A program made the translations under genes and the position numbers. A stretch of 62,513 bases of DNA, the filler included, from Sphacelaria rigidula (taxonomy: Eukaryota), in NCBI GenBank assembly GCA_964200075.2. It is 9 parts of 9 records of this genome, joined end to end, with 100 filler letters (N's around TTAATTAATTAA, not from the genome) between each part and the next. Parts side by side here need not be neighbours in the genome. Positions count along the whole stretch, not along the records: positions 27,831 to 34,687 come from CAXNAA020017737.1; 8 more parts are not named here. One strand, 5' to 3'. Below, one piece after another: positions 1-62,513 of the stretch (position 1 is its first letter; every line of letters starts with the position of its first letter). A model generated the notes under the pieces. That model was not told the DNA's origin and made no database searches. It was given only the letters and a program-made list of their open reading frames with translations.

Positions 1-1320
1 AATGATACGCACGAAAGACCCAGGGAGCCTCGTGACGGTGTCCTCTGTATCTGTTGTAGAAAAGCTCAGATCGCCCTCAAACGGTATTGATGCTCAAAAT
101 GGAAAAATTGTATTCTTGACAATATGTCATGGTGTCTCCGTTCTCTACCGGCTTCTGGGGGTCCCAGCATGAAGACCCCCGGAAGGCGGTACAGAATGCC
201 CTGAAAGAAAAACAATGAAATGATGCGTCCCGGGAGAGTCCAAGGAACACATGTACAAAGTTTGGTGGAGAAGCTCGACAATCTCATACAGTTTTTTCTT
301 GCCTTGACGTCAAATACACCCCGAAAGACGTTTCTATACTGAAACCAAGTAGTTAGTACTTGCACGTTTCGAGCCCGTCCTCCACAAACGCGCAAACATC
401 CACGCTGTCATTAGGAGTTAGATCCTGAAACTTCGCGTAAGTGTGCTACGTATCATGACGCAACTTTGTACGGACGATGTTTGTTGTACTTCTTGAGTTT
501 GTCACCGTTTTTCGGGGGTCCGACGGTATCGAAGTCGTTTTTCGAAGTAGTCTCCATTCTGGGACCCCAGAAAAACGGGACTACGACATTTTTCTCCATG
601 TTTTCGCGAACTATCTGCCTTCGCATGACGCAGGGATGGGCTCCACAAATTTTCGTCGCAAAACTCGATCAACTGATGCTTGAATTTCCATGTTCACCGC
701 AAACAAGGCGCAAAAACGTCGTCTTGGTACTAGAATCGAGTAGTTTGCGGTTTCACCGCGGCACGGCAAACTTCATAGCACAAAGGCGAAAAACCCTCAC
801 GCCGTTTCAAGGAGTTAGACCCTCAAATTTTGTTCAAATGTGCTTTGGGACATTACGCAACTTTGGATGAATGGTTTATTGTTTTTGTTACCGTTATACG
901 GGGGTCCGATTGGGTCGAGGTTTCCCCCAAAAAACTGGGACAAGAGTCAAAAAGTAAAAAAAAACTTCGAAAGCTGAAAGTTGCCTAATGACCGATATGA
1001 CATTCGTGCAAAATTTCAGGGTCTAACTCCCTAAAACGGCGTGAGCTTTTGCCGATGAGTGTTTTTCGGGTGTTATCAACGTGAACCAGCCTGTATCACT
1101 CCAGTAAAATATGCTTTCCAAATCGCAATTGACGGGGGTGCCATTGTGCACGCAATCTTGATCAGCCGTCCCTTCCGCTTGACAAAAAGTGCCGCCGGTA
1201 GAGCATTGATCAGAAACTCATGGGCAGACAGGGGAGCTAGCGTAGACTGCGTGCAGTGAAAAAGCGATTATATACGGCAACCGCACGAAAAAAACGAACA
1301 GGGTAATTGCCTCAAATTTT

Positions 1321-1573
1321 GTGTCATCCTACGATGGGGGGGGAAGGGGTATTTCGGGCCACTTCTTGCACGACATTCCAAGTCAACTCGTCGTTGAAAG
1401 CAGCAAGGGATGTTCGAACGAGCTTGTAATAAATATATAACGCTTATTCATACTGCTTGACACCATTTTGAACCAAATACAAGCGCACCGCGAGTGTGGC
1501 AGGTCGTCCGACACACCTATGAGCCTCTTTTTTCGTTGAATCAAATACCCCCCCGCCTATCGTAGGATGACTC
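1321..1573. mobile_element. ~250-bp MITE with (G)AGTCATCCTACGATAGGGGG termini
   Basis: Left end GTGTCATCCTACGATGGGGG and right end CCTATCGTAGGATGACTC are inverted repeats. Related copies at 27831-27914 (right end only), 55370-55557 (opposite orientation, cut by contig end) and ~41371-41610 (diverged). Confidence 0.8.
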
Positions 1574-1900
1574 TTCTGTCTAATACAACACAGAGGAGTG
1601 TGGTGCTTCAGTGGGGGTGCACAAGCATTTTCTGAGAGTCGAATTTTTAGGAGCCCTCTCTTTATCTCATCCAAAAAACGACTTCTGAAATACGAGAGGA
1701 CGCCTGACGATTAGCATATTCCAATGGGCCAGTGATAAACCCGAACGGAATTTGAAAACGGGAAATGTCCTGACCCATATTCTCGTGTAGCTCCAAACAT
1801 TAGGGGCCCGTGATTGAGACAAGAGATGGACTCCAATGCGCAACCCATTGTCGAAAAGTGCGCTGGATACAGTATCGAATCTGTGGCGTCTACTGCAATG

Positions 1901-2433
1901 CAGTAGTGGACGGTCTAACTATTTAGGGGTGTTTAGAGGTTTCCCTCGCGCACTATCTTCGAAATTGCTAGCGTCGATAGATTTTGGTACAACAAAATAG
2001 ATCATCTTCGAAGCACAGTGCCCAAGTCTGTCTCAGTTGGTGTTATCGGGCGAAACGAGTGAATACCCCGTTTATCAGGAGGGTGTTATTGACCGTGAAA
2101 CACAGTTTTTCGGCCCTAGTGCACTGAGTAGGCCGAATTTCAAAAAAATTAAAAACTGTACATTTTTTCACAAATATTATCGGGACGGGCTCGATCGACC
2201 GAAAATACAGAAGAGTAAGAATCTGGGCTGAATCGTGGCAGGACCCCCAATGACCGGTCAGCCCGTAAGTCACTCAATATCGAGTACACATGATTTTTTT
2301 CTCATTGGAATGTGGAGGGGATACAAATATCTTGAGATCCTCGATGTCATGAGGGGTGGCAAGTGAAAAGAGCCCAAGAAAGTCCCCAATTACGAAAAAA
2401 TCATAAAATGAATAGTTAGACCGCCCACTACTG
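1901..2433. mobile_element. Tc1/mariner(pogo)-type MITE
   Basis: TIRs CAGTAGTGGACGGTCTAACTATT / AATAGTTAGACCGCCCACTACTG, flanked by TG and TA. Internal blocks (ATACCCCGTTTATCAGGAGGG, GCCCGTAAGTCACT) are shared with the elements at 36221-37969. Confidence 0.8.
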
Positions 2434-2453
2434 TAGACAATATGTTCAATGTA

Positions 2454-3072
2454 CAGTAGGTGGCCCTGTATAGTGCGGGTATGGGACAGGCGATTTCACC
2501 CGCACTAATCCGGGCACCTGCACAATATGGTTTTTCCTTCATTGTGTGCATCCCGCACTTATAAATGTGAACATATTACCTCAATAGTGCGGGTCCCGCA
2601 CCACGTACGCTCTTGACGAGTTGCGGGCTGGTTATGTGGGACTCTTTCGCCCGAAACAGCGGTACGGGTGATGGGGCTACTATTATAAGTGTACGAGGTG
2701 TCTTGTAAGAAAGTAGAGCAGGTATGTGCAGGTGACAGGCTTCCAAAGTTTGTTTTCTTGTGCTTTTTGCCCTTGCGGATGCAAGCACCAACCCGAACCC
2801 TCCCAGAGAGACGGACGAGTGACCGCGTACAGCAGTACGTACTGCTGTACGTGCGGGGGAAACGTGTGAACTGTGCGTGTTTTACAGCCTTTGCAGCCGG
2901 GGGCTCGCACTATGTAGGTCTCACAACGGTCCAAATACGCACTAAACTGGACGGTGCCCCCTTATAGTGCGGCACCCGCACTAAACCGGGTTCCGTCTGT
3001 GACAAGCGATAACCGCCGCATTAAACCGGTCAGGCGAACTACATAACCCGCACTATACAGGGCCACCTACTG
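2454..3072. mobile_element. Tc1/mariner(pogo)-type MITE
   Basis: Perfect TIR CAGTAGGTGGCCCTGTATAGTGCGGGT, TA duplication at 2452-2453 and 3073-3074, and many internal CCCGCACT/AGTGCGGG sub-repeats. Confidence 0.9.
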
Positions 3073-4526
3073 TACTGTGCACAGAAATGTTTTGACAATG
3101 AAATCTTTTGTCCAGAGTTTGCAACCCTTACCTCAGCATGACTCAGTGCAGCACAAGTGACGTTGAAACGACTTGGCGTGCAGTGGGATACCCGAACATG
3201 GTCGAGGTCTAGCAGCAGGCAATCGTCGGGAAGGACAAGAAGTGCCCAAAACACAGCGACAGTGGGCAGGTTCTTGCGTATATCACAGAAGCAGCGGTTG
3301 CGAGCATGCAGCAATTGAGGTGCATGAAGGTGCTCTCATCCACAAACTTTTGTACATGTGCTCGATTATTTTCCCATGTGATTAAAAAAAGGCTTCATTC
3401 TATCAAAGCGGGTTTGACGCTTAGACCGCGACGGTAGTCCACCTGGATCGTGCAGCATACGTTTTTCGTAAATGAAATTGATGCCGATTCAACACATGAC
3501 CTACTCCCCCTGCTGCTTAAGGGTTGAATGCAGTTTTCAAACAGCCCAACTTTTAGTCTGAGTTCTTTTTTTCGCACTCCCGATAGGTTCCGGGATCAAA
3601 CGTCTTCACGCTGACAGTTATGAAATGGTCTATTGTGGAGGTTGATTTGACATTTTCCTATTTTCTCATCAAATACTTTGACCCAAAATGCGAAATTGTC
3701 AGGACCTGCGCTTGCGTGTGGAAGGTTCGGCAATGGCGAGAATGGTTTGATCACTTCGCTGTGTTTCGCGCGTGTACACAAGAATGCAGCGCACACCCGT
3801 ATCCACGTCTACAAGCACCAAACAGTCGGTAGCACACCCTCACGCGGCAGTTTCCTCCGAGAATACACCCAGCATCATCAGCCATCCAGCAACAGCATTT
3901 TACACAAACACTCTACAGTAGCAACAAACACACAACTTGCACCCGGTACTGTACTAGTGGTGGCATTTTGATGCCTCGTGATACTGTCATACATGTTGTG
4001 GCCGTGAGCTGGACCGAATAAAGGGGTTCTTGGGCAAACTCATCTCTTGATTTTTTGCTCGTTTCGCGCATGCTCGTTGAGGGCCCCATCGCTTCCACGG
4101 ACGATGCGACAGACGAACCAGCCAACCCCATGTGCGTGTAAAACGGGATGCAAATGACCTAAGTAGCATTGCTACTGTGCTCGTCTCGTCAAAACACCTT
4201 CACGAGTCACAGCATGGGCAGCATGTTTTAGACGGCGAATAAGCATGTCCTCCCCTACCTAAACCCCGAGATTAGCTTTCTGCTGACCTCGCTCATGGAG
4301 CTGCGTGCTTGATGAGCACAGCGGCCCTTTCCCAACTCATTTACATGTGGCGAGAGGCTGCAGCGTGTACAACCAAGCGTGCTTTGGGGACGTTGCAAGC
4401 TGGGAGAGCGGGGGCGCTTGCTTACACGGCCATTGTCGTTACCATGCATGCATCGTGCAGTGTTTTTTTTTCTTGCATTGTTGCATGCCATGGTATATGA
4501 CGTGACCGTGGTACAATATGTTTTAA

Positions 4527-4768
4527 CCCCTTTAGATCCGTTGATGGAAAAATGACAATCTATAATTGACGCTTTTGGGGGCAAGATATGGTTGTTTTTC
4601 TTCAAGTGTTGATGATTCAGTCCACCAAAACGGTGCGCCACTCTCAGTTCAAGTATACTAATGTGGCAGATTCATGCACCGGACTCGAAGTGACGTTTTT
4701 TCTGGGGACAAAAGATCGCACATGGGAATTTGTAAACCGCCACTTTTCCATCGACGGTTCCAAAAGGG
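4527..4768. mobile_element. piggyBac-type MITE
   Basis: TTAA-CCC...GGG-TTAA ends with imperfect TIRs CCCCTTTAGATCCGTTGATGGAAAA / TTTTCCATCGACGGTTCCAAAAGGG. Confidence 0.8.
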
Positions 4769-4772
4769 TTAA

Positions 4773-4976
4773 CGAGACAAGAAAAGTGAGCAGGCGCCGT
4801 GAGAGTGACAAGTGATTTCTGGCGTTCCTTGCATTTTTATTTTTCCAAATATTTTGACCTTCCAGTTGGTTACCCATCCGCTGTCGAGCAATCGGAAAAA
4901 CAAAAATAAAACAAAATAACCAAGACCATCAGAATCACCCTGGCCCTCACGGCTCGTCGTCACTTTTCTCGTCTCG
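4773..4976. mobile_element. TTAA-flanked MITE with CGAGAC termini
   Basis: TIRs CGAGACAAGAAAAGTGA / TCACTTTTCTCGTCTCG, with TTAA at 4769-4772 and 4977-4980. Confidence 0.75.
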
Positions 4977-5104
4977 TTAAAACGGGCCCTGACGGTCGCA
5001 CACAAACGTGGCGTGCTGTACGGGTCCGGGTACAAACGTCATTGGAACTGACGATTCACACAACCAACAATGAGTTTATTGTACCGCATATTTCGACAAC
5101 ACAA

Positions 5105-5470
5105 CAGTTGGTAACCTCAAAACCTTCTGACGGCTGGGTCGTGGATTCAAATCTCGGATCGATCTGAGATTTTTCTCACACCATGCCCAGCAGTGGAGAG
5201 CGGAAATGTCGAGGGTACACAAAGCTCGACTTGATTGTCGACAAGTGAAAGGGAGTGATGAACCCCTCTCGCGATAAAAAAGTAAAGGCAAGCGCCACCG
5301 AAGGAAAGTGGAGTACTAAAAATGAAAAATGAAAAATGAAAAAATCCTGTGCTGGCCTTACTCCTGTGTGACCCCGGCGGGTGCGCCCACATGTACCGAA
5401 ACGTGTAGACCAGCGTCCAGAATAGATGGGACGACAGCACACATCACACCACACGCATACAATTGGACAC
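5105..5470 (+). mobile_element. tRNA-derived SINE family 1 (5' truncated, CA-rich tail)
   Basis: AGTTGGTAACCTC...GGATTCAAATC head and a ~300-bp body matching the minus-strand copy at 11725-12095. Confidence 0.8.
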
Positions 5471-6786
5471 ACTTACCTCGAGTGTGCTACTACTGGACTC
5501 AACTGCCCCTGTATACCGGGGTAGCTACCCGTGTCGTTGATTTTTGTTTTGTCCGTCACTCCGTAAGCATGAGCGTCTGTGAATAATGAGGCGTCTGACC
5601 CGGGGATGGGAGGGGATAGTTCCGAAGGGGTAAAATCCTTCGAGCTCGGAACAGTCCACGCTAATCCACGCATGCCATAACCCCACTTCATGATTGAATG
5701 GGTGAAATGGAGTTGGCTTTATCGGTGCCGAAAATGTGTACGATCGCCGGTGGACTCAAGACGGTGCAAGCTCATGCCAAATACGAATGTTCCTTGTCCA
5801 CAGGATTGCGAAATTATTTACTCCGAGGCGCACGTATGAAGGGCCATTATCAGCATCGCATTCCATTCGACACATAGGTGTGAGGCGCCAATACAGCCTT
5901 CGCTTTCCGTTCTTTTGCCGGCGTTAGCGTACACACATAGCACACGATCCCCCATCACGCGTGCGATGGACTGTTGAGCACTGCACAACACCTCCTGGAG
6001 AATAGATCTTCAACCCTTCGATCGCCAGAGTGAGTTGTTTGTTGAAAAGGCAATCGTTTTTATTAAAAAATGATGGTTACCGACAGGACCGGCATGACCC
6101 ACTTGGCGGTCAAAAGGGGTAAGTTAATTACCGATGTTTCGCAAAACACGGGGGCGGGTTGTAGCTGTGAGGTGGGAAACGATTTCCTCCAACCGATTTC
6201 CATTAGAGTTGTGAGGCTGGTTTGGCTAGCTAGCCAGTTAACTGGTTGCAAAAAATTACAACCAGTCACACTTTTTATTTAAACTGGATAACTGGCGGCG
6301 AAGCGCCCCGCGACTCCGCCAGCGTTGCCTGGCAAGGCAGCGCGGCGGCATCGTGTGAGCGCCCGCCCCCGGCTGGTGAGGGGGCCTCGCCGGAGGCGCC
6401 GCCGGAGAAAATTACGCCATTTGGCTTCATATCTCTTCATGACCGCGGTAAATTCTAGTCGCCTGGTGCCAGCAATTCGAACACGTAATCGGTCACAAAA
6501 TATATATGTACATGTATGGGGGAAAATACATGTATCACTGAAATATGCGGCGTGAATTAAAAAAACGAAGCGGTGAGACAGTAGTTCAGCATACATAGCG
6601 TTCCGCGTGTACCACCCAAGCGCCAGGAAGTGCTAGTATTACACGACCACTTGGTAACGTTATTGAGTGTGACTTTATCAGCCAGGAAAATTCAACAGAA
6701 CTCTCGACTAGCTTCGGTATCACATTGAGCAGCCACCACTGAGCGCTTAGCGCTTGGTGCCGACAGAATAAAGCAAAGCACACACA

Positions 6787-6858
6787 CCGGTCGCCCCGGT
6801 GGCTCAGTTGGTAACCTCGTAACCTTCTGATGGTTGAGATGGGGGGTTCGATTCCCAG
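6787..6858 (+). mobile_element. tRNA-derived SINE family 1 head (cut by contig end)
   Basis: A box TGGCTCAGTTGG and B box GGTTCGATTCC; the same head occurs at 50418 (+) and 12095 (-). Confidence 0.8.
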
Positions 6859-6958
6859 NNNNNNNNNNNNNNNNNNNNNNNNNNNNNNNNNNNNNNNNNN
6901 NNTTAATTAATTAANNNNNNNNNNNNNNNNNNNNNNNNNNNNNNNNNNNNNNNNNNNN
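6859..6958. other. Artificial contig-joining linker (N44-TTAATTAATTAA-N44); identical linkers at 13817-13916, 20774-20873, 27731-27830, 34688-34787, 41645-41744, 48602-48701 and 55558-55657
   Basis: 100-bp N blocks with a central all-frame-stop 12-mer. The intervening segments are 6858, 6858, 6857 (x5), 6856 and 6856 bp, as expected for size-sorted unplaced contigs. Confidence 0.97.
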
Positions 6959-7070
6959 CACAGAAAGAAATGGCCGACCTAAAACAAGAAAAAAGGAAAA
7001 GAAGAGGAAAGTACAGAGCAAATAAAATAGATTACAAAACATGATGGAAAAAGAAAAGAGAAAGAAAAAA
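6959..7070 (-). mobile_element. Fragment of RTE-type LINE 3' UTR
   Basis: Reverse complement of ~22125-22222 (TTTGCTTTGTACTTTCCTC...TTAGGTCGGCCATTT). Confidence 0.7.
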
Positions 7071-7326
7071 AAATGGGATGGAGTGTATGCGGGATCCGTG
7101 CTTTTCCGCGCTCGAAATACTCAAAACGAAACGGGTCTGCGGCTTCCTTTATATGCTACGTTTTAATCCAATACGACATAGTGGTCAGGATAACGGGCTT
7201 TCACACTACCAAGTATGAATTGAAGAAAATGCTGCAGGGTGCGATCGCTTCATATCCGCTATTTTGACGTTTATCGCACGGCATGTATCGGCATGTATCG
7301 GCATGTACCGCGATGTGCCTCAAAGT

Positions 7327-7551
7327 CGCGAAGCTGAAGTTGTCCTGTTTTTGTGTGGGATTCGTTCTCGCTTCGGCAATTGTGTGGGCGCCGACTGCTG
7401 CCAACGGAACAACTGTACGGACGATGACTGCTGGCAACGTAGCGAAAGAGGCGTATGAACTCCGACAAAAGGCGCATCGACGTCGGGTCCGGCAGAGCTT
7501 GTGGGTCAGAGATAAGGGACTCCGGCTGCTATCTTCGACTGCTATCGTCGG
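7327..7551 (+). CDS. UNC45: UNC-45-like myosin chaperone, internal exon 1 of this contig (5' boundary uncertain)
   Basis: Encodes ...QSLWVRDKGLRLLSSTAIVG, resembling the UNC-45 central-domain motif LWVxDxGL. Donor GG|GTACGT is phase 2, compatible with the exon at 7922. Confidence 0.5.
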
Positions 7552-7921
7552 GTACGTGTAAAGTGCTGCATTCAGCGAGCTATGATGGGTTCGGATTCCC
7601 GTATTACATGATGCACTCACCACGAGTGGCCTGATCCGCGTTTTTTTCTTTCTTATACCGGCCATTTGTATCCATATATATATATTGTCTCCTCACTGAA
7701 ATTGCGGACTCAGAGCCGGCGCATTAAAACTTGAAGGGTATGTTGTCCTTGACGGCAGACAAGTGTAGTGCTGTGTAGTCAATCGGAAGTTGGGGCACGC
7801 ACGAAGAATGAGTAGCCATGCAGTATGCTCTTGGAGGACGTAGGACCGTGCTTACCGCAACACACGAGGCACAGAAATCAGCGGAAAATATCGCATTTGG
7901 TGTACGGCATGCACATCACAG

Positions 7922-8118
7922 GATGTACAAGGCACTCAGCAGCGAGGAGCCAACGGAGAGACGAAAGGCATCCGCCTGCCTAAGCAGGCTCGGTCGTGCG
8001 GTAACTTCGGTCCAAGCTAACGAGAAAGAGAGAGAGTTGGACTCGAACAGAGTGAAGGAAGCCGTGCAACCCTTGCTACAGTTCCAAGCTGGGGGAGAAG
8101 TCGACGCCAAACAAGAAG
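7922..8118 (+). CDS. UNC45: UNC-45-like myosin chaperone, internal exon 2
   Basis: CACAG| acceptor and AAG|GTAT donor. Encodes MYKALSSEEPTERRKASACLSRLGRAV...VDAKQE, matching the UNC-45 pattern RxxASxxLxxL. Phases 2 to 1. Confidence 0.65.
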
Positions 8119-9600
8119 GTATCAAACATCAAGGGATTGGTCGGTTGGTTGTCTCGCATTGGCTTATCGGCCACAAGATCGAAATCATCATCCAGCCGTG
8201 ATGGCAAGATGGTTGCCCAAGGCATACTACCTTAGTCAGTGAAGTGCAAACACAAGCACGGTACACAAGCACACTACCGGGCATGTGACATGTTACTCAC
8301 AACATGTTTTTTTACAGAAACGTCGCATTAGTGTATTTAGCCGATAATGACAGACTAGTTACACTTCGTGAGACAAAAAAGCTTTTCCGGGGCACTAGCC
8401 CGTACACGAGCGGTACGTAGCACAACGAGCAGGACTGCTTCCATCGGATTCATACCCCGGAGAATGCCGTACACTCTGCTCGACTATCCGCGGAACTTGA
8501 GCTTTCAAGCGATTATAGTCCGTAAACAAAAACGAAGTTTTCGCCCTTGAAAAAACAAAAAATGTGTTTTTTTATACGAACCCTATGCTAAAAGTACCTC
8601 AAGGAGGATCCCTGCAATGGTACAGGTACACCAGAGTGAGCCGTAAACTGTGCTTGAAAACCACACTCACGCATGGTGAGGTTCTGGAACGAGTCGACGT
8701 ACGTAACAGACGCTTTCGCCCGAAAAATGAAGAAGTATGCCTTTTCGCCGCTTGTTGTGACGCTGCCATCGGAACGTGCACTCTCCGTGCCACGAGCTGC
8801 CAACCATGTGCGGCGCCTACAACGTCCCATCACACCGTACGACCATGGCTGGGCGTAAACCCTTCTAGCCCATCGATGACCTCATGAGCGAGATAGTGCA
8901 GAGAAACTTGAACGAAGAGCAGTGTAAAACTTTCGTCGCATGTATGGGTTGACCTCGCAGTAGTACCCCGGCGTGGGCAGCGCTCCGTGATGAAAGCCAC
9001 ATGGCTGTGGTTTCTCAACACAGGTGGAGATCGAGTACAGCGAGGGGTTTCGAGGATCCTGTGAGCAGCGCATCGGATATGCGAAGGCAGTGAATCGTGG
9101 TGTTACTCGAATCTGAAAGAAAACACCAGAAAAAACACAGGATCTGACCGACATGCCAGCAGAGAAGGTCTTACTTGCCCCAAAACCCCGAAGTCCCTAA
9201 TGCTCAAGTTCTCGCTCGAGGTTTGAGGGTGGGGGCCTGAAATGTTTCATGTTTAGGAGCGGTGCGTATTGATGAGTGAAAGGTCTTTGCGAGTACCGTT
9301 TGTTCCAGATGCTCTGGAGAAAGGGTATGTTTTTTGCTGTTGGAAATTCAGTCAGGTAGATCCAACTCCACAACCTGACGAAGAGCTAAGTGCAAAAAAC
9401 ACAACAAAGTGCACTGGTTATGGATAACCTTTGAATGTTCCATTCGCACTTCCTCTCGAAACGTTAGATCCTCGAGCAGTAACTCTCGAACCTCGAACAA
9501 GAAATCGCCGAAGACAATTCCTCCTCTCAGGTAATGGGACCAGCCTGTATGGCATTCCGGACGTTTCCAGTGTTTCAGAAAGGCAAAAGTAAGTAAACAA

Positions 9601-9602
9601 GG

Positions 9603-9663
<61 letters not shown>
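9601..9663. repeat. (GTT)n microsatellite
   Basis: About 20 perfect GTT units; explains the poly-Thr ORF at 9418-9669. Confidence 0.95.
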
Positions 9664-11119
9664 CTTCACATTAAAAAACCGTTCCANNNNNNNNCTAGCT
9701 ACCTATAATAAGGTATGAGGAAATAACCCCCCCCCCAAAAAAAAAACAACAAAAAAAATTGAACCAGAAAACAAAACTCACAAAACGCGATACGAGCAAA
9801 ACAGGAATAAAGAATAAAGAAGAAAGATAATCAATATGGCTAACCTCAGAAGATCCGGTGCCGCGGGTGGCCATTCGGACTTGAGGGGGTGGCGCCCGAC
9901 TTTCCAACTCGACGCGCGAGGCCATGTAGAAATGAACCTAGGGTCCGACTACGGGCGAAACTCAAGGCCCGAAAACCACCAACAAAAAACTAGAAATCGC
10001 AAGGTTCAATCTTTCGACCTCTGGAGGGACAGCCATACGTACAAGCATACCAGGTGTACCAAGCCAAGCACCGCATGGCATAACGACACCCTCCGTGGGG
10101 GAGGTTCATCCCCCACTCCCCCCTTCTCTGGCCTGTCGTCATTGCGGTGTTGGCTTCGTTGGTGTCCCGCCCAATCGCAAGGCACGGCCTGTATTTATCA
10201 CTAGAGTAGCGCATACTCTCAGCTGTGGAGTGTGTATCCTTAATCCAATTCATGTGCTGCACTGGTCGACCGCTGCAGGAGGTGTTTGGGTGTGAGTATG
10301 ATATACACATTCGGTCTAGGGTTACGAGGTGTTGCGATTTCACGTTGTTGCGTCTATAGATGAAAGTTACCAATAGGCCAATGGTCCACGTTTGCCAGGT
10401 ACGGTACTACAGCGTGTGGACCGGCGCGGCGGTGGTTTGTGTTTCAGGCCCTCCATTGGTGCTGTTTCGCTTAGAGTTGAAAGTTTTTCATTACCGACAT
10501 GGTGCATCTGAACTCTTTTTCGGCATAGCCTCGTCTCTTGACCCATTCTTTGAATGTTGAGCCTGAGTTTTGACACGCCCTCGTGTTTCTCGACATATTG
10601 CGATGCTGGACACGACAGCGGAAGGTCCGGTGCTTTTGGCTACTTCAGTGGAGCCTCACTTGCAAGGCATCACGAGGGAAGTTCTTTAATCTCCCCGCCC
10701 CCCCTCATCTGGACAAGCGTGCAGTCTCGAGGAATTAGCCGGTGTCTCCCGTCGTACCGGCCTTGTTTTTCGTTCTCGAGCAGTGGGTGAATCGTCTCTC
10801 TCTAACCGCCTCTCTCTTCTCTAGCTAATCCACACTGGAACACGCCCGTTACCACCAATTCACGTCCTCACCCTTCGGACAACGTGAACCAAAAACAAAA
10901 TACGCCACTGTCAGGCCTTGATCCCACAAAATCTAATGTCTCTCTTTTCCACCTCTTTGACCCACTGGGCCCCAATACTGAATGCGAGGGTATTGCAGCT
11001 GAACCGCGCCCAGCGCAGTGCTTGCCGTATTCTTACCCCTTCCCGTGATCACGCGCACGCATGTGCTCTGGTGCGTCTGATACCATAAATTTGATGTGGT
11101 CTGCTGCCGGGAACGACAG

Positions 11120-11262
11120 CGGAAGGAGAAGTGCTGTTGGCCATCTCGGCGGAGTCTCGCATGCAGGGCACCATACGGAGGGTTGCGACGGCTGCAGCGC
11201 TTGCCAATGCAGAGGGAGGGCTCGGGTCGTGGGCTATGAGTCGACAGGGCTTTCTGGGCGAG
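11120..11262 (+). CDS. UNC45: UNC-45-like myosin chaperone, internal exon 3
   Basis: GACAG| acceptor and GAG|GTGAGC donor. Encodes EGEVLLAISAESRMQGTIRRVATAAALANAEGGLGSWAMSRQGFLGE. Phases 1 to 0 fit both neighbouring exons. Confidence 0.65.
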
Positions 11263-11724
11263 GTGAGCGCCCAAGTGTGCTTGTACGGTTGCCTCTTTGC
11301 TCCCTCTTAATAACTTGCTCACCGGCAGCTATTGCTGCTCGGTGCTGAAGTTACCTGTAGACCGGAGTGAACACTCACATAAATTTGTTGAGGAGGAGGG
11401 TGCGAGCTTTTTATTTTTACTCTTCGCATATATAGCGGTTGCTACAATATTGTGTTGCTGTCGGTGTTTTGTAGTTCATGAAGCACAAAACATTCAATGC
11501 ATTCGAATCGGATCAGGCCCACCAACCCCACCACTGCATCAGTGCTACCATCGACAAGCGTTGAGGTTGCAGCACCACTTTACCTTCAATGCTGCGCAAC
11601 TCTTCATTCTTCAACCGAGCTTGAATCATGACCCTACTTTGCTTTCATACCTACGTCCTTAATCCTTGGCCTTGACTTTCGCAATAGCCCGGCAGTGAAC
11701 TAGGATGAGCTCTCGTTCGTGTGA

Positions 11725-12095
11725 ATGTGTGCATGTGTGCTTTTATTGTCGTGCCATCTATTCTGGACGTTAGTCTACGCCGTTCTGTATGTGTGGGCGC
11801 ATCAGCGGGGGTCACACAGGAGGAAGATTAACACAGGAGGTTTAATATTTTTTAGTTTTTACTCCGCCGTCCTTCTGCGGTGCTTGCCTTACTTTTTATT
11901 GCGAGAAGGGCTCGGCGATCCATTTCCCTCGTCGATTGTGAAGCCAACCTTCGTCTACTCACGACATAGTCGCTCTCCACTGTTGTGCGTGACGTGAGAA
12001 AAATCCCGGATCGTGTGACTTCACCGAGATTCGAACCTACATGCGGATACTCGTATGGTTTCGAGGTTACCAACTGAGCCACCGGGGCGATCGGC
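11725..12095 (-). mobile_element. tRNA-derived SINE family 1, near full length, intronic
   Basis: Minus strand reads GCCCCGGTGGCTCAGTTGGTAACCTCG...GGTTCGAATCTC; body matches 5160-5470. Confidence 0.85.
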
Positions 12096-12901
12096 GTGTT
12101 AATGGTGTGCGTGTGGAATTTCATATGTTGAAATACTTGTGGAATGGTAATACAACGGCTTCATATCTTGCGCTGAGCATCTGTATGAGGAAATACAGAC
12201 AATGGGGTAATCATTTTTACACACCAAAATTTCGCGTGGCTAATCATTTCGTTCCAATCATAACGAGTCAGCAGTTCTAGGTTGTTCGTTGTTCGGTGTT
12301 TTGCTCAAGAGCAAAGCAGGGAGTGCCCCCTGGCGTATATTCAGAACAGTTATTTCCCCCACTCTCGGGGGAAAGGTGGGCGTCAAGGGGCTTCACAAAC
12401 GCTCGACGAAATATATATTTTGGCATTGAACAAATAAATGAACCCGAATACCCCTAGGGTAGCAGTCGTCCATATGTGGAACAGTAGGTGCTTAGGCCGT
12501 TGTCCTGGCTCTCTCGGGGTGTGTCGAGCTATTATTCACTCTTCGAACAAGGAGAGTATCGCAATGTTTCCTGAATTCCCCGGTATCCACGCTCATGAAG
12601 AACGGCACGGAAAAATGCAACAACCACAGTCGATTCTCGAGAAAATGACGTGTCAATTCATGTTTGGAATCGGAAGGCCGACGCAGTATACCTGTGAATC
12701 CTTTGTTAGAAGCGTCTTACAACGAGTGCCCGGCCCCAAGTACTGGTGAACAATCGATAAAAAAATGCCTGCTTCTCAACTCTGGTATGGAAGGACTAGC
12801 CGGTGAATATTGATTCCCCCTGGCTATTAGGGTCATCGCTCTTGACTGGAATGATCATTTCTTTTGCTTTTGCTTCACTACTCGCGGGAACAACAACTCA
12901 G

Positions 12902-13077
12902 GCAATGACCCTGGCTGCTACTGGCGACGCAGTCGCTCAAGAGGCCGCGGCAGAAGCGTTTTGCTCAGCAGCCTCTTTCGACGGGGGACGATCCCTTCTC
13001 GGGCCCGTGGTGGAAAGTGGGGTGATTTTTGCTCTCATGGAGAGCAAGAACCAAGCTGCGAGGTCGGCCGCGGCCAG
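12902..13077 (+). CDS. UNC45: UNC-45-like myosin chaperone, internal exon 4
   Basis: CTCAG| acceptor and CAG|GTGA donor. Encodes AMTLAATGDAVAQEAAAEAFCSAASFDGGRSLLGPVVESGVIFALMESKNQAARSAAA, which follows the UNC-45 pattern LxxSxxxxxQxxAxExxxxAAS...G...L...S...RxxA. Confidence 0.7.
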
Positions 13078-13995
13078 GTGACGATACGTGTAGTAAGAAT
13101 AAGTAGGCGGTGAGTCATGCAGCATTTAAATCTTGGCTGTTGGGTGATATCATGCACAAAATAGGGGAAGCTCGATCGTGCAGCATCTGGGTGTTATCTG
13201 TGGTTAAATCAAGTGCGCCAAAAGTGGAAATCGGATCATGCCGCGTCTCAAAGTCAGCTGTTGGGTGCAACTGGCGACATATCGTGGGAATCCGATCATG
13301 GCAATATCTAGTTGTTACCTGTGTTTGTGGAATAATATAACATTTGGTATGGGCTTAGTCATGCACTGTTCGATCCTCACCTATCCTTTGTTTCACGAGC
13401 ATTGGAGTCTCGTCGACGCCGCGCTGCTGATTTGACTGCAGTGTTGCCTGGGGTCATACGATACTGTGAGTAGTGAGTCTTTTACCCTGTGCAGCACCTG
13501 ATGCACCTGAATGTACCTGATTGGCACGTGCGCGATGTTGGTGCTGCAGCTCCGCCGTTCTCCCTTCCCCGCATGCGATCTCATGTCTTGTGCCGACCAC
13601 ATCTGGGGATATGTGTTGTCTTGCGCTGACCTTGCCCTATAACAGTGGGTCCTGGAAAATGGGGTCCATCTACAAAATGAGGTTGAAGTGGAATTTCTCT
13701 TTTGCAGGGATGACGCGAAACACTTAGGACCGAGCGAAGCCATCTTCCCCCCCAAATATGCGCAGCAGTTGAACAGCTGTGGCTAGGTGCACCTAACGAA
13801 TGCGGTGTACACGCGTNNNNNNNNNNNNNNNNNNNNNNNNNNNNNNNNNNNNNNNNNNNNTTAATTAATTAANNNNNNNNNNNNNNNNNNNNNNNNNNNN
13901 NNNNNNNNNNNNNNNNCGCTGTACGCCCACCTCCCCCGGCCCGGGTTTGGGCGGTTTTTTTTTTCTGGGGGGGGGGGGGGGCTATCGTAGAAAGC

Positions 13996-14315
13996 ATTTA
14001 TTGTTATTTATATTTGTCGCACTTTGAACCCCTCCCCTTCCTCGAGACGAGTCCGTCCGTGGTCTCAAGGAATCAACCCATCTCTGCCCGGTACACGCCT
14101 TGCATTTTGGTCTCGCGGATTGGATCATGACTATCAGCACTCCCGCACCGCGTCAACTCACGTCAAACAAACTCAGTCGACTATGTTCACTCACGTTCTC
14201 ACGCGTTCCACGGTGGAAATCACATACTACGAAGCAAAAACTCAACATTTCGGGAGTCGAACCCTCGTTCTCTGCACCCTAATGGCGGGAGCCAGACCAT
14301 TACACCACCGGGGCG
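13996..14315 (-). mobile_element. tRNA-derived SINE family 2
   Basis: Minus strand begins CGCCCCGGTGGTGTAATGG (A box) ...GGTTCGACTCC (B box) and ends AAAGTGCGACAA plus an A-rich tail. Second copy at 34875-35185. Confidence 0.85.
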
Positions 14316-15682
14316 CAGCAGGCTAAGTCCCCGAATCCTCACAACTAAAACCCAATGCGCGCACAAATAACGTCAGTACACAAACCTGTCGTAAATGCCA
14401 GATTTGAGCAATATCCCCACCCAGCAACACCGTTGAACATCACACCAGGCAGCATGGGGACATGCGGCCGTGTGTTCACACGCACGCGCATACATATACC
14501 TCAAATTTCAATTGTGACGTGCGTATCATACCATATTATCCACTCCACTCGCGTCACCGACGACTATGCAACGAAATCGACGTCGAAACGAGCAGCGAGC
14601 ACTGACGAGCCGTGCTTACTTGTGGGGAGCTCCGCGACCTCATCGTCATATACGCCATGTTGCGCACAATCTAGGGCCGCTACACTCTAAGCGTAACGTC
14701 AAGTCTAATCCCAATCCTGGTAGTTCGGGGACCCTCGGGCGATGAGGGTCCAGAGATTATCCCACGCACAAATCGGCGGCGGAATGCGCGGATTTGAGCA
14801 AAAACGCGTGCCGAATACGCTGCAAAGTGCGTACGACTGTCAGCCCCGAAAAGATCCGAAGATCAGTGTTACACTCACCCTCAATGGAAGCCATTACACG
14901 CTGTTTGAACACGAACTCTCGGAGGCCCTGCTGTTTGTATGCCTCAGAAAAAAAGTGTATATCTATATCTATATATATATATACATGTATGTACGTTTCA
15001 GTCATTGACAGCGGCATCATCAAAACTAAAACATTAAAAAACGCAAGGTGGAAGACATGTATTCAAAGTTGGACAGCTTTTTGAGCATTCGTTCATCAAA
15101 TGCGAGAAAACACTGTGAACCACACAAACATGTTGACAACATTCGCCAGCCTCTACCGTCAATACTCTTGGGCCAAAGCCGCGAAGTGCCCGTCGTAGAC
15201 CCTACAACCAGGAGTGTATTTTTCTACTTTCGCATACATGACATGAAAACGCAATGTTCGCGGTAATCTTACCGAGAGCTCAGAGAAACTACTCCGCAAC
15301 ACAATATAAAGCTAATTGACACTGGTACTTACAAACAAAAAAGGGGCAACTGACATATCACGCTAACGCAAATCACTGGCATCGCTGCGACGACTTGAAA
15401 ACACCAAGTCAGTGTACAGTCGTGCCCTACACCATACAAGCTGCACGGTAGTTCATTGCGCAACAGCCCTCACGCCGAAGGCTCTAGATCCGATATTCTA
15501 ACCCAAACCACTAACTTAAACCACAGCCATCGAGCTCACTACATTCAAATGAGTGTAGACACGTGCCACTCTTGACGAACAAGCGTTGGAAATACTCTTC
15601 ACTCAACACAGCTATTGGGCAGGGTAATGATGCATAGTACGGCACAGCAATCAAGCTTGCCACGCTGCCCTTGCAGCAATTC

Positions 15683-16181
15683 TCATCGATTTCTTTCGCT
15701 CACTTTAACCTCGCCAATACCGCCGCCAGCACGACCACCGCCGTTGCTACCGGCGGCGACGTCCACCCGCCTCCCTAAGTTTGTACGCGGCGACACAAAT
15801 CCGTGGAAACGCGCGTGAAACCAATGCCAGCGCAAACAACACAAAAACGCCAACGATGGCGAAGAGGAACTACTGCCGGTGTTGCTGTGGCGTTTTCTTC
15901 TGGCAAACAAGACGGCCACGATCACCACCAGCAATCCCAACGTCTGCATCGCGGCGACGCCGAGCACCGTCGAGCGAGGGTATTTCCAGTAGGTCATATC
16001 GTGTTCGTTGGCAGTGGTGGGCAGAGGATTAGAGGGGCGAGAGGAGATCAATGAGCTTTCGTTGTCGTCGGTGCTCTTGCCTATTCCATATTCGCCCCTC
16101 GGTGCATGTCTTGCCAGATGGAACTTCCCCTCGAAGATAGAGCGTGAGGGAAACACATACTCCTGTCCCGTTAATGCGGAT
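15683..16181 (-). CDS. Probable terminal exon of an unknown single-pass membrane protein
   Basis: Long polypyrimidine tract plus AACAG| acceptor, phase-compatible with exon 16694-17868. Encodes hydrophobic VLGVAAMQTLGLLVVIVAVLFA followed by RRKR, ending at TGA. Confidence 0.6.
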
Positions 16182-16693
16182 CTGTTTAGGGTGGGCCGGG
16201 GAGAGCAAGAGGGCCGATAAAACGAACGGATGAGACAAGATTGGACCAGATGTATGCGGTAGAATTGAACATGAAGTAGATGAAGCTATTATATTTGATA
16301 GCTGTGGAAATGGTGGTAGCCCAGACATGGGAATTAAGTGAGAGCACGTACGAGCAACTTCAAACCTTTGGAGACAGCGAACGCTGAAAAAACAGATCCA
16401 AAAGGAGTACGGCAGTTGAGCACTAAGTGCAGCGATACCATGATGCGGATTAGGAGATACCTATACATGCCGCTACAAACTGCTAGCTCTTGACAGCGTC
16501 TGGAGAACTGGTGCGTATTGTCCCCATACATGACGCAAACCTTCCAGGCCACACGCGAAACAATCCATTCTAATCCATGTCCTCCATGTACGTACATGTC
16601 TTCGTGTACTGATTTGCATAGATGCGAACGCTGCTACGCATGAATCATGCGGAACCCTTCGCGGTACGAAACCTCATGCCGAGCGCGTCTCAC

Positions 16694-17868
16694 CTCATCA
16701 TAACCCGGCCTCCATCCAGCACCAGTACCGAAGCGCCACTAAGCGCCGAGGGCGCCCAACCGTCACCACTGCCGCCACCATCTCTTGCTGACGTAACATT
16801 ACCACCCTGCCCGTGCCCTTTACCCCCTTCGCTGGCTACATCTTGCTGTTCTCGTCGTTCGGCAAGCGAGGCGGTGACTTGTGCGAGCAGGGCCTCATCA
16901 TAAAGTCTGCTCAAGCACACATCCAAGTCTTGCGGCGGGTCCGCGGGGGTGAGCTCAGCGAGATGGACAGCAACTCGTGCGGTCGTGATCATAGCGCTCC
17001 CTTGGTTTAACGCTGCAGTTACTGCCGGTGCTGCCGGTGCTGTCTCCTGCTGAATCGATTTGTGTTTTACTTGGTCGCTGTCGCTGTTGTCACCGGCGTT
17101 CCCACCGGTCTGGTGACGGTTGCTGTTATCTGTCAAGAAAGAGCTCAAGCCTCTACCCCATATTCTTTGCTCCAGTTGTCTATCGCTATCGTACCCGCTG
17201 CCACGATCGCGGCTTTCTCCCGAAATGCTTCGGTCACGCTTGCCGTCTGTTTGGCCGCCAGCCTCTCGACCACTACGCTTTCTGCCGCGGGTACCGTTTC
17301 GCCATTCACTGGTTCGGCAGCTAGCCTCGTCGGCGCATGGTTCTTCCAACCCCTCAGTCTGTGTATCCCAACCCAACGTACTTCCCACGACAGAACCGCC
17401 GCTGTGACGCCGACGCGCGGAGTTGCGGCGCTCCTCACTTGCCATCAGTCGTCTCGCTTCTCCTTGCTCCAAATCCAGACCGACGTCAACGTCGACGCCA
17501 GACTGGTCATTACGAACCCGTTGGTCGTTAGCCGTTGGACCAATGAGTTCCCCTACGATAACGTCAACGTCTCCAGGGGCTACACCTCCGCAGGGGCCTC
17601 CTGCCAAGCTGTCCGCCATTGCTTCGGCTAACGCATCTTCAAGAACAAAACGTCTGCGCGGCGGAAGCAGGGTTCTTGAAGTGTTGACTGCCGACGAGGC
17701 TGTCGCGGTTGTGCTGTTTCTACTGCCACCATCATTTTGGCTGCGGTTGGGGTCGGGATTATCCTTTGCCGACATCTCGTTGGTGCTGAGAGCAATCGTC
17801 AAGGAGAGGGAAGCCACCAGGCCTGCTTTGGTGGGTTTGCAGAGGTCGCCACTGCGGCATGGTCGAAC
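16694..17868 (-). CDS. Large internal exon of the same unknown membrane protein (low-complexity G/S/D/R-rich)
   Basis: TTTTTTGGCCAG| acceptor and AG|GTGAGA donor bound a 1175-bp GC-rich open frame within ORF 16690-17898. Confidence 0.65.
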
Positions 17869-18196
17869 CTGGCCAAAAAACGACCAACGTGTGTGCAATG
17901 CGACAAGAATTCAGTCATTGAACGTACACACTTGAACAATCCGGCAGCTCTTCAGCCACCTGAAGATTACTTCTCATTCGAGTACTGATCGGATCGTGAG
18001 CTACCTCATCTGGCCCCTTTTTCCACGTTTGCTTCCTATAGCGCTGAACACCGTGCACACCGAGTAGCGCAAAGGTAGAGCTTTGACTTCTCGGACCGCG
18101 CTGTCACGTACTTCATATTCTGGGACAAGGGATCTGAGAGTCATCTCCCACTTGTTATTTTGGGTAGCTCATGAGTGTCCGACGTGTGCCACTTAA

Positions 18197-19737
18197 CCCT
18201 CTTGGAACTCACAATGGAAAATTGATAATTTGCAATTGACGGGTTTTGAGCAAGATATGGTTAATGGTTCACAGCTTAGACGCAACAATATTCGCCCCAC
18301 GAGTATTTTTCAGACCCGCGCGAGTGAAAAGTGGAACAAGAGAAAGTTTCCTATTCTCTCATTGCGGCGAGGTCCAAGTCCCGTCGGCTTTTTTTTTCTT
18401 CACTCGTGAGCTCCTTCCCCGGCCACAGTGCGCGGGGAGCCTCTCTGAAGCATGCTTCCCGCCTGACCTGCACGCCCTTCCCGCTGCAGTTTATACTTTT
18501 TGCAGCGTCATAGCAACAAGGGCAACGCCGATGACTCATTGGCCATATTCATGAACTGGCGGTGTAATACAATTCCAAGCAGTTACCTTTCCGTGCCGCC
18601 GAGGGTGCTGCGATACTGCCCTGTACAGTACTGGGTGTTTTTACAGCAGTTTGGGGTAACCTCGACTGCAGACTCACGTCATGCACAACATCGCGCTCAT
18701 GCACATGTCGACAGCACCATCCCGCCGTTTGAAAAAATCCGTAAAGGCGACGCAGACGCCATATGCCCTGCAGTTATGCACCGTCACTGTGGTGTGGGCT
18801 GGGTCTGCCATGTGTCGTCGCCCTATGGGTGATGTCTTACTGCTTCGTGTTATGTCTGTATCGTATTTTGAAAATGTCTCTGTAAAACGCGAGGCATGCA
18901 CACAACTGCACTCTGCTAAGCACGTGCCGACAGCATCATACTGCAGGTTGACTATTACACAACGGCATAGCTAAAGGCATAGTTGCCCCACCACATCTTT
19001 ACCACGGGTTGATCATTCCCGACAGTTGCACAGACATACTTCATGCTGCATGAGATTCATGACGCCGGCTACCGCTATGGTCTCGCGCCGTCTACGCTCG
19101 TGGCCGACTTTTCACGACATGCTTATGTTCGTCTTGCACGGAGTGTCGCCGCAAGCAATACTGTAACCTACTTATGTACTGACTGTAGTGTTTTTCATCT
19201 GGCGTGATTACGATAGGCGGTGCCCGTTGGCTCCCTCCCGTGTGCATGTATATCGCCTGTGCGGACGCCTGCGATTACGCCCGCCATGTACCGCCCGCAC
19301 AACTCATTGTACCTTCCACATTTGGTGACGGGATTTCACTGGGTTCAGCCATACTATGGTGTATGTACAGTGTAGCTTGATAAAGTCGTCACCTGATGTT
19401 ACAGCCCATCAAAACGGTGCGTACCTTATCTTCAAATAAATGCTGATACACCGACGTGCCTGGTTGTACCCTGGAACCCATTGCTGTTTTTTTTAATGGG
19501 ATGTTTCATAGTGGTTTTGCTGATTGTTGTCGATGGATACAACTGAACACACTTCATCCATTGCGTGTATGATTGGACAAACCTCACCCGACCTCTCCAT
19601 GGAGGACATTCTTCTCCGGTCTTCCATCATAAAAATGGTTGCCGTTGGCCTTATCTGTTTCCATCTTTTCCTCTTGGTCAGGGCTTATCATGATAAGGCA
19701 TTTGGCCGGGGGACAAGAGGGGAGGGTTCCAAAAGGG
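18197..19737. mobile_element. Non-autonomous piggyBac-type element (~1.5 kb)
   Basis: TTAA-CCCTCTTGGAAC ... GTTCCAAAAGGG-TTAA ends. The left subterminal region and a CAAAACGGTGCG block are shared with the MITE at 4527-4768. Confidence 0.65.
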
Positions 19738-20873
19738 TTAAGCCAGTGACATGTTCAAAAGGATCACAATGTTGAAACCACATTATCCCCCATCCTCCCC
19801 CCCGCTCACCCTCGCGCGCCCGCACTTCTGCAACAGTTCTCTGTATGTCGTGTTGCTACAGGTATCCGTCAAGCTGCGGGATTTTATTCAACCTGGCTTC
19901 TATCGCTTCACTGACTCAAACACTGAAATATGACACAGGCCTCAGTTGGATGCCTATCGAAGTACCTGTGCAAGACGGCTGCAACTGTGACCCGCACGAC
20001 CCCCATTTGGTCAGAGCAGAGGCGCTGTAGAGCACAAAAAACAGTTAAAAGTGGCTACCCAAGCTGCACCAAACCACAGCCGCTCATTGTTGCACGTTTT
20101 ACCGAAGCAAAAATACAGCCAGACGAAATACTTGCTGGCAGAGGTTGCAATTCTGGAATAGACATGACACATACATACTGTATATGTGTGTGTCTTGCAT
20201 ACTGCAAAGGGATTCACGAACACGGCGTTTGCAACATGTGATGCTACTTTTTCCAACACCCAGCACATGTACCACCTCACGTGTTGCACCATGTACGACC
20301 TCGTGTGCTTCCCCAAGCATACATGCTCTGAATGGATACGTTTACACGCTACGAGTTTCCAGCTAAAGAGAATGGATTGTTGTCATTTTTTCGTGGTCTG
20401 CCATTTTCAGTAGCTTTTTTGAGTGCCACCGCTCATCCCAGTGCACGTTTGATCCCGAAGTTTGCAGATCGGGAGATCTTAGGCATCCGCTCCACATTCC
20501 GAAACAAACATGATTTCTGCGCTTAATATTGCACGAGTTACCGGCTGAATTGACAGGGGGTGTTATTGATCGCTTTTAGGCTCTAGCGCAATGAAAAACA
20601 AAAAGAGTCTGCAAAGTTGTTCACGAGAGCGATCGGGAATGATTTACCCTCCTGTGCTACAGAGGATGAAGTAGATGCACACAGTTGTCCCTGTGACGAG
20701 GCAATAAACAGGGTTGCCAGAAAAATGAGAACGTATTTTGAAATGAGAATCAACCGCTCCCCGGGATTGTGTCNNNNNNNNNNNNNNNNNNNNNNNNNNN
20801 NNNNNNNNNNNNNNNNNTTAATTAATTAANNNNNNNNNNNNNNNNNNNNNNNNNNNNNNNNNNNNNNNNNNNN

Positions 20874-22416
20874 TGCGTTTCGTCTCCGCTGTTGTTCAAC
20901 ATCTTCGGAGCAGGCTTGGTGGAAGTGATCGTCCAACGGTTTGCGGCGGACCCACTCATCGTCTCAGACTTGGTCTTTCCAGATGATGCTCCACAAGGTG
21001 TCGGTGGTGAACCCGTGGAAGACACACCACTGGAAAAGGTGCGACACGCGGTGTGGGCCATACTTCATGCGGACGACGCCGGCATAGCCTCGAAGACCTC
21101 AGAAGGCGTTGCTCGAATTATGGCCGTGATAGTGATGACCTGCCAGGAATTCGGCCTGATGGTCTCCGAGACCAAGACAGAGTCCATGCGCCTTTGATCA
21201 GTACCCAGTCCCACGGAGGCCACGCTGGATATCAGAGCTGCCGGTCAACGGTATAAGCAGACGGGGAAGTTTATCTACCTTGATGGAGCTATCAGCGCGG
21301 ATGCGAAAATGTCCATCGAAATCAACCGCCGTATCAGCGCGGCGTGGGCGCGTATCCGAAAATATAGCTCCCAACTCTACGGCCGACCCAACGCCGAGCT
21401 ATCCTTGAAAGTTCGACTGCTTAAAGCGGAGGTGGTAAAAGCTCCGTTGTACGGGTGTGCCACATGGACGCTACGTTCTGAGGACGTCGACAGTCTGCGC
21501 ACTGCCCGTCACAAGCTCTAGCTGCGAGTGGTTGGCTTCCGCGGGAACGATCGAAATGGCGACAAGACTCTTTCGTACAGAGCAGTGCTCGAGATGACCA
21601 ACTGCGAACGTATCGAGAGGACTATCCGCAAACGTTAACTCTGGTTCGCGGGAGTCCTTGTCCGGCAGAAGGACACACGCCTTCCCAAGCGCGTCATGAA
21701 CGGTCGGCCTTCCACACGAGGAGCCAAGGAGGTCGGCCGCCCTCCCAAGCAATGGGAGGATCCCTAAAGGAGAACCTACGTGCGCTGGGGGCTGTCCCGC
21801 ACAAAGGAGCCCGACGAAAGTGGTTCGTCTACGGTGTAGAGGTTAACGATGCACACAATTGGATCACTGCGGCGAGGACCTGGGCAAATGCCATATTGGA
21901 GTCGAAAACGGAGCGGAAGAGTTTGAGGACACGTGGCGACGCGCGGACAAGCGAGAATCAGACCAACGTCACAAGCGAGAGGCTGCTGCGTCGAGGGCTG
22001 CCAATCGGAAAATCCTGTCCGCTCATATCAGTTGTTGATTACGTCCTTAGTCAGTGGCTCTGCGGTACCCACTGGTGTGTGTCTGTATCTACTCTGCTGC
22101 CCTGAATCCCTTGGGCCTTTTTCTTCTTCTTTTTTTCCCATCGTTTCATTGTATTTTATTTTATTTGCTTTGTACTTTCCTCTTTTCCTCTTTTCGTATT
22201 TTAGGTCGGCCATTTATTTCTGAGCTTTGCTTGTGTTGACTTTTGTATTACTTTTTTTTGTCACGACTTAGTTTGCTATGTCGTTCTGTTCGACCTTTTT
22301 TTCTCAGACCGGGTTTCAGTTTCATTCTCCTTGGGTACGTCTATCATGAGACCATGGCTGGACCCCTGGGGGGTCAGTTAAAGTACGACAACCAATTAAT
22401 CAATCAATCAATCAAT
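20874..22416 (+). mobile_element. RTE-clade LINE, 3' part: degenerate reverse transcriptase, 3' UTR and (CAAT)n tail
   Basis: SPLLFNIF, LHADD, GLMVSETKTE, FIYLDG, EINRRISAAW, LYGCATW, RLPKRVM and GRPPK motifs with in-frame stops. Ends AAAGTACGACAACCAATTAATCAATCAATCAATC. Confidence 0.9.
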
Positions 22417-25400
22417 CAGTAGAATACCATAATTGCGCCAGCACTTGTACGAACAAGCGATCAACACACAGCTGGGTGTGCACGAACAGTCGGAGGGTAT
22501 GGCGTATTTGGCGCGGGGTATAGGTGCTGCCGCCGGCTCGTGGGGGCGTGTGTGGTGGCGTGGCGTTTCGATTTTGGGTCAGAGGTGTGCAACACAAGCA
22601 AATCGCATGGAACCGCATCGGTGGCTCATACTTCCCACTTACCCTGCTTCCATCAGCGGCTATTTGCTCCTGAGCCGTCGGCCGGCACGACATATGGAAA
22701 AACCCAACTCGCGCTGTCAAGAATTCCAGGCTGTGATTATCTTGGTAAAAACTAATAGGGGGACAAAACCATTATCAAGCACCAGGACGGCGAACAAACT
22801 ACCATCTGGTCCTGCGTAATTATTGCCATCCTCCAAGATAGGCGGGGCTGTCAGATCATGTTGTTGCGGGGGCTGAACGGGTTGATGCTCATCGGGTGAG
22901 GAGGTATTTGCGTGTTTTTTTGCGCTCACACCCGGCTTTGAGCAGGGGGTTTGTACGCCACGAAGTGACGAGATCCCATCACAGCAGCACGTTGTTCCTA
23001 CGAGAAGCGGCATTTTTTCTCTGCTCTTATGCTTGTGCTGCCGTGTCGTGCCCAGGGCATTTCCCAGCTACTATTGCTGTCCCATACATCGAACGTTTTT
23101 TTCACAGATCGCAACTTTTATGATGCGAGCGTAGAGATTGGGGGGATTTGCAAAAATAGTTCGACCATAGCCAAAAACACATTTTTTTGCAATCAGCCGA
23201 AGTTGGAATATGCAAAAGTTACTGTCGAATCGCTCTTACTCCACTGAACGAAGTGCTATAGATCCCCCAAAAGTGGTCGAAAAATGGTCTTTAGTCTCGC
23301 TTGTGTTTTGCGCCTGTGGCCGTAACCCACAATAGCCCGATCGCCAGCCGAAGGCCTTTCAGCAGTAAGCACACATATGAGGCGAACGGAGCGGGAGAGA
23401 TACCTGGTCAGGAGAGTACAGAAAAGCAGTATGATGTACCACCATACCCTGCTGTACTGCGTGCAGCGTAGTACGCAGGAAGTAGTTAGCACTATAACCT
23501 AAAATACACTACAGTACAACGCACAACCGTACCGTGCGGTGCTGTCTCATGTGTGCAGCGTACTTGCTGACTGATACATTTCACCGCCAGCATGCACAGT
23601 GCACTCTTGTTGGCGGGTCCACGCGGTACTGTTGTGTGCAGCGTAATAGGCGTAGTGTGGTAAGTACCTGGCTCTCGTATGTGAAAACAGCATGTACACT
23701 CCACCGCACAATCGTTCCGTACACTGCGCTCAACAGGGTTTCGTTTCAGAACATCACATGGCCAGTCCACGCTCAAGTAGGGAAAAAGCACGATAGGAAC
23801 ACAAGCAACAGTAGAGGTGGCTTATTACTTTGCGGTGTGCCGTGCAAAAGTAGAGGAAGCTAGGAATAGTGACGGACACATCTGAGACAGTGCGGTCAAC
23901 AGCCTGTTCGTTTGTCGATTATTGGGGCCTGTGGCGCTTTCTTCCATCCGATCGCGCTTGACACTTTGTTCACCGGCAAGATTACTTTAGCAACCACTGG
24001 GTACAGATTTTCTTCCTCGGATTAGCCGCCAATGGTAAAACGATTGCGGTTGATAAAGGAGGAAAAGGAAAGCGCAAAAGCGTTTGGCACAGCCATAACC
24101 AACATCGATCGAGACCTTGGCAGACTAAAGAATGAAAGTGGTTTTGATCATGGTCGAACCGCTTTCGCAAAAACTTCAACATGGACATGCAGTATGTACA
24201 AGCGACCTTGCAGTTGACCGATACCGCCTGAAAAAATCATGAAGAGTGTGCCGCAACAGGAATCGGCCGTACAACATAGTTGCCGCCACGTTTTTCATAT
24301 TCTTGAGGTAATTTGGGTTCCGTCCGTGGATATCGATGTTTGAACACACCACGCACTACACGATGCCACTGTCGAAGACAAACACGACAAAGGGAGGGAC
24401 CAAATACGTTCAAGGGTCTTCCCGTGCAGACCGAGCTCTCCTCTCACATGGACCATCTCTGAACTCATCACAAGAACATGGGGCACGTGAAACAAACAGG
24501 TGCCGCGCCGGTATCGTGAACGGCCTTGAAATTTCCAAAGAATTACATGACCGGCCAAAACAACCATGCTAACAAAATTGGAAAAAGATCGCACAATATC
24601 AGGCAAAACGCGTCTTGTGTTGTATTCCCATACAAGCGTGTATTTCAAACCAAAGCCTCGCCTGCTCACATCTGACTCAAATCGAGAAAGCAGTACGTAC
24701 TCCGACCGGAAATGGGGTGTAGACACCAAATCCGGGGTGCATTTTGTGACATCAACTCTTCTTTCACCGAAGAATGACGGTTACAATTTTCGCACTGCCA
24801 ATTCGGGGGTACTCAACGCGTGCTATGAAACCCGCAACTCAAGTCTACGCTATCGAATAAGTGAGGGTAAACATAACTGTTTGTCAAAATGAGGTCGAGT
24901 CAGGCGTGGCAGACGCCAAGTGAAGTTTCAGCACTTCGACCGACAGGTCCTGGCCAATTCATTTGAATTTACAACGAATTGCGGGCTATTGCTACCCCTC
25001 TTTTGTTTCGGCTGTTTCAGGGTATTCAAGACCTCACAAATTGTCGAAAAATCACTGCATGGCGCGTGCGAATATATGTATACATTTTCAATGCCTTCAT
25101 GATGTCTCATGTAGAGGTTGTACCCATGGTTGTTCAAGGGATGAAAATTAGCCGTTCCCGTGGGTGTTATTCACCGTTTTGTCCTTTTTCAAACGAATGG
25201 TGGTACCCCTGGGTATCCTAGGGATGCATAATAAGGATATCGATCTTTTGACGATACCTGTCATGCTATCAGAAGCACGATGTAGTCAAATAACACCCCC
25301 CAGGGATGAGGATGTTTGCGAGGAGATATGCTCATCTTGTCGGGGAGGTGGAGAAGGGTGATCCATAATTACCGAAGTAAGATTCACACGTTATTGCGGA

Positions 25401-25479
25401 CACCCGCGTGTTCAGGGGCATCACCATTCGTACCTACCAGTGCCTGACGGTAGGTGTTGATTTCACGACGTACGTGGGG

Positions 25480-25830
25480 ATAGGGGGGGCGTACTCCTTT
25501 ACTTCTTGTCTCGTTTGACCATTGACCACGCATACCTTTCGAGCCGGACATCGTTTCTACTCCTAATAGAGACACCTCCAACTATCAGGTGCTCATCACG
25601 TGTTTTTCATACAATTTACGAAAACATTTCACACATCTTATCCCCGTCCTGTTTCGCCGTCTGTGGCCACCATCTATCATCTAGTATAGCCATCATTTTC
25701 TCGCTACCGTCTAGTGCATCAAACGATTTCATGCCACCTTCGTTCACGTCCCGCATTTCCCCCTCTAGCACATCCCGTTCACCAGGGAGGGATGGGGCGA
25801 CATCTTCCCCGGGGTGTCTGCAGTCGCGCT
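25480..25830 (-). mobile_element. 3' fragment of LINE family 2
   Basis: Reverse complement of ~43770-44065 (GGTGTCTCTAT..TAGGA, GCGTGGTCAATGGTC), ending at a G run. Confidence 0.7.
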
Positions 25831-28659
25831 AAGAAAAACAGAAAGTATAAGGAGTTAGGGTACGGTTTGGGATCTTCATTGGTACCGGTAACATATTCAA
25901 ACTCATTGTTGTCGGGCAGTAAGTGGCTCAAACGTCGGATAACACCCCTTCAACCTGAGGTTGTTCCGAGAGGGGATGCGTTGACTTTATCCCCGGGGGG
26001 GGGAGGTGCGAGGGGTGAGGGCAGACAAGGGTTCCAAAGACGTGGGGCGTAGTGAGTACGGTCTCACGATTTTTCCCAGGTGTTGAGGGGCATCGCCAAT
26101 CGTATGTATAAGCTCCTGACGGTGCATGATGACCGTCCGCGTGTTTAGAGAGAGGGTGCAACGATATCTTCTCCGGGGTGTCCGTAACCCCGTCAAAACC
26201 AACGACATGCATCACTAGTCACGGCATATTTGTACGGTTCATATTGATACCGGTCACGTGTTCAGTTTCATTGCCGCCCGGCCGCAAATGCCTCAAACGT
26301 CAGACAACACCCTCCTTTCAGCTGAGATTGTTCAGAGAGGGGATGCGTTGATTTCATCTCAGGCAAAGGGAGTGGGGGAAGAACGGGGTCGTAAGGGGAG
26401 AGGATGTGGTGGATATGTTCTAACAATGCTAACGATGCCCCCCGCGTGGTCGGTGGAATCGCCGTTCGTGTGTAGATGCTCACGTAACTAGCAAAAACGG
26501 TAAAAACGCCTCCATCATGAAAGGAACGGGTAAGAAACAGATTCATCCCCGGTTGGGGAGAAATAGGGGTGGGTGGGTATACATATTTCATCGTTTACAC
26601 GTTCCATCAATGTGTTTGTGTGCTCAGGTGCATCGCCATTCGTGTGTAACGAACGGAAACGGTAGATACCGTGAAAATGGAATTTTTGGCGGGATGCGTA
26701 CCTTAAATCGGAGAATAAGGAATCATCTCTGTCTTCAATACTTCAACTATCCCGAAAAACTTGATGTCATCCAACGTATCGCCATGCGCATCGGGCAAAA
26801 CGGTTGATCCCACCCCTAAATTCACGGTAAAAAGCATCCCCCGGGGACGCTATTTTCTAGTCCCCTGCGCCACCATGCACCCCCCCGCGCCTAGATCCAA
26901 CTTCACCAATGTTATTTATCGACCACTATGCGCCATCTGTTCAATTTTAGGCTCTACATACGTTTCCTTGTGTGCATGTGCTGAACTCGACAATGTTTTG
27001 AACGTGGCCTGGAATAGCGTAGAACTCCCCTCGGGCAATACGCTTACCCTCCCCTCGATACTAAGCAACATGGTCCGGGGAACAATCTCTGGTGGTGGAA
27101 TCGAGCAACACCTACCAAGCTCTCGATATCTTCCCCTCCCACCGAGCGGGAAATGTATACATCACGTTGTTCATCACTCGTAACAGGCACGCAATGGATT
27201 GCCCGGTGACTCTACATTTGACATGCTCCAATTTTATCGGACGACTATAAGGTATTTATCTAGACGGGTGCTTTGTACAGGCTGGTTTGCGGTAAATGCC
27301 CGAAATGTTTGCCCACTAGATTCAGAACGCAAAAACTGATCCGATATAAACATCTTCGGTATCCAGTGACCCTCACGAGCAAGCGAGCAGTGTGACATGG
27401 CCAGATATTTTCTTCCGCCCTTTGACGTAGTGCTGGTAGGGAAAATTTCTCTAGACTAATCGGCGGCCTTCAAATTGTTCTGAAATTCAGAGTGCGATTT
27501 TCTAGCTCGATTTTCACCCAATTTCATGACGATTCAAACTTCATTAACCGCCACTAGCTGGGGAAATTCCCACAAAACACAGATTTGAAAATGTTTTGAA
27601 TGGGATCGAGTGATACCCAAAGACGTGGTGTTTCGGTAAATGTGGCGTTTTGGCGCCGTTGGATTCCCACTGATAAATACAAATGCCCCCGTTCCCCGTC
27701 CTCCAGCGAAGGCCATGACCGGTCTTGTCGNNNNNNNNNNNNNNNNNNNNNNNNNNNNNNNNNNNNNNNNNNNNTTAATTAATTAANNNNNNNNNNNNNN
27801 NNNNNNNNNNNNNNNNNNNNNNNNNNNNNNCCGTTGCTGCTTTCAACGACGATCTGACTCCAAATTTCGAGCAACAAATGGCCCAAAATACCCCCCCCTA
27901 TCGTAGGATGACTCTCGTGTTCGAATTAGAGATTTTGATATGGCCAAGGTAATTGTGGTATAGATTGTTTGAACAAAACAACCATGCTTTATCGACAGCC
28001 ACCCGATAGTTGAAATTACGAACCTCCATGTGACGACGAAGGTATTCCGATTATTATGTACAATAAAAGGGTACCCTACCGGTCGGCTACCGTCACCAAG
28101 AACCGAATGCTCACCCTCCTCAGTTTTTTATAGAAAACAAAATTCCGCTCCGGACCCCAAGCAGTGGGTTTTCATTTGTCCCGATCATCTTCCAAGCCAT
28201 CGTTGGGCTCTATATTATCAAATGATTGCACACACAGACGGCATGTTATTGCCAGGTGGCTGGTGAATCTCAGACCAAGAAAAGATTCGAGTTGAAATTT
28301 GACTCATCGACCGCGGTGCGGGTAGTCCATCTGGATGACACATACTTATTTCAAGTGAAAACTGATGCCGATCCAGCTGGTGACCCATCTTCGCGGTCTA
28401 AGGGGGTGTACTCATGATCATGCTTGCCATAGTCATAAGACCATTGACCTCGCATCCCTACAAAGCCGGGACGGAGCACGCCGGGTTTTCGCCGGACCAG
28501 GCGGGTTTTCGCGGTCTAAGGGAGGGACCTAAAGAAATGTTCGTAGATAATGGTTGATGGGGAACATCATGGAATGTTACAAACTAATACTAACACTAAT
28601 CCTAACCCTAACCCCGACATGAGGCGCACAAGACCCTCGGGCGACGAGGGTGCACAGAA

Positions 28660-29076
28660 GAGTGGATTTTCGAAAGTGGGATTGAAAATAAAATGAGGTT
28701 CACCTCAAAAGCCATGCTTTCCCTGACCTTTTATCATGACAAATGACTTTTGCATGGACGACTTCATCCCTCCCGACCCCCCTGAAACTATTCCGGGGGA
28801 TTTATAGCCTTCCGTTCCCCCAAAGGACATGTGCGAAAGCACACTCATGCCTCAATTTCGGGGTGAAAAAAGGACGCTTCATGCATACAAAGTCATGCCT
28901 TCGCACAGACCCTTTGGGGAGACGGAAGGCTAAATATCCCCGGAAATAGGTTTAGGGAGGTCATGACGGAAAAGGACGTCCATGTTAAATTCATTAGACA
29001 TTCACTTAGGTCAGGGAAAGCACACTTGAAGTTGAACCTCATTTCTTGCTTCAACCCCATTTTCGAGACTCCACTG
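28660..29076. mobile_element. Degenerate palindromic (foldback) MITE
   Basis: Arms AGTGGATTTTCGAAAGTGGGATTGAA...GCTTTCCCTGACCT...TAGCCTTCCGTTCCCCCAAAGG mirror CCTTTGGGGAGACGGAAGGCTA...AGGTCAGGGAAAGC...TTCAACCCCATTTTCGAGACTCCACT. Confidence 0.7.
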
Positions 29077-30926
29077 TTATAGATTCCTCTAGGCAAAGTG
29101 TGCGTTGGCAGATTTCAAATCGTCGCGGCAGGCGCCGATTTCTACAACATGTTCTGGACAAGCCGGATCCACTGCTCACCTGTCTCAAACCGTATTTCTT
29201 TTCAAAACTTGATCAAATCTAAATTGAGCAGTCATCCGTGTCAACCATTATTGTGCACGAACATTTCCTGAGGTCTACTGCTCTAAGGGTCAACGAGCCT
29301 CTATTTCTGCTACAAGCCAAAGTGTCGTGAAACAATTTTAAAGGCGCGTGTGATCGTCGCGTTCGAATAAACTGGTCGCTATCAATCGCATCTTCAACTC
29401 TCAATCTCACGAAAACATTGTTGTCCAGGTTCTCCTCCGATCGAGTTGGGTTGTGTGGAGAGACTGTGCTTTGTGCCCCTGTCAACAGGACATCTATATT
29501 CTCGTTGAAGGTCTTCACAAACCACCCTCGACATAAGGGTTTCAGGTGGTGTCTCCACGGCCTGATATCGTTTTTAAATGATTGGTTACCGCATTGCGCC
29601 ACTGCGCCATCCCAGGAGCATTGTGGTTGCCACAGGACCATTGTTTTCGTGTGAAAAAACCTGCGCACACATGATTTGTCGTGAAAATCAGCAACGATCA
29701 AAAATGTAGGAGAAAATGTCGGGAAAAGAGCTCAATTTTTTTGTCCACAGCAGTAACGTGCGTTGGCGAGAAAGGTGAGCTTCGAGGGGCGGAGAGTGGT
29801 CAACAGTGGACATTGTGGACAAAAGGGGTACAAAAATGCCAAGGGGTGGGTATACTCATGATCTTGCATGCCGTCATCATGAGACCATCGATCTCGCACC
29901 CCCACAAAGCCGGGAAGGAGCAGTCCAGGTTTTAGCCGGACTAGGCTCGCGATCACAAGACGCCAAGCGCCGTGAAAGGGTTCAGGAACAAAAACGATCT
30001 ATCGCCCGCAACGTTATCAAACAGAAGGGGTCCTTCTTCGTACCCCGCGTTGCCCACGGCAATGTTTGACTCATAGAGGCCCTCGAAAGTTGGTCAACGT
30101 TGCTTCGCGTACTCCGCCTAGACCGCGTTCGTCTTGCCTTTGCGTCAGTATTCTATTGAGATCGATGCCAGAGGAGCACAAGGAGAGTCCCAACTTGTAT
30201 TTGGTCACTACCGTCCTTTGGCTGAACTGGGAATGGGTCTACCCACTTTTGGCTTTTGTTTCCCGTTCGTCTTACCAATAAACCATGTCATTTCTCGGAA
30301 TGATGCCGGAGTCTCGACGGATCGACGCATTTGTCTTCTGGTACCCTATTACGTATCCGACATTTTGGTACCCTACATTGGACCTTCACTGTCGTACTCC
30401 TTCGACTCGCGTGGAATAGTTCCCGCTACTCAGACCTACATTTTCCCAGAGACAGGAATCAGATACAAGAGGAAAGTCTGAATCTGCCAGTACTCCAACC
30501 CTCACCTTTCGCCCATGCTGATTCCAGAGGAAGCAATTGCGTCAGTACGACGCGGCACTACGAGGTATGACTAGAACTGACCGTTCTACAAGGTAACCTA
30601 CCGAAAGTACTGAGGCAACCAAAAGAGGTATGCCATGGGATCGAAGAGACGAAAATCAGCCAAAATGACTAAACCCATGCCACGGGAAACATGGCTGAAG
30701 ATGATCAGCGATGACACAATAATCTACGAACATGATGAGGCGGCCACCACCTCTCACAGCCACCACCGTCTAGCCACAGTGGCACGGTACCACCCAGAAA
30801 CAACCAGACTGATTTTTATCGCGGAGATTTGTGCGAAACACGACCTCCAAATATATGGATGCTGTTAACTTGCGCTATGCTAAGCATTAGCCGGGACAAG
30901 GGGCGTACACGGTCCCTGTCATCAAG

Positions 30927-33656
30927 CTACCCCTCTCGCGGGCGGGATAAGGATGCGGGCACGTGTCCACAGGGGGCAGACACGCCCAACTCTAACTTCA
31001 CGTTCGCTCCATCTTTACCCGCTGCCACAACAAATACCGGCTCCACTTGCGCTCCCCGGCGTAGCCGCTTCGTGCCCATTCCAATGGAGATGCTACTAGC
31101 CCAGCTCGTTTCCATAGCCGTGCCTCTGGAGCTACCATTGTCCATGCTGTCGCAACTGCTGAGTTGCGCAGTGAGTAGTTTGCCGTTATTTCTCACCACC
31201 TCCGGAACTCGCGCAGGTTCAGCAGTCGTCTTCACTTCCAAGTTCATGCGCGTCTCTGCCGAATCGAAAGGAACCCAATCTGCTGCCGCCGCATCAGGGG
31301 GCTGCCCCAGGGCGGCAGGCGGTGTTGGTGTAACAATTCCACCCCGTCGCCTGGCACGGATGGGTCGCGACCTGAGACGACCATGAATGTCGCGGTCACC
31401 ATCGTTCGCATTAGGACCGGCATCCGATGAATTGCTGCGTCCTTCACCGCGTCCATCGGTACCGACACTAGTCTCTCCCACGGTCAAGTCATCGGTCAGG
31501 TGGTATTTTTCTTGGACATGTCCTGCTGCATTAGACGACACAGCCAATTCCAGTTCAGCATGGACGCAGGTGTTCCCGTGTTCCCGAACCCGGTCGACAC
31601 AGCGATGCGAGGCGGATTGATGATCCATGTCCGTCTGGACGTGTATGGCGCACAACTCCGTCTTCCTGCCACAGGCTACACTGAACCATGATCGTTTTGA
31701 GCAGCGCTCCTCATGGCACCGCGTAGTGTTCACGCCAACCATGTCCGCTTGCCCGTGTGTGGCGCACAACTTCTTCATTTTGCCACCGGCGGCACCGAAG
31801 GATGGTTGTTTGAAGCAGCCTCCCTTGACGCACCATCTGGTTTTTACTTGAACAGTGCCCGCGGGGGCATGTGTGGCGCAAAACTCCCCCTTCTCGCCAC
31901 TCAGTGCATCGAACGAAGGGTGTTTGGAGCAGTCCTCCTTGTCGCACCGCTTGTTTTTCACATCAACCATGCCAGCTGGGGCGTGCGCGGCGAAAACCTG
32001 CGCCTTCCTGCCGCCGGGTGAATCGAACGATGGTTGTTTGGAGCAGCCTTCCTTGCCACACGGCTTGCCTACTGTAGTGACCACGCCTGTCGGGGTGTGT
32101 GCGACGAACAACTCTGCTTTCCAGACTCCGGCTGCACCGAAGGATGATTGTTTGAAGCAGCCATCCTTACCGCACCGCTTGATCGTCACGCCAACCATGC
32201 CAGGCGGGGCGTGTGCGGCGCAAAACTCCGCCTTTTTGCCACTTGCTGTACCGCACGATGGTCGTTTGGAGCAGCCGTCCTCACCGCACTGCTTGCTTCT
32301 CACGTCGACCATGCCAGCCGCGGCGTGTGCGGCGCAAACCTGCGCCTTCCTGCCGCTGGGTGAACCGAACGATCGTCGTTTGGAAAATCCTTCCTCGCCA
32401 CACGGCTTGCCCACCATAGTGACCATGCCTACCGGGGCGTGTGTGGCGCAGAATTTTGCTTTCCTGTCTCCGGCTGTACCGAACGACGGGAGTTTGGAGC
32501 AGCCCTCCTTGCCGCACCGCTTGTGCTTCGCGTTAACCATGCCTACCGGGGCGTGTGTGGCGCAGAACTCCGCTTTTCTGCCACCCAATGCACCGAAAGA
32601 TGATTGTTTGGAGCAGCCCTCCTTGCCGCACCGCTGGCTCTTCACGTTAACCATACCCGCTAGGGCGTGTGTGGCGCAGAACCCCGCCTTCCTGCCACCC
32701 AATGCACCGAACGAAGGGTATTTGAGGCAACCCTCCTTGCCGCACCGCTTGTTCTTCACGTTAACCATACCCGCTAGGGCGTGTGTGGCGCAGAACTCCG
32801 CCTTCCTGTCCCCCAATGCACCGAACGAAGGATATTTGAGGCAACCCTCCTTGCCGCACCGCTTGTTCTTCACGTTAACCATACCCGCTAGGGCGTGTGT
32901 GGCGCAGAAATCCGCCTTCCTGTCCCCCAATGCACCGAACGAAGGGTATTTGAGGCAGCCCTCCTTGCCGCACCGCTTGTTTTTCACGTCAACCATGCCA
33001 GCGGGGGGGGGTGTGGCGCAGAACTCCGCCTTCCTGCCTCGAGCTGCACCGAAAGATGATTGTTTCGAGCAGCCCTCCTTGCCGCACCACTTGTGCTTTA
33101 TATCAACCATGCCAGCCGCGGCGTGTGTGGCGCAGAACTTCGCCTTTCTGCTACCGGCTGCACCGAACGAAGGGTATTTGAAGCAGCCCTCCTTGCCGCA
33201 CTGCTTTTTCTTCGCGTTAACCATGCCCGCCGGGGCGTGTGTGGTACAGAACTTCGCCTTTCCGCCCCCAGCTGTGCCGAACGATGGGGATTTGAAGCAG
33301 CCCTCCTTGCCGCACCGCCTGGTCTTCACTTCGTTCATGCCCGCCGGGGCGTGTGTGGGGTAGAACTCCGCCTTCCTGCCACCCAATGCACCGAACGAAG
33401 GGTATTTGAGGCAGCCCTCCTTGCCGCACCGCTGGCTCTTCACGTTAATCATACCCGCTAGGGCGTGTGTGGCGCAGAACTCAGCCTTCCTGCCAACCAA
33501 TGCACCGAACGAAGGGTATTTGAGGCAGCCCTCCTTGCCGCACCGCATATTTTTTAAGTCAACCATGCCAGCGGGGGGGGGTGTGGCGCAGATCTCTTTC
33601 GTCCTGCTATCGGCTGTACCGGACGACAAGTATTCGAAGCAGCCTGCATCAAACAA
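30927..33656 (-). CDS. EsV-1-7 cysteine-rich repeat protein (~18 repeats plus low-complexity C-terminus); first in-frame ATG at 33566
   Basis: 909-codon open frame. The 38-aa unit GMVxVKxKRCGKEGCxKxPSFGxxGxRKAEFCATHA fits the C-x4-C-x16-C-x2-H EsV-1-7 motif known from brown algae (e.g. IMMEDIATE UPRIGHT) and phaeovirus EsV-1. Confidence 0.9.
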   Translation of the reverse strand: MFDAGCFEYLSSGTADSRTKEICATPPPAGMVDLKNMRCGKEGCLKYPSFGALVGRKAEFCATHALAGMINVKSQRCGKEGCLKYPSFGALGGRKAEFYPTHAPAGMNEVKTRRCGKEGCFKSPSFGTAGGGKAKFCTTHAPAGMVNAKKKQCGKEGCFKYPSFGAAGSRKAKFCATHAAAGMVDIKHKWCGKEGCSKQSSFGAARGRKAEFCATPPPAGMVDVKNKRCGKEGCLKYPSFGALGDRKADFCATHALAGMVNVKNKRCGKEGCLKYPSFGALGDRKAEFCATHALAGMVNVKNKRCGKEGCLKYPSFGALGGRKAGFCATHALAGMVNVKSQRCGKEGCSKQSSFGALGGRKAEFCATHAPVGMVNAKHKRCGKEGCSKLPSFGTAGDRKAKFCATHAPVGMVTMVGKPCGEEGFSKRRSFGSPSGRKAQVCAAHAAAGMVDVRSKQCGEDGCSKRPSCGTASGKKAEFCAAHAPPGMVGVTIKRCGKDGCFKQSSFGAAGVWKAELFVAHTPTGVVTTVGKPCGKEGCSKQPSFDSPGGRKAQVFAAHAPAGMVDVKNKRCDKEDCSKHPSFDALSGEKGEFCATHAPAGTVQVKTRWCVKGGCFKQPSFGAAGGKMKKLCATHGQADMVGVNTTRCHEERCSKRSWFSVACGRKTELCAIHVQTDMDHQSASHRCVDRVREHGNTCVHAELELAVSSNAAGHVQEKYHLTDDLTVGETSVGTDGRGEGRSNSSDAGPNANDGDRDIHGRLRSRPIRARRRGGIVTPTPPAALGQPPDAAAADWVPFDSAETRMNLEVKTTAEPARVPEVVRNNGKLLTAQLSSCDSMDNGSSRGTAMETSWASSISIGMGTKRLRRGAQVEPVFVVAAGKDGANVKLELGVSAPCGHVPASLSRPREG
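31630..33650. repeat. 114-bp coding tandem repeat array
   Basis: GCACCGAACGAAGG recurs at 32704, 32818 and 32932 (114-bp period); units diverge more toward both ends of the array. Confidence 0.95.
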
Positions 33657-34169
33657 CCAGCGCAGATAATCATATTTCGTGCCAATGTGTATGGGAGGTA
33701 CATCGGCATTATAGCATCTTGGTCAACAATGGGACGTAGGCTAGAGTAGACGACAGCTTAAACGTGGAGTCAGCAGGCGAGAACAATATCCATTACGACA
33801 TGGTCGCTTCAGGCGGTACGGTGCATCTTCATAAGGATCACAGTTTCGATGCTGTGACTGCAGCACAGACGATTTGACAAGGGGAGGGGTATTCAACTCT
33901 GAACATGTAGAGAACTCTTCACTGTTGGTGACCCCACATAAGACCGGGTTGATCCATGCCGAGTGAGGCGGCCTCAAAATGTATCGACAACGACGTACGA
34001 CCATTTCACGGGTTCTACGGATAAGACCGAACCGGCCTCATGTCGGGTCAAAAAGCTGCACGTGCTCTCCAGATTGACGGAGAATAGGATCACCACATTG
34101 GATTACTTCATTGATGGCGTGGCTTCATTTCTGCGGTGATACGCACCCCTCCATGATGGGTAAAATGAG

Positions 34170-34687
34170 TTGCGTAGACCATGTGTACACACTAAGTAAG
34201 ATTATTCAGGGTAGGAAAGACCGGGCGGACAACGTAATGTTTCTTTTTGGACGTGCAGAAGACATATGACAGTATGGAGAAATGGGTTGTGGAAGAAGTT
34301 GTGGCAAGCTGGGATCAGAGGAAAGATGTGGAGAATGGTGAAGAAGATGACAGACTGTGCCAAAAGTGCCATGGTACTAGACGGGGGAATATACCAATAT
34401 TTCGATATCTTACAAAGAGTTGCACAAGGATGTACGTTATCTCCCACTTTGTTCAAGGTAATAATCAATGACTTGATGAAAGCAATAGAAGCAGTAAAGC
34501 AAGGGGTAAAGGCGGGTGAAGATGTGATATCAGGATTGATGTTCGCGGATGATTTCGGGGGGATTTCAGAAACGCCAGAAGGACTACAGACACAGATACA
34601 CAAGGCGCTAGAATACACGAGGAAATGGAGAGTGACAGCGAACGTCAACAAATGCACGGTACTCGTCTGTAACGAAGAACGCGTAGT
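34170..34687 (+). mobile_element. LINE family 2 reverse transcriptase fragment
   Basis: CVDHVYTL, DVQKTYD, VWRNGLWKKL, VAQGCTLSPTLF, LMFADDF and KWRVTANVNKC motifs with frameshifts; cut by contig end. Confidence 0.9.
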
Positions 34688-34874
34688 NNNNNNNNNNNNN
34701 NNNNNNNNNNNNNNNNNNNNNNNNNNNNNNNTTAATTAATTAANNNNNNNNNNNNNNNNNNNNNNNNNNNNNNNNNNNNNNNNNNNNGTATATATTGTCC
34801 GATGCGCTCCGCGCTATGGTTGCTTCTCGTTGTGAAGATACTCGGGAGGGATATAAACGGATACCCGCTCGATG

Positions 34875-35185
34875 TTTTTTTTTTTGTCGCACTCTGAACT
34901 ATTACCCTTCTTCGAGATGGGTTCGTGGTCTCAAGGGATCAACCCATCTCTCCCCCGGTACGCACTTTGCATTTTGGTCTCGCGGATTGGATCATGACCA
35001 TCAGCACTCCCGCACCGCGTCAACTCACGTCAAACAAACTCAGTCAACGATTTTGTTTACTCACGTTCTCACGCTTCCCACAGTGAAAATCGAACATTAC
35101 GAAGAAAACCCCCAACGCATCGAGAATAGAACCCTCGTTCTCTCCACCCTAATTGCGATAGTCGGGCCATTACACCACCGGGGCG
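34875..35185 (-). mobile_element. tRNA-derived SINE family 2
   Basis: Matches 14014-14315; poly-T (poly-A on the element strand) at 34875-34885. Confidence 0.85.
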
Positions 35186-36220
35186 CGGCATGTTAGGGTA
35201 GAATAACAAGGATCGCCTCATTCTCGCCGGAATGACAAAAACAAATGCGCGGACATGAAAGCATGTGAGATGTCTCAAACTATTTCACACGTCGGACAGC
35301 TCGTGAGTGATTCTACGGTAGGGGTGCACATATATTTTCTGAGGTAAGAATTGTTAAGAACCCTTCAACTCATCCAAAACACGAGTTATGAAAATATGCG
35401 AGAGTACGCCAGGATTACTATTCCAATGTGCTGGGAATATCCCGAATAAATCTGCAGACGGGGATGCCCTGACTCATATTCTTGTTGTGCGTCTAGCATC
35501 TTTTCAGGAGCCCGTGAACCAGACAAAATATCGCGAAAAAGGTGCACCCCTACCGTAGCATTGCTCTCATGATCTACCTTGAATAACCAATCGAAGAAGA
35601 ATCTTGGACCCCTTGTCCAAGAGCAAAATATACGTGACAGCGGGATCTGAGAAGCCAAAGGGCTACCTTTGCGCTACTTCGCGTGCTCGGCGCTCAGCGA
35701 TGCCGGGAGAAAATGTGGGAAACGGGGTCGAATGAGCTAGCTCGTAATTCGGATCAGTGCAAAAGTAAGAAGTGATATTTAGGTAGCTCATGCGCTGCCC
35801 GGTGTGTGAAATAGTTTGACACCCTGCACAATATATAGTCAACAGCTGCAATAGACCAAAACTGTACCGGGTCTAGCAAGTACAGGCCTATTGCATTGTA
35901 ATTATTGTCGACCGGCAATAGTTGTAATAGGCCTATACTTAATCTGGTATTTTTTTGTTCTACTGAATCTAGTGACCATATATCGCCATTATCCAGGGTG
36001 TGAAAATATTTCAACCATTGCTGAGCTGAGTTGTGACTAGTTGGCAATAGTTCGAGGACGTATTGATGGAAACGCACCACAGTCTGCACCTTGTCGATCA
36101 GTAACTAGTTAGCGTAGATATTTGAATACTCACAGCAATGTGCTCAGCGGTGCCTTTTTACTTGGCACTGTACCGGCGACGTTTTCCCAGCATGCACCTC
36201 TTCTAGTAGCCTGAGAAGTA

Positions 36221-37969
36221 CAGTAGTCAGCGTCAGAAGTATGCAGAATTCGTAATTTCTTAGTTTCGCGAAGGCTTTCCAAATTTGTTTCGCTTGCCAC
36301 CGCTCATCACAGTGACTGTTGGACGCCAAAAAATGGGCATCTGGAGATATTTTTATCCTCTTGACGAATTTTGAAAGGAATACTATCTGCGATCAATATT
36401 GAGTGACTTACGGGCTTGACCGACATTCGGGGGTCCTGCGACAATGCAACCCCAGGTTCTAGCTTTTCGGTATTTTCGGTGGACCGCCTCGATCCCGATC
36501 ATACACGCAAAGACTAAAAAATAATGTTCTTTTTCAATTTTCTCCTACTCACTGCGCTTAATTAAGCCGGAAACCTATGTTTCTTGGACCATTCAAGGTC
36601 AATAACACCTTCCTGATAAACAGGGTATCTAGTCCGTATCGCCCCTATAACACCAACTTGGACATTGTGGTTTAAGCACGGTCTACTCATCTTGCCGAAA
36701 CTATCGACGCTAGCACTTTCGAGTGCCATGGAAAATGTCATGCGAAAAAACTCCGAAAAGAGACCATCTGCAGAAAATGCTAGACTGAGGTCTGTGCAGT
36801 ATAGGGGGGAAACACGATCTTGATCGTTATTGTGAAGAATTGTATACGTATTTATTCATCTGAATGTATACCGTTCCGTTGCGGAAGAGCCGGAAAACTG
36901 TGTAAATCGGATCATTCACGGTCAGTAAAACCCTCCTGATGAACGGGGTATCTAGTCCGTATCGCCCCCACAACACCAACTCGGGCACTGCAGTTTGAGC
37001 GCGGCCAACACTTTCCCCCTCAATCTACCGGCGCTATAGTAGGCAGCACCAGAAGTTTTCAGAATTCGTAGTTTTTGTAGTTTTTGTAGTTTCTGAGTTT
37101 TTCTCGAGTATTGTTCTCCATTACTACTTGAAAGTGCTAGCGCCGGTAGATTAAGCGGGAAAGCGTTGGCCGCGCTCAAACTGCAGTGCCCGAGTTGGTG
37201 TTGTGGGGACGATACGGACTAGATACCCCGTTTATCAGGAGGGTTTTACTGACCGTGAATGATCCGATTTACACAGTTTTCCGGCTCTTCCACAACGGAA
37301 CGGTAAACATTCAGATGGATAAATACGTATACAATTCTTCACAATAACGATCGAGATCGTGTTTTCCTCGTATACTGCACAGACCTCAGTCTAGCATTTT
37401 CTGCGGATGGCCTCTTTTCGGGGTTTTTTCGCATGACATTTTCCATGGCACTCGAAAGTGCTAGCGTCGATAGTTTCGGCAAGATGAGTAGACCGTGCTC
37501 AAATCATAATGCCCGAGTTGGTGTTGTGGTGCTTTAGCGCAGTGAACAGGTGAAATTAAAAAATAACATTTTTTTGAGTCTTTACGTATATGATCGGGAT
37601 CGAGGCGGTCCACCAAAAATACCGAAAAGCTAGAACCTGGGGTTGCATTGTCGCAGGACCCCCGAATGTCGGTCAAGCCCGTAAGTCACTAAATATTGAT
37701 CGCAGATATTTTTCCTTTCAATATTTGTCAAGAGGATAAAAATATCTCCAGGTGCCCATTTTTTGGCATCCAACAGTCACTGTGATGATCGGTGGCAAGC
37801 GAAACAAATATATATGGAAAGTCTTCGAGAGACTAAGAAATTGCGAATTCTGCATACTTCTGACGCTGACTACTGTAGCACTTTCAAGTAGTAATGAAGA
37901 ATAATACTCGAGAAAAACTCAAAAACTGCAACAACTACGAATGCTAAAAACTTCTGATGCTGACTACGA
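36221..37969 (-). mobile_element. Tc1/mariner(pogo)-type MITE, outer copy interrupted by the insertion at 37037-37875
   Basis: TA-CAGTAGTCAGCGTCAGAAGT left end and ACTTCTGATGCTGACTACG right end. The halves rejoin as CCGGCGC-TA-GCACTTTC. Confidence 0.85.
37037..37875 (+). mobile_element. Same-family MITE, inner copy in opposite orientation
   Basis: Ends TAGTAGGCAGCACCAGAAGT / ACTTCTGACGCTGACTACTG, with TA at 37035-37036 and 37876-37877. Confidence 0.85.
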
Positions 37970-40900
37970 TGGATGATCAAGTGCCAACGGTGGAATCATC
38001 GACCTATTCAACCTTCTACAGCTTGCCAAGATCCTACGTGCAAACCTGACTGTACGTACGGGCTTCGCGTTTTTGCCGTCACTATTATTTTCCTTATCAT
38101 TGTGGTAATCTACAACACGCAGGCCGTTACATCTTTGATTCTGTGATCCGATAGGTTCCGAGGAGTAGTGGTAGAGCCACATGTTTCATGATAAAGTCGT
38201 TTTTAGCCGAGCAAGCCTCCACCTTAATCGAACCACGACAAGTGGGTACGGTTGTGATAGCCCCCGTGAATACACTCAAAAGCCTTTACAGCAAGCATGA
38301 TGGAAAGATCCATACATACAACGACTACCAGAGTGACCTGTGTGTCTTGGAATTGGTGAGGTCACGAGAGAGAAATGACTTTTCCAAATGACTTGGAGAA
38401 TTTCAGTTATCCCGAGTAAAATAAAAGAAGTGATGAATTGTAGGACTCGAGTCCTCCGAGTCATGAACAGACTGATGACATGCAGGACCTAAGTCCTCCG
38501 AGTAATTTCAACATTGATGACTCCTACGGCTTTAGTAAGGCCCATCCCCACTTCTTTCTGATTGACTCGTCGGACTTCAATCAGATTCGTTTTCCCTCAA
38601 TGACTTCTAGGACTTGAGTCATATTTGAAACTCAAACCTTCCGATGCCGGGATAATATTTTACACGACGTTACCTCCAGTTCCTTCTCTAGCTCTTTTGC
38701 ATTTCGTCCACATTCCTTTCTATTTCTCTCCTTGGTTTTGCGCTTTTTCGTCAGTTTACTCCGTTTCCTCAATCTTTTTTATTTTCCCCCTCTTCTTTTT
38801 CTTCAGCGAAGGTTTCCGTTTTTGTTAAACTTGCGTACGTCTATCTCGTGGACAATGATCACAGCTTGATCATGACTCCCGGGGAATCAATCAATGTGCG
38901 ACAACCAATCAATACAAAAGATTGACTCCAGCTGACGGAATCAGTAATGCCACGGTATATATGTTTCAGACACTAGGATCGCATCGCTTGGTCCGGCGGA
39001 TCTCCGAAGTTCGTTTTTTTTAAACTCAGGCGCATACAGCAACATGCATTTTCGTGAGATTAGGAACAGATTTGTTTTGTATGGAACAGGGCGTTTTTCG
39101 TGATTTCCACGAAGGCTGTCGAATCGTGTCGAATCGTCCGAAATAGCCGCGACCCCCTGAAAGCCCGTGATCTGACGGGGATTTTGGGGCAAAAAAATTG
39201 AAATCGACGTCGTCAGTGCAGAGTTATGAGGAAAAATGTCTTGATAAAAACTGCACATTGTCGGCCGTATCTCACGGAAGTCGTCATTGCTTTCGAGAAC
39301 AATTTGCTCCAAAATTCCCGTCAGATCAGGGGGCGACGGCTATTTCGGACGATTCAACCATCTGGGTGTAAATCATTAAACAAACTCCCGTTCCGAAAAC
39401 GAAACCCGTTCCGAGTCTCACGAACATGTTGTTATACACGTACCAAACCAAATAGTCGCCTGCGCGGGTATACCCTGAACACAAGAAATATTGCAACAAA
39501 AAGGGAACATTGTAACGCCTCCTCTGTACAGAGCATGCCTATACACCCACCACGCGGAGTGACTGTTGTCCGTACACGTATACAGTCGCCGCCCGCACGC
39601 ACACATACACACACTCTTTGCGCGTACAAACACACACGGGGTTAGGATGGCAGTGGCTACGCAAGTTTTCAGTGCTATCCTGACATGGTTACAGGCCTCG
39701 GGGACCTCTGCATTGTTCCACGTCTGATCAGACATGTGTGTGTGGGTTTCGATGATGAACCCAGTAGTAGCTTGTGCCGCCTCCGCGTTAACCACGTTTG
39801 CTGCATGTTTAGGCTAGTTGTTGCCCCGAGTCCCAGTTCATCAGAGTCGCCGTGAAGGCCGCCAAAGACACAAGGCCATCACACGTAGTAGGCGAAACTA
39901 ATGGCAGAGAGCCGCCTGGTGGTGACATACATGTGGATGTCCAGAGTGGGATAAGCTCATGTCGCTGTTAGCTTGATTCAGTTGCAAAAGACAAGACCTC
40001 TACTCCTATTTCTGCCATGTACCTGGAACAAGACGGAACAAGACAGGGATTATGAATGATGGTAGCTAGAAGTGCGGGTTCCCACGACACCTCGCCGAAC
40101 AGAGGGGTCAACGAGTGAGTCTTGTGCGTCCTCATTTTTCCCGGGACTCTCATAGGACTCGAGCCCTACTCGTTTTCATATTGTCTGGATCACTCGTCGC
40201 ACTTGACTGAGTCAGACTCGTCTTCTTTTCCGAAAAACTCGCCAGTCCCAAGTTTGGCTTGTCCACGCTTTTTTTTTTAGGACCTGTAGGACGAAAGGTC
40301 AGACGGAGTTTGTTTTTCCCAAGAACTCATAGGACTTGATTCAGACTCTCTCTCATGTTCCCGGCTGATTCGTACGACTCGAGTGAGCCTTGTCCTGATT
40401 CATCTGAATGACTCTGGGACGTGAGTCATCATAAAACATGACTCGTGGGGTGTGTGAAAGAGACACGCAAAGGTTTCCCGGGACCTGCGAGAAGAGCACA
40501 GTCCGTTCGATATACCTGTTTCATGCTGATGCGTGTGAAGTCCGCGTTCAAACATCGGGACTATTGCTCACGTCCCACTTTCTTCTCTTAACTCTGGGTA
40601 TTCAGACCTTTATCGAAGTCGCAACATGCTCCTTCCCTGAATGACTCGATAATATCCCAGTTCTGAAGTCGAAAATGCAGCATGATCGCTTCTTTAGTTG
40701 CTAGCATTCCCAATGTGAAATAAGTGTACTGTAAAAAATATTTTTCAACCAACAAAATCTGGGGGAAAAAAGTCGGTGAAAAAATGCAGGAGGTACACGG
40801 TTGCCAGCACCAACGTTCTTACATGAAGACAAAAAAATCATTCGCACTCTTTTTTTCTCTCCACCGATGGTGTTTCACGATGTGAGGTTTCACACACGCG

Positions 40901-41849
40901 TATACGTTCATAATGTCAAGGTCGTGACTCCGCCGAAATTTTGATTTTCCCACTGTCAACTTGCACCCTGTCCACACTATTCTTCAGATCGCCATTCTAA
41001 AACACGGCTAGGAAGGAGTCAAGTCAGTTTGACAGTCTAAAAGCATGAATCCGGACGTCCCTTTTTCTTACTTCCGTTCGATGCCTCACGCTTAGGACTC
41101 GGACTTGCAGACAAGCGCATCGAGGAACAAAACCAAGGTCTTCCTTGTGGCTCATTTTTTATCCTGACTTTCACCTCGAGAACTGTGACATAAACAATAA
41201 TTGAACTGATGCGAAATGAAAAACGCATCAATTTTTTCGTTTGGGAACGGAATTTGTTTTTCTTCCACTAACTTCGTACTTTTCTCCCGGAACAACAATT
41301 TTTGCACCACCGAGATAAGAGGTCCTCCGGCGCCCTTCCGGTCCTTCTTGTTGCGAGCGACCTGAGCCATGCTACGATAGGTGGAGGGGGGGGGTGGGGG
41401 GGTTCGATTCGACGGGAAAATATGCTCGTAGATGCGTCAAACGACCTGAACCACTCGCGGTGCGCTTGTATTTGGGCAAAAGCAGCGTAACGCCGTGTAA
41501 ACGAGCGTTATTTATCGGGAGCAAGCGCGTTCGAATAACTGTTGCCTGCTTTAAACGGCGTTTGACGTGGAATTTCGTGGAAGAAAGCAGCCCAAAATAC
41601 CCCCCCCCCCCCCCCGAGGACCCACACCCAACATCCCCACTTGCNNNNNNNNNNNNNNNNNNNNNNNNNNNNNNNNNNNNNNNNNNNNTTAATTAATTAA
41701 NNNNNNNNNNNNNNNNNNNNNNNNNNNNNNNNNNNNNNNNNNNNGCCTTAATCGTTTGACCATTGACCACGCATCCCTTTCAAGGCAGAGCACCGTTCCT
41801 ACTCCTAATAGAGACACCTCTAATATTTAGGTGTTCAAAAAGTACGGGA

Positions 41850-44100
41850 CGGGGAGCGAAGATCGTGGTTCGATAGAATTGGCAAGAGAGTTCATAAGAG
41901 AGGGGATAAAGCAGTGTTTGGCTAAACTCAAAAGCAATCGAAAGGCAGCAGGGGCAGCCGAAAGAGTAAATGAATTAATGAAGTACGGGGCGAGGGGGGG
42001 AAATGCGGGAGGGGGGGCGGGGGGGGGGTACTCATTTACTGCTCGTTTTAGTCATTTGACCATCGACCTCGCATGTCTTTCGAGACGTAGCCCCGCTCCT
42101 ACTCCTGATAGAGACACCTCCCACATTTTGGCGCCAAGTACAGAGGTGAGGGTATGATTACCATGACGGTAATGCGGTATAAACTGGATCTGGGAAAACG
42201 AGAACACCCTCCAAGAGGCCGAAAAAAGAGTAGTAGTAACCTTTCAAGAAAGGAGACAAGGCTGACCCAGGGAATCAAAGCGGAATAGCTTTACTGAGCA
42301 GCGCGGGGAAAACGATCGGTAAGATTTTGAACGATAGAGTGGGAGGACTGCCGGAGGAGGAAGAGAAATCAGCGAGGGGCAAGCAGCGCTCAGACCAAAT
42401 CGTAGCTGCTTACATCATGTGTATGCATTACGTAAGACTACTCAAGGTGGGAAAGACGCGGGACTAACAAAGTACTGTTTTCTTCTCTAGACCCATGGAA
42501 GGACTATGGGAGTACGTGGAATGGGCTACGGGAAAATATGTCGGAAACTGGGATCAGAATAAAAATGTAGAGAATGGTGAAAACGTTGACAAAATATGCA
42601 ACAAGTGCTATGATGCTAGATGGAAAATATCGACACATTCGGATATTTTACAATTACAATCATTGGTTGCACAAGGATGCACGTCATGACCCACTGCATT
42701 CAAGGTATTCATCGATGGCATGATAGCGATTGATGTTCGCGGATGGTTCCGCGGGTATATCACCAACCACCAGGAAGGTCACAGAGACGAATGGAGAAGG
42801 CGCTAGAATACAGTAGGAAATGGACAGCGACAGCAAACGAAAAAAGGAACGGCAGCTATATGTAACGAAGATAGGTAGACCCCCGTAGGAATCAAATGGA
42901 AGTGAGGACAAAGAGGAATTGCCGATCATAGACCAGTAAACATACACTGACGTAGAGATATCAATCCAACGTTCTTGGGATGCACACATAGATAAAGTAA
43001 TAGGAAAGGGTGAGGCACAATTAGGCAAAATGAAGGCGATCCTAAGAGACTCGCACCTCGACATCAGGATTAAGAGATATATTCCGATGAACGTGATTGT
43101 ACCAAAGCTAGAATACGCAGGAGAGGTATGGGATAGGGAACGTGAAGTTGGTGAAGCAGTTGGGAACAGTACAGATGAAATCAGCTCAGAAGAGAGTTGT
43201 ATACTCAAAAAAGACGAGTAATACAGTGTTGATAGTAGTAGAACTGGGAATTTACCCGCTTAAAACAAATGGAGACATGGGCAAGCGGAAAAGGCAATGT
43301 AAAGTAAGGAACATGCCAAGAAACAGATTGCCAGCCGAAATCGATAGGGTTGTATGGAAGAAAGTAACGAAACGGCAAGCTGGAATAAGGTGGGATAGCA
43401 TAGTCAAAAAGGTATGGAAGGGTATAGGAGGAAACTGAGACGAGATAATGTCCAAAGAGGGATGTAGGAGATACGAGACGAAAGTAATGCACGACAGAAA
43501 GTAAGGGGAGAACTAGTGCTAAGACGGAAAGTGGACGAGAAGAGCATCTGAATATATACGGGGAGTTGAGAAAGGGGATAGGTATAAAACATATCTGCAC
43601 AGCACAATGGACGCCGCAAGTTGAAAGTGCGATTCCGAGTGAGCGACCTGGACCTGCCAGAAAGAATGAACAGGTATACCGGTTGTCGGGTCGAGGAAGA
43701 AGTAGATGCACAGAATTGCCCTTGTAGTAAAGCGATCGAGAGTGAAACCCATACAGTGGAGAGTGTGGACTATGGAAGGCGGAACGGGATATGTTGGGGT
43801 GAAATGTGGGAAGTAAACGAAGGTGGTATGAAATTGTGAGGTCAGACAGTAGCGAGAAAACGATCGCTACACTACGAGATAGATGGTGGCCACGGACGGC
43901 GAAACAGGAAGGAGAGAAGGTGTGTGAAAGGTGTAATGTATGAAAGAAACATGACGAGCGTCCGAATGTTGAAGGTGTCTCTATCAATAGTAGGAACGGT
44001 GCCCCGTCTCGAAAGGGATGCGTGGTGAATGGCCGAATGACTAAGGCAAGCAACAAGTGGGTACGCGCTGCGCCCCCTCCCCACACCCCCACACCCCCAC
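41850..44100 (+). mobile_element. LINE family 2, heavily degenerate copy (RT, C-terminal CCHC-like motif, 3' end with C-rich tail)
   Basis: Remnants VAQGCT, LMFAD, PKLEYAGEVW, ELGIYPL, GIRWD and NCPCSKAIESETHTVES across frames; homologous to 34170-34687. Confidence 0.85.
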
Positions 44101-46169
44101 ACCCCTCTACGCCTCCCCGTCGTGCACTTTACCTTCAATCCCGCAGCCTTGGCCATCAGATCCTCAAGCGAACCAAGCATACGACTGAAATCATCTCGAC
44201 CTACCATGAGGGCACGGGAGTAAACGCCGAGTACCGTGCACTTACCGTGTAAAACAACGGTAACATATTTCTGATTAACGTTGAATACTTGAATAAGGGG
44301 TGGCACGTCCCTACTGGAACCATGGATTGGGCGGAAACCACTCGTCACGCAAGAGAGAGAAACACTTTTATGGGTGTGTGCACCCCTCGGGTCGTTTGTC
44401 GAGGTGGGTTCGAAACGCATCAATCGGTGGGCTTCACTTCTTTATTCCTCGACTCGAAATGACTGTTGTCAAGCTCAGAGAGGGGAGTAGATGCGCTGCA
44501 GACGTAGCTGCCCGCGGAAAAAAAAGGGCGATCGACAGAGTACGTATACTGCCGTGGAGTCCAGGGTCAAAGACCAAATGGAAATGCGGGACAAATCATG
44601 ATGGCAGGCGATAGGCATCGAGGGTTCATCACACTCCGCTCCGACCCTTCGGGTACTCGGGCCTTCAGTTCGGAGACCAACGAAATGAAAATGATTGTAA
44701 AGGTGAAATAAAAATGAGCTGAAAACTAACATGATGATATTAGCATAGCTTCCGTTTTTCCGCCATACTGCCACCCTCTTCCTCGGGACGAGTCTCCAGT
44801 GTCGAGGGATCAACCGTTTCATCTCTCTCCCTCCCCCGGTACACTCGCTCCGTCTCGATATGGATGCGTGGTCAATGATCAATGACTAAGGCAAGCAATT
44901 AATGGGTACACCCCGCCGGTACACACGGTACATTTTCATATCCTGGATTGGATCGGCACTCCCGCATCGCGTCGCCTCTCTTTTAAAAACAGTTCCTTCC
45001 ACCACTCCAGCCGTCACGTTTTTCAACGGCGGATATCAGATACATCTGCCGGGAGCTAGTTTAGTTTGTGCCTAGTTTATCACTTTCGCGCGGCGGGTAT
45101 TCGAAGCTAGGTCACCATACCTAATATATCAGGAACTTTTGGGCAAGTAGTAAATTTTAGCATTACGATACCGCGACGGACACCTAGTAGTCACAGTTCC
45201 TAGTGTAAATATCGAAAGACACGCCCTTGGTTTGTTTGTCTTTGAGTACACTGGGGTAGCTGAATGGCATACTATGATACGTTTCGGTTTCAGTTATTGT
45301 GAAGTTGTTCATCCGATTTTTCCTGGTATAACGCGGTTTGTATTTTTGTTCACCGTACGACATCAACCGATGTTCTCGCCTTTGGTGCAGGAATTTCCCG
45401 CTTGATGATGCTCTTTTTTCACAACTGAAATTACCTACCTGAGTGTGTGATTGTCAGAAGGCGAAAGTGGCATTTTTCGGAAGCCAGTTGCAACGCTGCA
45501 CGAGCCAGGTGTTGATGAATTGTCACACGCGTGTGTGTTGCATATTATTATTATGGTCATTATTATCCTCACGGTTATTATTTTATTATTATTATCATCA
45601 ATATCTTTTTATACTGTGGGTACATATATATTTATAGTTTCGTCAGTAGATTGATTCTCTTCATGTACTATATCTCATTCCCCACAGTCTCATGACTCAC
45701 GCCCCGGGGTCCCAAGGGCGGGAAGGGTAATTCGCGCATCGGTGCCCTTTTTGTATTCATTCGTCACGCGGTAGGGGCAGCACTTTCCGTTGTTCGTCAG
45801 CGCTGGGGGTGATGGCTGTATACCCCTTTGACCACTTTTCACACTTCCGCAGGCAACTAACCCTACCACGATCTGATCTATCTCCGAAGTCTGAAGAAAA
45901 AAGACTGATTCCCGATCCGCTAACTACATCGCCACTAAAGATCGCGGGGGTGCACTGCAGGATTCGCAGTATAACCTACGGATTGCAGGACGAAAATAAT
46001 GTTTGTCGCCACCGGCGGGACACCAATTACCGCTCTTGGAGAACCCTTAACGATTGTCCACTAGTCAAGCATACTTGTTGAGCTTCGCTCCGTGATTTCC
46101 AGTCTAGAGGTGTTTTGGTAATACGTGTCGAGGAGAGGCTCAACAAACTGACACACTAAGCACGCCGAC

Positions 46170-46410
46170 CCGATTGTTTTGATTTGATGGATTGTCGCAC
46201 TTTAACTGACCCCCCAGGGATCCAGCCGTGGTCGCATGATAGGCATACTCGAGGCACAACAAAACTCAAACACTCGCTGAAGAAAAAGAAAAAACAGAAA
46301 CAAAAGTAGAATAGAACGACATAGTAGACTGAAACGTACGAAATAAGAGAGAAAATAACAGAAACATACATGAAAGGAAAAGAAATATCAAGAAGAGAAT
46401 ATCTCCCATC
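46170..46410 (-). mobile_element. 3' end of RTE-type LINE or derived short element
   Basis: Minus strand reads GGCTGGATCCCTGGGGGGTCAGTTAAAGTGCGACAATCCATC, matching 22357-22400. Related ends at ~38830-38915 and ~48200-48270. Confidence 0.7.
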
Positions 46411-46779
46411 GAGCAATATACACCATGAGGTGCTTACTTGCCGATCGGTCTCGCACATACGAGTGTAGTAGGCGAGCACGATGCAATCAGCCACCGCGGG
46501 CGCAGACAAAGGGTTTAGGGATCGGGCAAACGACTCCGTCTTTAAAACCCATCGATTTCACACGTTTTCTTATTGCTCTTCTGTTTCTTGGAAACTCCCT
46601 TGTTTTTTTACATATATGGTGTTATCTAGTTCACTTTGTTTTGTTTTGTTTTCCCGGAGCTTCAGAAAAAATGATAAGAACACCATCTCTTTTAAGGAAT
46701 AGCAAGGACGGTATTGGAAAGACGAGCCTACGCATGTGGCCACGGGTTCGAGAGATCGAGCTGATGTGCGGAATAATAG

Positions 46780-47225
46780 CAATAATAATAAAATCATCAT
46801 CATCATAATCATCATAACATAATCATAATCATCAAAACATAATCAGAATCAGAATCAGAATCAGAATCATAATGAAATACAAATGATAATTATAATAATC
46901 ACAATAATCATAATCATGATTATAATCATAATCATGATCATAATCATAATCATAATAATAATCACAATAATAATCATAACAATAATCATAACAATGATCA
47001 TAATCATAATCATAATCAGAATCAGAATCAGAATCATAATCAGAATCAGAATCATAATCATAATCATAATCATAATAATCGTAATAATCATCATCATCAT
47101 AAGAATCATGACAATGATCATCATCATAACAATAATAGTCATAATAATCATAATAGTCATAATAATCATAATCATAATCATAATCATAATCATAATCATA
47201 ATCATAATCATAATCAAAATCATAG
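46780..47225. repeat. Compound (ATAATC)/(AGAATC)/(ATC) microsatellite, intronic
   Basis: ~440 bp of ATC-based 3- and 6-mers; source of the poly-Ile and DY-repeat ORFs. Confidence 0.95.
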
Positions 47226-47245
47226 GACGAAGAAGAATAGTTCAC

Positions 47246-47346
47246 CTAGCGAGAGGCACACGATGCCCTCCTCGGATTGCGCCACACACGTGGCCTTCCT
47301 CGTTTCGTCCGAAAGTAGCGCTCGCTCTCCGAAATAGCTCCCCTCC
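47246..47346 (-). CDS. Exon of a cyclic-nucleotide-binding domain protein (PKG or PKA-R like)
   Basis: TCTTCCTCAG| acceptor and TAG|GTGAA donor. Encodes EGSYFGERALLSDETRKATCVAQSEEGIVCLSL, the cNMP phosphate-binding cassette FGExALL...RxA. Confidence 0.85.
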
Positions 47347-48701
47347 CTGAGGAAGACATACAGGTAGACCGACAGGAAGATACATAAGTATATAGATAGA
47401 TAGATGGGCCTGAAGAGGCGGACGGAGACAAACAACACCAAAAGCATAGAGTGACACAACTTTCAGCGACATAGTCGCTACATTTTATAGGAAAATCAAG
47501 GTTGGCTGGGTTCCTGATTACTCCGAGCGACGTAATCCTTCATCTATGTAGAGCGTCTCTTTTGTCACCACCCCAGATATGTCGATTTTCGACATAACCG
47601 GTATTCACGCGTGGCTATTTTTACACAAAATGGAACACGTAACCGGTTGCAGCCGTGAGGCCCACAATTCGAGACCGATCATCCTCCTGAAGCTGGTGCT
47701 CACTTCAATGAGATCGACAGTGTTTCCTGGTCCGACCTCAACCCCACGCACTAGATATTTTTCATGACATCGATACATTCATTTTACGAAATCAGCGCAT
47801 AGCGTCAGGGTGTTCGGCTGACACATCCCGCAAATTCATTATACGATATCAGCGCGTAGACTAACCGTGTTCGGGTGATACGAGACGCATCCTGCACAAA
47901 TCGTGCGGGTCGCAGATGGCTGAGTCTCCACATGGCTCCGCGGTTTCATTCATTTTTGTCTTGCCTTGCTGCGATTTTCTTCGTTTTGCGCGTGCTTTTG
48001 TACGCTCCTCTAGACAGCAGTACATCTTCTGTATTGATGTGCGAGCCGGTCAGCAGTCTAGGCTGTTCGACGTTCTCAACAGATGGGGACCCACCCGTGT
48101 CTGTCGGGCTTCAAAATGCCGTAACGGTCTTCATCCTGTCTTCCCTCTCTTCGCGCTTTCTCTTCTCTTTCAGCAAGCGTTCCCATTTTGTTTATCTTGG
48201 GCACGTATTTTCTTATACATAGGCTCGGTCCGTCGAGGATCCCTCAATGTGCGACAATCAATCATTAGTCAACGGTCCCGCAGGAGCGGCTTGTAGACGT
48301 TCAAAGATCATCAGATCAACAATCACTACCAGGTGAGTCATATTGTCTGATATACTGGGCGAATAACACTTACGCAATACTTACTTAGCCATTGTGTTTT
48401 CTATACTTTAGTCTCGGACGGAGTAATTCCGCGTTCCCCCCCCCCCCGCTCCATCTCGAAAGGGATGCGTGGTCAATGGTCGAACAACTGAGGCAAGCAA
48501 CAAATGAGTATGCCCCCCCCCGCTTGGTCCGGTGAGAACCCGGCATGCTCTGTCCCGGCTTTGTAGGGGCGGACTCCCGATGGGGTTGGCGTCGGTTGGC
48601 GNNNNNNNNNNNNNNNNNNNNNNNNNNNNNNNNNNNNNNNNNNNNTTAATTAATTAANNNNNNNNNNNNNNNNNNNNNNNNNNNNNNNNNNNNNNNNNNN
48701 N

Positions 48702-49470
48702 CGTGCAAGACAGATATGCCACTTCAGCCCCATATTTTGTATGAACCCCAAAGTATAAAATCGGCTGTTATTTGATACTTTCTTTTGAATGTTCTCTAAG
48801 CAGGTAGCCGATAGGTTTCTGCACCAACACACAGATATTCATTTCATTTCGCACCGATTGATTGTATTCGGCTACTTCACCTTCGACAACGTAGTCCGTA
48901 CACCGAGGTGCAAGATAAACTCACTTGGATTTGAAACCCTCAGAGGGCTGCCAAGGACGGTGGCAATGATGGGAAACGTGAATGACTGCGTGTACACTTC
49001 TGGCTCAGATATATATCATAGCTGCCGCACGAGTATCAGCCATGCGCTGTCCGTATAGTCGAGAGCCAAGCCGTCTTTTTCACCGGGAAAAACAATCCGT
49101 CCGAACTGCTTCAGGCCTTCCCTGAACTCGTCGCTGTAGATGTACCAGGCATCGGAAAAGTCGTCATAATTACCAAGGAACAACTCCATATCCTTCATCT
49201 CTGTTATTACCATTGCCAGTCTCAACTCCTTCGCCATCCGCTATATAGGCTTTCTGCAATCGCCCCTCCCTCTTTTTGCACTGATGAGGATCGCTACGGC
49301 ATTCAAAAAGCCGTCTCCATTGCCGGCGAGCTGGAAAGGGATGCCGATTCCGCCGCCATCTTAAGGGCTTGCCCCTCTCAAAAGGGCCTCGGTTACTTTG
49401 TCCACCTCCACTCCCTTCCCCAGAAGGTCCTGCTTAATCTGCACGACAGGCATGTAAGGCTTCACATGGC
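48702..49470 (-). pseudogene. Degenerate OTU/vertnin-like cysteine protease ORF, probably transposon cargo
   Basis: One frame reads PFQLAGNGDGFLNAVAILISA...*RMAKELRLAMV...SAWLILVRQL*YISEPEVYTQSFTFP, resembling the OTU Cys-loop GDGNCLFxAxS, the ELR helix and W...L...IxSxYP; several stops. Confidence 0.45.
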
Positions 49471-49577
49471 ATAAGGGCTAGACGGGAAAACAGGTGTCCC
49501 CCGAAAAACGTAGGTTCGTCGCTTGCCTTAGTCGTTTGACCGTTGACCACGCATCCCTTTCGAGTCGGAGCACCGCT

Positions 49578-49710
49578 TGAGAAGCCGTACTGATGCGGGG
49601 GTGATAGTCCACAAAACTCAGGTGTGCGTGAACAACAGTCAATAGTCTGGTTCAACGCACAGAACAATATTATATAATAACTCTTCGTATCATTTCCGGT
49701 CAAACCCTAC

Positions 49711-49746
<36 letters not shown>

Positions 49747-50415
49747 ATTCAATCACCCACACTCAATCTCTGTCTCACTCAATCACTCACACACACTCAC
49801 CACACAACACGGGATCTTACAAATTGGGGATGGATCTTTTATTGAGGATGAGTAACCCGGATACTCAAAATCTTCGTATCCACGCCAAATCTTCGAAATA
49901 TGGTTCCATTTCTTCACCTACTGATATTTTCAAATTGGGGATGGAACTTTCATTGGGGATGAGTAACCCCCAATAAAGGATCCATCCCCAATTTGTAAGA
50001 TCCGGTGTTACACACTCGCATACAAACCCCAGAGCAAAGCACTGTGGCGGAGGCACCCAACCGGATCAGACAAGACTGACTGAGGGCGTGGGGCAGCTCA
50101 GCTGCCTGTATGGCATATGTATTGTACTTGCATAACCTACGCCATTAGACACTGGCTATCACAATCCTCCCCAGTCCCAACATGGTTGATACTACGGAGA
50201 AGCCGCACTGATGCGGGGGTGATAGTCCACACAAGTCAGGTATGCGTGAACCGCGGTCAATAGTCTGACCCCAGGCGAAGAACAAAAGTGTATAGCGCTT
50301 CAATTATTTCTCGTCGAACCCTGCGCAGTCTCTCTCAATCCCTCTCTCTCTCACACACACACTCAATCACCCACACCCAATCTCTGCCTTAGTCAATCAC
50401 GCATACACACTCATG
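49578..50415 (+). repeat. Two diverged direct copies of a ~220-bp unit (49578-49805 and 50197-50415) ending in CT/CA microsatellite
   Basis: Both copies begin GAGAAGCCGYACTGATGCGGGGGTGATAGTCCACA and share GCGTGAAC, GTCAATAGTCTG, AACCCT-CGCA and TCAATCACCCACAC. Confidence 0.8.
49806..50009. mobile_element. AACACGGG-family MITE, short variant
   Basis: TIR AACACGGGATCTTACAAATTGGGGATGGATC / GATCCATCCCCAATTTGTAAGATCCGGTGTT, flanked by ACAC on both sides. Confidence 0.85.
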
Positions 50416-50417
50416 AG

Positions 50418-50563
50418 CCGGTCGCCCCGGTGGCTCAGTTGGTAACCTCGTAACCTTCTGATGGGTGAGTTGTGGGGTTCGATTCACGGAGCGATCTGGG
50501 ATTGTTTCTTACACCATGCCCAACAGTGGAGAGCGCCTATGCCGTGGATACACAAAATTCGAC
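50418..50563 (+). mobile_element. tRNA-derived SINE family 1, 5' part
   Basis: Same A/B-box head as at 6787 and the start of the family body. Confidence 0.8.
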
Positions 50564-53500
50564 CGGTGGACGAGGAAAAGGTGATAGGAAGCCTCATGCA
50601 CCGGGTGCATTGTCGCGGGAAGTTGTAGGCCTGCCATGGCCAGTTGAGACCAGGTATCATTTATGCAATCAATTCACCCATATTTGCCCATTCACACACA
50701 CATAACACACACTGAAACCACCACTGAATCATAACTAACACACCACTGAATCAAGTGGGGCGGGAAAGCGTTCATACAAAATCATACGTCATGATCCCAA
50801 ATTTTCGGCACCCGAGGAGGCGTGTGCCGCCAGTAGATTTGTACTGCAAGCACGACATCGGGTATACCTCAAATAACAGAACTAGTCTCCTATTTGTACT
50901 TCCCCTGTATGTCATGACCCAATCTTGATATCCATTTCCCCTGTATCCAGGCAGATCCTGGAGCGTAAGTATAATCAATTAGCCTCCCTGCTTACGGCTC
51001 TAGGACTGATAGTTTATCCTGAATACATAGTGCCTCATTCTAAAAAACGGGAGGATATTTCTTGTCTTTTCGGACATGAATCCAACACGGTATTACCAAG
51101 AACAGATAAAAAGAAACCCCAATCCCGTCGGAAAATAACCTTTCCAGCCACGCACAGACGTCGCAAACTCGTCTACTGTAGCAATCGAAAGCTCAAATCC
51201 TGAATATAATCAGTTCTCCGTAACCTGTCCATGCTTCATTTCAACAATTGTTTGCATCAGACAGCACAAAACGATTAGATAAATGTATATCAATCTCAAT
51301 CATTACCAATCCCCAAATCTTCCTTGGAACAACCAAAAATCACACATGAATGCACAGTGGACACCCTTTTCTTACTCCTCGGATACCATGATGATATTCG
51401 AGAAACACACTCAACCTTCCAATACTCGAATATGTCAAAAGCGCACTTTTCTCATAGTAACAAGATGCTGTTGTCTATGTGGAATTCGATTCAACATACC
51501 GTCTACAACACGGTCTACATCAGGCAAGAGTCTACAGTCAACATGTCCAGTGATCGAGATATCATTCCACTGAACAATAACATGACTCCTCGATAGAGTA
51601 TGCAAAATAAACACTGCAAAACAAAAACTTGCAGCAGTGTTGTGTGTACCACATCCCCTCGAGTTCGAGAACAAAATTCAATTTCAAATCGAATCATTTC
51701 AAGTTCAAATAGCTCAAACTAGAGGTATGCTCAAATATCAAAAAGAAAATAGATTTCCCATCTGTCCCAACATCAGAACACAAGACCTGCTTCTGTTTGC
51801 ACCACTCTGTATCCTAGAAAAACATCATTAGCCTCCCTGATGTCGACCATCTATTAACTACCTAGAATACTTGATATAACCCACATCAGTGAAAACTTGT
51901 AAGCTTAGATCCCTTAATGCGAGAACACGAAAAAAACTGTTTCGAACCTCGTTCACTTCATGGACCCTAGAATACCCAGGGGAAATTCATGTACCAGTAC
52001 ACTCGTGCATTTCACAACGACTTGTTCTGCTTATATCCTATCAGGGAGAAAATCGGAGCATAAAACCAAACTCTGTAAGCACTAAAAATATTGTAACCAA
52101 AATTAGGGGTTCATCAGTCCACGTTATTTCGAATTACTGATCTTTGATGCAAATTTCGCTCGTCTCCGGCCCGCTAAATTCCCAAAATCGTCAAACTCAT
52201 CGTCCCACTCCTAGAATATTCCCTCTTTCACAAAAAATCAATCCCTGTACACCAAAGTCCAAGTGCATGCAAAGAAGTCGGATAAGAAGTCACTCTGCAT
52301 AAACAGTACACTCACCCAAACATCAGGACGGATATTATACTCCTTAAATAAACGCCACACCCTGGAGAGAACATAACATAAATTACTCCGTATTAAAACG
52401 CCCCCCCCCCCCATTCAATATTATATATTGATTTGCGGGGAGGATTGCTTCCAGGTAGTACATGAAAACATAACATCGATGACCTCAGAGTCAATTATCG
52501 TGAGTTATCCTGGAGCGTAGTCAGTCCCGCATGTTGAACGGCTGGTGGATAGTCAACTGTTTAGTGACACTCAAGACTAAAAACCGTTCCACTCTCGGCA
52601 GTATACTCGAGGTTGAATCCACGCCATGTTCTTTCCGCAATTGAAGATGTCTAACCCAAAATCCAGAGCCGGTGAATCACTTTGTCAAAAACGTTTTAGC
52701 GCGGATAGCAAAATGTCAAATTCCCTCTCGAAATCCATAACCGACGGATCAAATTATCCAAAATACCCCGCCGTGGATAACTCCATCACATGAGGTTTCT
52801 CCCAAAATACTCCGCTGTGGATAACTCCATCACATGAGTTTTCTTTGTTTTTAGTTACCCGAAAAGAGAATCATGGAAGCAAATAGTCAATCCTCCCCCC
52901 CTTTATTTTCTTTCTCGATAATCCCAAAATCATTGCAATCATGTGAAGGATCAAGTTAAAAAGTCCATGACCACTCTACGGTGGTAGCACTTCGTAGGGC
53001 GTAGGGAACAAAAACTATAATAATCAAACAAAAAATGCAACCACGGGACGTTTCACATGGTTGGCATGTCACGTTGCTGCGAACAACGAGACGAAAATAT
53101 TCCGAATCAAATCCAAACTCCCGAAGAAATAAAATGATAAAAAGTTAAATGCCAAAGCGTGGTTGGTTCCTGCCCTAGCTCCTGCTAAGTCCCTCAAGTG
53201 GTTGCGTTGTCGTCGCTCAGGCCGCGGTCGCTGTTCCGGTTTGGTTCTTGCGGTGTCGCGGTTTGGGCTTCGTCATTTGCTTTGCACATCCGCCGTTCGA
53301 AAGCAGTTGCCTCGCCATAAAAATTGGCTCGCAGCACCAGGGGCAGGGCACGCGTGCGGGAAGAAATAGTCGCAGAAATAAGGTCATGCAAAAATGCGAA
53401 AAATATTCGAAAACACCGTACATCCATCATATCAAAGATGAAATTTCTCCCCTATAAACCCATGCGCCTTTCCTCGCAACGCTGTCAAAAACAGTTCACA

Positions 53501-56234
53501 GCATCATGCCGTGGGTACACAAAATCTGCCCTAACGGTCGTCGATGGCACACTGCGCTTAACTTCCCTCGCGAAGAACATGTATACGCAAGCATCGCAGG
53601 AGGTGGAGTACCAAAGAAGAAGAAGGAACAAAAACAAATCCTGTGTTGATCCTCCTGTCAGACTCCGGCGGGTGCGCCCTCATATACCGAAAGGTGTATA
53701 CTGGCGTCCAGAATGGATGGGACAACTCACACACGCAGTACTACTTATATTTTTCTGGCTTGCCAGGACTAAAACGATTCAACTGCACTCAATGTAGACC
53801 ACACAATCTCGTCAAGCTATACTATACTATGGACCAATAATTTTGAATAATCGGGGGGGGGGCATGGAAATTTCGAACAGTACATGCTTACTCAACGTGT
53901 TTCCTTTACATGCTTGGGGAACCATGTAAGCTCTACAAACAGTATAATGCTTGCCAAAATATACCCATGAATCCAAGATTGATCACGCCGGGGGGGTAGG
54001 GGAGCATGATCAACAAATATATTCCTCAAACTAATCAAATAGCATATCGTTGGTCCGCATTTGCCCGCAGCACGAGAACTGTACGTAGCAAACCGTAATG
54101 CAACATGGTATGCAACCAAATCGCCTGGAGTACAGTACACGGGTGGCAGTTGAATATGAGATATTGCTGCGTGATCATTCATAACACTTTGCAATTCCGT
54201 TTCTGCTTGCAGCCGGCGCGCTCAACGTGCTTGATTAGCGTCCAATGTCCGACAACACAAAAACAACCGCATCTCATATCACCAGCCAATGTGATCTTAC
54301 CTTCCTGTACTCTACATTACGATCAGTTGAAGTCCTGACTGTCAATCCATGCAGTTTGGAACACAAGTGGTCGTCCGTACAAGGCAGCATGTTGAGTGCT
54401 TCACTGAACAGTTCTACAGATTGTGCACAGTACAATGCAGTCCAACAGGGTAAAATGGTCGAGTACCATACCCTACAGATCTGTACAGTGTATTACGATA
54501 CAGTGCAGACGCGAGAATCAACACATGTACTTGCGCGACGTGTTCAGCACTTTCCTGACGGTAGATAACACCCCCTTATACAGTTAAGGGGATCATATCA
54601 TTCTGCAATGGAGAAGGGGAAAACCAAAGTCTCAAACATATGAGAATCAAAGTAGGGCACACATAAAACACTCCAAAATCACACTTGCGCTCCGTCTCAT
54701 TACGGAGCGATCAGGGCGTGATCCTGAATGGAAAAGCAAACCAACAGGAGTCGAAGAATTTTTGAAAAACTGGTTCTCGATCCAAACAAAAATGATGGCT
54801 CATGAAATCGAATCATGACACCGACTACTGTAACAACTAACCAACTACAGTGGATGACGGAATATAACACGCCTACACGACGAAATATGAAATCACGTCC
54901 ATATCCTCGGGGCATACACGAATGAGAGATACTGCATAGATGGGCAGGGCATAACAGTGATAATTAAACAGGGGATTCAAGGGAAGGGCAATATATTGCC
55001 AACAAAAAACAATGCGACTGTAAGCCTGAAAAATGAATCGTCGACATGTTACACGTGAGAAGACATCAATTTAGTGTGGCGTTGTGTAACACCCGTAGTT
55101 CAACAGAAGAACAAGGACATATAACACTCTAGAAAGCAAGAAAACACGCAAACCAACTCGCAAAATAGAATAGAATGGCTACTTACCGATAACAAAACAT
55201 TGTTGAAGTCATCCTACTCTTCGACCCTGGTGGTTCTATCAAGATTCGATGTTCAATCGAAGGAAAAAAATCAAAAGGGATAACGTGCCTTTGTGAGCAG
55301 TTTGGCTCGTGTTGAAGTAGAAGCTGGGAAGCTGATGACGGTGTCGTCCTGGACGTGGCTTGTTCATTGGAGTCATCCTACGATAGAGGGGGGGGGAGGT
55401 ATTTGGTTGCACGAAAAAAGAGGCTCATGAGTGTGTCAGACATCCTTCCACAGTTATGTTGCGCTTTTATGTGGTTCCAAACGGTGTCAGGCAGTATGGA
55501 TGAACGTTATTGATCCACAACAAGCTTGTCCGAACAACCGTTGCTGCTTTCGACGACNNNNNNNNNNNNNNNNNNNNNNNNNNNNNNNNNNNNNNNNNNN
55601 NTTAATTAATTAANNNNNNNNNNNNNNNNNNNNNNNNNNNNNNNNNNNNNNNNNNNNTGTTGGATTTCCCTTCCCCCTGCCCCTCTTTTTTTTAACCCCC
55701 TTTTTTTGCCGTTTCATTTTTTTCTAACGTCCTCCCCCCCCCCCCCCCCCCCACCTCTCTCTATATATATAGATGACTTTTCCCCAGTTGGCCTACGGAC
55801 TACCCATGGTTGACACACTTTTCGAAGAGCCCCAACCCCAACACCTCCTACGACATACTGAGCAACCTCGGGCAAGAGGGGTGCAAAGGGTGCCGTAGGT
55901 AAAGTGTGTGTTGGCAGACGTCGGATCGGCGCCCGCGGTGCCGATTTAGACAAGAAACGCGTTCTGCGCACGCTACAGCAGGAGCACTCGGGACTGTCAG
56001 CCCCACTCAAGATCCGAATATTGGTGTTTGTGACGCCAGTCAGAAGAAGAACTGGTGCATCACTGCTGTTCAGGGACTTCCCAGTCTCACTGGCCTCAGT
56101 TACCAGTTGTCAGCCTTTACAACATCTCATGATCAGGAGTACCCTCCCTTGTAGGCACAGCCTCTTAGACCCGCAGGGTATCATCCCCGTGTCCCCAGAC
56201 ATCATCCAGAATCCTCCCAGAAACCTCCAGGATC

Positions 56235-56482
56235 TGTGACAAAATAACGCCCTCACGTTGAGTTGGTAGTGATGATGTGGATAATGACAGTTGGTAGTGG
56301 TGATCTGGATCATGACCAGGGACACTAGGTTATACCCTGGCGTGTCTAGGAGGCTGTGCCTACGAGGGCACTTCTGAATAATGAAAATATTGTAAAGGCT
56401 GACAACTGAAACTGAAGCCAGTAAAACTGGGGAGTCCCTCAACAGCAGTGATTCAACAGTGCTTCCACTGGCTGGCGTCACA
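56235..56482 (+). repeat. 5' LTR
   Basis: TG...CA ends; direct repeat of 60365-60613 with about 20 differences by eye. Confidence 0.95.
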
Positions 56483-56776
56483 ATACCGATCTTAGTGCTA
56501 GTGCTAGTGCTAGAAATCTGCTGGAAAGGATTTCGGCAGAGAAGTCTGGTAGCTGTGTGAAGGTGATTAACCACGGACGCGTGGAGAGGGTACCAGCTGA
56601 GGCAGAAAGGCGGCTGGCCTGTGATTGATCCAGACTGGAGACCTGCTGAAGCTGCGTTCAGCGGGAGTTTGGAGACTCCTACGACTGTGTGGTGCGGCGA
56701 CGAAACAAGGAAAGGGCAATTCGCGAAGGTCCGCTGGCCTGCAACGGTTCGCAGATAGCCGGTTACAGCTGCTGCT

Positions 56777-57124
56777 ATGGCGACACCCGTGGTCATGCGG
56801 GAAGAGTTGCGACCTCCCCAATATGGGGATAGGTACTCAGAGAGTGCATCTCGCACTTTTAATACAAAGTATTTTGATTACAAGAAGCGCGTGAAACACG
56901 CTAACGCAGGGGGTGCTGTGCGGCATCAGGTGGTACGAACGGCTCAACAAGTGCCAACTTATGTGCAGAGAGTGTTTGCTCGTTTGGAGCATAAAAATAT
57001 CACGATCACCCCGCCGCAATTGGTCGCGGCGATCAAAAAGCATGCTGGGCATGCGGGGGGAACTTGCCACTGTTGTAGCCGGGCCGGCCATTACGCGCGC
57101 GATTGCCCAACGTCTTCCAGTTGA
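56777..57124 (+). CDS. gag: Shortened gag with CCHC zinc knuckle
   Basis: CHCCSRAGHYARDC fits C-x2-C-x4-H-x4-C. The same frame continues G/Q/A-rich past stops to ~57580. Confidence 0.75.
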   Translation: MATPVVMREELRPPQYGDRYSESASRTFNTKYFDYKKRVKHANAGGAVRHQVVRTAQQVPTYVQRVFARLEHKNITITPPQLVAAIKKHAGHAGGTCHCCSRAGHYARDCPTSSS

Positions 57125-57497
57125 GAGTCAAGGCAATCTTATGCTGCGCGCCATTAGCATCGTCAGCACAAGGGCAAAAGACGAGGTATTCGTGGTGGCG
57201 GCGGCGGATACTCCGGCGGTGGAGGGTCGCAGTCGAGTCCTCGGCAGCAACAGCAGGGGCAGCGGCGTCAGCATGGGCCTAGTTATAGATCCGGCGCCGC
57301 CGTAGGTGCTGCTGCTCCGCAACGGGTGGTGAAGGTGGAACCGACTTCTACAGTGTCGAACACTGCGCCGGCGCCGGTGGTGGCGCCGGCGGCGACACCG
57401 GCAGCAGCGCCAGGCGCGACGCCTGCTGACGCGCTGGCCGCAGGTTCGCCAAATTCTTGGTCTGCTGGCTGGGGGTGATACCCGCCGGCGGTGCCGT

Positions 57498-60290
57498 TTG
57501 CACCTGCCGGGGGCGTCTTCGCCTGCGCAGCTTGCGCAGTCGTGGCGTCAAGTGGGATTAGCGGCGCATCGGTCGGCCAATAAATTGCCAGAGGAGTTTG
57601 CGGACAGGTGCGTTCCTGCGGAGCTGTGCCTTCCAAATCAACGGGAGCGTGGAGCCATTGTGGTTCAGGCTAAGTGGGATTCTGGCGCCCACTTGACGGG
57701 TCATGTGAGTCTGTCGGTACAGGTTGGAGAGATGCTGGAGCGTCTTCTCCCGGGGGTGCCGCTGCACATTCCCTTTTCGCTCGTGGCGCGGCAGGCCGTC
57801 ACCGCGTCGAGTCAGCATCTTTACGTCACAGAGCGTACTGTTCCGCTGCAACTAACTTTCACGACTTCCTGGGGGCCGGCGCAGTTGCCTCCGATCTCGT
57901 TTGCGATCATGTCGGGGTCGGACGGCGTCATTCTTTTGAGGTTGTCGATGCTTCAGGATATTGGAGTCAACCCTTGGCGGTTGTGGGACTCCATGAAGAC
58001 GCGGATGTCTCCGCCTGGTCCATGCTTTGAGACGCCCGCCGTTTTGGGCAGTCGTCGCGTGAGCTTGTCGGTGGATGCTTTTCAGGAGGCTGGAGGGCAG
58101 GTGACCGAAGAGCGGGATGCGGCGGTGGAACGCTTGGTAGAGTGCGGCCCGTATATGTTCATGGACCAGACGGACGAGGAGTCCGCCCGGAAGGTCGCGC
58201 TGGAGGAGAGCGTAACGGATGCGGGGGTGACAGGCCTCAGCGTCTCTAAATCGGAGCGCCTGCGTGGCATATTGCATTGCCGCGTCAACGCGTTTCGTCG
58301 TGAGCTGCGGGGTGACGCCCCTGCGCGCGTGGAGCCCATGCGTGTTCAGCCAAAACCTGGGGCGTCCGCGGCGAAGACGAAGCCGCGGCGGTACGATCCA
58401 GTGAAGCGGAGTTGGTTGGCGTTGTGCATGGCGGCTTTTTTGGCGCTCGGGTTGGTGTCACGAAATTTGCAGTCGGGGTGGTCCAGTCCAGATACGGCGT
58501 TTCCGAAGATGGCTGCATCGTGGACGGAGAGCAGGCTACAGGTGTGGGCGGCAGCGAAGGATCTGGTGGCTCATGTCGCGAAGCCGTTCCATCCGCGTCC
58601 TGATTGTCAGGTGTCAATATTTCCGGATGCATTTGAGGGCCATTGGGGTAGTTTGGTCATGCAGGTGCCTACAGTTGAAATTCAAATGCCTGTGCGCGCT
58701 GTGGCTGTGTATAGTCCGTGTCAACCTGATGACTCGATGCCGTTCAAATCTATCGTCCGCCAAGCGCAACGAAAAGACCTTGGGGCCGGAGATGTGGATG
58801 TGCAGTCTTTTCGAGTCGGACGTTGGTACTGCTATCTTGGACAAGGTCTGTTTCGTGTGCATGTGCGTGACCGAAACGTTTTGTGGATTCCGAGTTCTGA
58901 CAAGCAGTTGCAGGTACGTCTGATGATTCGCGCGCACATGCGCGACGCCGGGCATCGTAGTGTAGCTGCGACGCTCGTGGGCTTGCAAGAGTTTGATGTC
59001 TGGCAGGGGATAGAAACTCATGTGCGCGAATTTGTCCGCCAGTGTCTTCACTGTGCTGACTCGAGGGCGGGCGATGTTGTTCCCCGCCCGCTCGGCGAAA
59101 CGGTCCATGGGACCACGCCGGATGAAGTCGTTCATTTTGACTTCTTGTACGTGGGCGAGAGTGTCCCGCTAGCTTCCCAAGGTTTGTCGGAGGATGCTGG
59201 GCTTCGATATATTTTGGTAACCATGAATGATTGGAGCAACTTTGTGGCTCTGGAATCAGTAGCAGTGTGTACTGCCGAATCGACCGCTGCATCTTTGCTG
59301 AATTGGCGCAAAACTTTGGGGGTGTCGCGTGTGTGGGTGAGTGATACCGCCACGCATTTCAAGAATACGATCCTGGCTCGATTGCGAGAGACTTTACGCG
59401 TTAATCACCAGTTTGCGGTGGCGTACTCTCCGTGGTCTAACGGTACGTGCGAACGCATGGTCAAGGAAGTAGTTCGTGCTCTTCGCCCTATTCTTCTCGA
59501 GCAGCGTAGAGCGGTTTCCGAGTGGGTGGACGTGTTGCCGGCGGTGCAATGGGCGCTTAATACAGCGTATCGTCGTCGTTACGATAGTACGCCGTACTAC
59601 GTGATATTTGGTCGTGCCCCTCGGACGTCTTTCTCGGTGCTGGCGTCTTTGTCGGCGGGGGAGTGGAAGTGTGATGTTCTGGACGATGTTCAAATTAAGA
59701 GTGCATTGCAAGGGGTCTTGGACTTGCAAGAACGATTCCACGTTCAAGTGCAGGAATGTGTTGCCGCTGAACGTGCGCGTAGACGTGAGGGGTCCTCATC
59801 GGGGCTGGAATTGCCGAGTTTTCAGGTAGGCGACTATGTCTTGTATGCACGCGTGCGTCGTCCGGGTGTTACGCCCAAGTTGATGGCGACGTGGGCTGGC
59901 CCATGGAGAGTGGTCGGTGCTCACCACCGGCACGTATTTGAGACTCAAAACATTGTTTCGGGTCGTGTTCAGACCGCCCATGTAGCTCGTTTGCTTTTTT
60001 ATGTAGACTCCCAGCTTAATGCTACGGCTGACATTAAGGACGTGTTCCAGCATGCTTTCAATCAGGGGCAATTTCAGATGGCTGGTATTGTCCGAGTGGC
60101 AGAAGCAGACAATCGTTCGTTAATCGTGTTGGTCGACTGGCTTGGTTTCGAAGTTGAGGAGCGTACGTGGGAGCCTTTCAAGGATATTTTTGAGGCCGCT
60201 CCGGAATTTCTTATGAAGGAGATGCGTAAATTGCGCGTGACTCGTGCCGTTGCTGCTCGCATTTTGAATGAGTTTGGTTTTCAGTTGTGA
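57498..60290 (+). CDS. pol: pol-derived ORF: aspartic protease, truncated RT and RNase H, integrase (HHCC, DDE, GPW), chromodomain
   Basis: WDSGA; AHMRDAGH...CLHC; VHFDF...WVSDTATHF...SNGTCERMV; WAGPWRV; LVDWLGFEVEERTWEP. No YxDD motif. Confidence 0.9.
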   Translation: MHLPGASSPAQLAQSWRQVGLAAHRSANKLPEEFADRCVPAELCLPNQRERGAIVVQAKWDSGAHLTGHVSLSVQVGEMLERLLPGVPLHIPFSLVARQAVTASSQHLYVTERTVPLQLTFTTSWGPAQLPPISFAIMSGSDGVILLRLSMLQDIGVNPWRLWDSMKTRMSPPGPCFETPAVLGSRRVSLSVDAFQEAGGQVTEERDAAVERLVECGPYMFMDQTDEESARKVALEESVTDAGVTGLSVSKSERLRGILHCRVNAFRRELRGDAPARVEPMRVQPKPGASAAKTKPRRYDPVKRSWLALCMAAFLALGLVSRNLQSGWSSPDTAFPKMAASWTESRLQVWAAAKDLVAHVAKPFHPRPDCQVSIFPDAFEGHWGSLVMQVPTVEIQMPVRAVAVYSPCQPDDSMPFKSIVRQAQRKDLGAGDVDVQSFRVGRWYCYLGQGLFRVHVRDRNVLWIPSSDKQLQVRLMIRAHMRDAGHRSVAATLVGLQEFDVWQGIETHVREFVRQCLHCADSRAGDVVPRPLGETVHGTTPDEVVHFDFLYVGESVPLASQGLSEDAGLRYILVTMNDWSNFVALESVAVCTAESTAASLLNWRKTLGVSRVWVSDTATHFKNTILARLRETLRVNHQFAVAYSPWSNGTCERMVKEVVRALRPILLEQRRAVSEWVDVLPAVQWALNTAYRRRYDSTPYYVIFGRAPRTSFSVLASLSAGEWKCDVLDDVQIKSALQGVLDLQERFHVQVQECVAAERARRREGSSSGLELPSFQVGDYVLYARVRRPGVTPKLMATWAGPWRVVGAHHRHVFETQNIVSGRVQTAHVARLLFYVDSQLNATADIKDVFQHAFNQGQFQMAGIVRVAEADNRSLIVLVDWLGFEVEERTWEPFKDIFEAAPEFLMKEMRKLRVTRAVAARILNEFGFQL

Positions 60291-60364
60291 CTTACTCATC
60301 GTTTTGGCGTTTTCAATGTGTCAAGCTTGTTGATCGATTTTCGTCCAACGCGCTTTGGGGGTGC

Positions 60365-60613
60365 TGTGACAAAATAACGCCGTTACGTTGAGTTGGTAGT
60401 GATGATCTGGATAATGACCGTTGGTAGTGATGATGTGGATAATAACGGGGAACACTACGTTGATACCCTGGCGTGTCCAGGAGGCTGTGCCTACGAGGGC
60501 ACTCCTGAATAATGAGAATGTTGTAAAGGCTGACAACTGAAACTAAGGCCAGTAAGACTGGGGAGTCCCTCAACAGCAGTGATTCAACAGTGCTTCCACT
60601 GGCTGGCGTCACA
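60365..60613 (+). repeat. 3' LTR
   Basis: Direct repeat of the 5' LTR, preceded by a short G run (weak polypurine tract). Confidence 0.95.
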
Positions 60614-61225
60614 GATTCCCGTGCCTCCAGTCATTATCCAGATCATCAGTACCAACTCAACGTAACCTGGTAACGGTGTATTTTCGTCACATGTTCAAAC
60701 TCAACTAAAGTCATATCAACCATGGATGGTTTGGGGCGAACCGGGGTGAGATCTGCTGCAAAACATGCTTCTTATTCGAAGGAAAACCCATCAACACTTT
60801 ATTATTTCAGAGAATAATATTAGAAGGCAGAGCAGGCGCGCAGGTCTCGAGATAGCAGAGGCTGAAGGCGAAAAGCGTAGGTGTGCGGGAGCAGTGGCGT
60901 TGTGCAGCCGATAGCACAATTGGATCGAAATTGATACCACAACAGCAGGGGCTTAAAAAATGGGAACGACATTTGTAGAGCTTGGAAATGGTTTGTCCAA
61001 CCATTAACCAGTTGAATGGTACATAATGGTTTGGTCATCGAACGGTGCAGCCGCAAGCAGCGAGCGACGCAGCCGCGAGCCAAAAAGCTTCCCCCCGGCA
61101 GAGGGGGCGCCTCCAGAGCGCTCCGCTGGAGGCGCCGTGCCGGAAGCACGTTTTTACGCGATTTTGGCTTCGCAGTCGTAGAGCTAAAAAATAAGTGAAA
61201 ATTAGGCCAATTTTCAAGCGCAAAA

Positions 61226-61669
61226 AACACGGGATCTTACAAATTGGGGATGGATCATTTATTGGGGATGGGAAACCCGGAGCATTAAAATCTTCGTATC
61301 CACACCAAATATTCGAAATATGGTTCCATTTTTTCACCTACTGATAACTACTGACAACTGCTACACGCCATAGAAATTTGGATTTCGATCACCGAAATGA
61401 TGGGGTCCAAGGTGAAAAACCGATTCCGGAACCATTTTGGCGTCCGTTCGGACACCCAAAATTCCCCAAAATTGGTTTCTCACCTAGGACCCCAACATTT
61501 CGGTGATCGAAATCCAAATTTCTATGGCGTAAAGCGATTGTCAATAGTTATCAGTAGGTGAAAAAATGGAAAAATATTTCGCAGGTTTGGTCTGGATACC
61601 AAGATTTTAATGCTCCGGGTTTCTCATCCCCAATAAATGATCCATCCCCAATTTGTAAGATCCCGTGTT
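61226..61669. mobile_element. AACACGGG-family foldback MITE (444 bp, ~195-bp inverted arms)
   Basis: Nearly wholly palindromic; flanked by AAAA on both sides. Confidence 0.9.
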
Positions 61670-62178
61670 AAAAGCTGGTAACGGCAAATAATGGCTGAAA
61701 CCATTATCCAAAATGTTCATATAACCATTATCATAATTATTATTATAATGGTGATGGCCAGTTATAACTGGTGCCATTTCCGAGCTCTAGAGATTCGTCT
61801 ACAGGAACGATTACTAGCCGGAATTGCTTTCGTTGCTCAATCTATACACAACAATGTTTTCGTGAGAAATAGCGTAGCGCGGTGATTGAGAGTGGCTTCG
61901 GTCATTCGCTCTGACTTGGCTAACTTTTCATTCCGTGTGTGCTTTTTTTGCCTCCATCACTAGCGTGTGCTTACAGCTACACGTCGATATCCTGCTCAGG
62001 GACATCAAGAGCCTCAGTGGCAAGCTACTGCGGAAATCACACCAGGGCTCGTGGAGAGGTATTTCGGAACTGAAATGATTCATTCACTAATTGAACGCTT
62101 TTCACTCTCAATATTAGTACCCTCTTCTCTCAATCTCACGATTACATTGTCATACACGAAACCGGCGAAATTCCTGTA

Positions 62179-62513
62179 AACACGGGATCTTACAAATTGG
62201 GGACGGATCTTTTATTCGGGATGAGGAACCCGGAGGATTAAAATCTTCGTACCCACACCAAATATTCGAAACTTGATTCCATTTCTTCACCTCCTGCTGA
62301 ACCCCATTGACAACTGCTACACAGCATAGAAATTTGGATTTCGATCACCGAAATGTTGGGGCCCTTGGTGAAAAACCAGTTTGGGGGAATTTCGGGTATC
62401 CGAACGGACGCCAAAATGGTTCCGAAATTGGTTTTTCACCTGGGACCCCATCATTTCGGTGATCGAAATCCTAATTTCTATGGCGTGTAGCAGTTGTCAA
62501 TAGCTATCAGTAG
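62179..62513. mobile_element. AACACGGG-family foldback MITE, second copy with spacer inverted, cut by window end
   Basis: Same arm as 61226. The central spacer is the reverse complement of the spacer at ~61420-61475. Confidence 0.88.

Follow-up and report, generated by a model that had tools for sequence, protein, structure and literature searches.

An EsV-1-7 array gene of Sphacelaria rigidula as a candidate nuclear poly-zinc-finger DNA binder

The EsV-1-7 family includes the developmental regulator IMMEDIATE UPRIGHT (IMM). A long EsV-1-7 array in Sphacelaria rigidula raises the question of what such arrays bind, and whether a few residues per repeat set what is bound. The initial annotation of this locus had likened the array to TALE, PPR or C2H2 arrays and proposed a programmable DNA/RNA-binding or immune-recognition module. 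We analyzed a window of 62,513 nucleotides, made of separate contigs joined together, in which the array gene sits in G000:C17737.

The array gene and its family

The array stands far above chance as a tandem repeat (TRF period 114 nt, 16.4 copies, score 1668). It holds 17 full units spaced exactly 38 aa apart and one degenerate partial unit upstream, so an early count of about 18 was fair. The family identity proposed at the outset is borne out by tandem C-x4-C...C-x2-H units and by Pfam PF19114, which matches 17 stretches (E 1.5e-197, 639.5 bits against a cut-off of 25); the gene carries the same repeat as EsV-1-7 and IMM, with no family-level difference, and is an ordinary member of this known family. 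Its units are as Lys/Arg-rich as first described (K+R 110 vs D+E 44 over 646 aa of array). When units are numbered from the G of GMV as 1, the cysteines fall at 10, 15 and 32 and the histidine at 35. A near-invariant scaffold had been described, and this holds for the 12 of 17 units that keep all four C/C/C/H residues but not for units 2, 5, 11, 13 and 14, each of which has lost one. Units 1, 2, 6, 7 and 8 are recent duplicates, with 4-16 nt differences per 114. The C-terminal units of the array are degenerate.

The gene belongs to a large paralog family in this genome. At family loci the array lies in a single terminal exon of 4-37 units, split over frames at 10 of 81 loci, and the median is 15 units among these 81 sampled loci, a sample biased to strong matches. 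These arrays are long compared with that of IMM, which has five repeats; the same source counts 31-335 EsV-1-7 genes in brown algae and relatives and suggests that the domain may be a novel zinc finger (10.1101/2024.02.19.579948). The largest brown-algal orthogroup consists of EsV-1-7 genes, and Ectocarpus members are described as having no further Pfam domain (10.64898/2026.04.27.720984). The hypothesis of a zinc-finger transcription factor has likewise been published (PMC12629598, citing Macaisne 2017). We found no published report of the specific signals described below; Macaisne 2017 may cover localization or viral fusions.

On the minus strand, an open reading frame of 931 codons runs from 33722 to 30927, with the first ATG inside the exon at 33566 (Table 1), and a public gene model on the same contig (P0195) covers only the last 347 aa of the protein. 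There may be an extra coding exon upstream, in frame with the array. Splicing upstream of the array is predicted from motif conservation and from one contig, of run X1, whose RNA status is only guessed: this contig ends at 33645, its other 301 nt mapping elsewhere, and a [CT]GCAG[GA] site lies 5' of the array, mostly in homologous context, in 28 of the 35 family-1 loci examined. Over the interval covered by the run-contig comparison (33340-34687), the X5 contig is continuous across 33563-34196, and runs X2 and X8 have a low-depth contig within the predicted intron as well. Two paralogs (L053 and L055) have in-frame stops at the place matching unit 0. A LINE fragment lies 570 nt 5' of the exon. 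Terminal inverted repeats flanking the gene were looked for and none were found, and a mobile-element reading of the gene was dropped on that ground.

Table 1. Features of the array gene, in window positions
Feature	Position	Strand	Basis
Intron or upstream sequence, co-duplicated with gene	33666..34149	-	71-83% identity to 6 paralog loci
Splice acceptor, predicted (pyrimidine tract + TGCAG)	33644..33665	-	exon start 33643
Degenerate partial unit 0, probably 5' UTR	33570..33643	-	suggested by paralog stops and ATG position
Probable CDS, 879 aa from first in-exon ATG, one exon	30927..33566	-	open frame and ATG context
EsV-1-7 array, 17 units, C-x4-C-x16-C-x2-H, 38 aa each	31632..33569	-	TRF, Pfam, unit alignment
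Tail, 234 aa, no Pfam domain	30927..31631	-	near-neutral apart from short motifs
First psi-K-x-E site of family, degenerate here (MNLE)	31236..31247	-	paralog tail comparison
KRLRR, monopartite NLS-like motif	31056..31070	-	motif in 64/77 tails
VKLE, psi-K-x-E SUMO-consensus motif	30990..31001	-	motif in 75/77 tails

Variation across the unit and its predicted fold

Within this array, entropy is highest at positions 7 (2.61 bits), 4 (2.26), 18 (2.21) and 30 (1.82). Across 1056 units of the family, a strict set in which the Zn-ligand columns are invariant by construction and degenerate or off-length units are left out, positions 7 (in the inter-unit linker, before Cys1) and 18 (the third residue after Cys2) exceed the neutral control, with dN/dS of about 1.2-1.8 vs 0.9-1.0 in the tail. 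Variation is position-specific, as had been noted, and above neutral at two sites; an even spread at neutral rates is therefore set aside. Scaffold dN/dS is 0.1-0.5 family-wide. Counted per nucleotide and per amino acid, the values are 1.77/1.34 and 1.82/1.39 at positions 7 and 18, respectively, and 1.00/0.92 for 4673 tail codons treated by the same method. Comparing 154 collinear pairs of units, drawn from 15 gene pairs, gives dN/dS of 1.61 (1.46-1.76) at position 7 and 1.50 (1.25-1.79) at position 18; these pairs were taken without phylogenetic correction, and not all of them are truly orthologous (fourfold divergence is 0.164 for arrays and 0.121 for tails). Counted most conservatively, on nearest pairs, the values shrink to 1.18 (0.93-1.44) at position 18 and 1.10 (0.89-1.32) at position 7; position 37 lies above both in that count, at 1.28 (1.03-1.58), and at 0.88-1.12 in collinear pairs. 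Positions 6 and 37 were rejected as selected sites, their signal appearing in one analysis and gone in collinear pairs.

The initial annotation had located the variation in the triplet after the second Cys and in the loop after SFG. Of the triplet, position 18 is retained, while positions 16 and 17 are constrained (dN/dS about 0.6-0.8) and the middle residue is K in all 17 units. The loop has an entropy of 1.3-1.6 bits in this array and a dN/dS of 0.4-0.75; it too is constrained and does not qualify as a code position.

An alternative is that the array serves as a low-specificity nucleic-acid or chromatin clamp, in which positions 7 and 18 change by relaxed constraint and conversion rather than by target selection. 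The conservative intervals at both positions do overlap 1, synonymous divergence is higher in arrays than in tails, and a ligand is lost in 5 of the 17 units of this gene. However, neutral codons matched in type reach 0.95-1.10 per nucleotide in the tail, far under the values at 7 and 18, and within arrays codon positions 1+2 of these residues are more diverse (0.42-0.51) than fourfold sites (0.27), a level to which conversion alone would be unlikely to raise a neutral site. A further point for the clamp comes from I-Bth0305I, a structural analog of the viral proteins discussed below, whose specificity resides mostly in the nuclease domain and whose N-terminal NUMOD repeats are described as largely nonspecific (PMC3239194). 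On balance we regard the clamp as unlikely, if worth keeping in mind.

Position 18 cycles through Q/R/H/K/Y/L. Compared with mutational expectation (observed/expected), it is depleted of G (10/95), P (11/68), E (3/33) and D (1/19) and enriched in K (88/39), L (71/36) and Y (86/15); R and Q are also the commonest residues here among 518 viral-type units. The pairing of 7 with 18 takes 167 different forms, the top four making up 261 of 1056 units, which speaks against a small discrete recognition code. Within a unit, positions 7 and 18 are only slightly associated (excess 0.056 bits, z 4.3), which common descent could explain. Mean-field coupling on 1596 units (effective number 842) gave no support for a 7-18 contact (rank 498/595) and no resolution of strand register.

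TALE and PPR proteins resemble the array in that each repeat of 34-38 aa has about two hypervariable positions and neighbors vary independently. They differ in that EsV-1-7 units have no helical hairpin, fixed superhelix or few dominant residue pairs, and the protein has no Pfam match to either. Predicted models, including one of pLDDT 88.8, show no helix of at least 4 residues in any unit and appear to contain short strands and one turn only, so the TALE/PPR-type superhelix of the earlier proposal is not retained. Searches of solved structures with the repeat gave no clear match, which does not imply a novel fold: the best Foldseek hit had E 0.99, the best VIA match was a weak RING (Z 3.1), and the sequence-profile and Atlas feature searches returned no credible and no usable match, respectively. 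LIM-like fold matches were likewise weak. The top viral fold match was EsV-1-7, at 51% identity.

Viral fusions and the C-terminal tail

In 56 of 79 homologs, mostly giant-virus-like, a fused domain with the pattern RPD..ExDExQH..RxNP follows the array, and the same fusion occurs in 77 of the 120 homologs listed. In the AlphaFold model of one viral-type homolog (P0003, pLDDT 88.8), the C-terminal domain resembles Vsr bound to DNA (1cw0: Z 9.3, rmsd 2.9, 111 aligned) and the homing endonuclease I-Bth0305I (3r3p: Z 8.6, rmsd 2.9, 95 aligned), suggesting a Vsr-like fold at Z scores barely above the caution line of Z 8; RNA-binding RAP and mitoribosome chains also resemble it, at Z 7.5-7.8. Residues D446, D461, E462 and H465 are invariant in 57 sequences. 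The viral relatives share with I-Bth0305I (EDxHD/Vsr-like) an arrangement of N-terminal repeats and C-terminal Vsr-like domain, whereas the S. rigidula gene has no nuclease and its repeats are Cys/His fingers rather than NUMOD helix-turn-helix units. In other Nucleocytoviricota clusters, look-alike domains occur with Zf_WRKY19 (55% of one) and zf-C2H2 (16% of another). The viral loci have varied neighborhoods, often beside core genes; among 83 neighbors scanned, 39 had a Pfam match, including four to major capsid protein and four to RNA polymerase subunits. A count of 79 of 80 viral loci with the nuclease motif is circular, because the motif was its search pattern, and is not counted as support. 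Algal array genes are without the nuclease domain, one protein query found no match to it in the S. rigidula genome, and the Vsr-type motif is absent from the tail.

These fusions bear on a variable protein-recognition or immune receptor for pathogen or self proteins, like the LRR/TPR arrays proposed in algal ROCO and NB-ARC genes. Expansion with diversifying positions is compatible with an arms race, and RING and LIM-like folds are protein-binding fingers. Besides the nuclease fusions, the exclusion of acids at position 18, the strongly basic array and the lack of a Pfam signaling domain in this protein count against such a receptor, as does the published absence of other Pfam domains from Ectocarpus members (10.64898/2026.04.27.720984). 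No positive sign of the immune role once suggested was found, and we consider it improbable.

We give similarly little credence to a sequence-variable RNA binder whose targets would be transcripts in the nucleus, from transposons, inserted viruses or genes. Its best arguments are the CCCH-like ligand set, the basic, aromatic-rich units and the RAP-type chains that resemble the viral partner domain in fold; yet the best fold matches of that domain are DNA endonucleases, and the unit spacing is unlike that of TTP-type fingers, C-x8-C-x5-C-x3-H. A Mariner transposase of Ectocarpus with an EsV-1-7 domain at its N-terminus also weighs against RNA (PMC12477816).

The tail of the S. rigidula protein is common to paralogs (44 matches when 40 of the 53 candidates were scored), without a Pfam domain and near-neutral overall (dN/dS 0.92-0.96). 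Two short motifs depart from this: KRLRR, which we take to be NLS-like from the monopartite consensus, and VKLE, presumably of SUMO type by the psi-K-x-E consensus. The NLS-like motif is seen in 64 of the 77 tails and has a dN/dS of about 0.2; shuffled tails give 9.5 on average. Of the same 77 tails, 75 have one psi-K-x-E or more, and the 132 motifs in total compare with an average of 6.4 and a maximum of 15 after shuffling; dN/dS is 0.04-0.38 at K/E and 0.69-0.95 at x, in motif columns picked from the consensus and hence biased to low values. Both motifs are constrained in two tail families. Nuclease-type C-termini, used as a control, are not enriched in psi-K-x-E (18 vs 20.9), and other eukaryote proteins have it in 8 of 19, with 9 motifs vs 2.6 expected, and lack it in 11. 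The genome encodes SUMO-like domains, and the conserved, apparently unstructured context of psi-K-x-E agrees in part with a SUMO substrate.

That this copy has no function, being a duplicate in decay or a selfish repeat, seems highly improbable: its 931-codon frame is still open, the NLS and VKLE are intact, the family scaffold is constrained and terminal inverted repeats are absent. Signs that would fit decay are the degenerate C-terminal units, the loss of the first SUMO site, near-neutral tails and the LINE fragment upstream.

Proposed function and its meaning for the family

Nucleic-acid binding, one of the roles first suggested, is the most likely role, judging from the nuclease fusions and from tails with NLS and psi-K-x-E. 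In metazoan poly-ZNF genes the fingers lie within one exon. As described in PMC10547256, the C2H2 poly-ZNF/KRAB-ZNF and FiNZ-ZNF genes combine lineage-specific expansion, tandem fingers, positive selection and an accessory regulatory part, features that they share with the EsV-1-7 family. The units differ, in their C,C,C,H order, from the C2H2/KRAB-ZNF finger C-x2-4-C-x12-H-x3-5-H with its recognition helix, and zf-C2H2 has no Pfam match in this protein; the C-terminus carries linear motifs only, Pfam finding no KRAB or similar folded effector domain in the known exon.

From the observed anatomy, family expansion, selection pattern, fusions to nuclease and transposase, and motif conservation, we favor, at a probability of roughly 55%, a nuclear poly-zinc-finger DNA binder of variable preference, KRAB-ZNF-like in logic and not a TALE/PPR solenoid. 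Each 38-aa unit would fold round one Zn2+ via C10, C15, C32 and H35, with units arranged as beads on a string rather than stacked in a solenoid. The basic array would bind DNA over a long site, the fast positions 18 and 7 setting the sequence preference of each unit. Unequal crossing-over and conversion would shuffle units, and paralog targets would therefore diverge faster than flanks. The tail would direct the protein to the nucleus and offer one or two sites for SUMO attachment, most likely to bring in chromatin factors, repressive or other. Giant-virus proteins join the same module to a nuclease of Vsr-like fold, in the manner of a free-standing homing endonuclease, and algal copies would have retained the targeting array with the nuclease absent.

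A bolder extension is doubtful in our view: that EsV-1-7 arrays are a modular, re-programmable DNA reader with a per-unit code at 18 and 7, used by giant viruses as a natural zinc-finger nuclease and by brown algae, in hundreds of genes, to silence transposons and inserted viruses in a SUMO-dependent way, as a KRAB-ZNF-like defense built from a different finger. The results give two residues to swap and a SUMO site and NLS to mutate, and cut sites of the viral array-nucleases would be a direct readout of array specificity. If the DNA-binding reading is true, the arrays would be candidates for a new DNA-targeting scaffold, and a poly-zinc-finger regulator family would have arisen in brown algae independently of animals.

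The array gene and its family in the genome

The array gene, on contig G000:C17737, belongs to the EsV-1-7 family. A Pfam profile search matches PF19114 to it over 17 stretches (E 1.5e-197), and its top matches among named proteins are labelled as brown-algal. The initial annotation was right in part: the array is real and belongs to a known family, with 17 units spaced by exactly 38 aa. Published accounts regard the EsV-1-7 domain as possibly a zinc finger or a transcription factor, with no assigned function (10.64898/2026.04.27.720984; 10.1101/2024.02.19.579948; PMC12477816; PMC7457493; PMC12993054; PMC12629598).

Features of the window
Feature	Position	Strand	Details
Contig joints	6859-6958, 13817-13916, then every ~6957 bases		N runs with 12-base spacer; contigs ~6.86 kb
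Open frame containing the array	33722-30927	-	931 codons
Array units	33569-31632	-	17 units
Predicted exon start	33643	-	first ATG 33566, giving 879 aa
LINE-type reverse transcriptase fragment	34215-34687	+	RVT_1 E 1e-11; cut by contig end
985-codon frame	57333-60290	+	integrase zinc-binding domain (E 2.3e-6) and, weakly, a chromodomain at the C-terminus (E 0.002)
Short interspersed repeats	28402-28505, 29372-29422, 29827-29954		common to several fetched loci
127-nt inverted repeat, possibly a MITE	28715-28841 / 28896-29022		76% complementary
AATCAT minisatellite	46781-47224		74 copies
GTT microsatellite	9602-9663

Neighbourhoods spanning the joints are not genomic. Among the other elements, the LINE fragment has very high depth in four of four runs, and the 985-codon frame is a chromovirus-like LTR retrotransposon pol remnant.

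Numbering from the G of GMV as position 1 places Cys at 10, 15 and 32 and His at 35. All four ligands are kept in 12 of the 17 units, and the highest-entropy columns are 7, 4, 18 and 30. That the gene is a decaying copy strikes us as very improbable. Of the 35 family-1 loci examined, 28 have an acceptor-type site, [CT]GCAG[GA], ahead of the array, in a mostly homologous context (five more were too close to the locus edge); together with the predicted exon start, this places array and tail in one exon. A contig from one run, itself only guessed to be RNA, stops at 33645, a weak hint of splicing, and another run reads through. The partial unit upstream contains stops in two paralogs, which suggests that it is untranslated. 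The public model from this contig (P0195) covers no more than the final 347 aa, and units may therefore be undercounted in annotation. Public EsV-1-7 models, P0195 included, hold 1-6 strict units and open frames a median of 15, and repeat arrays look truncated in public annotation.

A search of the same genome returned 4575 first-look candidates; all 150 that were scored passed the cut-off. Eighty stretches, drawn from the tail search and the best Pfam matches and therefore leaning to long arrays, gave with the window 1099 strict units over 81 loci, with 4-37 per longest frame and 10 loci split over frames. The closest paralog has flanks 82-83% identical and an array alignable over only five strict units, so arrays turn over faster than flanks.

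Selection within the repeat unit

Among nearest pairs (1056 units in frames of at least 450 aa from 76 loci; 250 independent pairs), overall dN/dS was 0.66, with position 18 at 1.77, 7 at 1.68, 37 at 1.65 and 6 at 1.52. A stricter count, with a context-dependent neutral model and each amino-acid difference scored once, gave 1.18 (0.93-1.44), 1.10 (0.89-1.32), 1.28 (1.03-1.58) and 0.97, respectively. Fifteen gene pairs yielded 154 collinear unit pairs, in which only positions 7 and 18 exceeded 1 both per nucleotide and per amino acid: 1.61 (1.46-1.76) and 1.19 (1.07-1.31) at position 7, 1.50 (1.25-1.79) and 1.18 (1.03-1.34) at position 18. Point estimates from 22 hand-picked gene pairs (160 unit pairs), again in that order, were 1.77/1.34 at position 7, 1.82/1.39 at position 18 and, by the same method, 1.00/0.92 over 4673 tail codons. 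Variation is thus position-specific, as had been proposed, with 7 and 18 above the tail control.

The proposed code sites 16, 17 and 23-27 fared differently, at 0.4-0.8 in all collinear tests. In the triplet after the second Cys, position 18 held up (high entropy, dN/dS >1), but the middle residue, 17, is K in 17/17 units; the loop after SFG (23-27), also claimed as variable, is only moderately so in the window array. Units within one array differ most at 7 (0.75) and 18 (0.73). These pairwise counts, made without phylogeny or gene conversion, are moderate evidence of diversifying selection at two positions, 7 and 18. Immune recognition was also suggested initially; a protein or immune receptor is in our judgment an unlikely identity for the array. 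At position 18, G, P, E and D are disfavoured and Q, R, H, K, Y and L enriched; the latter are residues whose side chains typically make base contacts. An RNA-binding role for the array is, in our view, as unlikely as a receptor role.

Tails and predicted structure

Tails of at least 80 aa occur in 77 of the 81 loci and form six BLAST clusters (38, 34, 2, 1, 1 and 1). At least one psi-K-x-E is present in 75 of these 77 tails and at least two in 57, totalling 132 vs 6.4 in shuffles; an NLS-like motif is found in 64 (shuffles, 9.5). We take these, from consensus patterns, to be SUMO and nuclear-localisation motifs. Tail dN/dS is near neutral (0.92-0.94), with values of 0.38 and 0.04 for the K/E of psi-K-x-E, 0.95 and 0.69 for the free x, and 0.18 and 0.21 for the NLS. 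Outside this genome psi-K-x-E is patchier (8/19 proteins). Two SUMO-like (Rad60-SLD) domains apiece are encoded by open frames, 456-516 aa long, on contigs G000:C20944 and C16901 (locus L213).

AlphaFold models of window units 6-10 (pLDDT 69.7, pTM 0.32) and of the homolog P0003 (88.8, 0.51) have short strands, a single turn at the His and no helix of at least 4 residues, contrary to the TALE/PPR-type superhelix first envisaged. Viral model matches have high rmsd (in the top 17, headed by EsV-1-7, TM spans 0.28-0.67), and searches of solved structures with the unit gave no clear fold match. The models are more consistent with beads on flexible links than with a TALE/PPR solenoid, though the low pTM may also reflect model failure. 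Four of the 29 viral model matches at E<=0.001 carry the name Endonuclease, as some viral records in UniProt already do.

Nuclease-fused relatives and a proposed function

P0003, its relatives and viral loci L131-L210 combine multiple EsV-1-7 units (15 strict units at most) with a Vsr-like nuclease domain that has no Pfam family, in varied neighbourhoods. The motif RPD..ExDExQH..RxNP follows the array in 56 of 79 homologs of 512-1630 aa, and does so too in 77 of the 120 listed among 211 shorter matches. The modelled P0003 domain matches Vsr at Z 9.3 and I-Bth0305I, a Vsr-like homing endonuclease, at Z 8.6; Foldseek top rows for this domain are likewise mostly nucleases, none reaching E 0.001. 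Almost every Atlas cluster containing the domain is viral, and two clusters associate with other zinc-finger families. At 80 IMG/VR loci (113 neighbour frames, 83 scanned) the neighbours varied, with Pfam matches in 39 of 83, several being core genes; such neighbourhoods are expected for free-standing homing endonucleases. These giant-virus proteins are candidate natural zinc-finger nucleases and merit separate study. P0021, another homolog, joins an array to Tudor-like domain matches (PF21743 E 1.7e-8), a hint of chromatin context, and a Mariner transposase bears an N-terminal EsV-1-7 domain, according to PMC12477816. The I-Bth0305I repeats contribute largely nonspecific contacts (PMC3239194), which cautions against over-reading the nuclease link; a low-specificity clamp is a conceivable, if rather unlikely, alternative for the array.

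We favor, at a probability of about 0.55, a nuclear poly-zinc-finger array that would bind DNA, with its preference set by positions 18 and 7 and its output routed through SUMO. It would work like a C2H2 poly-ZNF, yet is not one. No report of the two hypervariable positions, SUMO/NLS tails or nuclease link was found in the accessible passages and abstracts of the literature searched. With these results, what the largest gene family in brown algae does can be tested directly.
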